NCBI GenBank assembly: GCA_964586225.1
Contig: CAZPHD010000002.1
Location: forward strand, 40,372 to 104,371
Length of the DNA stretch: 64,000 nucleotides
Reading direction: 5' to 3'
DNA from: an uncultured Fimbriimonadaceae bacterium
GTDB lineage: Bacteria; Armatimonadota; Fimbriimonadia; Fimbriimonadales; Fimbriimonadaceae
The position numbers were made by a program, and so were the translations under genes. Shown in pieces: positions 1 to 64,000 of this stretch; position 1 is the first letter of the stretch, and each line of letters opens with the position of its first letter. Below the pieces are notes generated by a model. The model had not been told where the DNA came from and made no database searches. It was given only the letters and a program-made list of their open reading frames with translations.

Positions 1-162
1 GATTTGCGCCTTCGACTCGTCCGAGAGGCCCAGAATCCACATGACCATGAAGAACGCCATCATGGCGGTCACGAAGTCGGCATAGGCCACCTTCCACGAG
101 CCACCGTGATGGCCGTGCCCATGGGACTTCTTCTTCTTGATGATGATCGGGGTGCCTTCCAT
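1..162 (-). CDS. motB: Flagellar-type stator protein MotB, N-terminal part (runs off window edge)
   Basis: Reverse translation from ATG at 162-160 gives MEGTPIIIKKKKSHGHGHHGGSWKVAYADFVTAMMAFFMVMWILGLSDESKAQI. The basic stretch plus WKVAYADFVTAMMAFF helix is the canonical MotB N-terminus. AGGAG lies just upstream of the ATG. It is downstream of motA on the same strand. Confidence 0.8.
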   Translation of the reverse strand, partial: MEGTPIIIKKKKSHGHGHHGGSWKVAYADFVTAMMAFFMVMWILGLSDESKAQI

Positions 163-171
163 GATCTCCTT

Positions 172-285
172 GATTTCAGATTTCTACATTGACGAAATGG
201 CAAGCATCGTTCGGACAGTCACGTCTGGTTTACGAAACCCCAACATAGAGTCCAAGTCTGAATCTCCAATCATAAATCTGAAATC
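172..285. repeat. 114-bp AT-rich spacer element bounded by a perfect 12-bp inverted repeat (GATTTCAGATTT / AAATCTGAAATC)
   Basis: GATTTCAGATTT at 172-183 and its exact reverse complement at 274-285. It fills almost the whole motA-motB gap, abutting the motA stop (286-288) and the motB RBS. Confidence 0.6.
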
Positions 286-1146
286 CTACGCGGCCTTCTC
301 CTTCACCGCGGTTTCCATCTCCGCAAAGCCAGGGCGGACCGAAGGCTCAATGTTTCGGCGCGCAAACTCCACGCACGTGATCGGCGACTCGCCGCGGGCA
401 AAGCTGAAGAGCGCAAACCGGATGCAGTTCATATAGCTGCTCTCCGCGGCCAGTCGGAGCTCGATCGACTTGGCGATCGGGGCAAACATGCCGTAAGCAA
501 GAAGAATCCCCAGGAACGTACCGACAAGCGCCGCAGCGACCGACTGACCGATGGCGGCGGGGTCGCCGTCGGCGATCTTGCCCATCGTGATGATAACGCC
601 CAAGACGGCGGCGACGATGCCAAAGCCAGGCATCGCGTCTCCGACCGTCTGAATCGCGGTCGCTGGAACCATCTGCTCTTGGTGCGCGGTCTCGAGATCG
701 ATCTCCATCATCTCAGATAGATCGTGCGGGCCAACCGCGCCGGTGAGAATGACCTTCATCGTGTCGCAGAAGAAGTCCTTGGCGTGGTGATTGGCAAGAA
801 ACGACGGATACTTCTTGATGATCTCGCTCTTCTCGGGCTCCTCAATGTGCTGTTCAAGGCCAAGCAGGCCTTCCTTTCGGGCAACGTTGAAGAGTTGGAA
901 CATCATTTTCAGCACGTCCAGGTACGCGGCCTTCGTGAAGGGATCCGGCTTGAGGAGACCCATGACCGCCTTGATCGCGCCCTGGAAGTTCTTCATTCCG
1001 TGGGCGGCGAGGAACGATCCCAGGCCGCAACCGCCGATGATGATGAACTCCGTAACCTGCATAAGAACGGCGATCTTGCCGCCGTGCATGACGTAGCCAA
1101 GCATGGTTGCGACGAGCGCAATGATGATGCCGATGAACGTGAACAT
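286..1146 (-). CDS. motA: Stator/proton-channel protein MotA (MotA/TolQ/ExbB family)
   Basis: ORF 286..1221. Start chosen at the internal ATG giving MFTFIGIIIALVATMLGYVMHGG. The C-terminal half has the MotA channel region (GDAMPGFGIVAAVLGVIITMG ... ALVGTFLGILLAYGMFAPI). It is followed by motB. Confidence 0.85.
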   Translation of the reverse strand: MFTFIGIIIALVATMLGYVMHGGKIAVLMQVTEFIIIGGCGLGSFLAAHGMKNFQGAIKAVMGLLKPDPFTKAAYLDVLKMMFQLFNVARKEGLLGLEQHIEEPEKSEIIKKYPSFLANHHAKDFFCDTMKVILTGAVGPHDLSEMMEIDLETAHQEQMVPATAIQTVGDAMPGFGIVAAVLGVIITMGKIADGDPAAIGQSVAAALVGTFLGILLAYGMFAPIAKSIELRLAAESSYMNCIRFALFSFARGESPITCVEFARRNIEPSVRPGFAEMETAVKEKAA

Positions 1147-1179
1147 AAACCCTGTCCGCAGCCAAGACCGCCCCCGGCA

Positions 1180-3027
1180 ATGTTGCGCGGACGGCGATAC
1201 AATAGAATCATCGGCACGCAACCCCCGTCTACTCTAACCTCCGATGCGAATTCTCGGATTCGTTTACTCGATCCGCACACCGTCAATCAGATCGCGGCGG
1301 GTGAGGTTGTTGAACGCCCGGCCTCCGTGGTCAAGGAGCTCGTCGAAAACGCGCTTGATGCGGGCTCGCGCAGAGTGCTCATTGAGCTTGTGGATGCCGG
1401 GCGCACCCTCATCCGCATCAGCGACGACGGCATTGGCATGGCCCCCGAAGAAGCCCAAATGGCGCTCCAACGCCACGCGACCTCCAAGATCATGTCGGCG
1501 GACGATCTGCTCTTGGTGAGCACGCTCGGCTTCCGCGGTGAGGCCGTTCCATCGATTGCTTCCGTCTCGCGATTCACGCTTAGCACGGGTACCGACGACA
1601 GCGGTCGCACCAAGATCACCGTCGAAGGTGGCACCGTGCAGAACATCACCCGCGTCGCTGGGCCGCGAGGCACCGAGATCACCGTCGAAGACCTGTTCTT
1701 CAACACCCCCGCCCGCCTCAAGTTTCTCAAGAGCGACACGACCGAGCTGTCGGCCGCGCTGGAGCACGTCACCCGCTACGCGATGGCCTACCCGCACGTG
1801 GCGTTCACGGTGACACATAACGGTCAGCAGGCACTTGCCACGACCGGATCGGGCGACTTGCAGCAAGCGATTGCCGAACTGTGGGGCCGCGATCAGGCGC
1901 GAGGCATGGTCCCCGCCGAACTCACCCATCCGAATCTGCGAATCCACGGCTGGGTCAGCCCGCCCTACATGACCCGCCCGACCCGCGCCTACCAGTATGT
2001 TTATGTCAACGGGCGACCGGTCCGCTCGCGGATGCTGACCGCCGCCGTAGACCAGGCCTATCGCGACCTGACGCCCGAGAAGCGATACCCCGGCGTCGTC
2101 CTGATGATCGAGATCGACCCGGCGCGGGTGGATGTGAACGTCTCGCCCACCAAAAGCGAGGTGCGATTCCAGCAAGAGGGGCAGGCGTTTGATGCCATCC
2201 GCACCGCCATCCGTGCCGCTCTCATGGAAAGCGGGATGATGCCCGATGCGGCCGGCATTGCCGCGGCCAACCAGGCTCTGGCGGAAGCTACCGTATCCTC
2301 GCCGATGAGCACGTTCGGGTTGTCGCTCGTCGAAGCGAGCCTCGGTGCCCAGGCGCCTTTGGAGATGCCCGTGCCGATGCCGGAAAGCTCGATCATGCTC
2401 CCGCCGGGGGTGACCGCGGACCGGGAGCGATTCCCGTTTATCGAACTCCTCGAAGGCTTGCGCGTGATCGGCCAGGCGATGAACACCTTCATTATCGCCG
2501 AGACCGCGCGCGGCATCGTGATCATCGACCAACACGTGGCCCACGAGCGGATTCTCTACGAGTATTTGTGTGGACTGAAAGGGCCCCACGCGATCGAAAA
2601 GCAAGCCCTTCTTGCCCCGGAGACGCTCCACCTCGACCGCCCCGCGGCGATAATGCTCCGGGAAAGACTGCAAGAAGTTGTGGAGGTTGGCTTCGATATC
2701 GAGCCGTTTGGGGGCGAGAGTTTTGTGGTGCGTGCGGTTCCGGCGGCGCTGCGGGGTAAGGATCCTCTGAAGGTGTTGCGCGACCTGGTGGATGAACTCG
2801 TGGACAGCGCCGTATCGCGCAAGCTGACCCCAACGCGCGAGGCGATCTGGATCATGAGCGCGTGCAAGATGGCGGTGAAGGCGGGCGATCCGCTCTCACA
2901 CGCCGAGATGGAGAAGCTGATTCTGGACCTCGCGACAACCGAGAATCCTTACTTGTGCCCGCACGGACGCCCGATCACGATCACGCTCTCACGGCACGAG
3001 CTGCTGAAGAAGTTTTACCGGCACTAG
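1180..3027 (+). CDS. mutL: DNA mismatch repair protein MutL
   Basis: IRLLDPHTVNQIAAGEVVERPASVVKELVENALDAGS (GHKL ATPase N-terminus) and a C-terminal dimerisation/endonuclease region (QHVAHERILYE). Homology starts near 1258. The nearest canonical in-frame start is ATG 1180, a 26-aa extension, so the start is uncertain. Confidence 0.9.
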   Translation: MLRGRRYNRIIGTQPPSTLTSDANSRIRLLDPHTVNQIAAGEVVERPASVVKELVENALDAGSRRVLIELVDAGRTLIRISDDGIGMAPEEAQMALQRHATSKIMSADDLLLVSTLGFRGEAVPSIASVSRFTLSTGTDDSGRTKITVEGGTVQNITRVAGPRGTEITVEDLFFNTPARLKFLKSDTTELSAALEHVTRYAMAYPHVAFTVTHNGQQALATTGSGDLQQAIAELWGRDQARGMVPAELTHPNLRIHGWVSPPYMTRPTRAYQYVYVNGRPVRSRMLTAAVDQAYRDLTPEKRYPGVVLMIEIDPARVDVNVSPTKSEVRFQQEGQAFDAIRTAIRAALMESGMMPDAAGIAAANQALAEATVSSPMSTFGLSLVEASLGAQAPLEMPVPMPESSIMLPPGVTADRERFPFIELLEGLRVIGQAMNTFIIAETARGIVIIDQHVAHERILYEYLCGLKGPHAIEKQALLAPETLHLDRPAAIMLRERLQEVVEVGFDIEPFGGESFVVRAVPAALRGKDPLKVLRDLVDELVDSAVSRKLTPTREAIWIMSACKMAVKAGDPLSHAEMEKLILDLATTENPYLCPHGRPITITLSRHELLKKFYRH

Positions 3028-3057
3028 GGGCTTCGCCGGATGTGGCTAGACTCGCAA

Positions 3058-3215
3058 GAAGACCCATTGAGGCGACCGGAAGACCTGTTGAGGCGACCGG
3101 AAGACCCTTTGAGGCGGCCTCAACGACCTTTCTTGCGGCCTCAATGCTCAATTGTCTTGCCTCAATCCGCTGTCTTGGTCGCTCAGTTGGTCTTCACGCG
3201 GCCTCAACATCGGGT
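3058..3215. repeat. Array of a bipartite motif (AAGACC-N3-TTGAGGCG): three 21-bp direct copies, then about five degenerate inverted copies, with a perfect 15-nt palindrome at the junction
   Basis: GGAAGACC(C/T)NTTGAGGCG(A/G)CC x3 at 3058-3119. TTGAGGCGGCCTCAA at 3109-3123. Inverted copies include GGTCGCTCAGTTGGTCTTC and GCGGCCTCAACATCGGGTCT. It lies between the convergent mutL and PilZ genes. Confidence 0.7.
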
Positions 3216-3236
3216 CTGCACTCATCGGCGGTCTGC

Positions 3237-3602
3237 CTAGCTGGCCATCATTTCCCACTGGCGCTGAAACACGCCGTGGACGTACTCGGCAACGGCGACG
3301 CGCTCTTCATGGGATTCGGGTGCGAACTTAAATCCGCTCACAAACATGCCGTCTTCGCCACCCGGATGGCAATAGCGAACGACACCGCGGATCGAGAGCG
3401 GGGCTTTGCCGTCTTGCCCAATCTTCAGATAGAGCGGGCTCTCAACCGGGAGGGCTTCCTTGCTTCGGAGTTGAACACCCCCGAGGCCGATGTCCACGAG
3501 CATCGCTCGATACGGCTCCTCGTCCTCACCGTGATAGATCATCGCGCATTCGACAAAGTCGAATCGTGCGAACAAACGCCCATCAATATTCTGCTGGCTC
3601 AT
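3237..3602 (-). CDS. PilZ domain protein (c-di-GMP receptor type)
   Basis: 121 aa with RxxxR (RLFAR) near the N-terminus and a DxSxxG-like DIGLGG about 25 residues later. Size and beta-rich pattern are typical of stand-alone PilZ proteins. Confidence 0.75.
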   Translation of the reverse strand: MSQQNIDGRLFARFDFVECAMIYHGEDEEPYRAMLVDIGLGGVQLRSKEALPVESPLYLKIGQDGKAPLSIRGVVRYCHPGGEDGMFVSGFKFAPESHEERVAVAEYVHGVFQRQWEMMAS

Positions 3603-3758
3603 CAGTCTTTAGGCCGCGTAGTTGCGGAGTCCCCGTTTGTGTTTTCGGCATCTGAACGCCAAATCTTTCGGTGTTTTTGCTGGACGTTGCCCGCATTCAG
3701 ACCAGGTTGGATGTTTTTCGCCCTCTGAATTCCTCGGCGAAGTACCGAAATCAACCAT

Positions 3759-4163
3759 GTGAAGTTAGGGAACGTGCGACGCGGAACGACATTGGTCGAA
3801 CTCCTGGTAGCCGCCGTGTTTGTTGGCCTCTGCTCGGCCGCCATGCTCGGAGCTATTGGAACCGCATCGCGCGCGACGTCCATCGCCGAAGAGAAGCTGA
3901 TTGCGCTGACCCTCGCCAAGAACGAGCTTGACCTCGCCCGAGCGGCCGCCAACAAGGGAACCATCACCGTCGGAACCCGCAATGAGACGCCCGCCAACAC
4001 GGGCATCAAGTATCCCGTGTCGGTGCAGACGGTCGTCACGGCCGCCGGCGGAGTCGCGGACCTGTTTCTCGTGCGCACACGTGTAAGGTGGGAAAGCGAC
4101 ACGGGCGTGGAACACAGCGGCAGCGTGACTCTCGAGACTTATGTGGTGACCCGTGACTACTAA
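3759..4163 (+). CDS. Prepilin-type N-terminal cleavage/methylation domain protein (pseudopilin/minor pilin)
   Basis: MKLGNVRRG|TTLVELLVAAVFVGL: class III signal peptide with Glu+5 and a hydrophobic helix. GTG start. Confidence 0.7.
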   Translation: MKLGNVRRGTTLVELLVAAVFVGLCSAAMLGAIGTASRATSIAEEKLIALTLAKNELDLARAAANKGTITVGTRNETPANTGIKYPVSVQTVVTAAGGVADLFLVRTRVRWESDTGVEHSGSVTLETYVVTRDY

Positions 4164-4836
4164 ACGAAGCGCTTTCTCGTTGGTTGAGATGATGGTCGCA
4201 ACCGCGATCACCGGGGCAATCGTTGGCGTCCTCGCAAGCATGTTCGTGTTCGTCGGGCATCGCGCCGCCCAGTCCATGAGTCAGAATGGCGTCTTGCTTC
4301 AGGCGCAGGCGCTGAGTGAAGAACTTGAGCGAACCGTGGTGAATGCGCAGAGCTGCCGCGTGGTTGCCGCAACCTCGGGCCCGGCCCTGATGTGTATCCT
4401 GCCGGCCACGGGCAATGACAAGGACAGCGATGGCCTGATTGACCAAGCCCTTCCGATGTGGATTACCCCGAGCGGACATGAAGGCTACGGTGCGGGAAAG
4501 CGCGTCTGGATCTACGCGAATGACAATGGCGGCAACTTGAGCATGTTGTCCGCAAGTTCAGCAAAGCGACTTTGGCGGGCCTATCGAAACGACTCAAGCA
4601 CGCCGACCACTGCCGATATTGATCGGGCGTTCTCGACGTACTTCGACACCGGAAGGTCGCGGTGGCCCCTCATCGATGATGTGACCTTTAGTGTGGATGC
4701 CAACGGGATTGTGACGTTTACGATCAAGGCGACCAAGCAACACCTTAAGGAAGCTCGTTTGGGCACCGGGGCATCCAACACCGGCTCGACCCTCATCCTG
4801 ACCCGCAAGGTCTTTTGCCGCAATTGGAGACGATAA
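4153..4836 (+). CDS. Prepilin-type N-terminal cleavage/methylation domain protein (pseudopilin/minor pilin)
   Basis: MTTKRSA|FSLVEMMVATAITGAIVGVL: FSLVE motif with Glu+5. Overlaps the preceding gene by 11 nt. Confidence 0.7.
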   Translation: MTTKRSAFSLVEMMVATAITGAIVGVLASMFVFVGHRAAQSMSQNGVLLQAQALSEELERTVVNAQSCRVVAATSGPALMCILPATGNDKDSDGLIDQALPMWITPSGHEGYGAGKRVWIYANDNGGNLSMLSASSAKRLWRAYRNDSSTPTTADIDRAFSTYFDTGRSRWPLIDDVTFSVDANGIVTFTIKATKQHLKEARLGTGASNTGSTLILTRKVFCRNWRR

Positions 4837-4838
4837 CC

Positions 4839-5936
4839 ATGGTAGACAATCGCCGAATCCGACACCTTCGCCGAGGCAGCGCCTTGGTGTATTCGAGCAT
4901 GCTCATGGTCGCGATAACGACCGTCGTCGTGACCACTTCCCAACTCAATGCGGCGGCCTCGGGAAAGGCTGAACGGCAGATCGATGCGGTGATGACCGAA
5001 GAGTCAGAGAGCGGTGCCGTAGCCTATGTCAGCGCGCTCTGCAATGCCCAGAGCATCAGCCTGCCCGCAACCTACAACTTGACGCTCAACGGCCAGACCC
5101 AGACGGTCTCGGTCGTCAAGTCAGACGCGACGATGAGTCGGACAATCCGCGTCAACACGGTCGTTAATGGTCGAAGCACGCGGAGCTTTGAGCGGCTGAT
5201 CGCAGGCCGTCAGGCCATCAGCCCTACCTACTACGGCCTCTTTCTCGGTCGCCCGTCCGACTTGAGCTCGTCGGTGATCACAACCACGAACTCGGGTCAC
5301 ATCTTTTGCCGGGGGAATCTAACCCTCAATGGGGCAAGCAACATTGATGGCGAAGTCGCGGCGACTGGCTCTGTAGTAACTAACGGAGCGACGGTTTCCA
5401 AGAACACTCTTTCCGGCGCGCGTGACCGCTTGCCGGCCACCTTCAACAGCGCAGACTACGAAACTGCTGCCGCTGGCCTGGTCAACCTTTTGACATCGCT
5501 CAACTCAATCACGTTCCTAACCCTCGGCTTGGGTCTGCCCTACAACCTGAAGTACTACCGTGGGGACATGCTATTCAAGGGAACAATCAAGGGAAGAGGA
5601 ACCGCTTTCTTTGAGGGGAACCTAACGGTTGAGAACGACGTGAAGTACGACAAGGCGACCGACCAAGCCGTCTTCATCGTTACGGGCAACATGAACATCC
5701 TGAAGAGTTGCGAGAAACTCGACGGAATCTGGATTGTTGCGGGCCACGTCACAACGGAGTCAGATACTAGCGACCTTGAGGTCACGCGCGGAGCGCTTGT
5801 CTTTATGAACCGGCTTGAGTTGAACCGGCCGCTGATCATCAACTCAGACAAAACGTTCTGGACCGATCGCAACGAAGCGGTGCGTCATCGGGCTCCTGGA
5901 TTCTGGCCAACGCCGATCTCTGGACTGCTGCGCTAG
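4839..5936 (+). CDS. PilX-N-like minor pilin / pilus-associated protein
   Basis: ATG 3 nt after the previous stop. RRGSALVYSSMLMVAITTVVV resembles the PilX/GspK-type N-terminus (no Glu+5). The remainder is Thr/Asn/Gly-rich and beta-repetitive. Confidence 0.5.
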   Translation: MVDNRRIRHLRRGSALVYSSMLMVAITTVVVTTSQLNAAASGKAERQIDAVMTEESESGAVAYVSALCNAQSISLPATYNLTLNGQTQTVSVVKSDATMSRTIRVNTVVNGRSTRSFERLIAGRQAISPTYYGLFLGRPSDLSSSVITTTNSGHIFCRGNLTLNGASNIDGEVAATGSVVTNGATVSKNTLSGARDRLPATFNSADYETAAAGLVNLLTSLNSITFLTLGLGLPYNLKYYRGDMLFKGTIKGRGTAFFEGNLTVENDVKYDKATDQAVFIVTGNMNILKSCEKLDGIWIVAGHVTTESDTSDLEVTRGALVFMNRLELNRPLIINSDKTFWTDRNEAVRHRAPGFWPTPISGLLR

Positions 5937-6430
5937 TTCTTCGAGACCTTCTCGTATTCTCCGACCCACGGGGCGTCGGCTTCACCGGGGTAGCTCTCAA
6001 GGAGCATTTCCTTGGTATACACGAAGCTCTCACGCTTGTAATCGGCGAGTTCGAAGTTCTTGCGCAGGACGATCGCACCGGTCGGGCAGGCATCTTGGCA
6101 GTAGCCACAGAAGATGCATCGGATCATGTTGATCTCGTATCGCACGGCGTACCGCTCGCCCGGTGAGAATCGCGCCTCGTCGGTGTTCTCGGCCGCGACC
6201 ACATTAATGCACCGAGCCGGGCAGGCACCGGCGCACAGCGAGCAACCAATGCATCGCTCGAGCCCGGAATCGTAGCGCGTGAGGAAGTGCCGCCAGCGGG
6301 TGCGCGGATACTGCTCGCGGCGCTGCTCGGGATAGAAGACGGTCTCCTTCTTGTGGCGCAGTCGGCGCGCGGTGATTCCAAAGCCCGCGGCGATCGGTTT
6401 GACCACGGTCTTAAACAAGTTCACGCTCAC
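5933..6430 (-). CDS. nuoI: NADH-quinone oxidoreductase subunit I (2x[4Fe-4S])
   Basis: [12 protein letters not shown] and [12 protein letters not shown] ferredoxin motifs in NuoI spacing. The GTG start overlaps the nuoB stop (GTGA). The longer ORF start at 6565 was rejected. Confidence 0.85.
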
Positions 6431-7005
6431 GCTCGCACCTCGGCGGGAGTGTCCTTGTCCAAGGTTCGCGGCGAAACCTCGATCAGCTTGTTGAACTTGC
6501 GTCGTTTGATCTTCTCTTGGAGCTTGATCACAGCGTAGATCAGCGCATCGGGCGACGGCGGGCAACCGGGGACATAGACATCGACCGGCACTACCTGGTC
6601 GGCACCCTGGACGATCGCGTAGTTGTTGTAGACGCCACCGCTACTCGCACACGCGCCCATGCTGATCACCCACTTGGGCTCGGGCATCTGGTCGTAAATC
6701 TGCCGAAGCACCGGGGCCATCTTCTTACTGAGGCGACCGGCAATGATCATCACGTCGGCTTGGCGAGGTGTCGCGCGGAACGCTTCGGAACCGAAGCGGG
6801 CAAGGTCGAACCGCGCGGCGACGGTGCTCATCATCTCGATGGCGCAGCAGGCAAGTCCGAAGGTGAGCGGCCAGAGCGAGTTGGCCCGAGCTTGGTTGAC
6901 CAGCGTGTCGAGCGACGTGATCACGATGTTCCCACCCTTTTGGATGTCGCCGATCACCGGCGTGGAGCTATCGTGCAAGACAATGGTTTCGACCTTCTTC
7001 GGCAT
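6427..7005 (-). CDS. nuoB: NADH-quinone oxidoreductase subunit B
   Basis: [17 protein letters not shown] (tandem-Cys N2 cluster motif), [15 protein letters not shown]. Confidence 0.9.
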
Positions 7006-7079
7006 GGCGTTCTACCTACTACGCAGTTTACCGAACTCACGCCCCACACTCGCCCAACCGGTAAACTCCCCGAACTCTC

Positions 7080-9854
7080 ATGGACTTCCGAGCGACTCTG
7101 AATCTGCCCGATCCCGGCTTTACGATCCCGATGAAAGCCGACCTGCCCCAGCGCGAACCCCAGCAGTTCGCCGCTTGGCAGGGTATCGGCATTTACAAGC
7201 GCATCCAGGAAGCCCGCGCCGACGCCCCCAGCTTCGTGCTTCATGACGGCCCTCCGTACACCAACAGCCCGATCCATTTGGGGACGGCCATGAACAAGGT
7301 GCTCAAGGATTTCGTGGTGAAGTCGCGGACGCTCCTTGGATTCCGTGCGCCCTACGTGCCCGGGTTCGATAACCACGGCCTGCCCATCGAGCAAGCCGTC
7401 ATGCGCGACTTTCACACCCGTGGCGAAACACCTGATGTCGTCACCCTTCGAAAGGCGTGCCGCGCCCATGCCGACCGCTATCTCAAGCTCCAGTCCGAGC
7501 AGTTCGCGCGCCTCGGCGTCTTTGGCATGTGGGATCGCCCCTACGCGACAATGGATTATGGCTTTGAGGCCGCAATCGTTCGCGTGTTCAAGCGGATGGT
7601 CGAAGGCGGCTACATCTACAAGGGATTGCGCCCGACGCTTTGGTCGCCGACCTCGCGAACTGCGTTGGCCGACACCGAGATCGTGTACCAAGAGCACACG
7701 AGTCGCTCCATCTATGTCCGATTTCCCCTGCAACGCGACCCAAATCAGGTGCTAGCTCGGTTCCCCAATCTCTTCACGGTGATCTGGACAACGACGCCCT
7801 GGACGATTCCGGCGAATATGGCGGTTGCCTTTCACCCGCAGCTCGAATACGTCGTGGTGCGCGTCGGCGAAGCTCACTATTTGCTCCTCGGCGATCTGCT
7901 CGAGAAGACTGCAGCTAAGGTGGGATGGACCGGATACGAAGTTGTCGAGCGAATGGATGGCATCACCTTCGACGGTTGCGTCTTCGGCCACCCGATCTTC
8001 GATCGCGACTCGATTGCGGTGATGGCGGACTACGTTACGACCGAAGACGGCACCGGTGTCGTGCACACCGCCCCCGGCCATGGTCGAGACGACTTCTACA
8101 CCGGTCAGAAGTATGGGCTGCCCGTGCTTTGCCCGGTCGACGAGCGCGGTATCCTCACTGAAGAGGCGGGCGAGTTCGCCGGCGTTAGCTATAAGGATTG
8201 CGACACCGTCGTGGTTGAGCGACTTCGAGAACTCGGGGCGCTACTGTTCGACGAAGATTACGTCCACAGCTACCCGCACGCCGAGCGTGATGGCAAACCG
8301 GTCATCTTCCGCGCGACGGAACAGTGGTTTGTCGCGATCGACCATGATGATCTGCGCGGCCGGGCATTGCGAGAGATCGACCCTGAAAACGGTGGCGTTC
8401 AGTGGTACCCGCCAAGCGGCCACAACCGGATCTCTTCCATGGTCGTCAACCGTCCCGATTGGTGCATCTCGCGCCAGCGGCCGTGGGGCGTGGGAATCCC
8501 CGTGTTCTACGGCGCAACCTCACGCGAGCCGGTGCTGGACCCCGTGGCGATCGAAGCGGTCGCCCAGTTGGTCGAGCGCGAAGGTTCGGACGCGTGGTTC
8601 GAAAAGTCACCCGCCGAGATTCTCCCCGCCGGCTACGCGCACCCGGTCACCGGTGAAACCGAGTTCACCAAAGAAACCGACGTGCTTGATGTCTGGTTCG
8701 ACAGCGGCTCCACCTCGCTGGCCGTGCTCGAAGGCAATGTTGAGCCGCGCTGGGCTGAGAAGTGGCCCGCAGACGTGTATCTTGAAGGTTCCGACCAGCA
8801 TCGCGGTTGGTTCAACTCGTCGCTCATCATCGGCATGGCAACTCGCGGCGAACCCCCTTACCGCGCCGTCGTAACCCACGGCTTCGTCGTCGACAAGAAC
8901 GGGCTCAAGATGTCCAAGCGGCTGGGCAACATCATCGACCCGATCGACGTCTGCGACAAGTTCGGCGCCGACATCCTGCGCTACTGGGTGGCCAGCGTGG
9001 ATTGGGCCAACGATGTCCCCTGCTACGATGAGCTCCTTAAGCAAATCGGCGAGCAGTACCGAACCGTCCGCAACACGATGCGGTTCCTGCTGGGCAATCT
9101 CGGCGACTACATCGACCCCTACGATGGCCTCATGGAGGACGTCGACGACTGGGCGATCGAGCAGACCGATCTCCTCATTGCCGAATGCGCCGATGCCTAT
9201 CGAAGCTACGATTTCGGCGCGGTGATCACGGCCGTTCACAACTTCTGCGCCCGCGAGATGTCGAGGTTCTACATCGACGCGATCAAAGATCGGATGTATT
9301 GCGATGGCGCCGCGTGGCCCGCGCGTCGCTCCGCTCAGCGCGCCTGCCATTACGCGCTGCTGAACCTTGTTCGGCTGGTCGCGCCCATCCTGCCGTTCAC
9401 TGCGGAAGAGGTCTACGCGCGCATCCCGGCCTACAACCCGTTGTTCTCCGTCCATGCGGAAGTGCTCCCCGAACCGACCGCCGAGCGTCTCGCCGAGATC
9501 GAAGGCAGTGCCCGCCAGCAGTGCTTCGCGGCGGTGATCGCCGAGCGAGCCGACGCCTTTGCCGCGTTCGAAATCTGGAAGCCCACCGCCGAAGTCAAGG
9601 ACTCCCAAGACGTGATCGTCACCATCAGCAACTCCGCGGAGCAGCTTGAACCGCTGCGGCAGTTTGCCCCCAGCGAACTCGCTAATCTCTTCAAGATGAG
9701 CGAAGTGGAACTGGTCGAGGGTCCCGAGGCGTTTACCTTCCGAGTGAGCCACCATCCCAAGTGTGAGCGGAGTCGCCTACGTCGCCCTGATGTCCGGGAG
9801 ATCAATGGGCATTGGCTTTCCGAGCGTGACGCACGGGCGGTCGGATGGGCTTAG
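7080..9854 (+). CDS. ileS: Isoleucine--tRNA ligase
   Basis: 924 aa. [19 protein letters not shown] (HIGH region), KMSKRLGN (KMSKS), and a [10 protein letters not shown] editing/CP1 junction. Confidence 0.95.
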
Positions 9855-10342
9855 GTTCGGCACGCACGATCTGGCTCATCACGTTCTTCTCGACGATCAT
9901 TCTTGATCAGGTTGTGAAGGCGCTGACCCGAACGTACATCCCCCTTGGTGGGCACGGGTGGGACCTCATCCCCGGCCTGATCGGTCTGCGTCACGCCGAG
10001 AACTACGGCGTGGCCTTTGGACAACTCCAGGGTTGGGGTAGGTATCTCGCCCCCATCGCCCTCGTCATCACCTTCCTCGCATGGCGACACACGGTCAAGC
10101 ATCCCAACGACTCCAAGTGGATCCATGTCGCACTCGGTTTGCTCGCCTCGGGCGCGATCGGCAACATGATCGATCGCGTGTGGCGGGGCAAAGTCACCGA
10201 CATGTTCGAGCTCCAGTTCACCAACTTCCCCGTGTTCAACATCGCGGATGCCTGCATCACCGTCGCCGCGATCATCCTCATCTTCGTGTGGAGCAAGATC
10301 GACAGCAAAGAGCCCGAAGCCGAGGTGACTCGTGCCAGCTGA
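9845..10342 (+). CDS. lspA: Lipoprotein signal peptidase II
   Basis: NYGVAFG, GAIGNMIDR and FNIADACI motifs. Classic ileS-lspA pairing with a 10-nt overlap. Confidence 0.9.
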   Translation: MGLGSARTIWLITFFSTIILDQVVKALTRTYIPLGGHGWDLIPGLIGLRHAENYGVAFGQLQGWGRYLAPIALVITFLAWRHTVKHPNDSKWIHVALGLLASGAIGNMIDRVWRGKVTDMFELQFTNFPVFNIADACITVAAIILIFVWSKIDSKEPEAEVTRAS

Positions 10343-11171
10343 GTTGCTCGGCGCCCACGTCCCCATCAAGGGAGGACTCGGCGCCGCCGTGCGAGCCGGC
10401 CACGCCATGGGCTGCACCGCCCTGCAAGTCTTCACCTCGTCGCCGCGCCAATGGTACAGCGCCCCCGTCAGCGACGAGCAAATCTTCGACTTCCAGCGCG
10501 CCCGCGAAGAAACCGGCATCGTCGACGTCGTCAGTCACGATAGCTACCTCATCAACCTCTGCGCCCCCACCCCCGAAATCGCCGAGAAGAGCTTTCAGGG
10601 CCTCAAGGGCGAGATAGAGCGATGCGCGCGCTACGGCATCGACCGCGTCGTGTCGCACCTCGCCAGCTATAAGGGCCAGGACCCCGGCGAGACGCTGCTC
10701 GTGGTCGCCGAACGTGTGCTTGAAGTGCTCGCCGAAACACCCGACTCGGTCACCCTCCTCATGGAAACCACCGCCGGGCAAGGAAGCTCCATCAACTCGC
10801 GGTTTGAAGAAATGGCAATCCTGCTCGAGCAAACGAAGGGCCATCCCCGCCTCGGCGTGTGTTTGGACACGTGCCACGTGTTCGCCGCGGGATACGACAT
10901 CCGCACCGATGAGGGCTATGCGAAGACGTTTGCGCAGTTCGATGCCTTGGTGGGCTTGGACCGGCTTCGCGCGATCCATGTGAACGACAGTATGAAGCCG
11001 TTTGGCTCGCGGGTGGATCGCCACGCCGACATCGGCGAAGGCGAAATCGGCCCGCGAGCTTTCGAGCTGCTGGTGAATGACGAGCGCTTCCGCCGCGTGC
11101 CGATGCTGCTGGAGACGGACGCCGAGCGCCACCAGGAGAATCTCGACCGGCTGAAGAGCTTACGGCACTAA
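10332..11171 (+). CDS. nfo: Endonuclease IV (AP endonuclease, TIM barrel)
   Basis: LLGAHVPIKGGL..., LMETTAGQGSS, GVCLDTCHVFAAGYD, HVNDS...GSRVDRHADIGEGEIG. Confidence 0.9.
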   Translation: MPAELLGAHVPIKGGLGAAVRAGHAMGCTALQVFTSSPRQWYSAPVSDEQIFDFQRAREETGIVDVVSHDSYLINLCAPTPEIAEKSFQGLKGEIERCARYGIDRVVSHLASYKGQDPGETLLVVAERVLEVLAETPDSVTLLMETTAGQGSSINSRFEEMAILLEQTKGHPRLGVCLDTCHVFAAGYDIRTDEGYAKTFAQFDALVGLDRLRAIHVNDSMKPFGSRVDRHADIGEGEIGPRAFELLVNDERFRRVPMLLETDAERHQENLDRLKSLRH

Positions 11172-11208
11172 CTCCTCTCCGCTCCGGCGGGCAGGGGGCC
11201 CGGGGGGG

Positions 11209-11595
11209 TTATCCCGACGTCTCTGCTCGAAATGGGAGCACCGTCGCCCGTGCTCGGTAGAGGTCAATGGTCACCAATGCTCCTTGTTCCAGCAGGGGCC
11301 AAACGGAACGCAATGCATGCACAACGTGATCACCGACGACTGTAGGGTCGACTTGCTGAGTTCTCAGCTGAACGCAACTTGGCCCGGTTGCGTTGGTGAG
11401 TGCGAGGAGTGTGCCAAAGTCCAGATCGTTTGTGAACACCGCGAGGTCATGTTCAAGGGCATAACGCATGATCGTCGCATCCGGAGCATCGGACAAGCCG
11501 ACCGTGCTCCAATGAACTGACACTATTGCAGCCCTTTCAAGAACCTGGACCCAAGAAGGCGACAGGTTCATGTCAATGAGAAGACCACGAATCAT
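11209..11595 (-). CDS. DUF5615-type PIN-like putative toxin
   Basis: 128 aa. LLIDMNLSP...VFTNDLDFG pattern typical of the Mut7-C/DUF5615 family. 4-nt overlap with the upstream DUF433 gene. Confidence 0.6.
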   Translation of the reverse strand: MIRGLLIDMNLSPSWVQVLERAAIVSVHWSTVGLSDAPDATIMRYALEHDLAVFTNDLDFGTLLALTNATGPSCVQLRTQQVDPTVVGDHVVHALRSVWPLLEQGALVTIDLYRARATVLPFRAETSG

Positions 11596-11816
11596 GTAAC
11601 GACGACTTCGTGCTCGCCCACCCTCAGGGCAGCATAGGCCAAAGACTGCCGAACGTCTTCGACGGTAACGTAGGGATAAAGCTCTAAAAGGCGTTGCTCT
11701 GAGGCACCGGAGGCCAGAAGCCCGACGATTGTCGCGACCGTGACGCGGGTCCCCTTGATGCAGGGGCGTCCTCCCATGACCTCGGGGTCGATTGAAATGC
11801 GATCAAGAGCGTTCAT
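11592..11816 (-). CDS. DUF433-type putative antitoxin
   Basis: Start taken at the internal ATG (MNALDRISIDPEVMGGRPCIKGTRVTVATIV...). GGRPCIKGTR is the DUF433 signature. The longer ORF to 11957 is probably an over-extension. Confidence 0.65.
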   Translation of the reverse strand: MNALDRISIDPEVMGGRPCIKGTRVTVATIVGLLASGASEQRLLELYPYVTVEDVRQSLAYAALRVGEHEVVVT

Positions 11817-11970
11817 CAGTTTCTTAGACGTTGGATAGTCTGGGTTCAGATCACCCGTCGCGCATCCGCAAGTTGGTGGGCGTGGAAATGACATCATCGC
11901 GCGTGTGGTTATGGGTTCAGCACATTGAATCATCGCACCCGCTTCCTGGGATCTCAACCCGACATCATCA

Positions 11971-14382
11971 CTACGGTCGAAGCTCGTAACGTTCTCCCTT
12001 CACGGTGGCGAACTCGATCACGCCATCGCCCAACGCCTTCACATCGACGCGACGCCGGTCATGAGTGACTTGGAGCGACGGGGTCGCCCGGACACGGCAG
12101 ATGCCACCCGCCTGCGAAAGGATGCTGAGCGAGGTCACTTGGCGATGCTTCCATTTGAAGTCCAACTCAAACCCACCTCGCGCGACCACGCCTCGCATCG
12201 ATCCCTCCGCCCAGTCGGCCGGGAGGGCGGGGAGGAGCTTGATGTGGCCGTCGTGCGATTGCATGAGCATCTCCATCACGGCGGCTGTCACGCCAAGCGT
12301 GCCATCCACTTGGAGGGCCCGGCCGCACAGGGCGAACAACTGCGCGCAGCTCTGATCGTTCAAGTATTTGTGGAAGATCCGGTTCGCGCGGTCGCCATCG
12401 CCGAGCCTCGCCCACAGCGCCATCTTCCACGCCATCGACCAGCCGGTGCCGCCGTCGCCGCGCTCTTCGAGCACCTTCTTGTAGCTGTCGATGAGGGCGG
12501 GCGTGCGCTTATCCCAGAGGACTCGGCCGGGATAGAGGCCATAAAGATGCGAAAAGTGACGGTGCTGCTTTTCGAGCGACTTCCAATCATCGGCCCACTC
12601 TTGAAGGGCGCCATCCGACCCAACTTGCGGCGGAACCAGGCGTTCTCGCGCGGCCGAGACCTTTGCGGCAAGTTCGGTGGTGATGTTTAGATCAGCAACG
12701 GCTTCTAAGTAATAGCCGAACAGATCGTGCAGAATCTGCATATCGATCGAGCTTCCGGCGCAGATGCTGGTGCCGGGAAGCGTAAAGCCGACAAACTCGT
12801 CATAGTATGGCTTATTGCCGCCGCCACTTGGAAAGTTCTCTGGAGATGTCGACGGGTTGGTAACGAGCCACTTGCCGTTCGGATGCTCGACCAGAAAGTC
12901 TAAGAAAAACCGGATGCTGCCTTCAATGATAGGAAGTTTGTCTTTGAGGAACTGCCTGTCTTGGGTGTATTGATAGTGCTCCCAGATATGAGTGCATAGC
13001 CAAGCCCCGCCTACGGTAAAGGTGCCCCACGTGGGACCATCCATTGGCGCCGCCACTCGCCAAAGGTCGGTGTTCTGATGGAATACCCAGCCGCTCGCGC
13101 CATAGTGCTCCTTCGCAACCTCGGCCCCTTGGTCCGATACTTCACGGATCAACCGGAATAGGGGCTCGTTCAACTCGGCGAGGTTGGTCGAGTTGGCCAG
13201 CCAGTAGTTCATCTCCGTGTTGATGTTGGTGGTGTATTTGGAGTCCCACATGGGGTTCATGTCGTCGTTCCAAATCCCTTGGAGATTGGCGGGTTCAGTG
13301 CCGGGACGCGATGAGCTGATGAGCACGTACTTGCCAAAGTTAAACGCGAGCGCAGCAAGACTGGGATCGGGATCTGTTCTCGCGGCTACCTTACGTTCCG
13401 GGGTAGACAGACCCGAGTTCTTACCGATCGGCAGCGAAATCGAAGATCTCTGAAAGAGTGACTGGTAGTCTTTAACTGATACGTCGCGCATCGCTCCGTA
13501 TCGCTTGCCCTCAAGGTGCTTGAGGTAATCCAGCACCCTCGCGTGTTCATCACCAGAAACATCACGATAAGTGACGAAGTTCGTTGCCGCGACAAACACG
13601 AGCGTGACCGAGTTGGCGTTGTTGATCGTGAGGTCGTTGCCGCGGAGCAACATCGTGCCGCCCTCCGGGTACGCGCGCACGCGCCCTTCGTAGCGGAGTT
13701 TGCCCGCGATGCCCAAGTAGTCGGCGGACTTGCCGGTCACGCTCAGCATGTCCGGTGCCAACGGGTTCATCTGGAAGTAGTCGGTGCCGTAGTTCGAGTG
13801 AGCGGTATTTCTGACTCCGCGCAGGTTAACGACGAGCGACAGCGATTCCGGCTTGCTCGCGGTCAATCGAACGACGACCGCTTGATCGGGAGCGGAAGCG
13901 AACACTTCGCGCTCGTACTGCACGTCGCCCACGCGATAACTGACCTGGCTCAAGCCCGTCCGCAGGTCGAGCGATCGTCGGTAGTCGGTCGCTTCGTTCC
14001 CGTGCGCCATGATCAAGTGCAGGTTCGCTAGGTTCTGATATTTTTGCTGCTCAATGGGGTAGCCCATGAGCTTGCGGCCGAAGAGCGTGTGCGCTTCGAA
14101 CAGTCGCTCCTCGAAGACGAGTCTCTGGATCGCGGGCAAGTGCTCGTGGCCGCCTTTGACTACGGTAGAGTAGGGTCCGCCACTCCAATAGGTCTCTTCA
14201 TTGAGCTGGAGCCGCTCCTCGCCGACGGTGCCAAAGACCATGGCCCCGAGCCGCCCGTTGCCCACCGGCAGGGCCTCCTGCCAGTTCTTGGCGGGGCTCG
14301 AATACCAGAGCGTCGTGGACGGATCCATGGCCATAGCCGATGCCGTGAGGATGGCGGTTAGAAGGAAGCCTGCGGCTCGCAT
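11971..14382 (-). CDS. Glycoside hydrolase family 95 (alpha-L-fucosidase-like), secreted
   Basis: 803 aa with a signal peptide. LWYSSPAKNWQEALPVGNGRLGAMVFG...EETYWSGGP is the GH95 N-terminal signature. It has an (alpha/alpha)6 region. Confidence 0.85.
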   Translation of the reverse strand: MRAAGFLLTAILTASAMAMDPSTTLWYSSPAKNWQEALPVGNGRLGAMVFGTVGEERLQLNEETYWSGGPYSTVVKGGHEHLPAIQRLVFEERLFEAHTLFGRKLMGYPIEQQKYQNLANLHLIMAHGNEATDYRRSLDLRTGLSQVSYRVGDVQYEREVFASAPDQAVVVRLTASKPESLSLVVNLRGVRNTAHSNYGTDYFQMNPLAPDMLSVTGKSADYLGIAGKLRYEGRVRAYPEGGTMLLRGNDLTINNANSVTLVFVAATNFVTYRDVSGDEHARVLDYLKHLEGKRYGAMRDVSVKDYQSLFQRSSISLPIGKNSGLSTPERKVAARTDPDPSLAALAFNFGKYVLISSSRPGTEPANLQGIWNDDMNPMWDSKYTTNINTEMNYWLANSTNLAELNEPLFRLIREVSDQGAEVAKEHYGASGWVFHQNTDLWRVAAPMDGPTWGTFTVGGAWLCTHIWEHYQYTQDRQFLKDKLPIIEGSIRFFLDFLVEHPNGKWLVTNPSTSPENFPSGGGNKPYYDEFVGFTLPGTSICAGSSIDMQILHDLFGYYLEAVADLNITTELAAKVSAARERLVPPQVGSDGALQEWADDWKSLEKQHRHFSHLYGLYPGRVLWDKRTPALIDSYKKVLEERGDGGTGWSMAWKMALWARLGDGDRANRIFHKYLNDQSCAQLFALCGRALQVDGTLGVTAAVMEMLMQSHDGHIKLLPALPADWAEGSMRGVVARGGFELDFKWKHRQVTSLSILSQAGGICRVRATPSLQVTHDRRRVDVKALGDGVIEFATVKGERYELRP

Positions 14383-14391
14383 CTCGCCAGT

Positions 14392-15315
14392 CTACGCAAG
14401 GTCGCCCCAGAGAATCTCGCCCTGCACCTCGCCTTCAACCGCAACATTCCCTCCGAGAAGCGCGTGGCGCACGTCGCCGCAGCGCACGTTTGAGCCCGGC
14501 AGGATCACGCAATCTTCCAAGCGACCCGCGACGACCGTGGCACCGTCCCCAATAACGACACCGGACCCCAACTCCGCCGTCACCTGCGCATCTCCGATCA
14601 GGTTCTCGCCGCCCGTCAGGAAGGCACTGGTTTCGAGGAAGGAATCAAGCGTGCCGGTGTCGAACCAGGTTCCCTCATAAACGCCTGCCAGCACGGTGTG
14701 CCCAAGGTCAATGAGCCGCTGAATCGCGTCGGTGATCTCATACTCTCCTCGTGCGCTCGGGGCGAGGTCAGGCAAGACGCTCCATATCTGAGGGCCAAAG
14801 AAGTACAGCCCCGCCATCGCGAGATTGCTCTCCGGCTCCTTTGGTTTCTCAACGAGCTTGACGATCCGCTCGCCGTCGACATTCGCCACGCCAAAGCGGC
14901 TCGGATCTTCGACGGGCTTCACAATGTTCAAGTTTGCGCATCCAGATTCTACAAATCGCTGCGCGTGATCGGCGAATCCTTCGCTGTAGATCGCGTCGCC
15001 AAGGTACATCACGAACGGGTCGCCTGCGACGAACTCCTCGGCAAACGAGAGCGCATGGGCGAGGCCCTTGGGTTCCATTTGACGCACATAGGACAGCGAC
15101 ACGCCATAGCCGGACCCGTCACCGAGGGCATCTCGCATCGCGCCCTCGTTTTCGCCAACGACGAGCGCGATCTCGGTGACGCCGATCTCCTTGAGCCTCT
15201 CGAAGGCAAAGGCTAAGGTCGGTCGGTTCGCAAGCGGAAGCAACGGCTTCGGGATGCGATGTGTGACTGGATAGAGTCGCGAGCCCTTGCCCGCCGCCAA
15301 AATGACGCCTTTCAT
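14392..15315 (-). CDS. Sugar-phosphate nucleotidyltransferase (glucose-1-phosphate thymidylyl/uridylyltransferase-like) with a C-terminal left-handed beta-helix
   Basis: MKGVILAAGKGSRLYPVTHRIPKPLLPLANRP (GxGxR nucleotidyltransferase motif). Hexapeptide-like C-terminus. Confidence 0.8.
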   Translation of the reverse strand: MKGVILAAGKGSRLYPVTHRIPKPLLPLANRPTLAFAFERLKEIGVTEIALVVGENEGAMRDALGDGSGYGVSLSYVRQMEPKGLAHALSFAEEFVAGDPFVMYLGDAIYSEGFADHAQRFVESGCANLNIVKPVEDPSRFGVANVDGERIVKLVEKPKEPESNLAMAGLYFFGPQIWSVLPDLAPSARGEYEITDAIQRLIDLGHTVLAGVYEGTWFDTGTLDSFLETSAFLTGGENLIGDAQVTAELGSGVVIGDGATVVAGRLEDCVILPGSNVRCGDVRHALLGGNVAVEGEVQGEILWGDLA

Positions 15316-15356
15316 GTGAACTCAAGCTTACCGAACGCCCAGCAACGCGCTAGACT

Positions 15357-15911
15357 ATGAGTGCTTTGCGGTACTTCGTTTACGCTCCGAATGGTCAGCG
15401 CTTTGGCCCGGCCGATCTGCCCACCCTTCAGCAGTGGGTAAGCGAGGGTCGCGTGTTGCCGAGTTCCTTGGTTGAGCAAGAACTAAGTGGGGATCGAATG
15501 GCGGCGAGCGCGGTACCCGGGCTTCAGTTCGCTGGAAATGCTCCCTATGGTCCAAGCGCTCCGATGGGTGGCGTTCAGCAACCAGGGCAAACGCCGTACG
15601 CTTCTTATCACCGTCCGGGAATGAGTGGGCCCTCGCCGGTGACGGTGCCGGGAAACAATGAGATCACGATCTCGTGGATCTGCGGAGCGGTTGGTATCTC
15701 AACCTTCTTTGGGTGCGTGTGGTTTCCTTTCGGCGGATTAGCACCGATCATCCTTGGCGGGATCGGAATGTGGCAAGGTGCGAAAGCTCGTGACCTGGGC
15801 CACTCCCAAGGGCAGAGCGCCTACGTGTTTTCGCTGGTCGTGTTGGTTCTCGGCATCGTGGGCCTCGTGTCTTGCCTGGGCATGTTTGTATGGGCAGCGG
15901 CCATGTCCTGA
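15357..15911 (+). CDS. GYF_2 (DUF4339)-like domain membrane protein
   Basis: YFVYAPNGQRFGPADLPTLQQWVSEGRV at the N-terminus, a Pro/Gly-rich linker, and two C-terminal TM helices. The 3' end overlaps the convergent waaA ORF by 91 nt. Confidence 0.5.
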   Translation: MSALRYFVYAPNGQRFGPADLPTLQQWVSEGRVLPSSLVEQELSGDRMAASAVPGLQFAGNAPYGPSAPMGGVQQPGQTPYASYHRPGMSGPSPVTVPGNNEITISWICGAVGISTFFGCVWFPFGGLAPIILGGIGMWQGAKARDLGHSQGQSAYVFSLVVLVLGIVGLVSCLGMFVWAAAMS

Positions 15912-17143
15912 ATCGCAAGGGCGTATCGGCGACTTGCGCCCGCGTTTGCTTCGACGAAGGTTCGCCCCGCCTCGCCCATTGAGGCGGCCCTCGCCTGATG
16001 ACCCAGAACGTCTTGAACCGCGCTGCGAAGCTCCGATGGGGAGTGCACCACCGACGTTGCCCCCACGCGGCCAGCGGCTTCCGCCACATCGCGGAAGTTG
16101 TGCATATGGGGGCCATGCACGACGGGTTTGCCATGGGCGAGCGCCTGAAGCAAATTCTGCCCGCCATAGTCGCCAAATCCGCCACCAATGATGACGACGT
16201 CCGCGACGCTGTACACCTTTGCGAGTTCGCCGTAGGTGTCGAGTACGAGGCGCTGCCCCTGGTCCCCGCGGCTTCGGCGACCGGTTACTCCCAATCGCGC
16301 CGCCATCCCCGTCGCAACCGCGTCGGCCCGCTCAAGATGACGCGGAGCCCACACGATCGCCACGTCGTCCTTGATCGGCTCCAGCGCGTCGAGCACAAAC
16401 TTCTCTTCATCCTCACCGCGAGTCGAACCCACCACGATCACCGGCAGTCCAACAGGCAGACCGAGCTCTGATCGCCACTCGGCGGGATCGGCATCCAGCC
16501 CGTCGACCGCTTGATCAAACTTGCAGTTGCCGAACACTTCGGGTGAGCTCGCGCCGAGTGCCTCGACCCGTCGGGCATCCTCCTCGGTTTGCATCAGGAC
16601 GCGATCCAGATGCGCCAACAGCGGTCGATAGAAGAAGCGCACTTTCTGAGAGCGGCGGAAGGATCGATCGCTGATCCTGCCATTGATCAGGAGCGTTTGC
16701 GCGCCGATGGCTTTGGCCGCCCATAGGAAGTTGAACCAGAGCTCGGTCTCCATGATCGCGACCACGTCGGGCCGGATGCGCGTCATTGCCGCCAGTTGAA
16801 AGCGCGCGAGATCGATCGGGAAATAGACGAGCTCGTCGTAGAGGTCAACCGCATGCTCGCGGGCCGTGTGGTGGCCGCTACTGGTCGTGACTGAGAGCAC
16901 CAGGTGATGCTCTGGCATCAGAGCGCGAACCTGGCGCAACACTGGTAGCACCGCCATCACCTCACCGACTGACACGGCGTGAATCCAGATCGCGGGCTTA
17001 CCCTTCGGGATCTGGATGTGCATATAGTTGCCGGTACGCTCTTTCCAGTTCGGTGCCTCTGCGCGTCGTTGCGAGCGCACGAGCATCCACGTCAGCCAAA
17101 TCGGGCTGAGCAGAAGCGCAAGCAGGTTGTAGATCAGGAACAT
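15821..17143 (-). CDS. waaA: 3-deoxy-D-manno-octulosonic acid (Kdo) transferase
   Basis: WIHAVSVGEVMAVLPV motif and GT30-type architecture. Overlaps the purC stop by 10 nt. Confidence 0.85.
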   Translation of the reverse strand: MFLIYNLLALLLSPIWLTWMLVRSQRRAEAPNWKERTGNYMHIQIPKGKPAIWIHAVSVGEVMAVLPVLRQVRALMPEHHLVLSVTTSSGHHTAREHAVDLYDELVYFPIDLARFQLAAMTRIRPDVVAIMETELWFNFLWAAKAIGAQTLLINGRISDRSFRRSQKVRFFYRPLLAHLDRVLMQTEEDARRVEALGASSPEVFGNCKFDQAVDGLDADPAEWRSELGLPVGLPVIVVGSTRGEDEEKFVLDALEPIKDDVAIVWAPRHLERADAVATGMAARLGVTGRRSRGDQGQRLVLDTYGELAKVYSVADVVIIGGGFGDYGGQNLLQALAHGKPVVHGPHMHNFRDVAEAAGRVGATSVVHSPSELRSAVQDVLGHQARAASMGEAGRTFVEANAGASRRYALAIQDMAAAHTNMPRQDTRPTMPRTNTTSENT

Positions 17144-18033
17144 GGCAACGGGCGTCCCACGATCCGCTCGTAGGCCTCGAGATACTTCTCACGCGTTCTG
17201 GCGACGATGTCGTCGGGCAAGGCTGGCCCCGGCGGCTGCTTATCAAAGCCGATGCTCTCCAAGTAGTCGCGTACGAACTGCTTGTCGTAGCTGGGTTGCG
17301 GCCCGCCGGGCAGATAGGTAGCGGCGTTCCAGTAGCGCGAGCTGTCGGGAGTGAGCGCCTCGTCGATCCAGATGATGCCGTCCGCCGTCTCACCGAACTC
17401 GAACTTGGTGTCAGCGAGGATGATTCCGTGTTCGCCGACCCGCTCAGCGGCTCGTCGGTAGAGGTCAAGCGTCGTATCGCGGAGCCATGTCGCATTCTCG
17501 AATCCGACGAGATCAACGGCTTGAGTCCAACTCAGGTTCTCGTCGTGGCCCGATTCGGCTTTTGTGGCGGGCGTGAAGATGGGTTCGGGTAGTCGATCGC
17601 CATCGCGAAGACCGTCGGGCAGGTCAAGCCCGTGAACGTTGCCGCCGTACTGTCGATATTCTTTATAGAGTGACCCCGCGAGATACCCACGCGCCACGCA
17701 CTCCATCTTCACCGGCACCGCCTTCTTCGCGAGCGTACAACGCCCGGCAAGCAAATCGTGCCACTCTCCGATACGATCCGCAATCAAGACATCTTCCGTG
17801 GTTATGATGTGATTTGGTGTCAAATCTTTAAACAGATCAAACCAGAACGCGCTCATCAGGTTGAGCACGCGGCCCTTGTCCGGAATGCCGTTCGCCATGA
17901 TCACATCAAACGCCGAGATTCGGTCGGTCGTGATGATGAGCAGCTCGTGGCCCAAGTCGTACAGCTCCCGCACTTTCCCCTGCCCACGAGGGGCTGGGAG
18001 CGAGGTCAATGGCGACGTAAGGAGCGCGATCAT
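17134..18033 (-). CDS. purC: Phosphoribosylaminoimidazole-succinocarboxamide (SAICAR) synthase
   Basis: GKVRELYD..., ITTDRISAFD, LADTKFEFG motifs. Confidence 0.95.
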   Translation of the reverse strand: MIALLTSPLTSLPAPRGQGKVRELYDLGHELLIITTDRISAFDVIMANGIPDKGRVLNLMSAFWFDLFKDLTPNHIITTEDVLIADRIGEWHDLLAGRCTLAKKAVPVKMECVARGYLAGSLYKEYRQYGGNVHGLDLPDGLRDGDRLPEPIFTPATKAESGHDENLSWTQAVDLVGFENATWLRDTTLDLYRRAAERVGEHGIILADTKFEFGETADGIIWIDEALTPDSSRYWNAATYLPGGPQPSYDKQFVRDYLESIGFDKQPPGPALPDDIVARTREKYLEAYERIVGRPLPCS

Positions 18034-19214
18034 GGGGCTTCGAAGGCGTCGATTGGCTGGCCGATGCTGTCGGCGAGTCTGTCGGAGATCGGATCCAGGG
18101 ACGGCTCGTCGTGGCTGACCGCGATACCCATCGCGAGGTTGCCGTCGGGCCCAGCGTACAGCTCGATGAACTCACCTGCATCGCGATCACCGATCAGCCG
18201 GACGGGAACCGCATTCTCGGGATGCCCGCGCAAGATCATGTGGAGGTCAAGGAAGTCGGTCCAGAAGTAGGGCACCTTGGCATAGAGCTCGTTCGCCCCG
18301 GTCATGTTGCTTCCCGCCGCGGTCCCCTGCCACTTCGCATTGAGGTGATGCTCGCCGCTTAGGCCCATCGGATACCCTGGTCGGAAAGCGACGTCACCAG
18401 CGGCATAGACGTCGGGATCGGCGGTCGCCAAGAACTCGTCAACTACGATGCCGTGCTTCGAATCGGTTGCTAATCCGCAGGCCGCAGCCAGCTCAACGTT
18501 TGGAACCACGCCTGTGCCGAGCACGACGACATCGCCGGTGATCGTGCCCTGATCGGTGACCACCTGATTCGCTCCGATGCTCTCGATCTTCACACCGAGC
18601 CGCAGATCAACTCCGGCATCGCGAAACGCCTGGGCGATACGATCACCGGTCTCGCGGCTGGCAAAGCTCACCCAGAAGCTGGGATCGCGCGAGATCAGGG
18701 TCACCTGCTTCTCCAGCCTCAATCCGACCGATGCGACCTCGCCCGCGATGTAACCCGAACCGACGATCACCAGCGATTGCCCCGCGGTCAGCGCCTGACG
18801 AATGCCCTCGGCGTCGTCCATCGTGCGAAGCACGTGGGCGGAATCTGCGCCCGGAATCTCAGGACGGTAGGCGCTGACACCGGTCGCAAGGAGTAGCTTG
18901 CCGTAGGTCACCACTCGCCCGTCGTTGGTGGTCACCGTTTTGGCGGCGCGATCTATGCTCACCGCCCGCGTGCCGAGCCACCGCTCAATCTTGTTCTCCT
19001 CGTAAAACACCTCGTACTTGCTGGAGATGTCGTCGATATTGACCTCGGGATTCCGCAAGAAACCCTTCGAAAGGGGTGGCCGATCGTAGGGAACGTGCAC
19101 CTCTTCGCGGATCATGAGAATGCGACCCTCGGGGTCGCGCTCTCGGATAGCTTGGGCGGCGGTAACGCTTGCCACGCCACCTCCGATGATAACGTAGTGG
19201 GCTTGCTCGGGCAT
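18030..19214 (-). CDS. FAD/NAD(P)-dependent pyridine nucleotide-disulfide oxidoreductase (ferredoxin-reductase/AIF-like)
   Basis: Start set at MPEQAHYVIIGGGVASVTAA (GxGxxG). A second dinucleotide fold is VIVGSGYIAGEVA. The longer ORF to 19373 would run through the tRNA. ATGA overlap with purC. Confidence 0.8.
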   Translation of the reverse strand: MPEQAHYVIIGGGVASVTAAQAIRERDPEGRILMIREEVHVPYDRPPLSKGFLRNPEVNIDDISSKYEVFYEENKIERWLGTRAVSIDRAAKTVTTNDGRVVTYGKLLLATGVSAYRPEIPGADSAHVLRTMDDAEGIRQALTAGQSLVIVGSGYIAGEVASVGLRLEKQVTLISRDPSFWVSFASRETGDRIAQAFRDAGVDLRLGVKIESIGANQVVTDQGTITGDVVVLGTGVVPNVELAAACGLATDSKHGIVVDEFLATADPDVYAAGDVAFRPGYPMGLSGEHHLNAKWQGTAAGSNMTGANELYAKVPYFWTDFLDLHMILRGHPENAVPVRLIGDRDAGEFIELYAGPDGNLAMGIAVSHDEPSLDPISDRLADSIGQPIDAFEAP

Positions 19215-19218
19215 CAAA

Positions 19219-19247
19219 GGGAGTATACGGTCCGTCGGTATACTCCC
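19219..19247. promoter_or_regulatory. Perfect 10-bp palindrome arms GGGAGTATAC-N9-GTATACTCCC between the oxidoreductase start and tRNA-Leu
   Basis: Arms at 19219-19228 and 19238-19247 are exact reverse complements. It sits 5 nt upstream of the minus-strand ATG and 9 nt upstream of the tRNA. Confidence 0.4.
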
Positions 19248-19255
19248 GCCCACGA

Positions 19256-19338
19256 CCCCGGGTGGCGGAATGGTAGACGCAGCGGACTTAAAATCCGTTG
19301 GCTGTAAGGCCGTGTGGGTTCGAGTCCCACCCCGGGGA
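19256..19338 (+). tRNA. tRNA-Leu (anticodon UAA), long variable arm
   Basis: Acceptor CCCCGGG/CCCGGGG, D-arm GCGGAATGGTAGACGC, anticodon stem GCGGA/TCCGT with loop CTTAAAA, variable arm TGGCTGTAAGGCCGT, T-arm GTGGG-TTCGAGT-CCCAC, discriminator A. Confidence 0.85.
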
Positions 19339-19379
19339 CCCACCTGCAACCCGTCCACAACTCTCAGCGTCAATTACGC

Positions 19380-20135
19380 GTGGGCAACCGTCGCTACACC
19401 GAACGCGAAATGGCGGAGATCATCCGCAAGGCCGCCGAGATTCAGTCCGGCCAAGCGAACCCCTCCGACTCACAAGGGATCTCCGAGGATGAGATCCGCC
19501 ACGCAGCGATGGAACTCGGAATTGCGCCCGGTGCCCTTGACGCCGCACTTAGGGGCTCAGCCGAGTCGGGGCCTCAGCAGTTCAACTGGTGGGGAGGTCC
19601 GACAAGGTACGAAGCTGAGCGAATCTTCGACGGGACGATCAGCGACGAGGCTTGGGAGGACATCCTTGCCGACTTGCGACAGACGTTCGAGGAAAACGGC
19701 ACGGTCGAACGACGGGGCGCGACCTACGAGTGGGCCGCAACTGGGGGCGGAGTGGATTACAAGACGATCACCCTGCGGCCTACCGGAGACTCAACCCGCC
19801 TCAAGGCAACCAGTTCCTTTGGGGGTTCGGCCGCCGTGTGGTACGCGGCAATGCCCATCCCCATGTTTGTGGTGGTTGGCTTACTTGCCAAGGTCGGTTG
19901 GCCAGTGAGTGCGGAGTGGCTGGTCGGTTTGAGTGCGTTTGCAGCCTCCTGGATGGGCGCGCGCCACCTCACGACCCTCGCGGTCAGGAAGCGCTTCCGT
20001 CGATTCGCAGATCTCTTCGACCGCATTCAGACTCGCATTGAGGGCCCAGACGAAGGCGTCCGACCACAACTTGTGAACTCTTCATCTGCGGTTCAGGCCG
20101 ATAACGAAGAGCAGCCCCTCACCGGTATGCCATAG
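19380..20135 (+). CDS. Hypothetical membrane protein
   Basis: Coding-looking ORF. Start at GTG 19380 or ATG 19410 (MAEIIRKAAEIQ). Two TM helices near the C-terminus. No family recognised. Confidence 0.45.
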   Translation: MGNRRYTEREMAEIIRKAAEIQSGQANPSDSQGISEDEIRHAAMELGIAPGALDAALRGSAESGPQQFNWWGGPTRYEAERIFDGTISDEAWEDILADLRQTFEENGTVERRGATYEWAATGGGVDYKTITLRPTGDSTRLKATSSFGGSAAVWYAAMPIPMFVVVGLLAKVGWPVSAEWLVGLSAFAASWMGARHLTTLAVRKRFRRFADLFDRIQTRIEGPDEGVRPQLVNSSSAVQADNEEQPLTGMP

Positions 20136-20142
20136 TTCAACG

Positions 20143-21507
20143 GTGGAGTTAGAGAATCCTGCCCCTTCCGCGCCCAAGCCCGGCCTCGGTTGGTTCGCGT
20201 TCTTCCTGGTCATCTTCTTGTTGATCGGACTCCAACTGGTGGCCTATCTTGGGCGAGATGAACAATCGGCCGTCGACCGAACTGCTCGTGCCGCCGACCA
20301 GGCTCTACGGATGACCTTAGAGCAACATGCCGCCCTCAAGCGCGTGCTGAAGGAGGACACACCACCTCTAAACCTCAAATCACTCACTGAGCAGTTGCCA
20401 AAGCTCGAAGCGACTACCGCCTCCGACGAATCCGCCGTGGTCGCCATCGCCATTCGGCAACTTTCGGGCGACGCTCCTGCGCCAACAAGCCTCGAAACGC
20501 TGCACAAATCGAAGTCAGAAGCGATGCGCCGCGTCCTACAACTGACCGAGAATCCACCACGCGCTGAATCCGGCGTGCGAAGCTTGGGCAAGGACCTCCC
20601 TGACCTTTACGGAGCGGAACTGATCCGGGCACTCGCTCTTGAAAAAGCGGGCGTCTCCAATGCACGTCGTGAAGTGATTTCCGTCGAAGCCGGGCAAAGG
20701 CTCTTTGTGATCATGGCCGTGGTGATCGTAGGCCTTTCCTTGGGAGTGATCGCCTGGATTGGCTACTTTGTGGCCCGAGCGACCGGTGGGCTCAAGGCAC
20801 CGAGTTTTGAGTATCCAGTGCCCTCGCCGGAATCCGCCGATCGCATGGCGGGCAAGGCCACGCAGCTACTAGGTGTGTTCTTCTTGATTCCCTTCTTGGC
20901 AATCGTGGTCTTCGGCGGTAAGACGCCTCCCGCCGCCCAACTCCTACTCCCACTCGTAATCATTGCCGTATCGCTGCTGGTGCTTCCGCTCCCAATTCTT
21001 GGCGGGCGCGTCACGCCGCGCGAAGCTGGCCTGCACCGCGAGTTACCAATCGGAAAGGGGCTCTTATGGACCGCAGGCGCGTTGGTCGCCGAGATTCCCT
21101 TGCTGATCCTGCTGGCGGGAATCTCCTCACCCCTCCAGCAGTTCTTCCCACCCGCCGAGCACCCAATAACCGTTCGATTGGCCGAAGGCGTCGATGTCGT
21201 CACGCTGATTGCGACCTTTATGATGGCGTCGATCCTTGCTCCCGTGGTCGAAGAGTTGACCTTCCGAGGGTTGGTTGCTCCCGCGATGATGCGGCTGTTC
21301 CGGTCGACCGGTTTGGGGCTAGTCATTGCCGCCCTGTGCTTCGCCGCGATTCATCCGACGGGCATTCCGGCCTGGTTGCCCCTCGCGGGCGTGGGCTTCA
21401 TGAGCTCGCTCCTGTACCTCCACACCCGCGCGCTCTGGCCCTCGATGCTCTACCACGCCATCCATAACACGGCTATTTTGACTGTGGCGCTTACGGTCTA
21501 CAGCTAG
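20143..21507 (+). CDS. CPBP (CAAX/Abi) family intramembrane glutamic endopeptidase with a ~230-aa N-terminal extension
   Basis: VEELTFRGL (EExxxR), FAAIHP and YHAIHN motifs in the C-terminal third. Multiple TM helices. Confidence 0.75.
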   Translation: MELENPAPSAPKPGLGWFAFFLVIFLLIGLQLVAYLGRDEQSAVDRTARAADQALRMTLEQHAALKRVLKEDTPPLNLKSLTEQLPKLEATTASDESAVVAIAIRQLSGDAPAPTSLETLHKSKSEAMRRVLQLTENPPRAESGVRSLGKDLPDLYGAELIRALALEKAGVSNARREVISVEAGQRLFVIMAVVIVGLSLGVIAWIGYFVARATGGLKAPSFEYPVPSPESADRMAGKATQLLGVFFLIPFLAIVVFGGKTPPAAQLLLPLVIIAVSLLVLPLPILGGRVTPREAGLHRELPIGKGLLWTAGALVAEIPLLILLAGISSPLQQFFPPAEHPITVRLAEGVDVVTLIATFMMASILAPVVEELTFRGLVAPAMMRLFRSTGLGLVIAALCFAAIHPTGIPAWLPLAGVGFMSSLLYLHTRALWPSMLYHAIHNTAILTVALTVYS

Positions 21508-21524
21508 CACGGTAAACTTCGCGC

Positions 21525-21977
21525 GTGGAATCGTACATCGGGATTCTGATCCTGGTCGCGGTGGCGGCGACGGTTTGCGTGGCGATGGTCACGCTGAGCT
21601 GGGTGCTTGGCCCCAAGAAGGTGACCCCCTATAAGAGTTCGCCCTATGAGTGCGGCGTGGCGCCGGACGGTTCAGCGCGTGAGCGGTTCCCGGTCAAGTT
21701 CTATCTGGTCGCGATCCTGTTTATCCTGTTCGACATCGAAGTCGTGTTCCTTTGGAGTTGGATGACGGTGTACCGAAACAGCGACGTCTCCTTCCAGCTC
21801 TTTAGCTTCGTCGAAATGCTGATCTACATGTCAACGTGGATCCTCGGCTATGTCTACGCTGTGCGCGTCGGAGCGATCGACTGGGATGAAACCACGTCGC
21901 TTGATCCCGCCAAACTTGAGGACACCAAGTTGCCTATCCTTGAGAAGGTGCCCAGCCTGCAACCGGAGGTTTCCTAA
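21525..21977 (+). CDS. nuoA: NADH-quinone oxidoreductase subunit A (with a ~25-aa C-terminal extension)
   Basis: SPYECGV...FPVKFYLVAILFILFDIEVVFLW signature. GTG start. Confidence 0.85.
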   Translation: MESYIGILILVAVAATVCVAMVTLSWVLGPKKVTPYKSSPYECGVAPDGSARERFPVKFYLVAILFILFDIEVVFLWSWMTVYRNSDVSFQLFSFVEMLIYMSTWILGYVYAVRVGAIDWDETTSLDPAKLEDTKLPILEKVPSLQPEVS

Positions 21978-21980
21978 ATC

Positions 21981-22586
21981 ATGGCGGCTCCCATGCTCGG
22001 CGAAGAGCGATTGGAGGCGGTCCGAATACGAGAGCGTCACCCGGGCGCGATCATCAAGGTGAAGACATTTCGTGACGAGACCTACCTTTGCGTTTTCCGC
22101 GAGTCGCTCCGCGATGTGATCTCGACGCTCAAGAACGACCCCGATCTTGACTACGGCTACTTCTCGGAGTGTGTAGGTGCTGACTACAGCACATGGCCCC
22201 ACGAGCGCGACCTGGAGGGCCGGTTCGAGGTCATCTACAACCTGATGTCGCTCAAGCACTATTCACGCATCTTCGTGAAAGTCGCGGTTGACGACGGGCA
22301 GAGCATCCCGACTATCAAAGACCTGTTCCTGGGTGCCGAGTATCCCGAACGCGAGATCGCTGATCTGTACGGCGTCGTGTTCGAAGGCAACATGGACCAT
22401 CCCGGAAGGTTCTTGCTTCCCGACGACTGGATCGGCTATCCGCTTCGGAAGGAGTATCCGCTGGGCGGCGAAGATGTGAACTTCGCGCAAGGCGACCGAG
22501 GTCCGGCGGTTGAGGACGTCTCGATGCCACACGCGGGCGAGAGCTTCGAAGGCAAAACGGGTTCCGATGATGTCTCCGGGCGCTAA
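21981..22586 (+). CDS. nuoC: NADH-quinone oxidoreductase subunit C
   Basis: FEVIYNLMSLKH..., AEYPEREIADLYGVVFEGN, DWIGYPLRKEYP motifs. Confidence 0.9.
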   Translation: MAAPMLGEERLEAVRIRERHPGAIIKVKTFRDETYLCVFRESLRDVISTLKNDPDLDYGYFSECVGADYSTWPHERDLEGRFEVIYNLMSLKHYSRIFVKVAVDDGQSIPTIKDLFLGAEYPEREIADLYGVVFEGNMDHPGRFLLPDDWIGYPLRKEYPLGGEDVNFAQGDRGPAVEDVSMPHAGESFEGKTGSDDVSGR

Positions 22587-23004
22587 GCCGGTGGCGTCAA
22601 GACACGAGGTCAACTCCGACCGTGCCATGAAGGACCTGGCTGGCACGCTTGTTCGTGATTGGCCTGCGGGCACGATCGTGCTCCTGGAAGGGCCGCTTGG
22701 GGCCGGAAAGACCACCTTTGCCCGCGGCGTCCTGGAGGCGCTTGGTCACGTCGGAGCGGTCCGCTCCCCGACGTTCAACCTGCTCCACGAATACTCCACG
22801 GACCCGCCCGTGCTGCACGCCGACCTCTACCGGCTGAGCCTAGCGAACGGACTGGGACTGGAAGACTACTACGACACCCACCTCTGTCTCATCGAGTGGC
22901 CCGACCGCTTACCGGAGACTCCCCAGGCATGGCGAATCACGATCGAGTTTGGAACGGACGAAACGTCCCGAATCGTGACTTGCCAACCGCCGAACCCGCC
23001 ATAA
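22567..23004 (+). CDS. tsaE: tRNA t6A37 biosynthesis ATPase TsaE
   Basis: VLLEGPLGAGKTTFARG (Walker A), SPTFNL and HADLYRL motifs. Start ambiguous (ATG 22567/22570 overlapping the nuoC end, or 22627). Confidence 0.8.
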   Translation: MMSPGAKPVASRHEVNSDRAMKDLAGTLVRDWPAGTIVLLEGPLGAGKTTFARGVLEALGHVGAVRSPTFNLLHEYSTDPPVLHADLYRLSLANGLGLEDYYDTHLCLIEWPDRLPETPQAWRITIEFGTDETSRIVTCQPPNPP

Positions 23005-23014
23005 TGTAAGACAC

Positions 23015-23158
23015 ATGCGGGGTTCCATCTCTGGACGGCGAAAGCGCTTCCCTTGGGTTCCGCTCCTTGCGTTGCTCGGCACGATCTATCTGTTCTGGGT
23101 ATTGCCCTATCAGTTGGGCGATCGCCCGATCGAAGTCGAGTTCGCCAACGAACCATGA
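23015..23158 (+). CDS. Candidate 47-aa small membrane protein
   Basis: My own translation: MRGSISGRRKRFPWVPLLALLGTIYLFWVLPYQLGDRPIEVEFANEP. It has a basic N-terminus plus one TM helix. The stop overlaps the ychF-like ATG as ATGA. It is below the ORF-track length cut-off. Confidence 0.3.
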   Translation: MRGSISGRRKRFPWVPLLALLGTIYLFWVLPYQLGDRPIEVEFANEP

Positions 23159-24210
23159 AAGTCGGTCTCATAGGATTCTCCAGCTCTGGAAAGAGCACGC
23201 TATATCGTGCTGCCGCCCGCGGCATGGCCAAGGGTGACGTCACCGCGGTGCCCGTCCCTGATCCACGTTTCGAGGCCATCGTCGCTCAGGTGAAGCCCAA
23301 GAAGATCACCCCGGCGACGGTGATGCTGAACGATGACTTGGACTCGGCGCAGGGCACTGGCCGAATGTTCTCACAGCGATTCGTCGACGAGGCGCGCAAG
23401 ATGGACTTGCTCCTCCACGTGGTTCGCGACTTTGACTCGCCGATGGCACGGTACCACGCGGAAGTCGGTGCCTTGCGAGATGAGGAAGCGGTTTCGGTTG
23501 AAATTGTTCTCGCCGACCTGCAGATTGTCGAGAATCGTCTAGAGCGATTGGCAAAGTCGCTAACGGCTCGCAATCCAGGCTCGCCTGATTACATTGAGAA
23601 GCAGGTCTTCGAGCGGCTGAAAGGGCCCTTGGAAGACGGCATCCCCATCCGTGCGATGGAGCTTGACGAAGACGCCGAGACCATTTGCCGAAACTATCAG
23701 TTCCTCAGCGCGAAGCCGATGGTGGTGGCGTTCAACGTTAGCGAGGACAACGTCGGCGAAGTCCCGGCCCACCTCGTGCCTCGAATCGCCGAGCTCGCAG
23801 CCAAGGCGACGCCGGCGTTCACGGTATGTGCGCCTCTTGAGGAAGAAGTTGCCCAGCTCGACGCGGCCGATCAACCCGAGTTTCTCTCGAGTCTTGGGCT
23901 GACCGAACCCGCAAGCGCCAAGGTCATCCGCGCGGTCTACGAAGCGCTGGGGCTGATCACCTTCTTCACCGCGGGGGAGAATGAAACCCGCGCTTGGCCT
24001 CTACGCCGCGGCTCAAATGCGGTCAAAGCGGCGGGCACGATCCACACTGACATTGCCAAGGGCTTCATTCGCGCAGAGGTCGTGCACTACGACGACTACG
24101 CCGCTGCGGGTTCGCTGGATGCCGCATATAGCGCCGGCAAGATGTCTCTCGAAGGCAAAGAGTACATCATCCAGGACGGCGACCTGATTCACATCCGCAA
24201 CAAGAGCTAG
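23155..24210 (+). CDS. ychF: YchF-family protein with a degenerate G domain
   Basis: MKVGLIGFSSSGKSTL (Walker A), NVSED (G4-like), and the C-terminal YchF/TGS-like block FFTAGENETRAWPLRRGSNAVKAAGTIHTDIAKGFIRAEV...GKEYIIQDGD. Confidence 0.8.
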   Translation: MKVGLIGFSSSGKSTLYRAAARGMAKGDVTAVPVPDPRFEAIVAQVKPKKITPATVMLNDDLDSAQGTGRMFSQRFVDEARKMDLLLHVVRDFDSPMARYHAEVGALRDEEAVSVEIVLADLQIVENRLERLAKSLTARNPGSPDYIEKQVFERLKGPLEDGIPIRAMELDEDAETICRNYQFLSAKPMVVAFNVSEDNVGEVPAHLVPRIAELAAKATPAFTVCAPLEEEVAQLDAADQPEFLSSLGLTEPASAKVIRAVYEALGLITFFTAGENETRAWPLRRGSNAVKAAGTIHTDIAKGFIRAEVVHYDDYAAAGSLDAAYSAGKMSLEGKEYIIQDGDLIHIRNKS

Positions 24211-24222
24211 TCTCCGAAAAGC

Positions 24223-24257
24223 AAGAACTCCCGGTCCTTTCGGAATCGGGAGTTCTT
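24223..24257. terminator. Bidirectional stem-loop between the convergent ychF-like gene and rpsA
   Basis: AAGAACTCCCG (24223-24233), a 13-nt loop, then CGGGAGTTCTT (24247-24257). Perfect 11-bp stem with a T-rich flank on the plus strand (CGTTTGT). Confidence 0.6.
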
Positions 24258-24274
24258 CGTTTGTAGCGGACCGC

Positions 24275-25888
24275 TTACTCTTCGGTCTTTTCTTCGGTTT
24301 CTGCCTCGACTTCAGGCTCGGCGATCGGCTCATCGTCCACATCGTCGTCCTCAAGGTCACGGCCCAGGATTCCGCGCAGCGCGCCAAGACGCTCGCCAAT
24401 GGTGGCACCGCCGGTGGCAAAGCCACGGCGCGTCGGTGCGTAGTCATCGAAGTCATCGTCTCGGCCACGGCCCTTGCCCTTGGCACCCTTCTTCTTGGTG
24501 CCCGAGCCTCCGCCAAGACCGCGCTTGCGATCATCTTCGTCGTAGCTCGAGGGAGCTCCACCGCCCATGCCAGAGCGAACGGGGTCCATGCCACCGCTGA
24601 CGGCGCGCATGCTGAGGACCATACGGCGCTGGTCGGGTCGCAGGTCGATCACCTGCACTTCGACTTCCTGATTTTCTTCGATCACCTCTTCCGGCTTGCG
24701 GATTCGGCGGCTCGACATCTCGCTCACCGGGATGAACGCTTCCGCGCCCTCCGGCAGCTTGACGAACGCACCCGCCGCGACGATGCGCGAGATGGTGCAG
24801 TTCAGCTTCTGATTGAGCACATAGTGCTCGCTGATGAGCTTCCACGGATCCGGCAGAACTTGTCGGTGACCGAGGCTGATCTTGCCCGCTTCGGCGTCAA
24901 GCTTCAACACCATCACCTTGATCTTCTGGCCTTCCTTGAACATCTCCTTGGGATGGTTAATGCGCATCCAGCTCATTTCGGAGATGTGAAGTAGGCCATC
25001 GACGCCGCCCAGATCGACGAATGCGCCGTAGTCGGTGAGGCGTCGAACCGAGCCTTCGAGGATCTCGCCCGGTTGAACCTTAACGAAGATCTCTTCGCGA
25101 GCGTTGGCTCGTCGCTCTTCGTCGGCCTGTCGGTTCGAGAGCACGACCTTCTTACGGTCTCGATCGATCTCGATGATCTTCAGTGACATCGGCTGGCCGA
25201 CATATTTCTCGATGTTGCGGAGCTTGCCATTGCCGACGTGGGTCGCGGGGACGAATCCTCGAACGCCGATGTCCACAACGAGCCCACCTTTGACGCGGTC
25301 AACGACCTGCGCAGTGAGCATGGTGCCCGCTTGGAACGTCTCTTCGATCTGGTCCCAAGCGGCTTCGAAATCGGCTCGCTTCTTGGAAACGACGAGGTTG
25401 CCGCCGGTCCCTTCGGGGCGGATGACCACGACCTGAATCTTGTCGCCGACTTTGACAAGTTCACTAGCGTGCTCAATGTTCTCGTCGGTGAGTTCGGAAA
25501 CCGGAAGTTCGCCTTCCGACTTGGTTCCAAGGTCAACGAAGACCTTATCGCGGTCAACCTGGATGACCGTCGCTTCGACTCGATCGCCCCGTGAAAGCTT
25601 CTTGTAGCCACCATCGGGCATATCTTCGCCTGCTTCCAGCGCGTCCATAGCCGCTTCAAAGAGCGCCATGTCATCTTCGGGCGACACTGGAGCTTCAGCA
25701 ACGGGTGCTGGCGCAGGTACCGGCTCCGGAGTCGGCTCGGCAGCAGGCTCAGGGGCGGGTTCCGGAGTAGGCTCCGGAGCAGCTTCGGGCGTCGGATCGG
25801 GCTCGGGCATGGCCGTAGGCTCGTCCGGAGTCGGAGTCAGGGACGCATCCTCAGGTTCCGGGTGCGTCAGGGTTTCGTCGGTCATCAT
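24275..25888 (-). CDS. rpsA: 30S ribosomal protein S1 (4 S1 domains) with low-complexity N- and C-terminal extensions
   Basis: Four S1/OB repeats (for example GEILEGSVRRLTDYGAFVDLGGVDGLLHISEM). The N-terminus is about 75 aa and Pro/Glu/Thr/Ala-rich. The C-terminus is Gly/Lys/Arg-rich and then acidic. Confidence 0.9.
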   Translation of the reverse strand: MMTDETLTHPEPEDASLTPTPDEPTAMPEPDPTPEAAPEPTPEPAPEPAAEPTPEPVPAPAPVAEAPVSPEDDMALFEAAMDALEAGEDMPDGGYKKLSRGDRVEATVIQVDRDKVFVDLGTKSEGELPVSELTDENIEHASELVKVGDKIQVVVIRPEGTGGNLVVSKKRADFEAAWDQIEETFQAGTMLTAQVVDRVKGGLVVDIGVRGFVPATHVGNGKLRNIEKYVGQPMSLKIIEIDRDRKKVVLSNRQADEERRANAREEIFVKVQPGEILEGSVRRLTDYGAFVDLGGVDGLLHISEMSWMRINHPKEMFKEGQKIKVMVLKLDAEAGKISLGHRQVLPDPWKLISEHYVLNQKLNCTISRIVAAGAFVKLPEGAEAFIPVSEMSSRRIRKPEEVIEENQEVEVQVIDLRPDQRRMVLSMRAVSGGMDPVRSGMGGGAPSSYDEDDRKRGLGGGSGTKKKGAKGKGRGRDDDFDDYAPTRRGFATGGATIGERLGALRGILGRDLEDDDVDDEPIAEPEVEAETEEKTEE

Positions 25889-25980
25889 GGGCTTAAGGGC
25901 GTCGCAAACGCGGCGCAGACGAAGATGTTACCTTAAACGATGCGCGGAATCGTTCCCTAAGCGGTATTGTAGGGATTCGC

Positions 25981-26751
25981 ATGGAGCGCAATTCGGGTTG
26001 GAATCCGGTTCTCCTCTTCCTCACGTTTGTGGGGGAGATCACGATTCTCTTGCTCGATGTTGCCCGACGGCTGTTCCGACCGCCGATTGAACTCAAGGAA
26101 ACGATCCAGCAGATGGCCTTCATCGGGGTCGCCTCTGTGCCGATCGTCGCGCTCACCAACTTCTTTTCGGGAGCGGTTCTGGCGCTGTACAGTGCCCAGT
26201 TCTTGACCAAGTACGGTGCGACGGGGTTTGTTGGGGCCACGGTCGCGCTATCAGTCTGTCGAGAGATCGGGCCCGTTTTGGCGGGCATTATGGTGGCAGC
26301 ACGATGCGGATCGGCGATGGCTGCCCAAATCGGTAGCATGGCCGTGACGGAGCAGTTGGATGCGCTGCGGATGCTCAGCGTCCACCCGACGAATTATCTC
26401 GTGATCCCGCGGGTCGTGGCCGCAATTGTGATGTTGCCCATCCTTGGGCTGATCGCGATCTATTCGGGGGTCTTTGGCGGCGCGATGGTGGCCTCGATAA
26501 CGGGCGTGCCAGGCGGGGCCTTCCTCCAGTCCATCCAGCAGTATGCCGAGCCATGGGACTTTGTGGGCGGCATCCTCAAGACCCCTGTATTCGGGCTGAT
26601 CATCGCGGCCGTTGCGTGTCAGCAGGGAATGCGCACGCAGGGTGGTGCCGTTGGTGTTGGACGCTCAACCACCAATACGGTCGTCACCTCGATGGTGCTG
26701 ATCTACATTGCCAACTACTTCTTGGCATCCATGCTCTTCCCGGTCCGCTAG
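25981..26751 (+). CDS. mlaE: MlaE-type ABC transporter permease (phospholipid transport)
   Basis: REIGPVLAGIMVAARCGSAMAAQIGSMAVTEQLDALRMLSVHP is the MlaE/Ttg2B signature. Confidence 0.85.
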   Translation: MERNSGWNPVLLFLTFVGEITILLLDVARRLFRPPIELKETIQQMAFIGVASVPIVALTNFFSGAVLALYSAQFLTKYGATGFVGATVALSVCREIGPVLAGIMVAARCGSAMAAQIGSMAVTEQLDALRMLSVHPTNYLVIPRVVAAIVMLPILGLIAIYSGVFGGAMVASITGVPGGAFLQSIQQYAEPWDFVGGILKTPVFGLIIAAVACQQGMRTQGGAVGVGRSTTNTVVTSMVLIYIANYFLASMLFPVR

Positions 26752-27965
26752 CGCGTTTCGAGCCGGATATCCGGCGACGCAAACGTCTCGTCGGTCTGCC
26801 CACCATCGTCGCTCAAGTCGCTGCCGACGCTATAGACCCGGTAGTCGGTCCCATCCGCGCGGTATGGGAACGGCTGTCCCGTAAACGGATCGGTCGACAG
26901 TTCGTCGCCAAACGATCGCAGATCGCGAGGGAACGGTTCGCCACTTCGGGCGCGTTTTTGGAGTTCGGCCTCAAGTACGAGCAGGCGCGTTCGCGCGAGC
27001 GTGTCGTCGTAGAGGTCGAGCAGCGGTCGCAGGGTTCCGGTGCAGTGGCGTGCGAACCGTCGCCAAGGTCGCCCTGGATCATGGTCGGGCTTTTTGACGG
27101 ATCCTCTTCGGGCACGGGGAACTTCAGAGAGCTGCAGGTAGTAGCGCGCTTCTCCTTCAACCTCGTCCGCGAGGCCCTTGAAGAACTGGATTCCCGCAAC
27201 GGGGTCCTTTGCCTTCATCTCACGGAGCCGATCGGTCGCCGCCCGGACATCGGGACCGAAGCCTTTGACGAGCGCTCCCCAGTTGTCGTCCCGGTAGATG
27301 TTCTGGACATGTTGGACTCCAGCCAGGAGGTTCACCCCTTCATGCTGGAGCGTTTGCGAAATGGGCGGGCGCTTCTGAAGCGCGTTTCCCATTCCATTTG
27401 CAAGACGGCTGAGATGCTCCGGAGACAATCTGGGCAGAGCGGGGGCAATGGCACGACGTGCATCATTGCAGATGGCGAGGCCAAGTGAGCCTTCCATGGC
27501 GCTTCCGCCAAGAAGATCGTAGCCGAACTTGGTGGCAAGGATGGTGCATCGAACTGCCGCATCATGATCGCTCTCGCGGACGGCCTGTTCGATCTTCCAA
27601 ACCAGCCCGCGACCGAGCAATCCCCACGCCGCAACATGGTCTGGCGTGTGGAGCGGAGACGTGGGCTTCGCTCCCCAACCGAGTTCGGAGCGGTTGGCCG
27701 TCTCCGACAGTGTCCGAAGCGCCGGGCCGATGAGCTTCAAGCAGGCCTCGCGCTTACCTGGGGTGAAATAGACCGTGGCGAGGTATTTCTCGGCAGAGGC
27801 TTCTACCTGATCAGCCGCTCGCACGTAGCCCGCATAGCGGCCCTCAGGCGTTGGGCGGGCACTCGTCTGGCGAAGCCAGTCAGGGTAAGCAAGCTCAGGA
27901 CGCGATCCGCATCCGACCAAGAAGACGGTCAAGCCGCCCAATATCCATGTGTAGCGCCGATCCAT
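26748..27965 (-). CDS. Hypothetical lipoprotein, helical, with a GspG-like C-terminal motif
   Basis: Lipobox LTVFLVGC|G. The C-terminus reads DPFTGQPFPYRADGTDYRVYSVGSDLSDDGG. No other family recognised. Confidence 0.5.
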   Translation of the reverse strand: MDRRYTWILGGLTVFLVGCGSRPELAYPDWLRQTSARPTPEGRYAGYVRAADQVEASAEKYLATVYFTPGKREACLKLIGPALRTLSETANRSELGWGAKPTSPLHTPDHVAAWGLLGRGLVWKIEQAVRESDHDAAVRCTILATKFGYDLLGGSAMEGSLGLAICNDARRAIAPALPRLSPEHLSRLANGMGNALQKRPPISQTLQHEGVNLLAGVQHVQNIYRDDNWGALVKGFGPDVRAATDRLREMKAKDPVAGIQFFKGLADEVEGEARYYLQLSEVPRARRGSVKKPDHDPGRPWRRFARHCTGTLRPLLDLYDDTLARTRLLVLEAELQKRARSGEPFPRDLRSFGDELSTDPFTGQPFPYRADGTDYRVYSVGSDLSDDGGQTDETFASPDIRLETR

Positions 27966-28028
27966 GGCGATTCCTTCAACCTCGCTGCGACATCCTGTCG
28001 CCTTATTTATGATAGCAGAGAATTCTAC

Positions 28029-28139
28029 GATTTTGGATTGGGATTTTGGATTTGCTCAGCATCGAGGATCACGACAGGTCTGATCTCTTCGGGCCAACAA
28101 TCTCCGCAATCCAAAATCCAAAATCCAAAATCGCAAATC
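28029..28139. repeat. AT-rich imperfect inverted repeat built from TTGGATT/AATCCAA heptamers, with a 53-nt spacer
   Basis: Left arm GATTTTGGATTGGGATTTTGGATTTG (28029-28054). Right arm CAATCCAAAATCCAAAATCCAAAATCGCAAATC (28108-28139). They pair as 11-bp and 12-bp blocks. It lies in the divergent lipoprotein/pilC intergenic region. Confidence 0.7.
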
Positions 28140-28180
28140 TCCCGCACATTCTCGCAAATTCGCGTGTAGTTCCACCTCGC

Positions 28181-28243
28181 CATGTTCCGACAATCTAACC
28201 AGGCACCCGCTCGGGGGCCGGAAGAGGAGAACCACGGAACATG
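28181..28243 (+). promoter_or_regulatory. 5'-leader stem whose 3' arm includes the pilC start codon
   Basis: CATGTTCCG (28181-28189) is the exact reverse complement of CGGAACATG (28235-28243; ATG = 28241). The enclosed segment contains GAGGAG (28224-28229) and a small CCCG-CTC-GGGG hairpin. Confidence 0.4.
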
Positions 28244-29443
28244 CCGGTGTTTGCATATACGGCGATTGACTCGTCGGGAAGAACGGTGCGAAGCACGATG
28301 GAAGCGGACAGCGAATCGCTGGTGCTTTCCAAGCTTCGCGACCAGGCGATGCACTGCACAGACATCAAGGTCGCCAAGAAAGGGGGCACGATCACCGTCG
28401 GACGCAAGAAGCTGAAGGCGAAGTCGATCGTGGTTTTCTCTCGGCAATTCGCGACCATGATTGACTCGGGTATCCCGATTCTGCGGTGTCTCGACATTCT
28501 CTCGTCGCAATCCAAGGATCCGATCCTCAAGGAGACCCTGGAAGCGATCACGAATGATGTCAAGAGCGGTATGGCGCTGAACGAGGCGATGCAAAAGCAC
28601 CCTGCCGTCTTCAGCAAGCTGTACGTTAACATGATCCGCGCTGCCGAAGTTGGTGGCATCCTCGACTTGATCCTCGACCGGCTTGCCGGCTTCTTGGAGT
28701 ACGAGGCGGAGATCCGAGGCAAGATCAAGAGCGCGATGATGTATCCCGTCCTTGTGCTTGGCTTCTCGGTGTTGATGCTGTTCGTGCTGTTCTCCTTCGT
28801 TCTGCCCAAATTCAAAGAGATCTTCACCGGAATGGACGTGGAGCTACCACCCGTTACCGCTGCCATGTTCGCCTTTGGAGACTTTATGCAGGCCAGCTGG
28901 TGGATGATCATCTTGGCCGTCGGTGGTATCTACTTTGGGTTCAAGCAGTGGGGCAAGACGCCCAACGGTCGGTACCGAATCGACTACATGAAGCTCAAGA
29001 TGCCGATCATTGGCGAGCTAACGCTCAAGATGTCAATCGCGCGGTTCACCCGCACCTTTGGCACCCTGATCAATAGCGGCGTCCCGATGTTGCGCAGCCT
29101 TGAGATCGTGGGTGAAACCATGAACAACGCGGTGCTGTGTCAGGCGATCGAACAAACACGATCAAGCATTCGCGAAGGACAGAAGCTCAGCGATCCGCTG
29201 GCGAAGTCCAACCTGTTCCCCACGATGGTGACGTGCATGATCGACGTCGGCGAAGAGTCAGGACGACTCTCCGAGATGTTGGTCAAGGTCGGCGACTTTT
29301 ACGATGCGGAAGTCGAAGCGACCGTGAAAGGTTTGACGAGCATGATCGAGCCGATGCTGATCATGTTCCTGGGCGGAGTCGTCGGGTTCATCGCGATCTC
29401 CGTTATGACGCCGATCTTCAAGCTGGTCAACAGCGTGAAGTAG
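28241..29443 (+). CDS. pilC: Type IV pilus / type II secretion platform protein (GspF/PilC family)
   Basis: 400 aa with two T2SSF repeats (FSRQFATMIDSGIPILRCL...; FTRTFGTLINSGVPMLRSLEIV...) and three TM segments. Confidence 0.9.
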   Translation: MPVFAYTAIDSSGRTVRSTMEADSESLVLSKLRDQAMHCTDIKVAKKGGTITVGRKKLKAKSIVVFSRQFATMIDSGIPILRCLDILSSQSKDPILKETLEAITNDVKSGMALNEAMQKHPAVFSKLYVNMIRAAEVGGILDLILDRLAGFLEYEAEIRGKIKSAMMYPVLVLGFSVLMLFVLFSFVLPKFKEIFTGMDVELPPVTAAMFAFGDFMQASWWMIILAVGGIYFGFKQWGKTPNGRYRIDYMKLKMPIIGELTLKMSIARFTRTFGTLINSGVPMLRSLEIVGETMNNAVLCQAIEQTRSSIREGQKLSDPLAKSNLFPTMVTCMIDVGEESGRLSEMLVKVGDFYDAEVEATVKGLTSMIEPMLIMFLGGVVGFIAISVMTPIFKLVNSVK

Positions 29444-29455
29444 GTTCGAGATGAC

Positions 29456-29517
29456 CGGGGTCCCTTGGCCGGGACCCTCTGAAATGAGGCTGGACGCGAC
29501 CCATGGATTGGGTCGCA
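29456..29517 (+). terminator. Two short GC stem-loops downstream of pilC (possible terminator/attenuator)
   Basis: GGGTCCC-TTGGCC-GGGACCC (29459-29478) followed by TCTGAAAT. GCGACCC-ATGGATT-GGGTCGC (29497-29517). No strong U-tract. Confidence 0.35.
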
Positions 29518-29537
29518 GGTAATCGAAGGATTGATCA

Positions 29538-30797
29538 ATGGGAAAGGAATTAGAGTCTGCCTTTGACGGCGAAGCAACGGTGTTACGCTACATCGAGACC
29601 CGTCGCGATGACTTGCGAGACGTGATTCTCGTGCAATACGCGGGGATGGTCGAGCGAATCGCACGGCGATTTGCGGGAATCGAGCCGTTCGAAGACTTGG
29701 TCCAAGTCGGGTTTATCGGGTTGCTCAATGCGCTGTCGAAGTTTGATCCGACGGCGGGGGTTCGCTTCAATACCTACGCGACTTATCTCGTCGCGGGCGA
29801 AATGAAGCACTACCTCCGCGACCGCGCCCAGACCATCCGCCAACCTGCTTGGCTCCAGGAACTGCGTGGCAAGGTTAACAAGGCGGCGAGCATTCTTCAA
29901 GCGAACCTGGGACGCACCCCTTCCGAGCGTGAGATCGCCGAACACATCGGGGTGAGCGAAACCTCCGTGCGCGAAGTGTACGTTACCCAGGAGATGCTTA
30001 AGCTCAGCTCCTTGGACGCTACGCCCGGCGATGAGGATGGCGATAGCGAACTCGAGAAGCTGGACTCCAGCGACTTCTGCGTGGAGCAACTCAGTGTGGA
30101 GGATCGGCTTGTGCTCGAAAGTGCCATGGGTCAGCTGCGCGATCTCGAGCGCCAGGTGCTAACGCTGTTCCACTTCGATTCAATGAGCCAGACCGAGATT
30201 GCCGCGCATCTCCAGATTTCGGGCAACTACGTTTCCCACATCTTGCGCCAGTCACTGGCCAAGCTCCGAAAAATCCTTCAGCAAGAGCAGTTACGAGACC
30301 GTGTGTTGCGACGTGACGCCGAAGTCGACTATGAAGTGGTTGATGATCTCACGGGTGCTTACACCGAGTCGTTCTTCCGCGCTCGCCTCGAAGAGGAAGT
30401 TCATCGCGCGTCGTGCAATGACTCGGCGGTTGGCATCGTCATGATCAGCTTCTCCGGTCTAGAGACGTTGCGCAAGTTCTACGGGGCAACGAGCGTCGAT
30501 GACTTCATGGCCGACGCCGCTGACTTCATTCGCGATTGCGTTCGAAGACTCGATCTCGTTTGCCGTTTTGAAGATACGTCGTTCGGGGTGATACTGCCGT
30601 CGTCGGGAAACAACGCTCAGATGATCCAGCGACGTCTTGTCAGCAAGATCGTCGCTTGGGTGAACCAGCGCTACGCTCGGAACACGCCGGTTCGGGTTTC
30701 GATCGGGCATGCCGCCTTTCCCGAGGCGGGACGATCAGGCAAGCAGCTGCTCGCTGCCGTGAAGATGGAGCAGATCATCACCAGCGAAGCCGCCTAG
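29538..30797 (+). CDS. Sigma-70 family (SigB/SigF/FliA-like group 3) sigma factor fused to a degenerate GGDEF domain
   Basis: Region 2: FEDLVQVGFIGLLNALSKFDP..GVRFNTYATYLVAGEMKHYLRD. Region 4.2 HTH: MSQTEIAAHLQISGNYVSHILRQSLAKLRK. C-terminal 150 aa: DDLTGAYTESFF...VGIVMISFSG...RRLDLVCRFEDTSFGVILP...VSIGHAAF (GGDEF fold, with signature EDTSF). It is a single uninterrupted ORF. Confidence 0.8.
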   Translation: MGKELESAFDGEATVLRYIETRRDDLRDVILVQYAGMVERIARRFAGIEPFEDLVQVGFIGLLNALSKFDPTAGVRFNTYATYLVAGEMKHYLRDRAQTIRQPAWLQELRGKVNKAASILQANLGRTPSEREIAEHIGVSETSVREVYVTQEMLKLSSLDATPGDEDGDSELEKLDSSDFCVEQLSVEDRLVLESAMGQLRDLERQVLTLFHFDSMSQTEIAAHLQISGNYVSHILRQSLAKLRKILQQEQLRDRVLRRDAEVDYEVVDDLTGAYTESFFRARLEEEVHRASCNDSAVGIVMISFSGLETLRKFYGATSVDDFMADAADFIRDCVRRLDLVCRFEDTSFGVILPSSGNNAQMIQRRLVSKIVAWVNQRYARNTPVRVSIGHAAFPEAGRSGKQLLAAVKMEQIITSEAA

Positions 30798-30809
30798 TAC
30801 AATCTGCGC

Positions 30810-32009
30810 ATGAACGCGCAGTTTCAGGATTGGCTTGGTGATCAGCTTCAGGGGCTCAAGGATCAGCACCTCTACAAGGTGCCGAAGATCTTGGAGACCC
30901 CGGCCGGTGGGCGCGTTCGCATGGATGGGCGAGAGGTCGTCAACCTCTCCAGCAATAACTATCTTGGTCTCGCCAATCACCCGAAGGTGCGGCAAGCCGC
31001 GCTGGATTCGATCGAGCGCTGGGGCGTTGGCGCCGGTGCCGTCCGATGGATCGGTGGCACGATGTCCGTCCATGAAGAACTCGAAGAGCGGCTCGCGAAG
31101 TTCAAGAAGACCGAAGCGGTCCTCGTGTTCACCGGCGGATTCACCGCGAACTCTGGCTGCATCCCCGCGGTGCTGACCGATAAGGACGTCGTCATTTCCG
31201 ACGAACTGAACCACGCATCGATTATCGACGGCGTTCGGCTCTCGCCAGCGGCGTATCGCAAGTCGGAAGGCTGGGTCTACGCCCATAAAGACATGGATGA
31301 CCTGGAGCGGGCCTTGAAGCTCGCAAATGAGAAAGGATTTGCAAAAAAGTTAATCATAACCGACGGCGTGTTCAGCATGGACGGCGACATCGCTCCCATG
31401 CTTGACATCGTTAACCTCGCCGAGCAATACGGTGCGATCGTCATGATCGACGACGCCCACGGCAGCGGCGTATTGGGCGAGCATGGCGCGGGAACAACGT
31501 CGCACTTCGGCCTCTACGGCCGGGTGGACATCCAGCTCGGGACGCTCAGCAAGGCACTCGGCGTGATCGGAGGCTATATCGCGGGTTCGGCCAAGCTCAA
31601 GGATTGGTTGATCAACCGCGGTCGCCCCTACCTGTTCTCAACCGCGCATCCGCCGATGGTCGCCGCCGCCCTTATCGCCGCGCTGGACGTGATGGAGAAT
31701 GACCCCGAGCCCATGCGTAAGCTTTGGGACAACACGCGCAAGTGGAAGCAGATGCTCGCCGACGCGGACTTCGACACCATGGGCAGCGAAACCCCGATCA
31801 CCCCGGTGTACGTTGGCGACGAAGCCAAGGCGCAGGAAATGGAGCGCCTGCTCTTCGCCGAGGGTGTCTACGCGCTTGCCATCGTGTTCCCAACCGTTGC
31901 CCGCGGCAAGGCGCGGCTCCGGACGATGCCCAACGCGACCCATACGGAGGAAGATCTCGCGTTCGCGATTGATGCTTTCAAGCGCGTCCGCGACCGACTG
32001 GGCCGGTAA
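30810..32009 (+). CDS. PLP-dependent acyl-CoA:amino acid C-acyltransferase (glycine C-acetyltransferase Kbl / 8-amino-7-oxononanoate synthase family)
   Basis: NNYLGLANHP, SDELNHASIIDG, DDAHGSGVLG and GTLSKALG (PLP lysine) motifs. Kbl and BioF cannot be separated by eye. Confidence 0.85.
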   Translation: MNAQFQDWLGDQLQGLKDQHLYKVPKILETPAGGRVRMDGREVVNLSSNNYLGLANHPKVRQAALDSIERWGVGAGAVRWIGGTMSVHEELEERLAKFKKTEAVLVFTGGFTANSGCIPAVLTDKDVVISDELNHASIIDGVRLSPAAYRKSEGWVYAHKDMDDLERALKLANEKGFAKKLIITDGVFSMDGDIAPMLDIVNLAEQYGAIVMIDDAHGSGVLGEHGAGTTSHFGLYGRVDIQLGTLSKALGVIGGYIAGSAKLKDWLINRGRPYLFSTAHPPMVAAALIAALDVMENDPEPMRKLWDNTRKWKQMLADADFDTMGSETPITPVYVGDEAKAQEMERLLFAEGVYALAIVFPTVARGKARLRTMPNATHTEEDLAFAIDAFKRVRDRLGR

Positions 32010-32020
32010 GCTAGCCAACC

Positions 32021-32611
32021 GTGATTCTCGTTATCGACAACTACGACTCTTTCACCTACAACTTGGTGCAGTATCTGGGCCAGGCCGGGGCTGAGGTCGT
32101 GGTTCACCGCAACGACGAGATTGACCTTGATGCGATTCGTAAGCTCGATCCGGACGGGATCATGCTCTCTCCCGGGCCATGCACACCGCGGGAATCGGGT
32201 GTATGCCTTGATGTTCTGGGTGCGGCGCTGAGAGGTGATTTACCGCAGCCGATCTTCGGGGTTTGCTTGGGGCACCAAGCCATCGGTGAAGTCGCGGGCG
32301 GCGTGGTTAAGCAAGCCCGGCGAATCATGCATGGCAAAACTTCGATGGTGCGGCACGATGCCCAAGGGCTCTTTTCGGGCATGCCCAATCCGTTCCGAGC
32401 GGTGCGCTACCACTCGCTCGTAGTGACCGCGGACAGCGTGCCGATCGGCTTCACCGTGACCGCGACCGCCGAAGACGATAGCGAGATCATGGGGTTGCGA
32501 CATGAAACGCTCCCTATCGAAGGTGTTCAGTTTCATCCCGAGTCGGTGCTCACCGAGGAAGGCTTCCGCATCGTCGAGAACTTTGTCAAGCGCGTGGGCG
32601 CAAGGGTCTAA
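32021..32611 (+). CDS. trpG: Anthranilate/aminodeoxychorismate synthase glutamine amidotransferase component II
   Basis: ILVIDNYDSFTYNLVQYLG, GVCLGHQAIG (catalytic Cys), VQFHPES. Confidence 0.9.
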   Translation: MILVIDNYDSFTYNLVQYLGQAGAEVVVHRNDEIDLDAIRKLDPDGIMLSPGPCTPRESGVCLDVLGAALRGDLPQPIFGVCLGHQAIGEVAGGVVKQARRIMHGKTSMVRHDAQGLFSGMPNPFRAVRYHSLVVTADSVPIGFTVTATAEDDSEIMGLRHETLPIEGVQFHPESVLTEEGFRIVENFVKRVGARV

Positions 32612-32614
32612 GCC

Positions 32615-34996
32615 GTGAACTTGCGCGAATGGACGGTGGATTACGGCGAGGGGCCGCGGGCGGTGACGATCCCCCACGCCTGGCGTCAGGAGGTCCCAGT
32701 TTGGTGGGAGGGTCCAGCGATCTATCGAACCGTGGCCCGGCGGACCCAACCCGGCCCGCATCGGTTGCGGTTCGAAGGCGTCAGCTACGCGGCCGACGTG
32801 TGGGTGAATGGTCAACCTCTGGGGCGGCACGAGGGCATCTGGGATGCGTTCGAGTTCCTGCTACCGGATGCGGAGCAGTGGGACATTGAGGTGCGGGTCA
32901 CCAAGAACGGGGGCGAGACGTTTCCCGCGCGCGAGGTTGCGAGCGGGTTCATCCCCTTCGTGTATCACACGTTTGGGGGGATCTACAAACCGGTGGCTAT
33001 TGTGCCAGACCGTGACACCCAGCCCGGCGCCCCCGCCACCCGGCGAGCATGGGCGGTGGGCGCTCAAGTTTGGGTCGCAGACCACGATGCCCCGGCACCG
33101 AGCATCCAGGATGCCGCGCAGGCATGGCTCAAGCAGCGAAAGGGCGAGACCGTCGAAGCGCCGCCGACTGCGCAGGGAGATCGGCCGTTCTACGCCCGCG
33201 GGGTGCTCACCTGGGGCTGGTATCCCGAGATCGGTCACCTTAACCCGGATGACTCAACCATCCATCGAGAGATCGCCGAAACACGCCGGCTCGGATTCAA
33301 TCTCGTCAAGTTCTGTCTGTGGGTGCCGCCGCATCGCTACTTGGAGTTGCTTGATGAAGCAGGCCTGTACGCATGGATCGAGCTCCCCCTGTGGGACCCA
33401 ACGGCTGACACAGACGCCCAGCGACGGATGGCCGACGAGCTCGTCCGGATCGTCGAGCAATATCGCCATCATCCAAACGTGATCTTCTGGACGATTGGTT
33501 GCGAGCTTCACGAAACCACCACTGCCCGCTACCGCCAAGAACTCACGGAGCGCGTCCGCGAAGTGCTGATGACCCCGGATGGGCCAGCCGCGCTCGTCAA
33601 GGACAACTCTGGCAGCGCCGAGATGTACGGCGGCGACCTCAGGGAATACGGTGACTTCTACGACTTCCACCCGTATTGCGAAACGCCCTTCTATCCCGAG
33701 GTGTTGGACTCGCTGTTGATCGGCCCGCGCCCGGCGATGCCGATTCTGCTGGGCGAGTTCAACGACATCGATGTTCACCGCGATTTGGCAAGACTCGGCA
33801 AGGAGCTGCCCTACTGGATCCGGGATGACCGCGATCTAAATGATCAGGGCGTCCGGTGGCAACACGACTTGCCCGGCGTGATTCCCCAGAACCGATTTGC
33901 GCTCGCGCCCGGCGAACATCGGAGTGCTGCCTTACAGGCAAGTTCAGTTGTCAAGGCGGCGTTCGTGCGCAAATTGGTGCAAGAGCAAGTCCGCGCTCGG
34001 AGCGACATCGCCGGTTATGTCGTGACGGGGTGGCGTGACACGCCGATCAGTTCAGCCGGGATGCTTGATGACTGGGACCAACCCCGGTTTACCGCCGAAG
34101 ACCTCGCTCACTGGAACGGCGAGGCGTGTCTCTTCCCGATCCTGGTGAGGCGTCCACCGTGGGTGCATGGCGGCAATCGTCCCGGATGGCGCGACCCGTT
34201 CAATCACTTCGCGGGACGCGTTTTCTGGCGCGTGGGAGCGCATTGTGAAGTTGAGACCGAGGGCACCCTCGAATGGGATTGTGTGAACTTCACGTGGGAG
34301 GGCATTCGGCGACCCGCCGGCCGAGTGGCATTTGGCACGGCGGAGCCCATGTCCGTCGAGGCGATGGTGAGCAAAGAAATCGGCCAAATGAGTATCGACC
34401 TTGAACGGCCGGGCGGCTACTTGCTCCGCGCTCGCTTTGCCGGTGCCGAAAACACGTGGCCGCTTTGGGTGGTGCCCGCCCTAGGTCCCGCCGAGTTCGA
34501 AGAGTGGGGACTTGACGATCCACGCGGATGCTTCGATGATCTCAAGCTGGGCGGCACGAGTGGCTACATCACCACGCGTTTCGGCGCGAGCAGCGAGCGG
34601 GGCATGGTCTTCCTCCAGGATGAAGGCACACGCAAGATGCCGTTCTGGCGCGAGGCAGCTTACGAGTTCTTTAACGATCGATTTTGGGAACCAACGGGCA
34701 TGCGCGATGCATGGTCACGTTGGCTCCCGATCACCCCGGATGCGGCGCTCGATATGGACACGATTCGGCAGGGGTATCCGCGCTGGGAGTTCGATGTGTT
34801 GCTGAATCGAGTTGACGTGCGCACCTACGCCGAGAACCCAATTCTGATCCGCGCGGTCAAGGGGACGGCCGAGTTGTTGATCACGACCGTTCGACCCTAC
34901 GGGGGATTGGGATTCGGCCCGCGCGGAGTGACCCGCAATCCGTCGGGGGCCGAGTTTCTCCGGCATGGCATACGTTGGTTATCGGCAACCCGTTAG
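32615..34996 (+). CDS. Glycoside hydrolase, GH2-like (sugar-binding N-domain plus TIM barrel)
   Basis: RLRFEGVSYAADVWVNGQPLGRHEGIWDAFEF (GH2 N-terminal pattern). NLVKFCLWVPPHRYLELLDEAGLYAWIELP (barrel). No signal peptide seen. The specificity is unknown. Confidence 0.6.
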   Translation: MNLREWTVDYGEGPRAVTIPHAWRQEVPVWWEGPAIYRTVARRTQPGPHRLRFEGVSYAADVWVNGQPLGRHEGIWDAFEFLLPDAEQWDIEVRVTKNGGETFPAREVASGFIPFVYHTFGGIYKPVAIVPDRDTQPGAPATRRAWAVGAQVWVADHDAPAPSIQDAAQAWLKQRKGETVEAPPTAQGDRPFYARGVLTWGWYPEIGHLNPDDSTIHREIAETRRLGFNLVKFCLWVPPHRYLELLDEAGLYAWIELPLWDPTADTDAQRRMADELVRIVEQYRHHPNVIFWTIGCELHETTTARYRQELTERVREVLMTPDGPAALVKDNSGSAEMYGGDLREYGDFYDFHPYCETPFYPEVLDSLLIGPRPAMPILLGEFNDIDVHRDLARLGKELPYWIRDDRDLNDQGVRWQHDLPGVIPQNRFALAPGEHRSAALQASSVVKAAFVRKLVQEQVRARSDIAGYVVTGWRDTPISSAGMLDDWDQPRFTAEDLAHWNGEACLFPILVRRPPWVHGGNRPGWRDPFNHFAGRVFWRVGAHCEVETEGTLEWDCVNFTWEGIRRPAGRVAFGTAEPMSVEAMVSKEIGQMSIDLERPGGYLLRARFAGAENTWPLWVVPALGPAEFEEWGLDDPRGCFDDLKLGGTSGYITTRFGASSERGMVFLQDEGTRKMPFWREAAYEFFNDRFWEPTGMRDAWSRWLPITPDAALDMDTIRQGYPRWEFDVLLNRVDVRTYAENPILIRAVKGTAELLITTVRPYGGLGFGPRGVTRNPSGAEFLRHGIRWLSATR

Positions 34997-35050
34997 CCCT
35001 CCGCTTGGTATAATCTTTCATCGGTTGATTCGCCGATCTACTCTGGACCG

Positions 35051-35422
35051 ATGGGTCCAAGAGGGTGGAGAGCCATGGTCTATCGTCCCCTTCGCTATGA
35101 GCAGATGATGCGGGCGGCGGAGTCGTTCGATGTTCGAGCGCGACGCATGTTTGGCGGGATGGGTGTCTATACCGGCGAGAAGATGTTTGCCTTCTTGATC
35201 GGAGACGACATCGGCCTAAAGCTGTGCCCGGATGACCTTGAGGAAGCGATGGGGCTCCCAGGTGCGACAGCGCTTCGTCCGGACCCCAACTCAGAGCCGA
35301 TGCGTGAGTACGTGAAGATGCCGCGCGACATTCTCGACAACTACGAGATCTTTATGATGTGGGTCGAGCGGAGCGCGATCTACGCTCAATCGAAACTGCC
35401 TCAAGCCTCCGGCGGCGATTAG
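35051..35422 (+). CDS. TfoX N-terminal domain protein
   Basis: RRMFGGMGVYTGEKMFAFLIGDDIGLKL is the TfoX_N signature. The start is uncertain (35051 or 35075). Confidence 0.7.
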   Translation: MGPRGWRAMVYRPLRYEQMMRAAESFDVRARRMFGGMGVYTGEKMFAFLIGDDIGLKLCPDDLEEAMGLPGATALRPDPNSEPMREYVKMPRDILDNYEIFMMWVERSAIYAQSKLPQASGGD

Positions 35423-36141
35423 CGCTGCTTCGGGCAGTAGAGTCGCAACACGCCGATTTGGCGATATCCCAGTTGCGGATAGAGGTAGCCCCCCGCAGTG
35501 CTGGCGAGCAACACGCTCGATTCCCGTCCAAGCTCGCGATCGTCGAGCAGAAGTCGACTCATGAGCGCGCGCCCATAGCCTCGGCGGCGCAAGTCGTTCG
35601 GGACCCACAAATCGCCCACCCACGCATCGGCACCGACGTCTCGACTGGTGACCCACCCGTAGTCTCGGGTCCTATCCCAGATCGCGTATTGCCGAAGGTC
35701 GTCCATCCACCTTCGGGGTTGCGGAACCATCTGCGGGATCGAAATGAGCTCAGATTCGCTCTCGATCAGGCGGACCTCGGGTTCGCATCGTGCGGTGGGA
35801 ATGTCTGTTAAGTCGTGGACGAAGAGTCCTTCGGTGGCCAGGGGTCGGTAGCCGAGGTCTCGATAGGCATGATCCGAAGCTGCGAGTTCATCCGTCGACT
35901 CGAGCATGGCACCTACAAAGTGCCAACCGACCAGTTCTTGGGCGCGCTGAACGACCAGTTCCGGCGGCACTCCATAGACGATCACTTCGGATTTGCGCGG
36001 CTTACGTCGCGGCAAGTCATCGGCCATCGTCCACAACACGCCAGCAGGTACCTCGTGTCGCGTGGTCAGATAGGGATGCGTTCGGCTCTTGTTCGCGGCG
36101 AAAGCGCGGACGAACACCTCAAGCGCCCGTGGAATGTCCAT
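35419..36141 (-). CDS. GNAT family N-acetyltransferase
   Basis: RRRGYGRALMSRLL (acetyl-CoA Q/RxxGxG/A motif) in the C-terminal half. Its stop overlaps the TfoX stop (TTAG). Confidence 0.7.
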   Translation of the reverse strand: MDIPRALEVFVRAFAANKSRTHPYLTTRHEVPAGVLWTMADDLPRRKPRKSEVIVYGVPPELVVQRAQELVGWHFVGAMLESTDELAASDHAYRDLGYRPLATEGLFVHDLTDIPTARCEPEVRLIESESELISIPQMVPQPRRWMDDLRQYAIWDRTRDYGWVTSRDVGADAWVGDLWVPNDLRRRGYGRALMSRLLLDDRELGRESSVLLASTAGGYLYPQLGYRQIGVLRLYCPKQR

Positions 36142-36156
36142 GCTCTGCTGAGCATA

Positions 36157-36699
36157 TCAGAAGCCTTCGAGCTCAGCCGTGAACTTGCCCTGGAGCCAGG
36201 TGCGGTCCTTCGTGGGTAATCGCAAATCTATGGTGCCCGCGATCTGCCCCTTTTGAATCTGACCAAACCGAAGCTGGACGTCAATCAACTCGTGCCACAT
36301 CTGGAACTCCTTGAGCCCACGGGCTGGCTTAGGTGTTCGAGTGTGGATGCCGATGACTCCGAGGCCAACAGAAGCGGGTTGATTCCGCTTCGGATAGTGC
36401 TGCGCTCGGAAGGCCTCCGTGCCCATCTTGAGAGGCAAGTTGTTTATACGATGACCACTGATCCGCGTCCCCGGCGGCAGCTGAATGATTACGATCAGCT
36501 CTTCCTCGGGCATAAACTCGGCCCCGCGCTGGAAGGTCAGCCAGTAGACCTCGGCTCGGTCGGTGAATCCGCTGGACGTTGCCGTGGCGTAATCCTTGAA
36601 CTTCTGCAGTTTGGCTTGGCTGGGGGCAAAGGGTGCGCCGCAAATGGCACCCGTGGCCTTGGTTTGGCTAAGCACAAGAACTGTGAGTCCGACGAGCAT
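36157..36699 (-). CDS. Hypothetical secreted protein
   Basis: N-terminal hydrophobic signal (MLVGLTVLVLSQTKATGA). No recognisable family. Confidence 0.4.
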   Translation of the reverse strand: MLVGLTVLVLSQTKATGAICGAPFAPSQAKLQKFKDYATATSSGFTDRAEVYWLTFQRGAEFMPEEELIVIIQLPPGTRISGHRINNLPLKMGTEAFRAQHYPKRNQPASVGLGVIGIHTRTPKPARGLKEFQMWHELIDVQLRFGQIQKGQIAGTIDLRLPTKDRTWLQGKFTAELEGF

Positions 36700-36753
36700 A
36701 CTGTGTTCATCGGGAATTGGCCGTCTGAAAAGCCTGATGGAATTGCGGGATTC

Positions 36754-38133
36754 CTACTTTGGAGGCGCCGCGACAACCTTGACTCCAGCCGCTGCGAGCT
36801 TGCCACGGGCAAAGGCGGATACGAAGACGGTCCCTTCTCCAGTTGCCCGAAGAAAGCCGCCCTGATCGATCCACCCGCTGCCGGTAGCCGACCAGATCAC
36901 CTCCGCGTTAGCAAGCGGCGTACCCTTGTCATCGAACACACGCAAGTAGGTCGTGGTGCCAGCATTGACGGACTCGGGTAGCGGAATGGTGAGCGCGACC
37001 GGTTCTTCACGGGGTGCTGGGGCGAGAAAGACAACCCCGTTGGCGATTTCTCGCTCGCGACCTTCGGATGGACGGCTGACGGTTTGGCCGAGCACATTCA
37101 GCGATGTCGAGCCACCGCCGTCGAGGTTGATCGCGTCTTGACAACCCAAACGCTGCATCACCCGCGCAAGCTCTTCAAGCGTGGCTCCGTCGCTCACTTG
37201 CTGTCGACCATCCACCGTCACCCACCAGAGATCACCTTCTGAAGTGCGACCGATGGCCGTACGAGGGTGGCGACGCGTTGCGAACACGGCATCGAACCCT
37301 TGCTCGGTGGCGTCGACGGCCAAGGTTCCGTTGCGCACCAAATGGGGTCCACCCCCGATCACACTATCGATCTTCGACCAGTCGAAGCCATCAACTTGAA
37401 GGTCGATGGTCACTCGTTGGCCGGGTCGAAGACTGGCGACGAACGGCATCATGGTTCCGGTCGCCGTCAACAGTTTGTTGCCAGGAGCGATGGGCACCGA
37501 CGCGGCGTCTGTCATGAGATACTGAACCTCGCCGACCACCTTCGTGCCGACTTCAAACTTGCCCTCGACGACCTTGATGACGGCATTCACGCAGTTTGCG
37601 GTGCTCGACTGGGCGATCCCTGCTCGTTCAGAGTTCAATGAGATCGAGTTTGCATTGCACGCTTCGTTGAACTGAGGAATCGGAATTGGCCCGCTACCTT
37701 CAAGCGTCATGGTCAACCGACCTACCGGTTGAGCGGATTGAGACGCACTTGGGCCCCATCCGAAAGCGCTCCGGCCGGGAAAGGGGAGGCTCAACAGTTC
37801 GCGGTTGCGGACCATCAGTCCCAGTGGATCGCCCGTAAACGGGAAGAAGTCAGCGTTAATGGCGGCAATCGCCCCTGTGCGCCTTGCCATTTGGGCGAGG
37901 GTCTCCCGTCCGCGCGCGGGGCCATCCGCATAGATGACTCCAAGTCCCAGCTCGGGAACTGCTTGAACGACCTTTGCGCCCGGCGTCCAACGCAAGGCAT
38001 GGATCATCCGAGGCTGGGTCGTGTCAACCTCGCTTCGATAGGTGAGGCCGGGAGCAATGAGCTTTTCCCAGACCTGCGTTGGCGCAACGGCGGCTGCACC
38101 GAGAAGCGCGACAAGGAGCCCGACGCGCCTCAT
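36754..38133 (-). CDS. Phosphodiester glycosidase (DUF2233/NAGPA-like) family protein, secreted
   Basis: Signal peptide. GAIAAINADFFPFTGDPLGLMV and AINLDGGGSTSL motifs. The C-terminus is Ig-like. Confidence 0.7.
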   Translation of the reverse strand: MRRVGLLVALLGAAAVAPTQVWEKLIAPGLTYRSEVDTTQPRMIHALRWTPGAKVVQAVPELGLGVIYADGPARGRETLAQMARRTGAIAAINADFFPFTGDPLGLMVRNRELLSLPFPGRSAFGWGPSASQSAQPVGRLTMTLEGSGPIPIPQFNEACNANSISLNSERAGIAQSSTANCVNAVIKVVEGKFEVGTKVVGEVQYLMTDAASVPIAPGNKLLTATGTMMPFVASLRPGQRVTIDLQVDGFDWSKIDSVIGGGPHLVRNGTLAVDATEQGFDAVFATRRHPRTAIGRTSEGDLWWVTVDGRQQVSDGATLEELARVMQRLGCQDAINLDGGGSTSLNVLGQTVSRPSEGREREIANGVVFLAPAPREEPVALTIPLPESVNAGTTTYLRVFDDKGTPLANAEVIWSATGSGWIDQGGFLRATGEGTVFVSAFARGKLAAAGVKVVAAPPK

Positions 38134-39047
38134 GCGACCCCCAACAGCGACAGTCGCCCCGCGTCGGCGTCGAGTTCGACGTTTGCTCCCATGGGCAAGG
38201 TGAGCATCGCGGAGTTGTGACCAAACGGATACTCAACGATCATCGGCTTGCCGAGCGGTCCCAAGCGATCCTCGACAATCTCTCGCCAGGGCCGACGTCC
38301 GATCGTCGCGTCTTCGCGAGTATCGGTGCCCGTCATCTCGCCAATGACGAAACCCGCGGCGGCCTGGGCATGTCCGGTATTGAGCATCTGAGTCAGCATG
38401 GCGTCTACGCGGTGAGGGTTCTCATCCACGTCTTCGATTAGGACGATCCGGCCCTCCGTTTCGATGGCGTCGGGCGTGCCGATGCTGTCGGTGATTAGGC
38501 AGAGGCAGCCACCCGTGAGCCGGCCAGTCGCTTTGCCGCCAACGACCGTCTTGCCGGATGGCGAGTCGGGATGAATCGGATCGCGACCCTCCAGGCTCAG
38601 TTTGAGGGACTCCTCCACCCAGGGTTCTCGCTCCCGGGACAGGGTTAGGAGCATGGGCGCGTGATACGTGATGAGGCCCCTCCGATTCAGCGCGAGGTGA
38701 AGCGTGGTGATGTCGCTGAACCCAAAGAACGGCTTTCCGCTGGCCGCGATCCGATCGAGGTCGAGGTAGGGAAACAGCCGGGCACAGCCATAACCACCGC
38801 GTGAGCACAAGACGGCGGCGATATCCGGGTCGTCAAATGCGCGCTGGAGGTCCGCGGCACGGTGGGGGTCGGACCCTGCGAGGTAGTCGGTGTGCTCTAG
38901 CGCATGGGGAGACAGTGTCACGCGGTAGCCCCACGATTCGAGCAAGGACATTCCACGGGACAGTTTTTCGAGCGTGATGGAAGAAGCAGGCGAAACGATC
39001 TCAATCCGATCGCCTGGATTCAACGCCGCCGGTTTGCGCATGCTCAA
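38130..39047 (-). CDS. LD-carboxypeptidase (peptidase S66, LdcA/MccF-like)
   Basis: IEIVSPAS..., FFGFSDITTLH (nucleophile Ser), and a C-terminal FGH motif. ATGA overlap with the downstream gene. Confidence 0.85.
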   Translation of the reverse strand: MSMRKPAALNPGDRIEIVSPASSITLEKLSRGMSLLESWGYRVTLSPHALEHTDYLAGSDPHRAADLQRAFDDPDIAAVLCSRGGYGCARLFPYLDLDRIAASGKPFFGFSDITTLHLALNRRGLITYHAPMLLTLSREREPWVEESLKLSLEGRDPIHPDSPSGKTVVGGKATGRLTGGCLCLITDSIGTPDAIETEGRIVLIEDVDENPHRVDAMLTQMLNTGHAQAAAGFVIGEMTGTDTREDATIGRRPWREIVEDRLGPLGKPMIVEYPFGHNSAMLTLPMGANVELDADAGRLSLLGVA

Positions 39048-39059
39048 CAGTATGACGGG

Positions 39060-40157
39060 CTAGACCTTGAGCTTGAACATGGCATACTCAAGCGCCTTCA
39101 GCGTGTAGGCAAGCGCAACGATCAAGAAACACACGAGCAAGATCTCGTGAAACGGCAGTGCGCTCCCCGTCATCTTTTGGGTTACGCCACCCTCCGCCTG
39201 GTAGGTCAACTTGGAGAACGTGCGGTCGAGGCCGGACAGGAGTTGTCTCGTGCCCACCAAGAGGGGCTCACGCAGAAGGGCGTACAGGCCGATGTAGCCG
39301 AGAACGACCATCGGCAACGCCAGCTTGTACTTGTGCTTCTGATGCTCGTTGAAAATCACGCACTGGCGGCAGCGCTCCTTCTTGGCCTCGGCCGAGAGCT
39401 TGTGATTCTGGGGGATGTAGCGAGCAGCAGCGATCATGTCCTTGGGAATCGGGCGATTCTCCATGGCGTTGCGAATGACTTCCTCTTCGCACATGCACCC
39501 AACCCGCTCGCGCCAGCAGGTCCTTCGAGCGTGGTAAATCGGGCAACGCTCACGGACAAACTTGCGGCAGAAGGGAAGCTGCCAGCACTTGCCCATGAAC
39601 ACGTTTTGGACGTCGCGCTCCTCCTTTTGCCCCTTGCCGTACTTGAGCTGATCGGCCTTTGAGCCTTCCCGAGCGCGGAGACGAGCTCGCGTGCCGATAT
39701 CGGCCACCAGCACAGCGAGGCTGAGCATCCCCATGACGGTGCCGCCTTGCTGGAGCGTGGCCAACGCCTGCGCGCCGACCTGGTCGGGTACACCGCCGAC
39801 CGACCCGCCCATCATGCTCGGGATGTAGATCGGAGTGAACCACAGGGCTGCCGAGGCCCCCAACTGAAAAACGCCCAGGGTTTCCTCGCCCCAGAACATG
39901 AACGTCGTGCCCACGATCGCGGCAACGCCACCGGCGAGAAGCAACTTCTGTAGCAAGGCGATGTTGTTCAGCGCTTGCTCAGCACTGCCTGGCGGCTGAT
40001 TTCCCGTAAACGCCGAGTAGGTCATCACGAGGAAGCCGACAGAAATGACCAACGCCGCCAATCCGCCCCAAAGTGAAAACTTGGCAACATTATCCAACAC
40101 CGATGCCAAGGCTTCATCGGCATCGAATCGCGACCCGTACTTCTCGCGCTTACTCAT
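39060..40157 (-). CDS. Hypothetical multi-pass membrane protein with a cytoplasmic 8-cysteine module
   Basis: About 6 TM helices. aa 191-266 read CWQLPFCRKFVRERCPIYHARRTCWRERVGCMC...CRQC. No family recognised. Confidence 0.6.
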   Translation of the reverse strand: MSKREKYGSRFDADEALASVLDNVAKFSLWGGLAALVISVGFLVMTYSAFTGNQPPGSAEQALNNIALLQKLLLAGGVAAIVGTTFMFWGEETLGVFQLGASAALWFTPIYIPSMMGGSVGGVPDQVGAQALATLQQGGTVMGMLSLAVLVADIGTRARLRAREGSKADQLKYGKGQKEERDVQNVFMGKCWQLPFCRKFVRERCPIYHARRTCWRERVGCMCEEEVIRNAMENRPIPKDMIAAARYIPQNHKLSAEAKKERCRQCVIFNEHQKHKYKLALPMVVLGYIGLYALLREPLLVGTRQLLSGLDRTFSKLTYQAEGGVTQKMTGSALPFHEILLVCFLIVALAYTLKALEYAMFKLKV

Positions 40158-40199
40158 CGCTCGGTTCCAATCCGGTCTCCCTGGAGTTGACCCAGGATT

Positions 40200-40769
40200 C
40201 TACTTCTTGACGCGCTCGAGATAGGTATCCGTTCGCGTATCAATCTTCACAATGTCGCCTTCGTTGATGTGGAAGGGCACATTGATGACTGCACCAGATT
40301 CGAGTTTTGCCGACTTGGTCGCCCCGCCGCTGACGGTATCGCCCTTGTATCCAGGCTCGGTCTCAACAATCTCAAGTTCGACAAAGCTCGGCAACTCGTA
40401 GCCCAGCACTTCGCCGTTGGCTTCTAGTGCGATGATCTCCATCTCGTCCTTGAGATACTTCGCTTGATCCCCAAGCACCGATTCTTCGACGGGATCCTGC
40501 TCGTAGCTGTCGAGGTCCATCAGGATGAGCTGCGTGCCCTGTCGGTATAGGAACTGCTTCTTCACCTTTTCAACGAAAACGGGCTCTACTTTTTCGCCCG
40601 ATCGGAAGGTTCGTTCAAGCACGGCACCGGACTTCACCTTGCGGAGTCGCGTACGCACAAATGCCCCGCCCTTACCTGGCTTTACATGCTGAAACTCGAT
40701 GATCGTCCACACATCGCCGTCAAGGCTGATGTGCATCCCGTTGCGAAAATCACTTGTGTCGACTGCCAA
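40200..40769 (-). CDS. efp: Elongation factor P
   Basis: TTG start giving (M)AVDTSDFRNGMHISLDGDVWTIIEFQHVKPGKGGAFVRTRLR. Full-length 189 aa. Confidence 0.9.
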   Translation of the reverse strand: MAVDTSDFRNGMHISLDGDVWTIIEFQHVKPGKGGAFVRTRLRKVKSGAVLERTFRSGEKVEPVFVEKVKKQFLYRQGTQLILMDLDSYEQDPVEESVLGDQAKYLKDEMEIIALEANGEVLGYELPSFVELEIVETEPGYKGDTVSGGATKSAKLESGAVINVPFHINEGDIVKIDTRTDTYLERVKK

Positions 40770-40824
40770 TTCTCTGGTCCTCTGAGGGTCAATTGTGGCA
40801 CGGATTTGAGTGTATGATGCGCCC

Positions 40825-42000
40825 ATGAAGGATCTTGCGGCGCTGGTTGAATCCGATCGCGCCCACTTGGAGCACATTCGGCGCGATCTCCACGCGCATC
40901 CCGAACTCGGCTACGAGGAGCATAGGACGGCTTCTGTCGTTCGCCGAGAGCTGGAGTCAGCCGGTGTTCAGGTTGTCTCCGGCCTCGCAGGGGGAACGGG
41001 CGTTTTGGGCTATTTGCCGAGCACCGGCGAAGAGGCTGCGCCAACGGTTGCCCTACGAGCCGACATGGATGCACTCCCCATCGAAGAACTCACCGGCCTT
41101 GATCACGCTTCGCGCCACGCGGGCAAAATGCACGCCTGCGGCCACGACGGGCATACAACCATCCTGATCGGTGCGGCTCGCGCGCTGGCCCAGACCGAGC
41201 GCCCGAACCATGTGCTCTTCGTGTTTCAGCCCGCCGAGGAGGGTGGCGCGGGCGGCAAGCGGATGTGCGAAGACGGTGTGCTTGAGGGACGCGTTCTCGG
41301 GCGGCCCGCGGATCGTATCTTTGGCCTCCATTGCTATCCGGGATTGCAGGTCGGCGAGGTGTCGAGCCGCGCAGGCACGATGATGGCCAACGCCGACAAC
41401 CTGCGAATCCGTGTGTTTGGCAAGGGTGGCCATGCCGCGATGCCCCACACGGGCATCGATCCGATTGTCGTCTCAAGTCACCTGATCGTCGCGATGCAAT
41501 CGATCGTGTCGCGAGCGGTGAGCCCGCTGGATTCTCTGGTCATCACGTTCGGCCAGGTTCAAGCGGGAACCGCCCACAACATCATTCCCGAGCGCACCGA
41601 CTTGGTGGGCACCGTCCGCACGCTTACGGCCGAAGCCCGGGCGCTGGCCGAGCGACGAATCAACGAAGTCGCGAACGGAGTTGCGGCCGCGTTTGGCACT
41701 CGGATCGAGGTTGACTATGAGTACGGCTATCCGGCGGTAGTTAACGATGCCGATCTCGTGGACGTCTTCAAGGCTTCGGTTGGCGAGCGCGTCATGGCCG
41801 ATCCGATCCCGGTAATGGGGGGTGAAGACTTCAGCTTCTATGGTCAGCAGGTTCCGGCATGCTTCTACTGGTTAGGACTGATGGCTCCTGGCCAGACCTC
41901 ATATCCCAATCTCCACGCTCCTGAGTTCGACTTTAACGATGCGGCCCTGCCCGTCGGGGTGCGCGCCATGTGCCGCCTGGCCACCGCCCCGGTCGCATGA
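40825..42000 (+). CDS. M20D amidohydrolase (N-acyl-L-amino acid amidohydrolase / hippurate hydrolase family)
   Basis: IRRDLHAHPELGYEEHRT, MHACGHDGH, FQPAEEGGAGG motifs. Start at ATG 40825 preferred over GTG 40810. Confidence 0.85.
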   Translation: MKDLAALVESDRAHLEHIRRDLHAHPELGYEEHRTASVVRRELESAGVQVVSGLAGGTGVLGYLPSTGEEAAPTVALRADMDALPIEELTGLDHASRHAGKMHACGHDGHTTILIGAARALAQTERPNHVLFVFQPAEEGGAGGKRMCEDGVLEGRVLGRPADRIFGLHCYPGLQVGEVSSRAGTMMANADNLRIRVFGKGGHAAMPHTGIDPIVVSSHLIVAMQSIVSRAVSPLDSLVITFGQVQAGTAHNIIPERTDLVGTVRTLTAEARALAERRINEVANGVAAAFGTRIEVDYEYGYPAVVNDADLVDVFKASVGERVMADPIPVMGGEDFSFYGQQVPACFYWLGLMAPGQTSYPNLHAPEFDFNDAALPVGVRAMCRLATAPVA

Positions 42001-42680
42001 AAGTCCAGCTCATGCTCACGTGCCTCGGCGATGCGCTTTACGGCAGCGTCGGGATCGCGACCGTCCGCGTCCTAGAAAGTATCGGGTGCGAGGTCGTGTT
42101 CCCGGAGAACCAGACCTGCTGTGGGCAGCCGCCCTTCAACGCCGGGCATTGGCCAGAGGCTCAGCGATTGGCCGCCCATCTTCGATCAACGTTTGATCCG
42201 GCGTTGCCGATTGTGACGCCGAGCGCGTCGTGTGCGGCCATGATTGGCCACGCCTATCCGCAGATCGACCGTGGCCCCACGGTGGAGTGCTACGAGCTCA
42301 CGGACTTCCTGCTCGCCCAGGGCTTTCGCGGTCGCGTTCGAGGCCTTCGCCGAGTTGCCCTCCACACCGCATGCCACGCTCGAGCTTTGAATCGCCCCGA
42401 GAGCGTTACACGGCTACTGGAATCGATCGAGGGGGTCGAGTTGGTGGACTTTGCCGAGCGGGAGCAGTGCTGCGGCTTTGGCGGGGCGTTTGCGGTCACG
42501 CATGCGACGCTTTCGGCGGGCATCGCCGATGCTAAGCTCGCCGCTCTGCGGGCCAGCGCGCCCGATGAAATCGTCAGCACCGACCTTGGGTGCCTCATGC
42601 ACCTGGCAGGTCGCGCTGGAGCGGCGGAAGCTCCCCCCATTCGCCATATCGCCGAGTTCCTGGCGGAGGTGATCCAGTGA
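41997..42680 (+). CDS. lutA: LutA/YkgE-type (Fe-S) oxidoreductase, CCG-domain protein
   Basis: MKVQLMLTCLGDALYG...FPENQTCCGQPPFNAG and CCGFGG motifs. ATGA overlap with the upstream gene. Confidence 0.8.
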   Translation: MKVQLMLTCLGDALYGSVGIATVRVLESIGCEVVFPENQTCCGQPPFNAGHWPEAQRLAAHLRSTFDPALPIVTPSASCAAMIGHAYPQIDRGPTVECYELTDFLLAQGFRGRVRGLRRVALHTACHARALNRPESVTRLLESIEGVELVDFAEREQCCGFGGAFAVTHATLSAGIADAKLAALRASAPDEIVSTDLGCLMHLAGRAGAAEAPPIRHIAEFLAEVIQ

Positions 42681-44029
42681 GGCCCCCCGCCGACCAGTTT
42701 GGTTACGATCTCGATCCGCGCACGCGCCAAGCCGTCCACTCGGCGTCCGCCCTGAAGACTCAACACCGCCGTGATGCCCTCGACCGCGCGTTCAGCGACA
42801 GCGAAGCCGCCCGACACGCCGCCGAAGCCACCCGCGAGCACGTGCTTGACCACCTGCATGAACTGTTGCTTGACTTCGAGCGCAACGCTATCGCCAATGG
42901 CTGGCAGGTGCATTGGGCGAGCGATGCCGCGTCGGCGCGCGAGATCATCGTCCGGCTGATCCGAGACGCGCCCGCTGGCCCGGTGGTGAAGGGCAAGTCG
43001 ATGGCGACGGAGGAAATCCACCTCAATGCCGCGATCGAGGCGGCGGGGCGGACGGTCGTCGAGACCGACCTTGGCGAGTTTGTGGTCCAACTCGACCACG
43101 ACATGCCGAGCCACATCGTGACGCCGATCATCCACAAGACCCGGCAGGACGTATCAGCTTCGTTCGTAAAGGCGGGATTGGGGCTGGAGACGCACGACCC
43201 CGCCGAACTCTCGCTTCAAGCTCGCCGTCACCTTCGCGAGGCGTTTCGTACGGCCGGGGTGGGTATCTCGGGCGTGAACTTCGCGCTCGTCAAGGAGGGT
43301 GCGGTGGTGGTCATCGAAAACGAGGGCAACAACAGGCTAAGCACCACAGCACCTCCGGTACACATCGCGGTGATGGGCATTGAGAAGCTGCTTCCCTCCG
43401 CCGCCGACTTGCCCGTCTTCCTCCGATTGCTCGCGGGCTCGGCCACGGGACAGCGCATCACGACCTACACGCATTTCATCCGCGGACCGCGGCGCGAGGA
43501 CGAAGTCGACGGCCCAACCGCCGCCCACCTGGTTCTGCTGGACAACGGTCGTAGCCGACTCATGAACTCGGGGCAGCGCGCGATTCTCCGGTGTATCCGA
43601 TGCGGCGCGTGCCTGAACGTGTGCCCGGTCTATCGGCAGATCACGGGGCACGGCTATCGGCATCCCTACTCCGGGCCGTTGGGTGCGGTGCTCGCCCCGT
43701 CGCTCGAAGGCTTGCGCAGCCATGGCGACTTGGCGAAGGCATCCACCCTCTGCGGGGCGTGCGAAGAGGTGTGCCCGGTTCGGATTCCAATTCCGGACCA
43801 ACTCATTCGTCTGCGCCACCAACTCGTCCGCCAGGTCGGTGATCCGTCGCCGATGCCTTGGCCAGCCTACGCCGCGCTGGCGACGAACCCGGTGCGCTGG
43901 CGACAGGCGCTGACGATGCTGCCGATGGCGGGAGCGGTGCCGTTCATGCTGAGCGGATGGACGCGGGTCCGCGAGGCGCCCTCAACCTCAGGCCCTTCGT
44001 TCCGCGCGTGGTGGGCCGGGCGGTCATAA
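42677..44029 (+). CDS. lutB: LutB/YkgF-type iron-sulfur lactate-utilisation protein
   Basis: CIRCGACLNVCPVY and CGACEEVCPVRIP (2x4Fe-4S) after a DUF162-like N-region. GTGA overlap with lutA. Confidence 0.85.
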   Translation: MRPPADQFGYDLDPRTRQAVHSASALKTQHRRDALDRAFSDSEAARHAAEATREHVLDHLHELLLDFERNAIANGWQVHWASDAASAREIIVRLIRDAPAGPVVKGKSMATEEIHLNAAIEAAGRTVVETDLGEFVVQLDHDMPSHIVTPIIHKTRQDVSASFVKAGLGLETHDPAELSLQARRHLREAFRTAGVGISGVNFALVKEGAVVVIENEGNNRLSTTAPPVHIAVMGIEKLLPSAADLPVFLRLLAGSATGQRITTYTHFIRGPRREDEVDGPTAAHLVLLDNGRSRLMNSGQRAILRCIRCGACLNVCPVYRQITGHGYRHPYSGPLGAVLAPSLEGLRSHGDLAKASTLCGACEEVCPVRIPIPDQLIRLRHQLVRQVGDPSPMPWPAYAALATNPVRWRQALTMLPMAGAVPFMLSGWTRVREAPSTSGPSFRAWWAGRS

Positions 44030-44037
44030 TCTCCCCT

Positions 44038-45852
44038 ATGGGAGCCTCTCCAAACGTCCGCTGGGACTTGTCCGCGCTGTTCTCCGGAATCGACGACCCC
44101 AAAGTGGAGGCGACCTGGACGGCCGCCCTCGCCCGCGCCGACGCGTTTGCCGCCAAGTTCCGCGACACGATCGCCACGGATGACGTCGCTGCTGAACACC
44201 TTGCGGCGGGCATCCGCGAGATGGAGGCCATTTTTCAAGAAGCGATGAAGCCCGCCGGCTACGCCCAGCTCCTCGTGGCCGCCGACAGTGCCGATCCCAA
44301 GATTGGTGCGTTTCTGGCCAACCAAATGGAGCGGTTTAGCGAGCTTCAAGTGAAGATGATGTTCTTCGAGCTCGAAGTTCAAGATCTGGAGGACGACGTG
44401 TTCGCGCGGCTGGTCGCCGATCCCGCCCTCGCCAACTACCGGCATTACCTCGGCGTGACGCGAATGTATCGACCGCACAAGCTGTCCGAGGCCGAGGAAA
44501 TCATTCTTGAAGAGACCGCCAATACCGGCTGCCGAGCCTGGGTGCGCTTCTACGAAGAGATGATGGCGACCCACGTGTTTCGCTACACGCCGCCCGGCAG
44601 CGACGAAGTTCAAGAACTCGGCGAAGAAGAGACGATGACCTTGCTGCGCGATCCGGATCGAGCGGTTCGCCAAGCCGGTGCCGAAGCGCTCACGACGGGC
44701 CTGGCCGAGCTTGACCGTGCCATAACCTTCACCTACAATACGCTTCTGCAGGACAAGCGCGTGGGAGATCGGCTGCGAAGTCACCCGTATCCCGAGCACA
44801 CGCGCCACCTCGCCAACGAGCTGAGCAAGGAGACGGTTGACCTCGTGATCGACGTGTGCCGAGCCCATTACGACTTGGTGGCTCGCTACTACCGCGTCAA
44901 ACGCGAAATCCTCGGGCTTCCAGAGCTGACGCACATCGACCGCTATGCACCGCTCTTCCCGACCCGCGCCGAAGTCAGCTGGGAAGACGGGCGCGACATC
45001 GTGCTCAACTCCTTCGGCAAGTTCTCGCCCAAGTTGAGCGATCTGGCCCGCGAGTTCTTCGATAAGAACTGGATCGACGCCGAAGTCCGCAAGGGCAAGC
45101 AGGGCGGCGCTTTCTGCAGCTACAACACCCCAGACACGCATCCGGTGGTGTTCCAGACCTATCAAGGCAAGTACGACGATGTGATGACCCTTGCCCACGA
45201 GTTGGGTCACGGCGTCCACGGCTCGTTAAGTCGCGCGCAGTCGTTCTTGAACTTCCAGGGCACATTGCCGCTGGCCGAGTTGGCATCGACCTTTGGCGAG
45301 ATGCTTGTCTTCGAGCGGCTCGTCGCCGACGCAACTCCCGAGGACCGGCTTGCGCTCTACGGTCAAAAGATCGAGACGATCTTTGCGACGGTGTTCCGCC
45401 AGGCGTCGCTGTTCGCTTTCGAGCAAGGCGCTCACCAGGCGCGCCGTGAAGAGGGCGAACTCAGCTCCGAGCGGCTGGCCGAGATCTGGCAAGGTTGTGT
45501 GCAGGAGATGTTCGGCGACTCGGTAACGCTTGGCGAGCAGCACCGCTCGTGGTGGCCGATGGTCGGTCACTTCTTCTTCGCGCCGTTCTACGTGTACGCC
45601 TATTCGTTTGGCGAGCTATTGGCGCTCAGCATTTATGATCTCGCTAAGAACGAGGGCCCGAGCTTCGAGCAGAAGTATCTCGACTTGCTCGAGCTCGGCG
45701 GCTCGCGAACGCCGCAGGAGCTGATGGCGACGGTGGGAGTCAACCTCGACGACCGCGCCTTCTGGGAAGGTGGCGTCGCCGCGATTGAGCGGCTGGTAGA
45801 GGCGTTCGAGCGCCAGTGGGCGGAACTCGCTCCGCAACTGGCAAAGGCATGA
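44038..45852 (+). CDS. M3B oligoendopeptidase F family metallopeptidase
   Basis: HELGHGVH zinc motif and 604 aa. Start at ATG 44038, 8 nt after the lutB stop. Confidence 0.85.
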   Translation: MGASPNVRWDLSALFSGIDDPKVEATWTAALARADAFAAKFRDTIATDDVAAEHLAAGIREMEAIFQEAMKPAGYAQLLVAADSADPKIGAFLANQMERFSELQVKMMFFELEVQDLEDDVFARLVADPALANYRHYLGVTRMYRPHKLSEAEEIILEETANTGCRAWVRFYEEMMATHVFRYTPPGSDEVQELGEEETMTLLRDPDRAVRQAGAEALTTGLAELDRAITFTYNTLLQDKRVGDRLRSHPYPEHTRHLANELSKETVDLVIDVCRAHYDLVARYYRVKREILGLPELTHIDRYAPLFPTRAEVSWEDGRDIVLNSFGKFSPKLSDLAREFFDKNWIDAEVRKGKQGGAFCSYNTPDTHPVVFQTYQGKYDDVMTLAHELGHGVHGSLSRAQSFLNFQGTLPLAELASTFGEMLVFERLVADATPEDRLALYGQKIETIFATVFRQASLFAFEQGAHQARREEGELSSERLAEIWQGCVQEMFGDSVTLGEQHRSWWPMVGHFFFAPFYVYAYSFGELLALSIYDLAKNEGPSFEQKYLDLLELGGSRTPQELMATVGVNLDDRAFWEGGVAAIERLVEAFERQWAELAPQLAKA

Positions 45853-46748
45853 TGACCGAGACCACGACCCCCGTCCGCGGATGGCAAGCGTTCCGCACCG
45901 TGCTCGAAATGATCAAGTTCGAGCACAGCATCTTTGCTTTACCGTTTGCCATGCTCGGGATGATGTGGGGGAGTTTGGCCGCAAACGACAGCGGCTGGCC
46001 GGGTGGGTCGACGGTGCTCTGGATCGTGGTCGCGATGGTGTCTTGCCGCAGCGCGGCGATGGCGTTCAATCGAATCGCCGACCGGGACATTGACGCCATT
46101 AACCCAAGAACGCGGATGCGGGCGATTCCGGCCGGATTGCTCAAGTTGCGTCAGGTCAACCTGTTCCTCCTGGGCAGCTTGATCATCTTCGTCTTCGCGG
46201 CGGCGATGCTGAATCCGCTCGCCCTCGCGTTGTCACCGATCGCGATCATGGTGACGCTCGGCTACAGCTTGACCAAGCGATACACTCCGCTGTGCCATCT
46301 GGTTTTGGGCTTGAGCCTGGGCATAGCGCCTGCGGCGGCCTGGATTGGCGTCACCGGGACGCTTGACCCGGCGGTGCTGTGGCTCACCGCCGCCGTAACG
46401 GGCTGGACGGCCGGTTTCGACATCATCTACTCGCTCCAGGACGAGGAGTTCGATCGCGAGCACGGGTTGCACTCGCTCCCACAAGCGATCGGCAAGGCAC
46501 GGGCCCTCCTCGTCAGCCGGACGCTGCACCTCACGGCCATTGGTTGTCTAGTCGGTGCCGGGTGGGCGGCCGGGGCGGGGATCGCCTATTTCATCGGGGT
46601 CATTGTCGCGGCCGCATTGCTCGGCTATGAGCAGTCGCTCGTGCGCCCTGATGACCTGAGCAAAGTCAACCTCGCGTTCTTCACGCTGAATGGGTTCGTC
46701 AGCATCGGCTTGTTCGTGTTTGCCCTCATTGACGTGGTGCTTCGATGA
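45849..46748 (+). CDS. UbiA family aromatic prenyltransferase (4-hydroxybenzoate polyprenyltransferase / MqnP-like)
   Basis: NRIADRDIDAINPRTRMRAIP and DIIYSLQDEEFD Asp-rich motifs. About 8 TM helices. ATGA overlap with the upstream gene. Confidence 0.85.
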   Translation: MMTETTTPVRGWQAFRTVLEMIKFEHSIFALPFAMLGMMWGSLAANDSGWPGGSTVLWIVVAMVSCRSAAMAFNRIADRDIDAINPRTRMRAIPAGLLKLRQVNLFLLGSLIIFVFAAAMLNPLALALSPIAIMVTLGYSLTKRYTPLCHLVLGLSLGIAPAAAWIGVTGTLDPAVLWLTAAVTGWTAGFDIIYSLQDEEFDREHGLHSLPQAIGKARALLVSRTLHLTAIGCLVGAGWAAGAGIAYFIGVIVAAALLGYEQSLVRPDDLSKVNLAFFTLNGFVSIGLFVFALIDVVLR

Positions 46749-47368
46749 ACGCCGTGTTTGGTCGAACGAACATCTCTGTGCCGGACGTGTGGCTGCGGCT
46801 GGTCGTGGGCGATGATCCGGCGGCGCTGGCTTCGGCGGCGTTGGCCACCGGTCTCCCGCTGGATCTGTCCACGCAACCCGCGCTCTGGGGCGGGTTCTTG
46901 CGACACCATGCCGCGTTTCAAAACACGCTCCTGATGGCGCGCAGCAGCACCGACTTCGAACGTGCCACCGATGAAGAACATGCGGTGCACTTGGTTCATG
47001 CGCATCTCATCGAGGTGCTCTCAGCGCTCGGTCGACCGTGCACGGACTTCTACTTTGTCCGAGTTCGCGGCGGCTTAAAGGAGTTTCAGATCAATGGAGT
47101 CTTGCAGGCGCTAGAACTCGCGCGCGATGACGGCCTGATTCGCTTCTCCGGGCTGGCAGCGGAGGGGCCTGCGTTGGCGGTTCGTGGCGTCTGGCAAGCC
47201 CACGATGGCTTCGAAGCGCTCCTCGTTGGCCCCGAGGGGGCTGCGTTGTTGCCGGTCGCGGCCGAGCGGCGCGTGGGCGTTCTGCACGAGGGCGGAGGCC
47301 TTCCGCGTCTTGTGACTGTGCGCACGGTTGAGGAGCTGGAGGCCGCGGTTGGATCAGCAAGGGTTTGA
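46745..47368 (+). CDS. Hypothetical protein, weakly aldo/keto-reductase-like fragment
   Basis: FYFVRV...GVLQALELARDDGLIRFSGLAAEG resembles the central AKR strand-helix pattern, but the protein is only 207 aa and I cannot find the catalytic tetrad. ATGA overlap with the upstream gene. Confidence 0.35.
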   Translation: MNAVFGRTNISVPDVWLRLVVGDDPAALASAALATGLPLDLSTQPALWGGFLRHHAAFQNTLLMARSSTDFERATDEEHAVHLVHAHLIEVLSALGRPCTDFYFVRVRGGLKEFQINGVLQALELARDDGLIRFSGLAAEGPALAVRGVWQAHDGFEALLVGPEGAALLPVAAERRVGVLHEGGGLPRLVTVRTVEELEAAVGSARV

Positions 47369-47597
47369 GGCGTTCCTCACCTACAGCATCGGCCTTTGCG
47401 GTGTGTTTGCGATTTTGGCGCCGATGATCGCTTGGCGCAAGCGCGGTCGCCAGTCACTGGTGCTCTCTGGCGCGTTCGTGGCGATGGCGGCGGTGCTGTT
47501 CGCGTTGCGTTCGGGTTGGCCCAATCTCGCCGTCGGTGCGTTTGCGCTGGTGCTAGTTGGGCTTCTAGGTGCCGACGTGCTGACGCGTCCGCGGTGA
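47328..47597 (+). CDS. Possible small (2-3 TM) membrane protein
   Basis: Hydrophobic segments (SLVLSGAFVAMAAVLFAL; LAVGAFALVLVGLLGADVL). The start is unclear (TTG 47328, or internal GTG/ATG near 47400-47425). Confidence 0.3.
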   Translation: MRSWRPRLDQQGFEAFLTYSIGLCGVFAILAPMIAWRKRGRQSLVLSGAFVAMAAVLFALRSGWPNLAVGAFALVLVGLLGADVLTRPR

Positions 47598-47617
47598 CGC
47601 CCAGTACACTTGACCCG

Positions 47618-48631
47618 ATGGAATGGCGACTCGTGCTGGAGCGGCTGGTGACGGGCCACGACCTCGCGGATGAAGAGGCCGAGGCGGCCATGAGCGCGTT
47701 AATGCAGGGCACCGCCAGCGACGTCGAGATTGCCTCGTTCCTTACGGCGCTGCGGGCCAAGAGCGTTACCGGGGCTGAACTCGCAACGTTCGCTCGCGTG
47801 ATGCAAGAGCATGCCGTCCGGCTTGATCACGAACTTGCCGATGTGCTCGACACGTGCGGCACCGGCGGAGGTTCGCCCTCGTTCAACCTCTCGACCGGGG
47901 CGGCAATTGTCGCGGCGGCGGCGGGGGCGCGAGTCGCCAAGCACGGCAATCGCGCGATGACGAGCCGGTGCGGCTCGGCCGATGTCTTGGAAGCCCTCGG
48001 CATTACGATCACAGCCCCGCTTGATGTCTGGCGCGAGGCGTTGGCTGAACACGGTATCGCTTTCCTCTTTGCCCCACAACACCATCCCGCCATGCGCTTT
48101 GTCGGTCCCGTGAGAAAGGCGCTGGGGATTCGCACGGTGTTCAATCAACTTGGGCCGTTGTCGAATCCGGCGCGAGCGCGCCGCCAGATCATCGGCGTGT
48201 ATGACGACGCGCTTCTGCAGCCCATGGCCGAGGCCGCCCACGGGCTTGGCGTCGAGCGAGCGTGGATCGTGCGTGGCGAGGATGGGCTGGACGAGGTTTC
48301 TCCGTGCGGCCCTACTCAGGTCGCGGAGGTCGGCTCAGACGGCGTGACGTTGCGCCGAGTGTCGCCCGAGGACTTTGGCCTTTCTTCGATCACCGCCGAC
48401 GCCCTCGCCCCCGGCGAGACGCCCGAAGAAAATGCCCAGATCTTGACCGAAGCCCTGACCCAACCCAACTCGCCACGAGCGGCCGCCCTGATGACGAGCG
48501 CGGCGGCGGCCCTTTGGGTGGCAGGCCGGGCGGGGTCCCTGCCCGAAGCAGCTCAGCTTGCCCGACAGGCGATCGCGTCAGGGGCAGCCTGGGCCAAGGT
48601 TGAGGCCCTGCGCGAGGTGACGCGTGGCTGA
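47618..48631 (+). CDS. trpD: Anthranilate phosphoribosyltransferase
   Basis: Start at MEWRLVLERL. DTCGTGGG, KHGNRAMTSRCGSADVLEALG, GIAFLFAP motifs. Confidence 0.9.
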   Translation: MEWRLVLERLVTGHDLADEEAEAAMSALMQGTASDVEIASFLTALRAKSVTGAELATFARVMQEHAVRLDHELADVLDTCGTGGGSPSFNLSTGAAIVAAAAGARVAKHGNRAMTSRCGSADVLEALGITITAPLDVWREALAEHGIAFLFAPQHHPAMRFVGPVRKALGIRTVFNQLGPLSNPARARRQIIGVYDDALLQPMAEAAHGLGVERAWIVRGEDGLDEVSPCGPTQVAEVGSDGVTLRRVSPEDFGLSSITADALAPGETPEENAQILTEALTQPNSPRAAALMTSAAAALWVAGRAGSLPEAAQLARQAIASGAAWAKVEALREVTRG

Positions 48632-49418
48632 CCGCCTCCGCGAGATTCTCGACCACAAGCGGGTTGAGGTGGATGCCGCCCAGTCCGCAATTCCGCTAGA
48701 CGTGTTGCAGGCGGTCATCGCGGACCTACCCCAGCCGCGGGGCTTCGTCGCCCGGTTGGCGGATGGACCGCGGCCATTGTCGCTCATCGCGGAGGTGAAG
48801 AAGGCGAGCCCGTCGCAGGGTCTCATCCGCGGGGAGTTTGACCCTGTCGCGATTGCCCAAACCTACGCTGCCAGCGGGGCATCCTGCTTGAGTGTGCTCA
48901 CCGACGAGAAGTTCTTCCAGGGCTCCCCGGAGAACCTGAGGCGCGTACGGCATGCTGTTGATCTGCCGCTCCTGCGCAAGGACTTCACGATCGACGCTTA
49001 TCAGATCTTCGAAGCCCGGGCGTGGGGAGCCGACGCGATCCTGCTGATTGTTGCCGCGCTGGAAGACGATGCGATTAGCGAGTTCCAGCGGGTAGCCCAC
49101 GGTCTCGGACTGGATGTGCTGATCGAAGTCCATGATGACGCCGAAACCGAGCGGGCCTTGCGGCTCGCCGACGGGCCGAACACTGCCATCGGCGTGAACA
49201 ATCGCAATCTGGCGACCTTCGAAACCGACTTGGCGACCTCTGAGCGACTTCTGCCGCGCATCGCACCTCACGCGCTGGCCGTCAGTGAAAGCGCCCTCGC
49301 AACGCCTGATGATCTTCGCCGGGTGTCGGCGAGCGGGGCGAGAAGCGTGCTGATCGGGACGACATTCTGCGGGGCCGACGACATTGGCGGAAAGGTTCGT
49401 GAGGTGATGGGCTGGTGA
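48624..49418 (+). CDS. trpC: Indole-3-glycerol phosphate synthase
   Basis: LIAEVKKASPSQG, LSVLTDEKFFQGS, LLRKDFTID, IGVNNRNL motifs. Confidence 0.9.
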   Translation: MADRLREILDHKRVEVDAAQSAIPLDVLQAVIADLPQPRGFVARLADGPRPLSLIAEVKKASPSQGLIRGEFDPVAIAQTYAASGASCLSVLTDEKFFQGSPENLRRVRHAVDLPLLRKDFTIDAYQIFEARAWGADAILLIVAALEDDAISEFQRVAHGLGLDVLIEVHDDAETERALRLADGPNTAIGVNNRNLATFETDLATSERLLPRIAPHALAVSESALATPDDLRRVSASGARSVLIGTTFCGADDIGGKVREVMGW

Positions 49419-49975
49419 TCGTCAAGATCTGCGGAGTCCGCAACCAGGCCGACGCCGAGTTTGCGATTGCCTCTGGGGCCGACATGCTTGGGTTCGTTCA
49501 CGAGCCAAGTAGTCCTCGATATGTGGGAGAAAACTGGGCTCCTGAGTGGTTGTTCAACTTGCCGGTTCCGCGCGTGGCGGTGTTCGGCGAATGTTCGGTG
49601 CCCGCCGCGGCATCGTTCACGCATCTTCAGGCCCACACATGGGACACGGTTGACCTGCGGCCGCGGCTCTGCGTGTATCGGATGGGGTCTGGCTTGGAGG
49701 TTCCGACCAACGGTGAGTTCCTCTTGCTCGATGCGTTCCATCCGACGCAACATGGGGGGTCGGGGCAACAGGTGGATTGGGATCAGGCAGCCGAGATCGT
49801 GACGGCGTCACCGATTCCAGTCATCCTCGCGGGCGGGCTGACCCCCGACAACGTTGCCGAAGCGATTCGCCGTGTTCGCCCAGCTGGGGTCGATGTGAGT
49901 TCGGGCACAGAAAAAGCGCCCGGGATCAAGGATCCCGAGCGCCTAAGAGCGTTTATCGAAAACGCGAAAGCCTAG
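49415..49975 (+). CDS. trpF: Phosphoribosylanthranilate isomerase
   Basis: MIVKICGVRN..., LLDAF...GGSGQQVDW, ILAGGLTPDNV, GVDVSSGTE motifs. GTGA overlap with trpC. Confidence 0.85.
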   Translation: MIVKICGVRNQADAEFAIASGADMLGFVHEPSSPRYVGENWAPEWLFNLPVPRVAVFGECSVPAAASFTHLQAHTWDTVDLRPRLCVYRMGSGLEVPTNGEFLLLDAFHPTQHGGSGQQVDWDQAAEIVTASPIPVILAGGLTPDNVAEAIRRVRPAGVDVSSGTEKAPGIKDPERLRAFIENAKA

Positions 49976-50325
49976 CCGCCACCCGCACCGGCCGCCATCG
50001 GTCGGTCATTGCTTACGGCTCCACCGCCGCCACCAGCACCCGCACCAGCAGCCGTCGGCACGTTGCCACCAACTCCACCGGCGGCACCAGCTCCGCCACC
50101 GCTACCAGAACTGCCACCCGTGTACGGATCGTTCGCGCCAGCGGCCGCAGGAAGGCTGTTGACCATGCGCACATCGGCACCCTGGATCACCGGCTCGCTG
50201 GTGACCACTTGCTCAGGGGCGGGCGGATTGATCACTTCGCGCTGAGTGAAAAAGGCGATGGCAAAGCCAATCAGGCCCAGCACAATCGCGACAACGGCGA
50301 TGATCATATCGTTCTGATTCTTCAC
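49972..50325 (-). CDS. Hypothetical N-terminally anchored Gly/Ala-rich protein
   Basis: MKNQNDMIIAVVAIVLGLIGFAIAFF TM anchor, followed by a GGSSGSGGGAGAAGGVGG...AGAGAGGGGG low-complexity tail. Confidence 0.4.
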   Translation of the reverse strand: MKNQNDMIIAVVAIVLGLIGFAIAFFTQREVINPPAPEQVVTSEPVIQGADVRMVNSLPAAAGANDPYTGGSSGSGGGAGAAGGVGGNVPTAAGAGAGGGGGAVSNDRPMAAGAGGG

Positions 50326-50382
50326 GGCTTCAAACCTCGAGTAGCTTTAAGACGATACCTCATGGCGCAGACGTTACCCGCG

Positions 50383-51912
50383 CTAATGCAAGAAGTGGCG
50401 TACACCGGTAAAGACCATCGCGAGGCCCAGATCGTTCGCGGCTCGGATAACTTCGGGGTCCTTCTTGCTTCCGCCCGGTTGGACGATCGCGGCAATCCCT
50501 GCCGCCGCGGCCGTTTCAACGCTGTCCGGAAAGGGAAAGAACGCGTCGCTCGCGAGAACGGCGCCGCGACTGGCGTCGCCCGCCTGGTCGAGCGCAAGCC
50601 GAACGGACTGTACGCGATTCATCTGCCCCGCGCCAACTCCAAGCAGGCGCAAATCCGTCCCCACCACGATGGCATTCGACTTGACATGCGGGATCACCGC
50701 CCACATGAGCCTTAGAGCTCGCATCTGAGCCTCGGTTGGCGCAAGTTCGGTCACCACTCGCCAGGGATCGCCCGGGTCCTCGTCCGACGTCTGGACGATG
50801 GCTCCGCCGCGAACGCTCTTCACGTAAAGGCTCGGCTTGGAACCGGGTAGAGGCGCCGAAAGCAAGCGCACGTCCTGACCCCAGCCGGATCGCTCGGCAA
50901 ACACACTCTTTGCCTCGTCCGTGAATCCGACGGCGATCACAACTTCGAGGAAGTTACCTTTCTCGGTCATCGCCTCCGCCGCCCGGATATCGACGGTTCC
51001 GTTGAACGCGGCGATACCACCAAATGCGGAGATGGGGTCGGATTCCCGGGCAAGTTGATAGCTGTCGGCGAAATTGCCCGTGCTCGCGGCCCCACAGGGG
51101 TTGCCATGCTTGATGATCGCGCAACTTCCGGTGGGCAAGTCAGCGACCAACTCCCACGCACCCTGCGCGTCGTTAATGTTGTTGTAACTAAGTTCTTTGC
51201 CCCAAAGTTGCTCAGATTGAGCAATGCCTGACGTCGACAGGGGGTCAACATAGAGCGCGCCTGTTTGGTGAGGATTCTCGCCGTAGCGGAAGATTTGACG
51301 GCGGCGGAACCCGACCGTGTACGTCTCTGAACATGGAGCCTCACCCGCTTGTTCGGTGAGCCATCGGGCAATCATGGAGTCATAGTAGGCGGTGTGGCGG
51401 AATGCCTTTGCGGCAAGCGATCGATGCTGAGCCTCAAGCGCTCCGGCGTCAAGCCCAGCGAGAACGGCATCGTAGTCAGACGGATCGACGACAACGGCAA
51501 CGTTGGCGTGGTTCTTCGCCGCCGCCCGAATCATCGCCGGCCCACCGATGTCGATCGATTCGATCGCTTCCTCAAAGGTGTGCGGACGGGTTACCGTTTG
51601 CTCAAAGGCATAGAGGTTCACGACGAGGAGTCGAATCGGAACCATGCCGGCATCGGCCATCTGCTGCCGGTGATTGGGAAGCCTGATATCGCCTAGGAGT
51701 CCACCGTGGACGAGCGGGTGCAGCGTCTTGACGCGCCCATCGAGCATCTCCGGGAAACCGGTGACCTCACTCACATCCTGCACCGCAAGGCCTGCCTCTC
51801 GCAGGGCGCGGGCCGTGCCGCCGGTGCTGATCAGTTCACAGCCACGGGCCACGAGACCCTGCGCAAACTCAACGACGCCCGACTTGTCGGTCACGCTGAT
51901 GAGAGCTCTCAT
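50383..51912 (-). CDS. purH: Bifunctional AICAR transformylase / IMP cyclohydrolase
   Basis: MRALISVTDKSG..., LISTGGTA, VVNLYAF and the C-terminal AICARFT region. 509 aa. Confidence 0.95.
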   Translation of the reverse strand: MRALISVTDKSGVVEFAQGLVARGCELISTGGTARALREAGLAVQDVSEVTGFPEMLDGRVKTLHPLVHGGLLGDIRLPNHRQQMADAGMVPIRLLVVNLYAFEQTVTRPHTFEEAIESIDIGGPAMIRAAAKNHANVAVVVDPSDYDAVLAGLDAGALEAQHRSLAAKAFRHTAYYDSMIARWLTEQAGEAPCSETYTVGFRRRQIFRYGENPHQTGALYVDPLSTSGIAQSEQLWGKELSYNNINDAQGAWELVADLPTGSCAIIKHGNPCGAASTGNFADSYQLARESDPISAFGGIAAFNGTVDIRAAEAMTEKGNFLEVVIAVGFTDEAKSVFAERSGWGQDVRLLSAPLPGSKPSLYVKSVRGGAIVQTSDEDPGDPWRVVTELAPTEAQMRALRLMWAVIPHVKSNAIVVGTDLRLLGVGAGQMNRVQSVRLALDQAGDASRGAVLASDAFFPFPDSVETAAAAGIAAIVQPGGSKKDPEVIRAANDLGLAMVFTGVRHFLH

Positions 51913-53474
51913 CGGAACTGACCTCCGCCCGTCGAGCCCGTGGAGGAATCGTCGCCTCGAACTTCGGGCGGACGAAGCTTGATCGTGGCCGACTTCTTGA
52001 CGGTGAGCCCATTCTCATCGTAACCGATCAGCACGACCGGAACCGTCTTCGTGATGTCAAGGGTCAACTCGCCCTCAACGGCCTCAAGCGGAATCGTCTG
52101 ACCATCCACGACCAACTCAGCGCGCACCGCTCCCGCGATCTGATAGGTGATCTTGCATTTGCCCACCAGGGGGTCGACCTCCATCGGGTCGGCCCGGAAG
52201 ACCACAATGTTGGCGGTCGGCTTGGCGGCGACGTTCACGGTTATCGAGCGACTGTTCACCGTTTGCCCGTTAGCGTTCTCCGCGACGATGAAGTAGCGGA
52301 TCGTTCCCGGTTGGGTCGGGGCCTCAATCTGATGGCTACCGAGCTTGGGATCAAGCACCTGGCCGGTCGGCGAAAGCGTTGCCTTGATCGCGTTCTTCAC
52401 TTCGTACGTGACAAAGAAAGTCGATCCGGGGGTGACGTCGCGGGTCTTGATGTCAAATGCCATCACTTCAGGCGGCGGCAGGACTTCTGGGACCTTCACC
52501 GTGATGGTTGCCGCCAGAGGCTCCGAGGTACGCGACTCACGGACCGCCACAGCCGAGAAGGTGCCCGAGCGGTCAACGTTGATGGTGGTGGTGCCTTTAG
52601 GGGCGCCTTGCGACACGATGATGCTGTCGTTGAACTTCACCTTGACGGATTTCGCGTGGGAACTGCTCCACGTGATTACGACGCTGTCGCCCGGACCGAC
52701 CACCGCCGGATCAACTTGGAAGGAGTCTAAGACGGGCGGCATCGGTCGGAACGCGTACCAGCCAAGCATGAGACCCACCGCCATAAGGAAGAGGATGAAG
52801 TTGCCAGGCGAGATGGCCGGTCGGTGTTCAAGCTGTCCCTGCGCAGCGCAATAGACACTCGGCGTTTCGACGCTGCGCGCGCTCATCTGAAACCCATGGA
52901 GTCTTGGATTTGCGAGCGCGCGGCGCTGAACGGGAGTGACGCCAATCAGGATCTCTCTCTGTTGGCCAGGCGCAATCGTCACCTGCTCAGCCGGTACATC
53001 GTAGATCAGGGCGTCTTCAGGGTCGCTTCCAAACAACTGCAGGGACTCTTGGCAGTTGCCCAAGTTGATGATCGTCGCCCGAAACACGTTTTGACGTCGC
53101 CATGGGCCGAAAACGCCTTTCTTGGGCAGAATCTCCATGCTGACGCTGTGGTAAGCCCGAATCTGGAGCACACCTTGTACTTGCCGAACCTCCCCGGTTT
53201 CGAGGCTACGTAGTCGCACGACGAACGGGTAAGTGCCGGCCAGACTTTCGCTGGTGCGAGGTGGCTTGAAGAACACCTTCTGAACCTGCAGGTCATGGGC
53301 CGAAACCGCAAAACTCGGCACCGGGACGGCCGTCCATTCAGGATCAAGCCCCTCGATGGAGAGCTCATACTGGTCGGTCTGATCCGACTGGTTGGCGATC
53401 TCCAAGTCAAGCGGCGTCGTCGAGCCCGGTTCGGCGACAAGCGTATCGGTGGCCAAACGCACGGCGAAGCTCAT
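51909..53474 (-). CDS. Hypothetical bitopic membrane protein: two N-terminal beta-sandwich-like modules, one TM helix, three ~85-aa Ig-like repeats
   Basis: No signal peptide. The N-terminal modules resemble CARDB/NEW3-type patterns (PLDLEIANQSDQTDQYELSIEGLDPEW). TM helix NFILFLMAVGLMLGWYAF at about aa 225-242. There are three internal repeats after it. ATGA overlap with the purH start. Confidence 0.6.
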   Translation of the reverse strand: MSFAVRLATDTLVAEPGSTTPLDLEIANQSDQTDQYELSIEGLDPEWTAVPVPSFAVSAHDLQVQKVFFKPPRTSESLAGTYPFVVRLRSLETGEVRQVQGVLQIRAYHSVSMEILPKKGVFGPWRRQNVFRATIINLGNCQESLQLFGSDPEDALIYDVPAEQVTIAPGQQREILIGVTPVQRRALANPRLHGFQMSARSVETPSVYCAAQGQLEHRPAISPGNFILFLMAVGLMLGWYAFRPMPPVLDSFQVDPAVVGPGDSVVITWSSSHAKSVKVKFNDSIIVSQGAPKGTTTINVDRSGTFSAVAVRESRTSEPLAATITVKVPEVLPPPEVMAFDIKTRDVTPGSTFFVTYEVKNAIKATLSPTGQVLDPKLGSHQIEAPTQPGTIRYFIVAENANGQTVNSRSITVNVAAKPTANIVVFRADPMEVDPLVGKCKITYQIAGAVRAELVVDGQTIPLEAVEGELTLDITKTVPVVLIGYDENGLTVKKSATIKLRPPEVRGDDSSTGSTGGGQFR

Positions 53475-53547
53475 CAGCTCGAAGGATACCGGTTTCGCAT
53501 CCCCAACCCACCCTGATTCGTAATCTCATTTGAGGTTTGACCAACGG

Positions 53548-54453
53548 ATGTTTATTGTCTTTCTTGGAATCATCATCATCGTCTTCTCGTTCGTGCTGGC
53601 GGGTTTGAATAAGCAGACCAGCGAGAACGTGAACTTGAAACCGATGGCGTGGACGGCCCGCTTCGTTGGTCTCGTCATGGTCGTCCTCGGAATCGCCTGG
53701 AGCGGAGTCGTCCAAGTGCCTGCTGGATACGAGGCCGTCCGACTCCGATTCGGTGCCTTAGATGGCACCCTCAGCCCAGGAATACACATCGTGATTCCAG
53801 GCGTCCACGAGGTTCAGCTCCTTGAGACGCGGACCCAAAAGGAGCAATCGCAGGCAACCGCCGCTAGCCGCGACCTGCAGATCGTAACCACGACCCTGGC
53901 TCTGAACTTCCGCTTGGCCCCTGGCAAGGTTGATGAGGTGTACGGCTCGGTTGGCATGCTCTACAAAGAGCGCGTGATCGACCCCACGGTGCAAGAGTCC
54001 CTGAAGACCGTCACCGCCAAGTACACGGCGGAAGAGCTCATCCGCATGCGAGCCCAAGTGAAGAACGAGGTCGAAACCGAGATCATCCGCCGGCTTCAGA
54101 CCTACAACATCATCGTCGACCCTTCCGGGCTCTCGATCGTTAACTTTGACTTTTCGCCGGAGTTCAACAAGGCGATCGAGGCAAAACAGGTGGCGCAGCA
54201 GGAGGCCGAAAAGCAGAAGTATGTTTTAGCGCAAGCCGAGTTGCAGAAGCAGACTGAAGTGGCGCGAGCAAAGGGCACGGCTGAAGCGGCCCGGCTGAAT
54301 GCTGAAGCCCTCAAAGTCAATGGCGGCGGGCTCGTCATTGCACGGGAGTGGATCGAGAAGTGGGACGGAAAGCTGCCGAACGTGGCCGCTGGCGGCAACC
54401 AGTTCATCATCGATTTGAACAACATCCTGCGCGAAGCCAGCCAGAATCCGTAG
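53548..54453 (+). CDS. SPFH/Band 7 (prohibitin-like) membrane protein
   Basis: N-terminal TM, then VQVPAGYEAVRLRFG... and the coiled Ala/Glu/Gln-rich region (AKQVAQQEAEKQKYVLAQAELQKQ). The start is ATG 53548 or TTG 53530. Confidence 0.85.
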   Translation: MFIVFLGIIIIVFSFVLAGLNKQTSENVNLKPMAWTARFVGLVMVVLGIAWSGVVQVPAGYEAVRLRFGALDGTLSPGIHIVIPGVHEVQLLETRTQKEQSQATAASRDLQIVTTTLALNFRLAPGKVDEVYGSVGMLYKERVIDPTVQESLKTVTAKYTAEELIRMRAQVKNEVETEIIRRLQTYNIIVDPSGLSIVNFDFSPEFNKAIEAKQVAQQEAEKQKYVLAQAELQKQTEVARAKGTAEAARLNAEALKVNGGGLVIAREWIEKWDGKLPNVAAGGNQFIIDLNNILREASQNP

Positions 54454-54464
54454 AATGCTCTGAT

Positions 54465-55121
54465 ATGGTTCGAAGCGCTTTAGGAATCATCGTTCTGCTC
54501 GTGCTGGCGGGCTGCGGGAAGAAGGACACGGCGGCCGTGCCACCCCCCACCAAAGTGGCGGAATCCGCCGTGCCCTCGGGCTGGAAAGTCACGTCCGCCG
54601 GGGGCGCGTCGATGGCATTTCCGGGAGACTGGATTGCCGTCGATGTGAGTCGGCCCGACGTTGTTCAGACCGTTGAGCATCTTGGGCTCAAGGGTGCCGA
54701 GGGCGAGATGCTGAAGAACCAGATTCGGCAGTTTGCCTCTACAGGCGTGTTCAAGATTGTGGCTTTTGCCCCGATGAAGCCGGGTGAGTTCCAAACCAAC
54801 GCCAACATCAATGTCATCCCCGTGCCCGCCACCGACCTCAAGGGCGTGCTCGATGAGAACAAGAAGGAGTTCGCCAAGGTGGGCAAGGTGCTCGAATCCG
54901 GAATTGTCGAGAATCCACGCCGAGCCGTGATCATTGCTGAGAATGAATACACGACGGCCGGTGGCCAGAACGTGTTGTCCATCACCCAGGTGCACTTCAT
55001 GCTACGCGGTCAGGAGATGATCACGATCGCCTTTGGAAGTGCACCTCAACACCGTGATGCGGTGAAGAAGATTGCCGATCAGGCGATGAAGACCTTTGCC
55101 TACAATCCGCCGACGCCATAG
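54465..55121 (+). CDS. Hypothetical lipoprotein
   Basis: MVRSALGIIVLLVLAGC|GKK lipobox. No recognisable family. Confidence 0.55.
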   Translation: MVRSALGIIVLLVLAGCGKKDTAAVPPPTKVAESAVPSGWKVTSAGGASMAFPGDWIAVDVSRPDVVQTVEHLGLKGAEGEMLKNQIRQFASTGVFKIVAFAPMKPGEFQTNANINVIPVPATDLKGVLDENKKEFAKVGKVLESGIVENPRRAVIIAENEYTTAGGQNVLSITQVHFMLRGQEMITIAFGSAPQHRDAVKKIADQAMKTFAYNPPTP

Positions 55122-55173
55122 TGGAAACTCTTTTGCATCTCTGTTTCGTAGTTCGGTCTTGTTTGGAGGAGAA

Positions 55174-57645
55174 ATGACGTTAACCATGCTGGCAGCGCTC
55201 TCGATCGCGGGAACGCTGCCCAACCCTATTGCTCAAGGACAAGGCGGGGCCACTACGCCCGCCAACTCGCAGACCGATGATGCCTATGCCCGCACCATCA
55301 AGGATCACACTGCGCAAGCCGGTGTCTTCAAGGTCTGGCGGAACAAAGAATCGTTCCTCTACGAGATCCCCAAGGCGATGCTCGGTCGCGACTTTCTTTG
55401 GGTGACCGAACTCAAGAAGACGCCAGCCGGAATGTACAACGGCTCCAGCGTCGCCGAGAATGTCGTCCGCTGGGAAGTTCGCGACGACAAGGTCTTGCTC
55501 AAAATCATCAGCTATCGGGTTCGCGCTACTGAGGGGGGCGCGATCGCGACGGCGGTCGAGCAGTCGAATGTCAATCCGATCATCCGGGCGTTCGACATAA
55601 AGGCGCGAACGAAGGACGGCGATCCGGTCATTGACGTGGGCACCTTCTACCGTAGCGACATTCCCGAGTTTAGTGTTCGCGGAGCAGTCTCGGGACAGAT
55701 GCTGGACAACGCGCGCTCGTTCCTCGACCGCGTCGCCGTGTTCCCGAACAACCTCAACATCGAGCTCACGCAAACCTACACCGCGGCCCCCGCAGCGGGC
55801 GGCGGCCGAGGCTTCTTTGGCGGTGTGCAGGGCAACCTGCCCCGGACGGTAGTCGTGAGCCACAGCATGTGCGTGTTACCGGAAAAGCCGATGATGGGCC
55901 GGCTTGCTGATTCGCGCGTCGGTTACTTCTCCACGGCGGTCACAGACTACGGCACGCCCTATCACGGAGTCAAGGAGTATGCGTTCATCAATCGGCATCG
56001 CCTGGAGAAGAAAGACCCGAACGCCGAACTGAGCGAGCCCGTACAGCCGATCGTCTACTACATTGCTCCCGAAGTCCCGGAGAAGTGGCGTAAGTATTGC
56101 AAGCAAGGTGTTGAAGACTGGCAGGTCGCCTATGAAGCGGCGGGCTTCAAGAACGCGATCATCGCCAAGGATGCTCCGACCGCCGCCGAAGACCCCAACT
56201 GGAGCCCCGAGGATTCCCGCTACAACGTGATCCGGTGGGCACCGCTTCCGATCGCCAACGCCATGGGTCCGAGCACAGCTGACCCGCGGAGCGGTGAGAT
56301 TATCAATGCCCACATCATCATGTGGCACGATATTCTGAAGCTTCAGACCGACTGGTACTTCACCCAAGCCTCGCCGAGCGATTCTCGGGCTCGGCGCTTG
56401 CCGTTCTCGGATGAGCTGCAGGGCGAGCTCCTTCGGTTCGTCGTGGCTCATGAAGTCGGCCACACCCTCGGCCTGCCCCACAACGGCAAGTCGTCGGCGA
56501 TGGTGCCGATTGCCTCACTCCGCAGCCCGGCTTGGACCAAGGCGAACGGAACCGCAACCTCGATCATGGACTACGCGCGTTTCAACTACGTGGCGCAACC
56601 CAATGATCGAATCGACCCCGATGATCTCGTCCCCAAGATCGGCAAGTACGACAAATTCTCCATCATGTGGGGGTACAAGCCGATTCCCGGCATGAAGGAT
56701 CCCTGGGCCGAGCGAGCGACCCTCGACGCTTGGGCGGCGGCTCAAGTCTCCGATCCGCAGCTCCGCTTCTACGACAACTTCAGCGGCGCCGACCCCACGG
56801 CCCAGGCCGAGGCGCTCGGTGATAACGCGGTTGAGGCCTCGCGCCTCGGTGTGCTCAACCTCATGCGCGTCATGGGCTACGTCTCCCCGGCGACCGTTCG
56901 TATCGGCGAGGATTACAGCGAGCTTTCGCGTATGCACGGCCAAATCGTTGGCCAGTTCCAGACCTACATGGGCCACGTTGCCTCCGTCGTGGGCGGCATC
57001 GAGCACATTGACTATCGCGGTGGACGCGGAGGCGCGGTCTACAACCCCGTTGGACGTGACTATCAGCGCTCGGCGGTTCGCTACTTCGTCGATCAGGTGT
57101 TCACGTCGCCGACGTGGCTGTTCCCGAAGGACGTCATGGACAAGTTCTCGAACGACATGGGAGCCGCTCGCCTTCGAGGACTCCAGCGCTCGGCCGTGAA
57201 CTCGCTCCTCAATGACGCGCGCCTGAATCGCATGATGCAGGCCGAGCCGCATCAGATCGCTCCGTACACCGTGGGCGAAATGATGGGCACGATTCGCGGT
57301 GCCGTTTGGCATGAGCTTGACGCCGCGAGCCCCAAGGTGGATTACTTCCGCCGCGGGCTGCAGCGCGAGTGGATCGGCGGCCTAACGCGCAAACTGGCCA
57401 CCAGTTCCGACATTCGAGCCTTGGCGATGGCCGAACTCGAGACTGAACTGGGCATGATCAAGCGCGCCTTGCCGAAGACGACCGACATCGTCACTCGCGG
57501 CCACCTGTTGGAGCTTCGATCGACGATCGAGTTCTCGATGGCGAACCCCGATAAGACAGCCCCGGCGGCATCGGCCGCCACGGCCTTCCCGTTCGGCGCG
57601 GACGAACTGGTCGTCGAGCCCAAGTGCCCGGCCTGCGTTCGATAG
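55174..57645 (+). CDS. Secreted zinc metalloprotease, metzincin (DUF4953/DUF5117-type)
   Basis: GGAGGAG RBS and a signal peptide. HEVGHTLGLPHN (HExxHxxGxxH). 823 aa. Confidence 0.8.
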   Translation: MTLTMLAALSIAGTLPNPIAQGQGGATTPANSQTDDAYARTIKDHTAQAGVFKVWRNKESFLYEIPKAMLGRDFLWVTELKKTPAGMYNGSSVAENVVRWEVRDDKVLLKIISYRVRATEGGAIATAVEQSNVNPIIRAFDIKARTKDGDPVIDVGTFYRSDIPEFSVRGAVSGQMLDNARSFLDRVAVFPNNLNIELTQTYTAAPAAGGGRGFFGGVQGNLPRTVVVSHSMCVLPEKPMMGRLADSRVGYFSTAVTDYGTPYHGVKEYAFINRHRLEKKDPNAELSEPVQPIVYYIAPEVPEKWRKYCKQGVEDWQVAYEAAGFKNAIIAKDAPTAAEDPNWSPEDSRYNVIRWAPLPIANAMGPSTADPRSGEIINAHIIMWHDILKLQTDWYFTQASPSDSRARRLPFSDELQGELLRFVVAHEVGHTLGLPHNGKSSAMVPIASLRSPAWTKANGTATSIMDYARFNYVAQPNDRIDPDDLVPKIGKYDKFSIMWGYKPIPGMKDPWAERATLDAWAAAQVSDPQLRFYDNFSGADPTAQAEALGDNAVEASRLGVLNLMRVMGYVSPATVRIGEDYSELSRMHGQIVGQFQTYMGHVASVVGGIEHIDYRGGRGGAVYNPVGRDYQRSAVRYFVDQVFTSPTWLFPKDVMDKFSNDMGAARLRGLQRSAVNSLLNDARLNRMMQAEPHQIAPYTVGEMMGTIRGAVWHELDAASPKVDYFRRGLQREWIGGLTRKLATSSDIRALAMAELETELGMIKRALPKTTDIVTRGHLLELRSTIEFSMANPDKTAPAASAATAFPFGADELVVEPKCPACVR

Positions 57646-57673
57646 CCCCCTCGCCCCTTTTGGGGAGAGGGGG
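57646..57673 (+). terminator. GC-rich stem-loop after the metalloprotease gene
   Basis: CCCCCTCGCCCC-TTTT-GGGGAGAGGGGG (11 of 12 bp pair). No U-tract. It overlaps the G-tract run described in the findings. Confidence 0.45.
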
Positions 57674-57690
57674 TTGGGGGGTGAGGGGCG

Positions 57691-58629
57691 ATGCGTGACG
57701 TTCTCAACGCCTGGCACCGGGACGGTCACGCGTTTGCGACCGCCCTCGTGATTCAAACGTGGGGCTCCTCGCCACGTCCGGTGGGGGCCCTGATGGGCAT
57801 TCGCGAGGATGGGGTCGTCGTGGGCTCGGTGTCGGGCGGATGCGTCGAGTCGGCGGTGATTCAAGCGGCGCTTGAGGCCCTTGCGGATGGCCAGCCTCGT
57901 CTCCTCGACTTTGGATCGTTGACCGACGAGCAGGTTTGGGAAGTTGGCTTGTCGTGTGGGGGGCAGATTCGCGTTTGGGTAGATCCCCGTCCGACGACGC
58001 GGCGGGGGTGGGGCTTGGTCGAACCCCAGGTCATCATCACGAAGCTCGACACCGGCGAGCAGTGGCTGTGGCCGGGCGATGAGCTACCTCCCGCGCAGGC
58101 GGCCATCGCCGAGACCCGGACCACGCAAGAGCGCGAGGGCTTCTTCTATCATGCGATCTCGCCGCCCGATCGGTTGCTGATCATCGGCGCGGTGCATATC
58201 GCCGTGCCGCTGGTGCGGTTCGCGAAGTCGCTCGAGTTCGAGGTGATCGTCGTCGACCCGCGTCCAGCGTTGGCGATTGCCGAGCGGTTTCTTGACCCAC
58301 CGGATCAGATGATCGTCGCCTGGCCGGATGAAGTGTTGGACTCATTGTCGTTGGATGGTTCTGTTTACGCGGTCGTGCTGACCCACGACCCGAAGATCGA
58401 CGATGCGGCGCTGGTGCACTTGTTGCGCTCGCCGGTGGCGTATGTGGGCGCGCTGGGAAGCCGTATGACGCAGGCGAAGCGGCGCGCTTTCCTGGCCGAG
58501 CAAGGATTCAGCGAGACCGAGCTGGACCGCATCCACGGCCCCGTCGGATTGGATATTGGTGCGCGCACCCCCGAAGAGATCGCCCTCGCGATCATGGCCG
58601 AAATTGTACAAATTCGCCGCCGGACTTGA
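57691..58629 (+). CDS. XdhC/CoxI family accessory protein
   Basis: ATALVIQTWGSSPRPVGALMGI...GSVSGGCVE at the N-terminus plus a Rossmann-like C-terminal domain (LLIIGAVHIAVPL). Confidence 0.8.
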   Translation: MRDVLNAWHRDGHAFATALVIQTWGSSPRPVGALMGIREDGVVVGSVSGGCVESAVIQAALEALADGQPRLLDFGSLTDEQVWEVGLSCGGQIRVWVDPRPTTRRGWGLVEPQVIITKLDTGEQWLWPGDELPPAQAAIAETRTTQEREGFFYHAISPPDRLLIIGAVHIAVPLVRFAKSLEFEVIVVDPRPALAIAERFLDPPDQMIVAWPDEVLDSLSLDGSVYAVVLTHDPKIDDAALVHLLRSPVAYVGALGSRMTQAKRRAFLAEQGFSETELDRIHGPVGLDIGARTPEEIALAIMAEIVQIRRRT

Positions 58630-58660
58630 CTTTTGCCGCTCGCCGTGATAACTTACAAGC

Positions 58661-59491
58661 ATGTCTTTCTTGAAGCGACTCCTCGGTAAGGGTTCGTCGG
58701 TCCCCGATTGGGCAGAACATATGAGCATGAGCGACTTCGAGGCTTTCCGAAGCGACCTCGCGGCGGCGGCTCGAAGTCTTGGCATCGCCATCGAAGTGGA
58801 CTGGAATCAGGGCATTGCCCATCTTCCCGACGAGATGATGATGGGGCTGGTGAACCTGACGCAAACGTATCGCCAAGTGGTCCCCGAAGACCGCCGAGAA
58901 CTGATTGCGGATTGGATTCGGCGCTCAAGCTCGCCTCCCGGCTCTGATCTCTCGCCCGAAGAGATGCGCCAAGCGATTCGCGCGCGAGTTCAGCCCAACG
59001 ATATCGTGGTTCACGAGAAGTTTCAGACCTGGACTTATCCCGTATGCGACGGGCTCGTGGGCATGATCGCGATTGACTTGCCCGAAGCCGTTGTCACCAC
59101 CTCGGTGGACAAGATGGAAGCGGCCGGGCTGACCCAAGAGGAAGCATGGGAGATCGGGCTTCAGAATCTGCGCCGGGAGCCTTTCGAAGTCGAATCGCTG
59201 ACCATGCCGAGCGGCACCACGGTGCGGCTGTATTCCGGGGAATCCATCTTTGTCGCCAGCCATGTGCTCCGTTTGGACGAGTTGGTTGGCGAACAGGACG
59301 CCTACATCTTCTTGCCCACCCGGCACCAGATGATGGTGCTGCTCCGCGAGGAAGCCAAGTCCGAGGACGACCTCGGGCGACTGGCCTACACCGCGGGGCA
59401 GTGGTACTCCGAAGGCCCCGGCTCCATCTCGCCCGCGTGCTTCGCGTGGAAGGAGGGCCGCCTAACGAGACACTGGCAACCCGGAGATTAG
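58661..59491 (+). CDS. Hypothetical cytoplasmic protein (possibly DUF1444-like)
   Basis: 276-aa coding-looking ORF with no motif I can name confidently. Confidence 0.45.
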   Translation: MSFLKRLLGKGSSVPDWAEHMSMSDFEAFRSDLAAAARSLGIAIEVDWNQGIAHLPDEMMMGLVNLTQTYRQVVPEDRRELIADWIRRSSSPPGSDLSPEEMRQAIRARVQPNDIVVHEKFQTWTYPVCDGLVGMIAIDLPEAVVTTSVDKMEAAGLTQEEAWEIGLQNLRREPFEVESLTMPSGTTVRLYSGESIFVASHVLRLDELVGEQDAYIFLPTRHQMMVLLREEAKSEDDLGRLAYTAGQWYSEGPGSISPACFAWKEGRLTRHWQPGD

Positions 59492-59496
59492 GGCTG

Positions 59497-62040
59497 TTAC
59501 CGACTCAAATACAGAATCGAGTGCCGAATCCCAAAATCCCGCATGAACGAGACGTCGTCGTGGTCGCCCATCGGCGCGTCATCAATCCCTAACGCCCGAT
59601 AGCCCACGTGGAGCAGGTTGTCGCGGTCGGGGTTGCCGCCGTCCACCCAGCGATACGCCCACAGGATGTCGCCGTTCCACCACGTCGCCGCCGGGGCGGA
59701 GCGGCTCTGCGTCCACTCGTCGTAGAACCGCTTCACCAGCCAGCCGCCGCGGACCGACTTGTCGGCGATCGTCTCCGCCACGTAGGTGCACGCCCAAGGC
59801 GAGGTGTCGTTGTGATATCCGCGACCATAGACATACAGCCGCCCGGCGGGACCCGTGTCGCGGTCGACCTTGAAAAGCACTCGCAGACGCCCGCGCCCTC
59901 GCGATCCGCCCGCTTCGCCCTCAACCCAGTCCATCGCCGTCTCGTTGAGGAGACCCTGCTCTTCGGCATAACGCCGAATCTGCCATCGGCTGGGGCGGTT
60001 GGCGTCTTGGTCTTGCGCGAGGGCGAGCACAACCTCCTTGCGCACGGTATCCACCGCCATCCCGACCGGCACCGTGCTCCGCTCGAAAAGCCGCCGCTCT
60101 GCGCCCGGAAGTTGACGCGGTCGCCACACGCGATACACCACTTCTTGGGTATCTGGGTTCCACAAGAACACGAACGAGCGATCGCCGATTTGGCCGACGG
60201 TTGGCACCAGTTTCGGGTTCGAATCGAGCACCACCGGCTTGCCACTGGGCTTGCCGTTCGGCGAAACCAACTGCCAGATCACGCCTGCCTTTGAGGGATA
60301 GACCAGCGCGATAGGGTCGCCGCTGCCGATGGCGACGGGATCGCCAGTCAGGTCAGTCGCCAGGGTGACGGCATCCTCCCACACTGTCGGGCGCACGAGC
60401 CGCCGCCATTTCAGCTCGCCCGGCTTGTCGGGGCTGATGTCCGGGTTTTCGCCTTTCTCGGCTTTGGGGCGTTCACCCAATAGAGCGTAGGCTCGATTCT
60501 TGTGCGTGAACAGCCACGGCGAGGTCATCGTCCGCGCCATTTCGTCGCGGGTTCCGGCGTTGGTCGAATACGAGTAGTTGATGTCGGCGCGGATGCCCTT
60601 TTCGCCGAAGATTCCGTTCCAGTTCCAGTCGATGAGCGTCGTGTCGCCGTTCGGTTTGAGTCGGAATCGATAGGGGCCTTTCTCCAGGAACTTGACCCGC
60701 TCGTAGGGCAGGGGGATCGTCTCGTCGAGGTCGGCCTCATTGAGCGTGTAGCCGGCGAGTTCGCCGGTCGAGTAGGCGATCTTGTTGGGGTCATCCTCCA
60801 GCGAATAGCTGTAGGCGTAGCTCATCAAACTTCTGTAAATCGGGCAGAGCCCCGGCCCCCAGTGGCCGTTGTGATCCATGCCAAGCTGATGACCGAACTC
60901 GTGCAGGAACACCGCCCAGAGCGCGTTCGTCCCGCACGTGCCGCCGTCGCCCAGTTGGTCGGCTTGGCCGCCGCCGCCTCGCGTGATTTGCATCCAGTGG
61001 GCGATTCCGCGCCACTCGTTTGGCAAATGTTTGTTGCGGTTAGCTTGCCAAGACTTTGACTTATCATCACCAGTGATGGGGTCGCGCTGAACGATGTGGA
61101 GGTTCCATCCTGTGGAGCCGTCCGGGTTCTTCGAGGGCAGGTTGCGGTAGGTTTCCTGCACGCGAGCGAGCTCTTTTTGGACATGGGCTTCGTCGACGTC
61201 GTCGAAGCGCTGAACCAGGCAGATGATGTCGATGCGTCGCGGGTTGCATCCGAGAGCTTTGAAGTCCAGTCCGCGGAAGTTGCCGACTTCCCAGCCATCG
61301 AGGAGCCCATCGCCGTCGGTGTCGGGGTTGTGCGGATCGGTGCCGAGCTCGGCTTCTTGCTCGTTGGTGAGGCCGTCGTGGTCGGAGTCGGTCTCATTGA
61401 CCGAGAGGGTTCGGTGGAGCCGGATCGAGTAGCGCGTGTGCGGCTCCTTGCCATAACGGAACTCGAAGAGGTCGCGATCGCCGTCGTTGTCGGCATCTCC
61501 CCAGGCGAACTTCGAACCTGGGTCGAGCCAAACGGGGGCTCCGGGAATCTCGACTTTCCGAACTTCGGTGGCTTTCCAGGTGGCCGTGGAAACCGTGTAG
61601 CCGCGGCCCTTGGGATCGATGACGTAAACCTGATCACCGTCGCGCCACATGACCGGCTGAGGAACCGTCTTGGGTAGCTTGCCGACGATGCTCTTCGCCG
61701 TCATTTTGCCGTCTTTGAAATCACCGGCAAGGTGAAGCTCGGTGCCCACGAGCGCCAACACATCGTCGCCGGGGTGCGGATCAAACGGCCCCGACACTGC
61801 CGCTTCCGCGCCTTTTCCCCAGCCGACCAAGCCTTGGTAGGGGCGTCCCGGCTTCATGCCGCCTACGTTCAAGCTAAGATCAAGGATGCCCTCGCCGTGC
61901 GGGTAGACGACAATCAGATCGGCATAGCCGTCGGCGTTGACGTCGCCCACGGTGGGAATCCGCGGCGGGGCCGCAAAGTTGAGCGCCCACGGAATCGGCT
62001 CTGCGAAACCCAGCGTCAATGCGGCCAGCAGCGCGATCAT
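59497..62040 (-). CDS. Large secreted protein: FG-GAP/VCBS-like repeats, TSP3-type Ca-binding repeats, a metzincin domain and a ~400-aa unknown C-terminal region
   Basis: Signal peptide. VGDVNADGYADLIVV and WGDADNDGDRDLFEF (FG-GAP). DSDHDGLTNEQEAELGTDPHNPDTDGDGLLDGWE (TSP3-like). HEFGHQLGMDHNG plus SLMSY Met-turn. Confidence 0.75.
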   Translation of the reverse strand: MIALLAALTLGFAEPIPWALNFAAPPRIPTVGDVNADGYADLIVVYPHGEGILDLSLNVGGMKPGRPYQGLVGWGKGAEAAVSGPFDPHPGDDVLALVGTELHLAGDFKDGKMTAKSIVGKLPKTVPQPVMWRDGDQVYVIDPKGRGYTVSTATWKATEVRKVEIPGAPVWLDPGSKFAWGDADNDGDRDLFEFRYGKEPHTRYSIRLHRTLSVNETDSDHDGLTNEQEAELGTDPHNPDTDGDGLLDGWEVGNFRGLDFKALGCNPRRIDIICLVQRFDDVDEAHVQKELARVQETYRNLPSKNPDGSTGWNLHIVQRDPITGDDKSKSWQANRNKHLPNEWRGIAHWMQITRGGGGQADQLGDGGTCGTNALWAVFLHEFGHQLGMDHNGHWGPGLCPIYRSLMSYAYSYSLEDDPNKIAYSTGELAGYTLNEADLDETIPLPYERVKFLEKGPYRFRLKPNGDTTLIDWNWNGIFGEKGIRADINYSYSTNAGTRDEMARTMTSPWLFTHKNRAYALLGERPKAEKGENPDISPDKPGELKWRRLVRPTVWEDAVTLATDLTGDPVAIGSGDPIALVYPSKAGVIWQLVSPNGKPSGKPVVLDSNPKLVPTVGQIGDRSFVFLWNPDTQEVVYRVWRPRQLPGAERRLFERSTVPVGMAVDTVRKEVVLALAQDQDANRPSRWQIRRYAEEQGLLNETAMDWVEGEAGGSRGRGRLRVLFKVDRDTGPAGRLYVYGRGYHNDTSPWACTYVAETIADKSVRGGWLVKRFYDEWTQSRSAPAATWWNGDILWAYRWVDGGNPDRDNLLHVGYRALGIDDAPMGDHDDVSFMRDFGIRHSILYLSR

Positions 62041-62041
62041 G

Positions 62042-62461
62042 TTAGTCTTCGAGAACCCACTCGCTGGTCACCGGTGGGCTGAATCGGAGGGTGGCCGAGA
62101 CTGAGCAGTACTTCTCATCGCTCAGCTGGATCGCCCTTGCGACGGCGTCGGGATCGAGGTTCTCGCCCCGCAGAATGTGGCGAACGCGAAGCGCGGTGTA
62201 GGGTCGCGGATACTCTGATCCCGGCGGGGTGCGATCGCCATCAACTTCGATTCGATAGCCGGTCACGACCTGCCGCTTTTTCGTGAGAATGCTCACGACA
62301 TCCATGGCGGTGCATGCGGCAAGCGCCCCGAGGAAACCCTCAAGGGGAGTTGGCCCCTGGCCCTGCCCGCCGGATTCGGGATAGGCGTCAAAGGTAAACG
62401 CGTTTCCGCCATCACCGACGGCCTCGAAGACCATGCCGTCTTTCCACTCAACACTAACCAT
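62042..62461 (-). CDS. OsmC/Ohr family peroxiredoxin-like protein
   Basis: 139 aa with the GPTPLEGFLGALAACTAMD and YCSVSATL two-Cys pattern. Confidence 0.85.
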   Translation of the reverse strand: MVSVEWKDGMVFEAVGDGGNAFTFDAYPESGGQGQGPTPLEGFLGALAACTAMDVVSILTKKRQVVTGYRIEVDGDRTPPGSEYPRPYTALRVRHILRGENLDPDAVARAIQLSDEKYCSVSATLRFSPPVTSEWVLED

Positions 62462-62470
62462 GCGACAAGG

Positions 62471-62920
62471 CTACCACCGGTCGGCGAGCAGTGTCGCAAG
62501 CTCGGTCAGCAATGCCTCGTCTGAGGCATCGAATGCGCTGACGCGGTGGCCGTCAATGTCGATTTGTCCAAGGATGTTCTCTTCGGCATCGCGAATCAGC
62601 ACGACAATTTCGGAGCGGGTCTGGAGCGAGCACGCGAGGTAGTTGTCGAGTTCGCGAACGTCCTTAATCACCTGATTGGCGTTCTCGGCTACGGCGGTTC
62701 CGCAAACGCCGCGGCCAACGGGAATCTCGGTGTGGTCGGTGTGGGCCCCGACATAGGCGTCAAGCTTCAGCAGGTCACCGTCCAGCGCGTAGACTCCCGA
62801 CCAGTTGTAGTCGGCGAGGGAGTCGAGTTGCTCCATCGCGAACTGACGGAGTTCGAACCCGTCGCCGGGGTAGGTGCGGACGGCGTCGAGAATGCGTTGA
62901 GCGTCGGCTTGGGTGACCAT
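62471..62920 (-). CDS. GAF domain protein (free methionine-R-sulfoxide reductase-like)
   Basis: NWSGVYALDG..., GRGVCGTAVAEN..., ACSLQTRSEIVVLI..., GQIDID pattern of the fRMsr/YebR family. Start at the internal ATG (MVTQADAQ). Confidence 0.7.
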   Translation of the reverse strand: MVTQADAQRILDAVRTYPGDGFELRQFAMEQLDSLADYNWSGVYALDGDLLKLDAYVGAHTDHTEIPVGRGVCGTAVAENANQVIKDVRELDNYLACSLQTRSEIVVLIRDAEENILGQIDIDGHRVSAFDASDEALLTELATLLADRW

Positions 62921-63083
62921 CACTGAAGAGTATTCCCCAGCGAACGCACGCCGGCACGTGGCAACTGGCGCTCGCACAAGTGCGAAGGTCCAAAGCCCCG
63001 AACCTCATCTGCCCATCGGCTAAAATGCGAAAAACTTTGCATAACGGGAACATCGTCCCGCTAAAGGAGCCGTAGAAACCACC

Positions 63084-63464
63084 ATGAATGTCAGTCGCCG
63101 AGAACGCCAACTGCTTGAGATCCTTTACCGCCGTGGGGAAGCGACCGCCGCCGAGGTCCAAGAAGAGCTGAACGATGGGTCGTCGTATTCGGCGGTTCGT
63201 GGGATGCTGCGCGTTCTCACGGAAAAGGAACTTGTTTCCGTCCGCTCGGAAGGAGTTCGCTACATTTTCAAGCCGTCAACCCCTCGCGATGAGGCCGCGA
63301 AGTCCGCGCTTCACGGAGTCGTGGACACGTTCTTTTCGGGAAAAGTCAGCGAGCTTGTCTCCACCCTCCTGACCGAGGAAGACCAGCAGTTGGATGAATC
63401 TGAACTTGACCGCCTGTCACGCATGATCGACGCTGCAAGGGCGAAGAAGAAGGGGAGAGAATGA
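63084..63464 (+). CDS. blaI: BlaI/MecI/CopY family transcriptional repressor
   Basis: Winged-helix N-terminus (RERQLLEILYRRGEATAAEVQEEL...SYSAVRGMLRVLTEKELV). 126 aa. Confidence 0.85.
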   Translation: MNVSRRERQLLEILYRRGEATAAEVQEELNDGSSYSAVRGMLRVLTEKELVSVRSEGVRYIFKPSTPRDEAAKSALHGVVDTFFSGKVSELVSTLLTEEDQQLDESELDRLSRMIDAARAKKKGRE

Positions 63465-64000
63465 ACGAGTTCTTGGATCTTGCGCTACGAGCAACGCTCT
63501 TGCTCGCAGTGGCTTTTGTGGGTTGGCTGATCTTGAGCAGCCAGTCTGCCCAGGCGCGATCCGCTTGGCTTCGAGCAGCGATCCTGGGACTGGTTGCCTT
63601 GCCCGCATGGATTGTGGCCGGGCCGCAGTTTCACTTCGAAGTTCCCTGGGTTGAAAAGCCATCGCCTACGCTGGTATCGAGTTGGGAAGCCACACCTGTC
63701 GTCGTTGTGAATGATCCCTTCAACTGGAGTTGGCTCTGGGCCGTCGTGGCCGGATTGCTTGCCGTACGGATGACGCTCGGCGGTCTTGCTCTCGCGCGCA
63801 TGTGGTCCCATGCCCGCGCCGCTGATGATGATTTGACCGATGAGTTGTACCAGGCCCTTGCACGGCTCGACGTATCCCGCCCGGTCGATTTTCGCGTCGC
63901 TCAGGTCGGATCCCCGATGACCTTTGGAGTTCGCCGAGCCTGTGTGGTGGTGCCGGAGGACTTTGCGCGTTGGCCCGAAGCCCATCGTGAAGCTGCGCTC
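63461..64000 (+). CDS. blaR1: BlaR1/M56 family sensor peptidase, N-terminal part (runs off window edge)
   Basis: My own translation from ATG 63461 (ATGA overlap with blaI): MNEFLDLALRATLLLAVAFVGW... It has several TM helices and ends ...GSPMTFGVRRACVVVPEDFARWPEAHREAAL, just before where the HExxH motif normally lies. Confidence 0.8.
   Translation, partial: MNEFLDLALRATLLLAVAFVGWLILSSQSAQARSAWLRAAILGLVALPAWIVAGPQFHFEVPWVEKPSPTLVSSWEATPVVVVNDPFNWSWLWAVVAGLLAVRMTLGGLALARMWSHARAADDDLTDELYQALARLDVSRPVDFRVAQVGSPMTFGVRRACVVVPEDFARWPEAHREAAL

Follow-up and report, generated by a model that had tools for sequence, protein, structure and literature searches.

The gene at 29538..30797 (+ strand) of the window, which is the whole 64-kb stretch of DNA analysed here, raises the question of whether a sigma factor can carry its own receptor for c-di-GMP. 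A preliminary description had read its product as a sigma factor joined to a catalytically dead GGDEF domain that keeps the RxxD inhibitory site. Whether this reading holds depends on the reality of the fusion, on what is left of the functional sites of the second domain, and on the genes and signals with which the fusion is linked.

The sigma-GGDEF fusion and its family

The gene, delimited by ORF reading, Pfam domains and database relatives, is one uninterrupted ORF of 419 amino acids plus a stop codon, as had been described. The sigma part carries sigma-70 regions 2, 3 and 4 (29634..30272, +), recognised by Pfam, NCBIfam and PDB matches, and each region scores above its Pfam cut-off (Sigma70_r2 at aa 33-97, E 2.5e-15; Sigma70_r3 at aa 108-171, E 7.6e-11; Sigma70_r4 at aa 196-245, E 7.8e-12). 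With regions 2, 3 and 4 it is a group-3 alternative sigma factor; an ECF (group-4) sigma factor was ruled out by the presence of region 3 in the Pfam search. The top NCBIfam model is SigB/F/G (TIGR02980) at 178.7 bits, below the curated cut-off of 234.35, followed by the SigF model PRK07408, and the FliA/WhiG sigma-28 model (TIGR02479) reaches 120 bits, also below its curated cut-off of 189.6. The sigma part is a relative of the SigB/F/G subfamily and, by curated score, no member of it. Its PDB matches are SigB, SigF, WhiG and FliA, the nearest solved sigma factors being S. aureus SigB and G. stearothermophilus SigF, which agrees with the resemblance to the SigB/SigF/FliA group seen earlier by eye. 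Existing annotation of the family reads only ‘sigma-70 family’ or ‘sigma-B factor’.

That an assembly error or a frameshift has joined two separate genes into an apparent fusion is, in our view, practically inconceivable. The same ~420-aa ORF was recovered independently in NCBI, JGI, ENA and Logan assemblies, and full-length relatives are present in 363 species-level genomes, the complete genome CP021424 among them; the linker is conserved and is modelled by AlphaFold2 as a continuous helix. No point in favour of an artefact was found. Each of the best 120 database relatives is about 420 aa in length and shows the same five Pfam domains, so that the fusion, with the Pfam sigma regions followed by GGDEF, is genuine and carried by hundreds of genomes. 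In the AlphaFold2 model the region 4.2 helix runs unbroken to aa 259 as a single helix (aa 229-259), and a continuous helix is thereby predicted to link the sigma part to the GGDEF-fold domain.

Conservation of the family extends over the order Fimbriimonadales (phylum Armatimonadota): the best 80 of the 363 species-level genomes all belong to Fimbriimonadales/Armatimonadota, and 12 more clusters were obtained at the 50% level, with identities down to 34%. A search of the literature, in which subscription journals were thinly covered, found no published description of a sigma-GGDEF fusion; the preliminary description had likewise known of no characterised example of the architecture.

Active site and inhibitory site of the GGDEF-fold domain

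The domain at aa 268-407 (30339..30758, +) gives a significant match to the Pfam GGDEF profile (E 4.4e-19, 69 bits against a cut-off of 23.8), which puts the earlier assignment on a profile basis. The match spans profile positions 3-146 of 161, and the last helix is missing through a C-terminal truncation; in GGDEF domains this final helix bears phosphate-binding residues. The AlphaFold2 model has a GGDEF fold by Foldseek comparison (TM 0.73-0.78, rmsd about 3 Å against the T. maritima GGDEF domain 4urs/4urg), and its arrangement of domains is without confident inter-domain contact (pTM 0.39).

In register with solved cyclases, the GG(D/E)EF signature position is taken by EDTSF (aa 345-349; 30570..30584, +). 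GG[DE]EF occurs in none of the 133 family members, which show 55 variants of the pentapeptide, most commonly GESGF and GETGF; outside the window protein, EDTSF is seen only in its closest relatives. The residues equivalent to D327, N335, D344, E370 and E371 have been lost in the 133 sequences. The metal- and guanine-site equivalents are S304, S306, R312 and the variable position 321: there is no conserved metal-binding Asp, Arg or Lys stands in place of the guanine-binding Asn, and the catalytic acidic residues E370 and E371 correspond to T/S and G. Alignment to solved cyclases places the DxD metal strand opposite S304-F-S306, one residue away from the ISFSGL mapping made by eye, and the metal site is degenerate as had been claimed. 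Judged from its residues, the domain appears catalytically dead as a cyclase in all members (the active site being degenerate in 133 of 133), in line with the earlier view that cyclase activity was very unlikely. A still active diguanylate cyclase with an unorthodox signature, synthesising c-di-GMP locally, would be in keeping with the GGDEF fold and with the G345, G348 and F349 (G-E-x-G-F) kept by most members. The substituted metal, guanine and catalytic positions and the missing final helix argue against it, the window protein lacks even the two glycines, and we give this explanation next to no weight.

While the active site drifted, the residues of the inhibitory site were selectively retained. 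In alignments to solved cyclases, RRLD (aa 336-339; 30543..30554, +) falls on the inhibitory-site RxxD, with R336 and D339 corresponding to PleD R359 and D362, and EDTSF follows five residues downstream, opposite GGEEF, which is the register that had been proposed. R336 is kept in 132 of the 133 members and D339 in all of them, and neither varies in members with as little as 34% identity. R290 (30405..30407, +), the equivalent of R313 in the secondary inhibitory site of PleD by ungapped register, is kept in 133/133 members, on a helix that also bears the family-invariant R283, E286 and E287. In this register, counted by hand, DDLTG..R290..R336 of the query stands without gaps opposite what we take to be the PleD sequence (DQLTG..R313..R359), and the ranges of the PleD alignment (query 260-368 to PleD 282-391) agree with it. 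R366 (30633..30635, +) is the probable equivalent of PleD R390, the third residue of the primary inhibitory site: it lies opposite the Arg/Lys of the canonical (E)R(I/L) helix in the alignments to 4urs and 3i5a, and is kept in 131 of 133 members. This equivalence depends on a one-residue loop gap, present in two of three pairwise alignments and absent from the ungapped PleD alignment, which puts R366 one residue off R390. In the 133 sequences, all four residues (R290, R336, D339 and R366) rank among the ten positions that vary least in the domain. The conservation of R366 and R290 beside RxxD makes the receptor idea stronger than RxxD alone would, and c-di-GMP sensing seems the best-supported reading of the domain. 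In PelD and PopA, a dead active site is combined with an RxxD inhibitory site kept as c-di-GMP receptor site; the present domain would be like them, with R366 and R290 as candidate inhibitory-site arginines. Some of the conservation of RxxD and the arginines could be inherited or structural, such residues being common in ordinary active cyclases too.

Two further explanations bear on these same residues. In the first, the degenerate domain binds no nucleotide and is a dimerisation or docking module that ties the sigma factor, for example, to PilC, to the pilus machinery or to an anti-sigma factor encoded at another locus; the role of the conserved arginines and aspartate would then be to build a protein interface or to keep the fold stable. 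There is a precedent in the degenerate GGDEF domain of S. aureus GdpS, which recruits DgkB (PMC11962490); the strict pairing with pilC described below would agree with a physical attachment to the pilus platform, and the family-invariant R283, E286 and E287 are no known c-di-GMP contacts. We nevertheless consider both the docking role and this role of the residues rather unlikely, as the four PleD inhibitory-site positions are the most conserved of the domain in spite of the drift of the active site, and a new interface would hardly be expected to fall on exactly those residues. In the second, the domain senses another nucleotide, namely (p)ppGpp, GTP or another cyclic dinucleotide. Some degenerate GGDEF domains, such as that of Caulobacter PdeA, bind GTP at the former active site, which counts in favour of such a ligand; here the guanine- and phosphate-binding residues are lost or truncated, which argues against GTP at that place, and what has been retained is the set of residues in contact with c-di-GMP in PleD and WspR. 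The PDB entries 9g85 and 9g86, titled as PleD with c-di-GMP and ppGpp or pppGpp, indicate that GGDEF domains are able to bind alarmones, which again counts in favour. On balance, a different nucleotide is quite improbable as the ligand, if conceivable.

The pilC operon, the leader and the C-terminal tail

The gene directly upstream is pilC (28241..29443, +), which codes for a type IV pilus/T2SS platform protein of 400 aa (Pfam T2SSF, E 1.9e-64). In the loci of the best 80 of the 363 genomes, pilC lies directly upstream on the same strand in 77 and is the only conserved neighbour; in one member with 40% identity (L082) the order is pilT-pilC-sigma, with a PilT-like T2SSE gene before pilC. The next commonest neighbour cluster, a secreted-looking protein of 334 aa, occurs in 29 loci, and the others are unrelated housekeeping genes; in the window the neighbours are aminotransferase, GATase, MlaE and S1 genes. 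No RsbW/RsbV genes (RsbW/SpoIIAB kinase, STAS antagonist) were found as conserved neighbours in the 80 loci, which bears out the earlier statement that partner-switching genes are not adjacent; such anti-sigma genes could be encoded elsewhere in the genome. A PilZ gene (3237-3602, -) and a prepilin-type gene (4153-4836) were detected in the window with Pfam, and the PilZ-domain protein indicates that c-di-GMP is used in this organism. The motility and adhesion context described before is accordingly upheld for pilC, PilZ and the prepilin-type gene; its other element, motAB, was not found in any window ORF scanned with Pfam. Taken as a whole, the preliminary interpretation is supported in part: it stands in its fusion, dead active site, RxxD motif and absence of adjacent RsbW/RsbV; c-di-GMP binding, dimerisation or auto-occlusion, and a replacement of partner switching are proposals; and the motAB context could not be confirmed.

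Upstream of pilC, k-mer enrichment and a weight matrix identified a promoter-like motif (28164..28194, +). It consists of a -35-like GTGTAG (28164-28169), a 17-nt spacer and a -10-like CCGACAAT (28187-28194), 54 nt before the pilC ATG. In the related loci, the k-mer CCGA(C/G/T)AA(T/C) is over-represented ahead of pilC, and a weight matrix derived from 37 of the 52 loci gives the window site 27.8 bits, the only strong match in the 64 kb. Related loci totalling 1.08 Mb gave 57 matches of at least 16 bits, and about 55 of these precede pilC or stand immediately before the sigma gene. The conserved -10 element, CCGAnAAT, looks sigma-28-like, resembling the flagellar/WhiG -10 consensus GCCGATAA (PMC8325347). 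In most loci, neither the -35 element nor the spacing follows the canonical TAAA-N15-GCCGATAA layout; L082, for instance, has TAAAGTTT-N11-TCCAACAAT. It could be another sigma-28-type factor, and not the sigma-GGDEF protein, that reads this promoter. A search for a wider regulon with the weight matrix gave no second strong site in the 64-kb window and, in the 17-kb loci, almost only the same operon, and a scan of 27900-31000 for sigma-70-type promoters was negative.

Between pilC and the sigma gene no intrinsic terminator was found. The predicted RNA fold of 29444-29545 contains a first intergenic hairpin, GGGGUCCC-UUGGCC-GGGACCCU (29457..29478, +), which begins 14 nt past the pilC stop codon, has no U-tract and was not called a terminator by the scan; pilC and the sigma-GGDEF gene are therefore probably co-transcribed. 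The same fold predicts a leader hairpin with a GGA loop, GCGACCCA-UGGAU-UGGGUCGC (29496..29516, +), the 3' end of which lies 22 nt before the sigma-GGDEF start codon. It is followed by the Shine-Dalgarno sequence GAAGGA (29525..29530, +), read directly from the sequence, which contains a second GGA 8 nt before the ATG. Hairpins of this kind (perfect stem of at least 5 bp, GGA in the loop, end 14-36 nt before the sigma start) precede the sigma gene in 44 of 79 loci, compared with a mean of 3.8 and a maximum of 9 in shuffles and with 16 of 351 (4.6%) other genes. The stems of the 44 hairpins fall into 39 different sequences, and AGGAU is the commonest loop. A look at GGA-loop hairpins before other genes of the loci gave scattered cases, including three in pilC leaders, and yielded no further targets. 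GGA within -17..-4 of the start is present in 74/79 family loci versus 96/351 control genes. The leader thus shows a CsrA-type two-site layout, with one GGA in the hairpin loop and one in the Shine-Dalgarno sequence. With B. subtilis and E. coli CsrA and FliW as tblastn queries, no csrA or fliW match was obtained in the window or in the 80 loci, which are a small part of each genome. A riboswitch, or an RNA of any other known class, ahead of pilC or the sigma gene was also considered and rejected, Rfam returning one tRNA only over the whole window at the gathering threshold, and a permissive known-RNA scan of 27800-29700 only a chance snoRNA match.

At the other end of the gene, comparison of the family C-termini points to a candidate degron, the terminal Ala-Ala (A418-A419; 30789..30794, +). 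Of 132 members, 110 end in AA, 10 in VA and 9 in AS, as against an AA ending in 13 of 753 (1.7%) other proteins of the same loci, and fragments of family members also terminate in AA. The tail before Ala-Ala is unconserved, and the pLDDT of aa 417-419 is below 50. The Ala-Ala tail looks like a ClpXP-type degron by analogy with the ClpXP substrates ssrA and CtrA. The tail, the sigma-28-like promoter and the GGA-hairpin leader are three conserved features absent from the preliminary description. Together, they suggest control at several levels, proteolysis included, and not a simple cis-acting anti-sigma domain.

Proposed mechanism and comparison with known systems

On balance, we think it somewhat more likely than not that the dead GGDEF domain, through its inhibitory site, gates the fused sigma factor by c-di-GMP, and that this gate is tied to the pilC operon. 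The GGDEF-like domain would act as c-di-GMP receptor via R336, D339 and R366 together with R290 of the secondary site. The GGDEF domains of PleD and WspR are cross-linked by intercalated c-di-GMP; in the present protein the ligand may cross-link GGDEF-like domains between two molecules, or to the sigma domains. Cross-linking would alter the amount of free sigma factor joining core RNA polymerase, and could mask the flexible Ala-Ala C-terminus from a protease of the ClpXP type or uncover it. As output, sigma-28-like promoters would be transcribed, probably among them the promoter of the pilC-sigma operon itself, a control that would tie type IV pilus expression to c-di-GMP. Synthesis of the sigma-GGDEF protein may be gated separately at translation, by the GGA-loop hairpin and GGA Shine-Dalgarno in their CsrA-type layout. 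Ligand binding, dimerisation, proteolysis, autoregulation and CsrA control are all steps that we infer from the features described above. A fully specified version of this model is tentative, and we rate it as possible and by no means probable: c-di-GMP would bridge the primary site (R336, D339, R366) and R290 of another chain, dimerising the sigma factor or locking region 4 and setting the access of ClpXP to Ala-Ala, without any anti-sigma factor, in an autoregulated pilC-sigma operon and at other type IV pilus genes of Fimbriimonadales, with a CsrA-type gate on top.

The closest parallel is the RsiG-(c-di-GMP)-WhiG system of Actinomycetota, with which the present one shares a group-3 sigma factor and, on the proposed model, would share control by c-di-GMP and a pilus output. 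In that system, c-di-GMP controls the sigma-28-family WhiG through RsiG, and WhiG drives type IV pili in Rubrobacter from GCCGATAA-type promoters, to be compared with the CCGAnAAT -10 element and pilC here; as of 2021, RsiG-WhiG was the only sigma/anti-sigma pair known as a c-di-GMP target (PMC8325347). RsiG is a separate coiled-coil anti-sigma factor with the motif E(X)3S(X)2R(X)3Q(X)3D, whereas in the present case an RxxD-bearing GGDEF-fold domain is fused to the sigma factor, which moreover scores higher on the SigB/F/G model than on the FliA/WhiG one. The outputs of PelD and PopA are polysaccharide synthesis or adaptor-type substrate delivery, and neither protein is itself a sigma factor; PopA does link c-di-GMP to ClpXP proteolysis. 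Unlike in both, the proposed receptor domain and the transcription factor are here one chain, with its own candidate degron. For ligand-gated stability there is a precedent in Caulobacter TipF, a degenerate EAL receptor that is protected from ClpXP by c-di-GMP binding (PMC3792480), although it has an EAL and not a GGDEF fold and is no transcription factor.

Fused C-terminal domains also regulate sigma factors in cis, without a separate anti-sigma factor, in ECF41 and ECF42. The sigma-GGDEF protein is like these in having a C-terminal extension fused to the sigma factor, but ECF41/ECF42 belong to group 4 and lack region 3, and their SnoaL-like or TPR extensions have no known second-messenger ligand (for the classification of ECF sigma factors, see PMC7826278). 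Cyanobacterial SigF is a group-3 sigma factor for type IV pilus and motility genes and is autoregulated (PMC2532724); it has no C-terminal domain, and its promoter (TAGGC / GGTAA) is unlike the one found here.

If the proposed mechanism is true, a sigma factor with its own c-di-GMP receptor would be a second, differently built solution beside RsiG-WhiG; with no separate anti-sigma protein in between, no path from the messenger to the choice of promoter could be shorter. The strict association with pilC offers a clear phenotype, R290, R336, D339, R366 and the terminal AA are ready targets for point mutants, and the protein is soluble, making binding, dimerisation, proteolysis and transcription directly accessible in vitro. 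In either case, generic annotation has hidden a large family, with relatives in 363 species-level genomes, that is confined to one poorly studied phylum.

Domain composition and extent of the sigma-GGDEF family

The sigma gene (29538-30797, + strand) is a single uninterrupted ORF of 419 codons plus stop, and the fusion of a sigma-70 factor to a GGDEF domain read from it in the preliminary description is borne out by Pfam, which finds all four domains: Sigma70_r2 (aa 33-97), Sigma70_r3 (aa 108-171), Sigma70_r4 (aa 196-245) and GGDEF (aa 268-407, E-value 4.4e-19, 69 bits against a cut-off of 23.8). The alignment to the GGDEF profile ends at position 146 of 161, so that the canonical last helix is missing. 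The NCBIfam ranking is headed by SigB/F/G (178.7 bits), followed by a SigF model and FliA/WhiG (120 bits), and the nearest solved structures are S. aureus SigB and G. stearothermophilus SigF, then WhiG and FliA, in keeping with the placement made by eye near the SigB/SigF/FliA group. Every one of these scores is under its curated cut-off, and the protein is accordingly a group-3 sigma factor outside every curated subfamily. In the AlphaFold2 model, built on 77 family sequences (mean pLDDT 80.5), the C-terminal domain has a GGDEF fold (TM 0.73-0.78, rmsd ~3 Å against 4urs/4urg) and the region 4.2 helix is unbroken up to residue 259, just ahead of this domain; with a pTM of 0.39, the relative placement of the sigma and GGDEF-like domains is not predicted.

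An ORF of the same length and domain set is present in independent NCBI, JGI, ENA and Logan assemblies, which makes it extremely improbable that the fusion is an artefact. The best 120 relatives from the databases (60-94% identity) all have a length of about 420 aa and the same domain set and, where named, are called ‘sigma-70 family RNA polymerase sigma factor [Fimbriimonadaceae bacterium]’ or ‘RNA polymerase sigma-B factor’. When a single genome was scanned for each species, relatives were found in 363 genomes, and the best 80 of these are all full-length and all assigned to Fimbriimonadaceae, Fimbriimonadales or Armatimonadota, the complete genome CP021424 included. When the GGDEF-like domain alone was searched against 1.84 billion cluster representatives, just 6 matches were obtained at E ≤1e-30 and 220 at ≤1e-10. 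Among the 150 best domain matches the combination with a sigma factor was confined to this family, to which the search contributed 12 further full-length clusters, with overall identity down to 34%.

Decay of the active site and retention of the inhibitory site

HMMER alignments to solved cyclases set R336-R-L-D339 at the RxxD of the inhibitory site and E345-D-T-S-F349 opposite GGEEF, as had been proposed for both motifs, and align the metal-binding DxD with S304-F-S306. From an ungapped hand count starting at DxLTG, we take R290 to be PleD R313, R336 to be R359 and D339 to be D362, with which the residue ranges of the HMMER match to PleD are consistent. When aligned to the T. maritima and WspR cyclases, R366 coincides with the basic residue (Arg or Lys) of the (E)R(I/L) helix; its equivalence to PleD R390 is only probable, because the ungapped PleD alignment shifts it by one residue.

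Residue conservation was counted in an alignment of 133 family sequences. The equivalent of the metal-binding Asp is variable (N, Q, E, D, R or K); members have R, K or Q where cyclases have the guanine-binding Asn, and T/S and G in place of the two catalytic acidic residues. The signature position holds 55 distinct pentapeptides, none of them GG[DE]EF; it reads G-E-x-G-F in most members, and EDTSF, with both glycines gone, in the window protein and the members closest to it. The earlier reading of a dead cyclase signature therefore stands and, judging by these substitutions, the protein is not an active cyclase; that it retains residual cyclase activity is very improbable. R290 and D339, on the other hand, are retained in all 133 sequences, R336 in 132 and R366 in 131, each ranking among the domain's ten least variable positions, and the RxxD is also invariant among the most divergent members. 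This combination of a decayed active site and a frozen inhibitory site is the strongest computational argument for a c-di-GMP receptor domain, a function we regard, with modest confidence, as the probable one.

In PleD and WspR, intercalated c-di-GMP held at the RxxD and a helix arginine links these residues to a second arginine, which belongs to another domain. The residues involved in this bridging are all retained in the sigma-GGDEF protein, the equivalence of R366 being probable. GdpS provides a precedent for a different reading, in which the GGDEF-like domain is a nucleotide-free interaction module; set against the frozen inhibitory site, we find this rather unlikely. Binding of another nucleotide by the domain, in which the guanine-binding Asn is replaced and the bridging residues are kept, appears more doubtful still. 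Three further family-invariant residues, R283, E286 and E287, share a helix face with R290 (aa 280-290, 30375-30407) and have no counterpart among the known c-di-GMP contacts in PleD.

Gene neighbourhood and candidate control elements

pilC (T2SSF, 28241-29443, + strand) lies immediately upstream of the sigma gene, as previously noted, and does so in the same orientation in 77 of the 80 best related loci, a contig end cutting two of the other three; no other conserved neighbour was found in these loci, RsbW- and STAS-type partner-switching genes included, in agreement with the preliminary description. Anti-sigma genes may nonetheless be encoded farther away in these genomes. Of two loci with divergent members, L082 (40% identical) has the order pilT-like / pilC / sigma, and L081 has no pilC upstream of the sigma gene. 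The motAB genes stated to be in the window were not found among the ORFs scanned with Pfam. The PilZ gene was correctly placed near a pilin-type gene (region 3237-5936): it encodes a single-domain protein (3237-3602, − strand) and follows an unannotated 166-aa ORF (3602-4102, − strand), with a prepilin-type N-methylation protein (4153-4836) and a 373-aa ORF lacking a Pfam match both divergent from it. The presence of the PilZ gene shows the organism to possess further c-di-GMP receptors.

The other window neighbours are housekeeping genes. A class I/II aminotransferase gene (kbl/bioF-like) follows the sigma stop after a 12-nt gap (30797-30810) with no terminator and may be co-transcribed with the sigma gene, an arrangement common to the window and its closest relative (L001) only. 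Farther downstream, 4 kb from the sigma gene, a 123-aa TfoX_N protein is encoded (35051-35422) that is not a conserved neighbour in related loci; in other bacteria, TfoX-family proteins regulate competence and type IV pili. Adjacent small DUF433 and DUF5615 genes (11209-11957, − strand) have a layout typical of a toxin-antitoxin-like module. The sole Rfam match in the window, a tRNA (19256-19338), runs into the ends of two ORFs called automatically (18030-19373, − strand, and 19314-20135, + strand), whose starts are thus probably miscalled.

A recurrent element, CCGA(C/G/T)AA(T/C), is found upstream of pilC in the related loci, with a weaker C(G/C)TnnnG 17 nt farther upstream; the window has a −10-like CCGACAAT (28187-28194) and a −35-like GTGTAG (28164-28169), which form the sole strong motif match in its 64 kb. 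Across 1.08 Mb from the related loci, 57 matches score at least 16 bits, and about 55 of them are upstream of pilC or directly upstream of the sigma gene. The motif adjoins the sigma gene and not pilC in L024 (7833-7876), where ~1.3 kb is inserted between the two genes, in L078 (6124-6167), which has no pilC upstream, and in L018 (118-161), which indicates that it follows the sigma gene. The −10-like element resembles the flagellar/WhiG consensus GCCGATAA (PMC8325347), and L082 carries the promoter-like sequence TAAAGTTT-N11-TCCAACAAT. Scans found neither a sigma-70-type promoter at the pilC-sigma region nor a terminator between the two genes. Autoregulation is plausible by analogy with Synechocystis SigF, which is autoregulated (PMC2532724). 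A weak match to the pilC-type promoter motif (12 bits, GCCGAAAAC, 3637-3680) is located just upstream of the PilZ gene. Separately, 30-135 nt ahead of the promoter-like motif of pilC there is an inverted repeat of ATTTTGG / CCAAAAT heptads (28028-28055 and 28106-28133, 28-nt arms 50 nt apart), which may represent either a small repeat element or a site bound by a regulator; the heptad run has six matches in the window against 0.29 expected, five of them at this site (28028-28133).

The leader of the sigma gene, whose Shine-Dalgarno is GAAGGA, is predicted to fold into a hairpin, GCGACCCA-UGGAU-UGGGUCGC (29496-29516). Perfect GGA-loop hairpins ending 14-36 nt before the sigma start occur in 44 of 79 loci, compared with a mean of 3.8 (maximum 9) in shuffles and 16 of 351 other genes; they comprise 39 distinct stems, AGGAU being the commonest loop. 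GGA is within the Shine-Dalgarno window at 74 of the 79 sigma loci and 96 of the 351 control genes. As far as sequence can tell, the leader has the two-site layout known from CsrA/RsmA targets, for which the SELEX consensus is RUACARGGAUGU. A search for csrA in the window and related loci, a small part of each genome, found none.

At the other end of the gene, 110 of 132 family C-termini (83%) are Ala-Ala (30789-30794 in the window), with Val-Ala (10) and Ala-Ser (9) making up 14%. Only 1.7% of other proteins from the family loci end in Ala-Ala, and fragments of family members end likewise. The preceding tail is unconserved, variable in length and of low confidence in the AlphaFold2 model. ssrA-tagged proteins and CtrA, both ClpXP substrates, are characterised by a non-polar Ala-Ala that ends a flexible C-terminus. 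c-di-GMP is known to protect TipF, a degenerate-domain receptor, from ClpXP (PMC3792480). By analogy, the terminal Ala-Ala is a candidate ClpXP-type degron.

Proposed mechanism and known parallels

With the GGDEF-like domain as a c-di-GMP receptor, the availability of the sigma factor would be set by c-di-GMP through its own C-terminal domain. In the simplest reading, the ligand would either drive dimerisation of this domain or lock it beside region 4, and thereby alter binding to core RNA polymerase, the exposure of Ala-Ala to proteolysis, or both. The closest functional parallel is found in Rubrobacter, where c-di-GMP keeps WhiG inactive and WhiG drives pilus genes (PMC8325347). The protein also resembles degenerate-GGDEF receptors (PelD, PopA) and the ECF41/42 factors, which are regulated in cis by C-terminal extensions, but it belongs to none of these families and is not an ECF factor. 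The literature search, with most subscription journals outside its coverage, found no description of a sigma-GGDEF fusion, which is weak evidence that none has been published. The biological role would parallel those of RsiG-WhiG and cyanobacterial SigF, and the protein would work like a fusion of two known ideas, a degenerate-GGDEF receptor and a cis-regulated sigma factor; it is directly testable and of clear interest to both the c-di-GMP and the sigma-factor fields.
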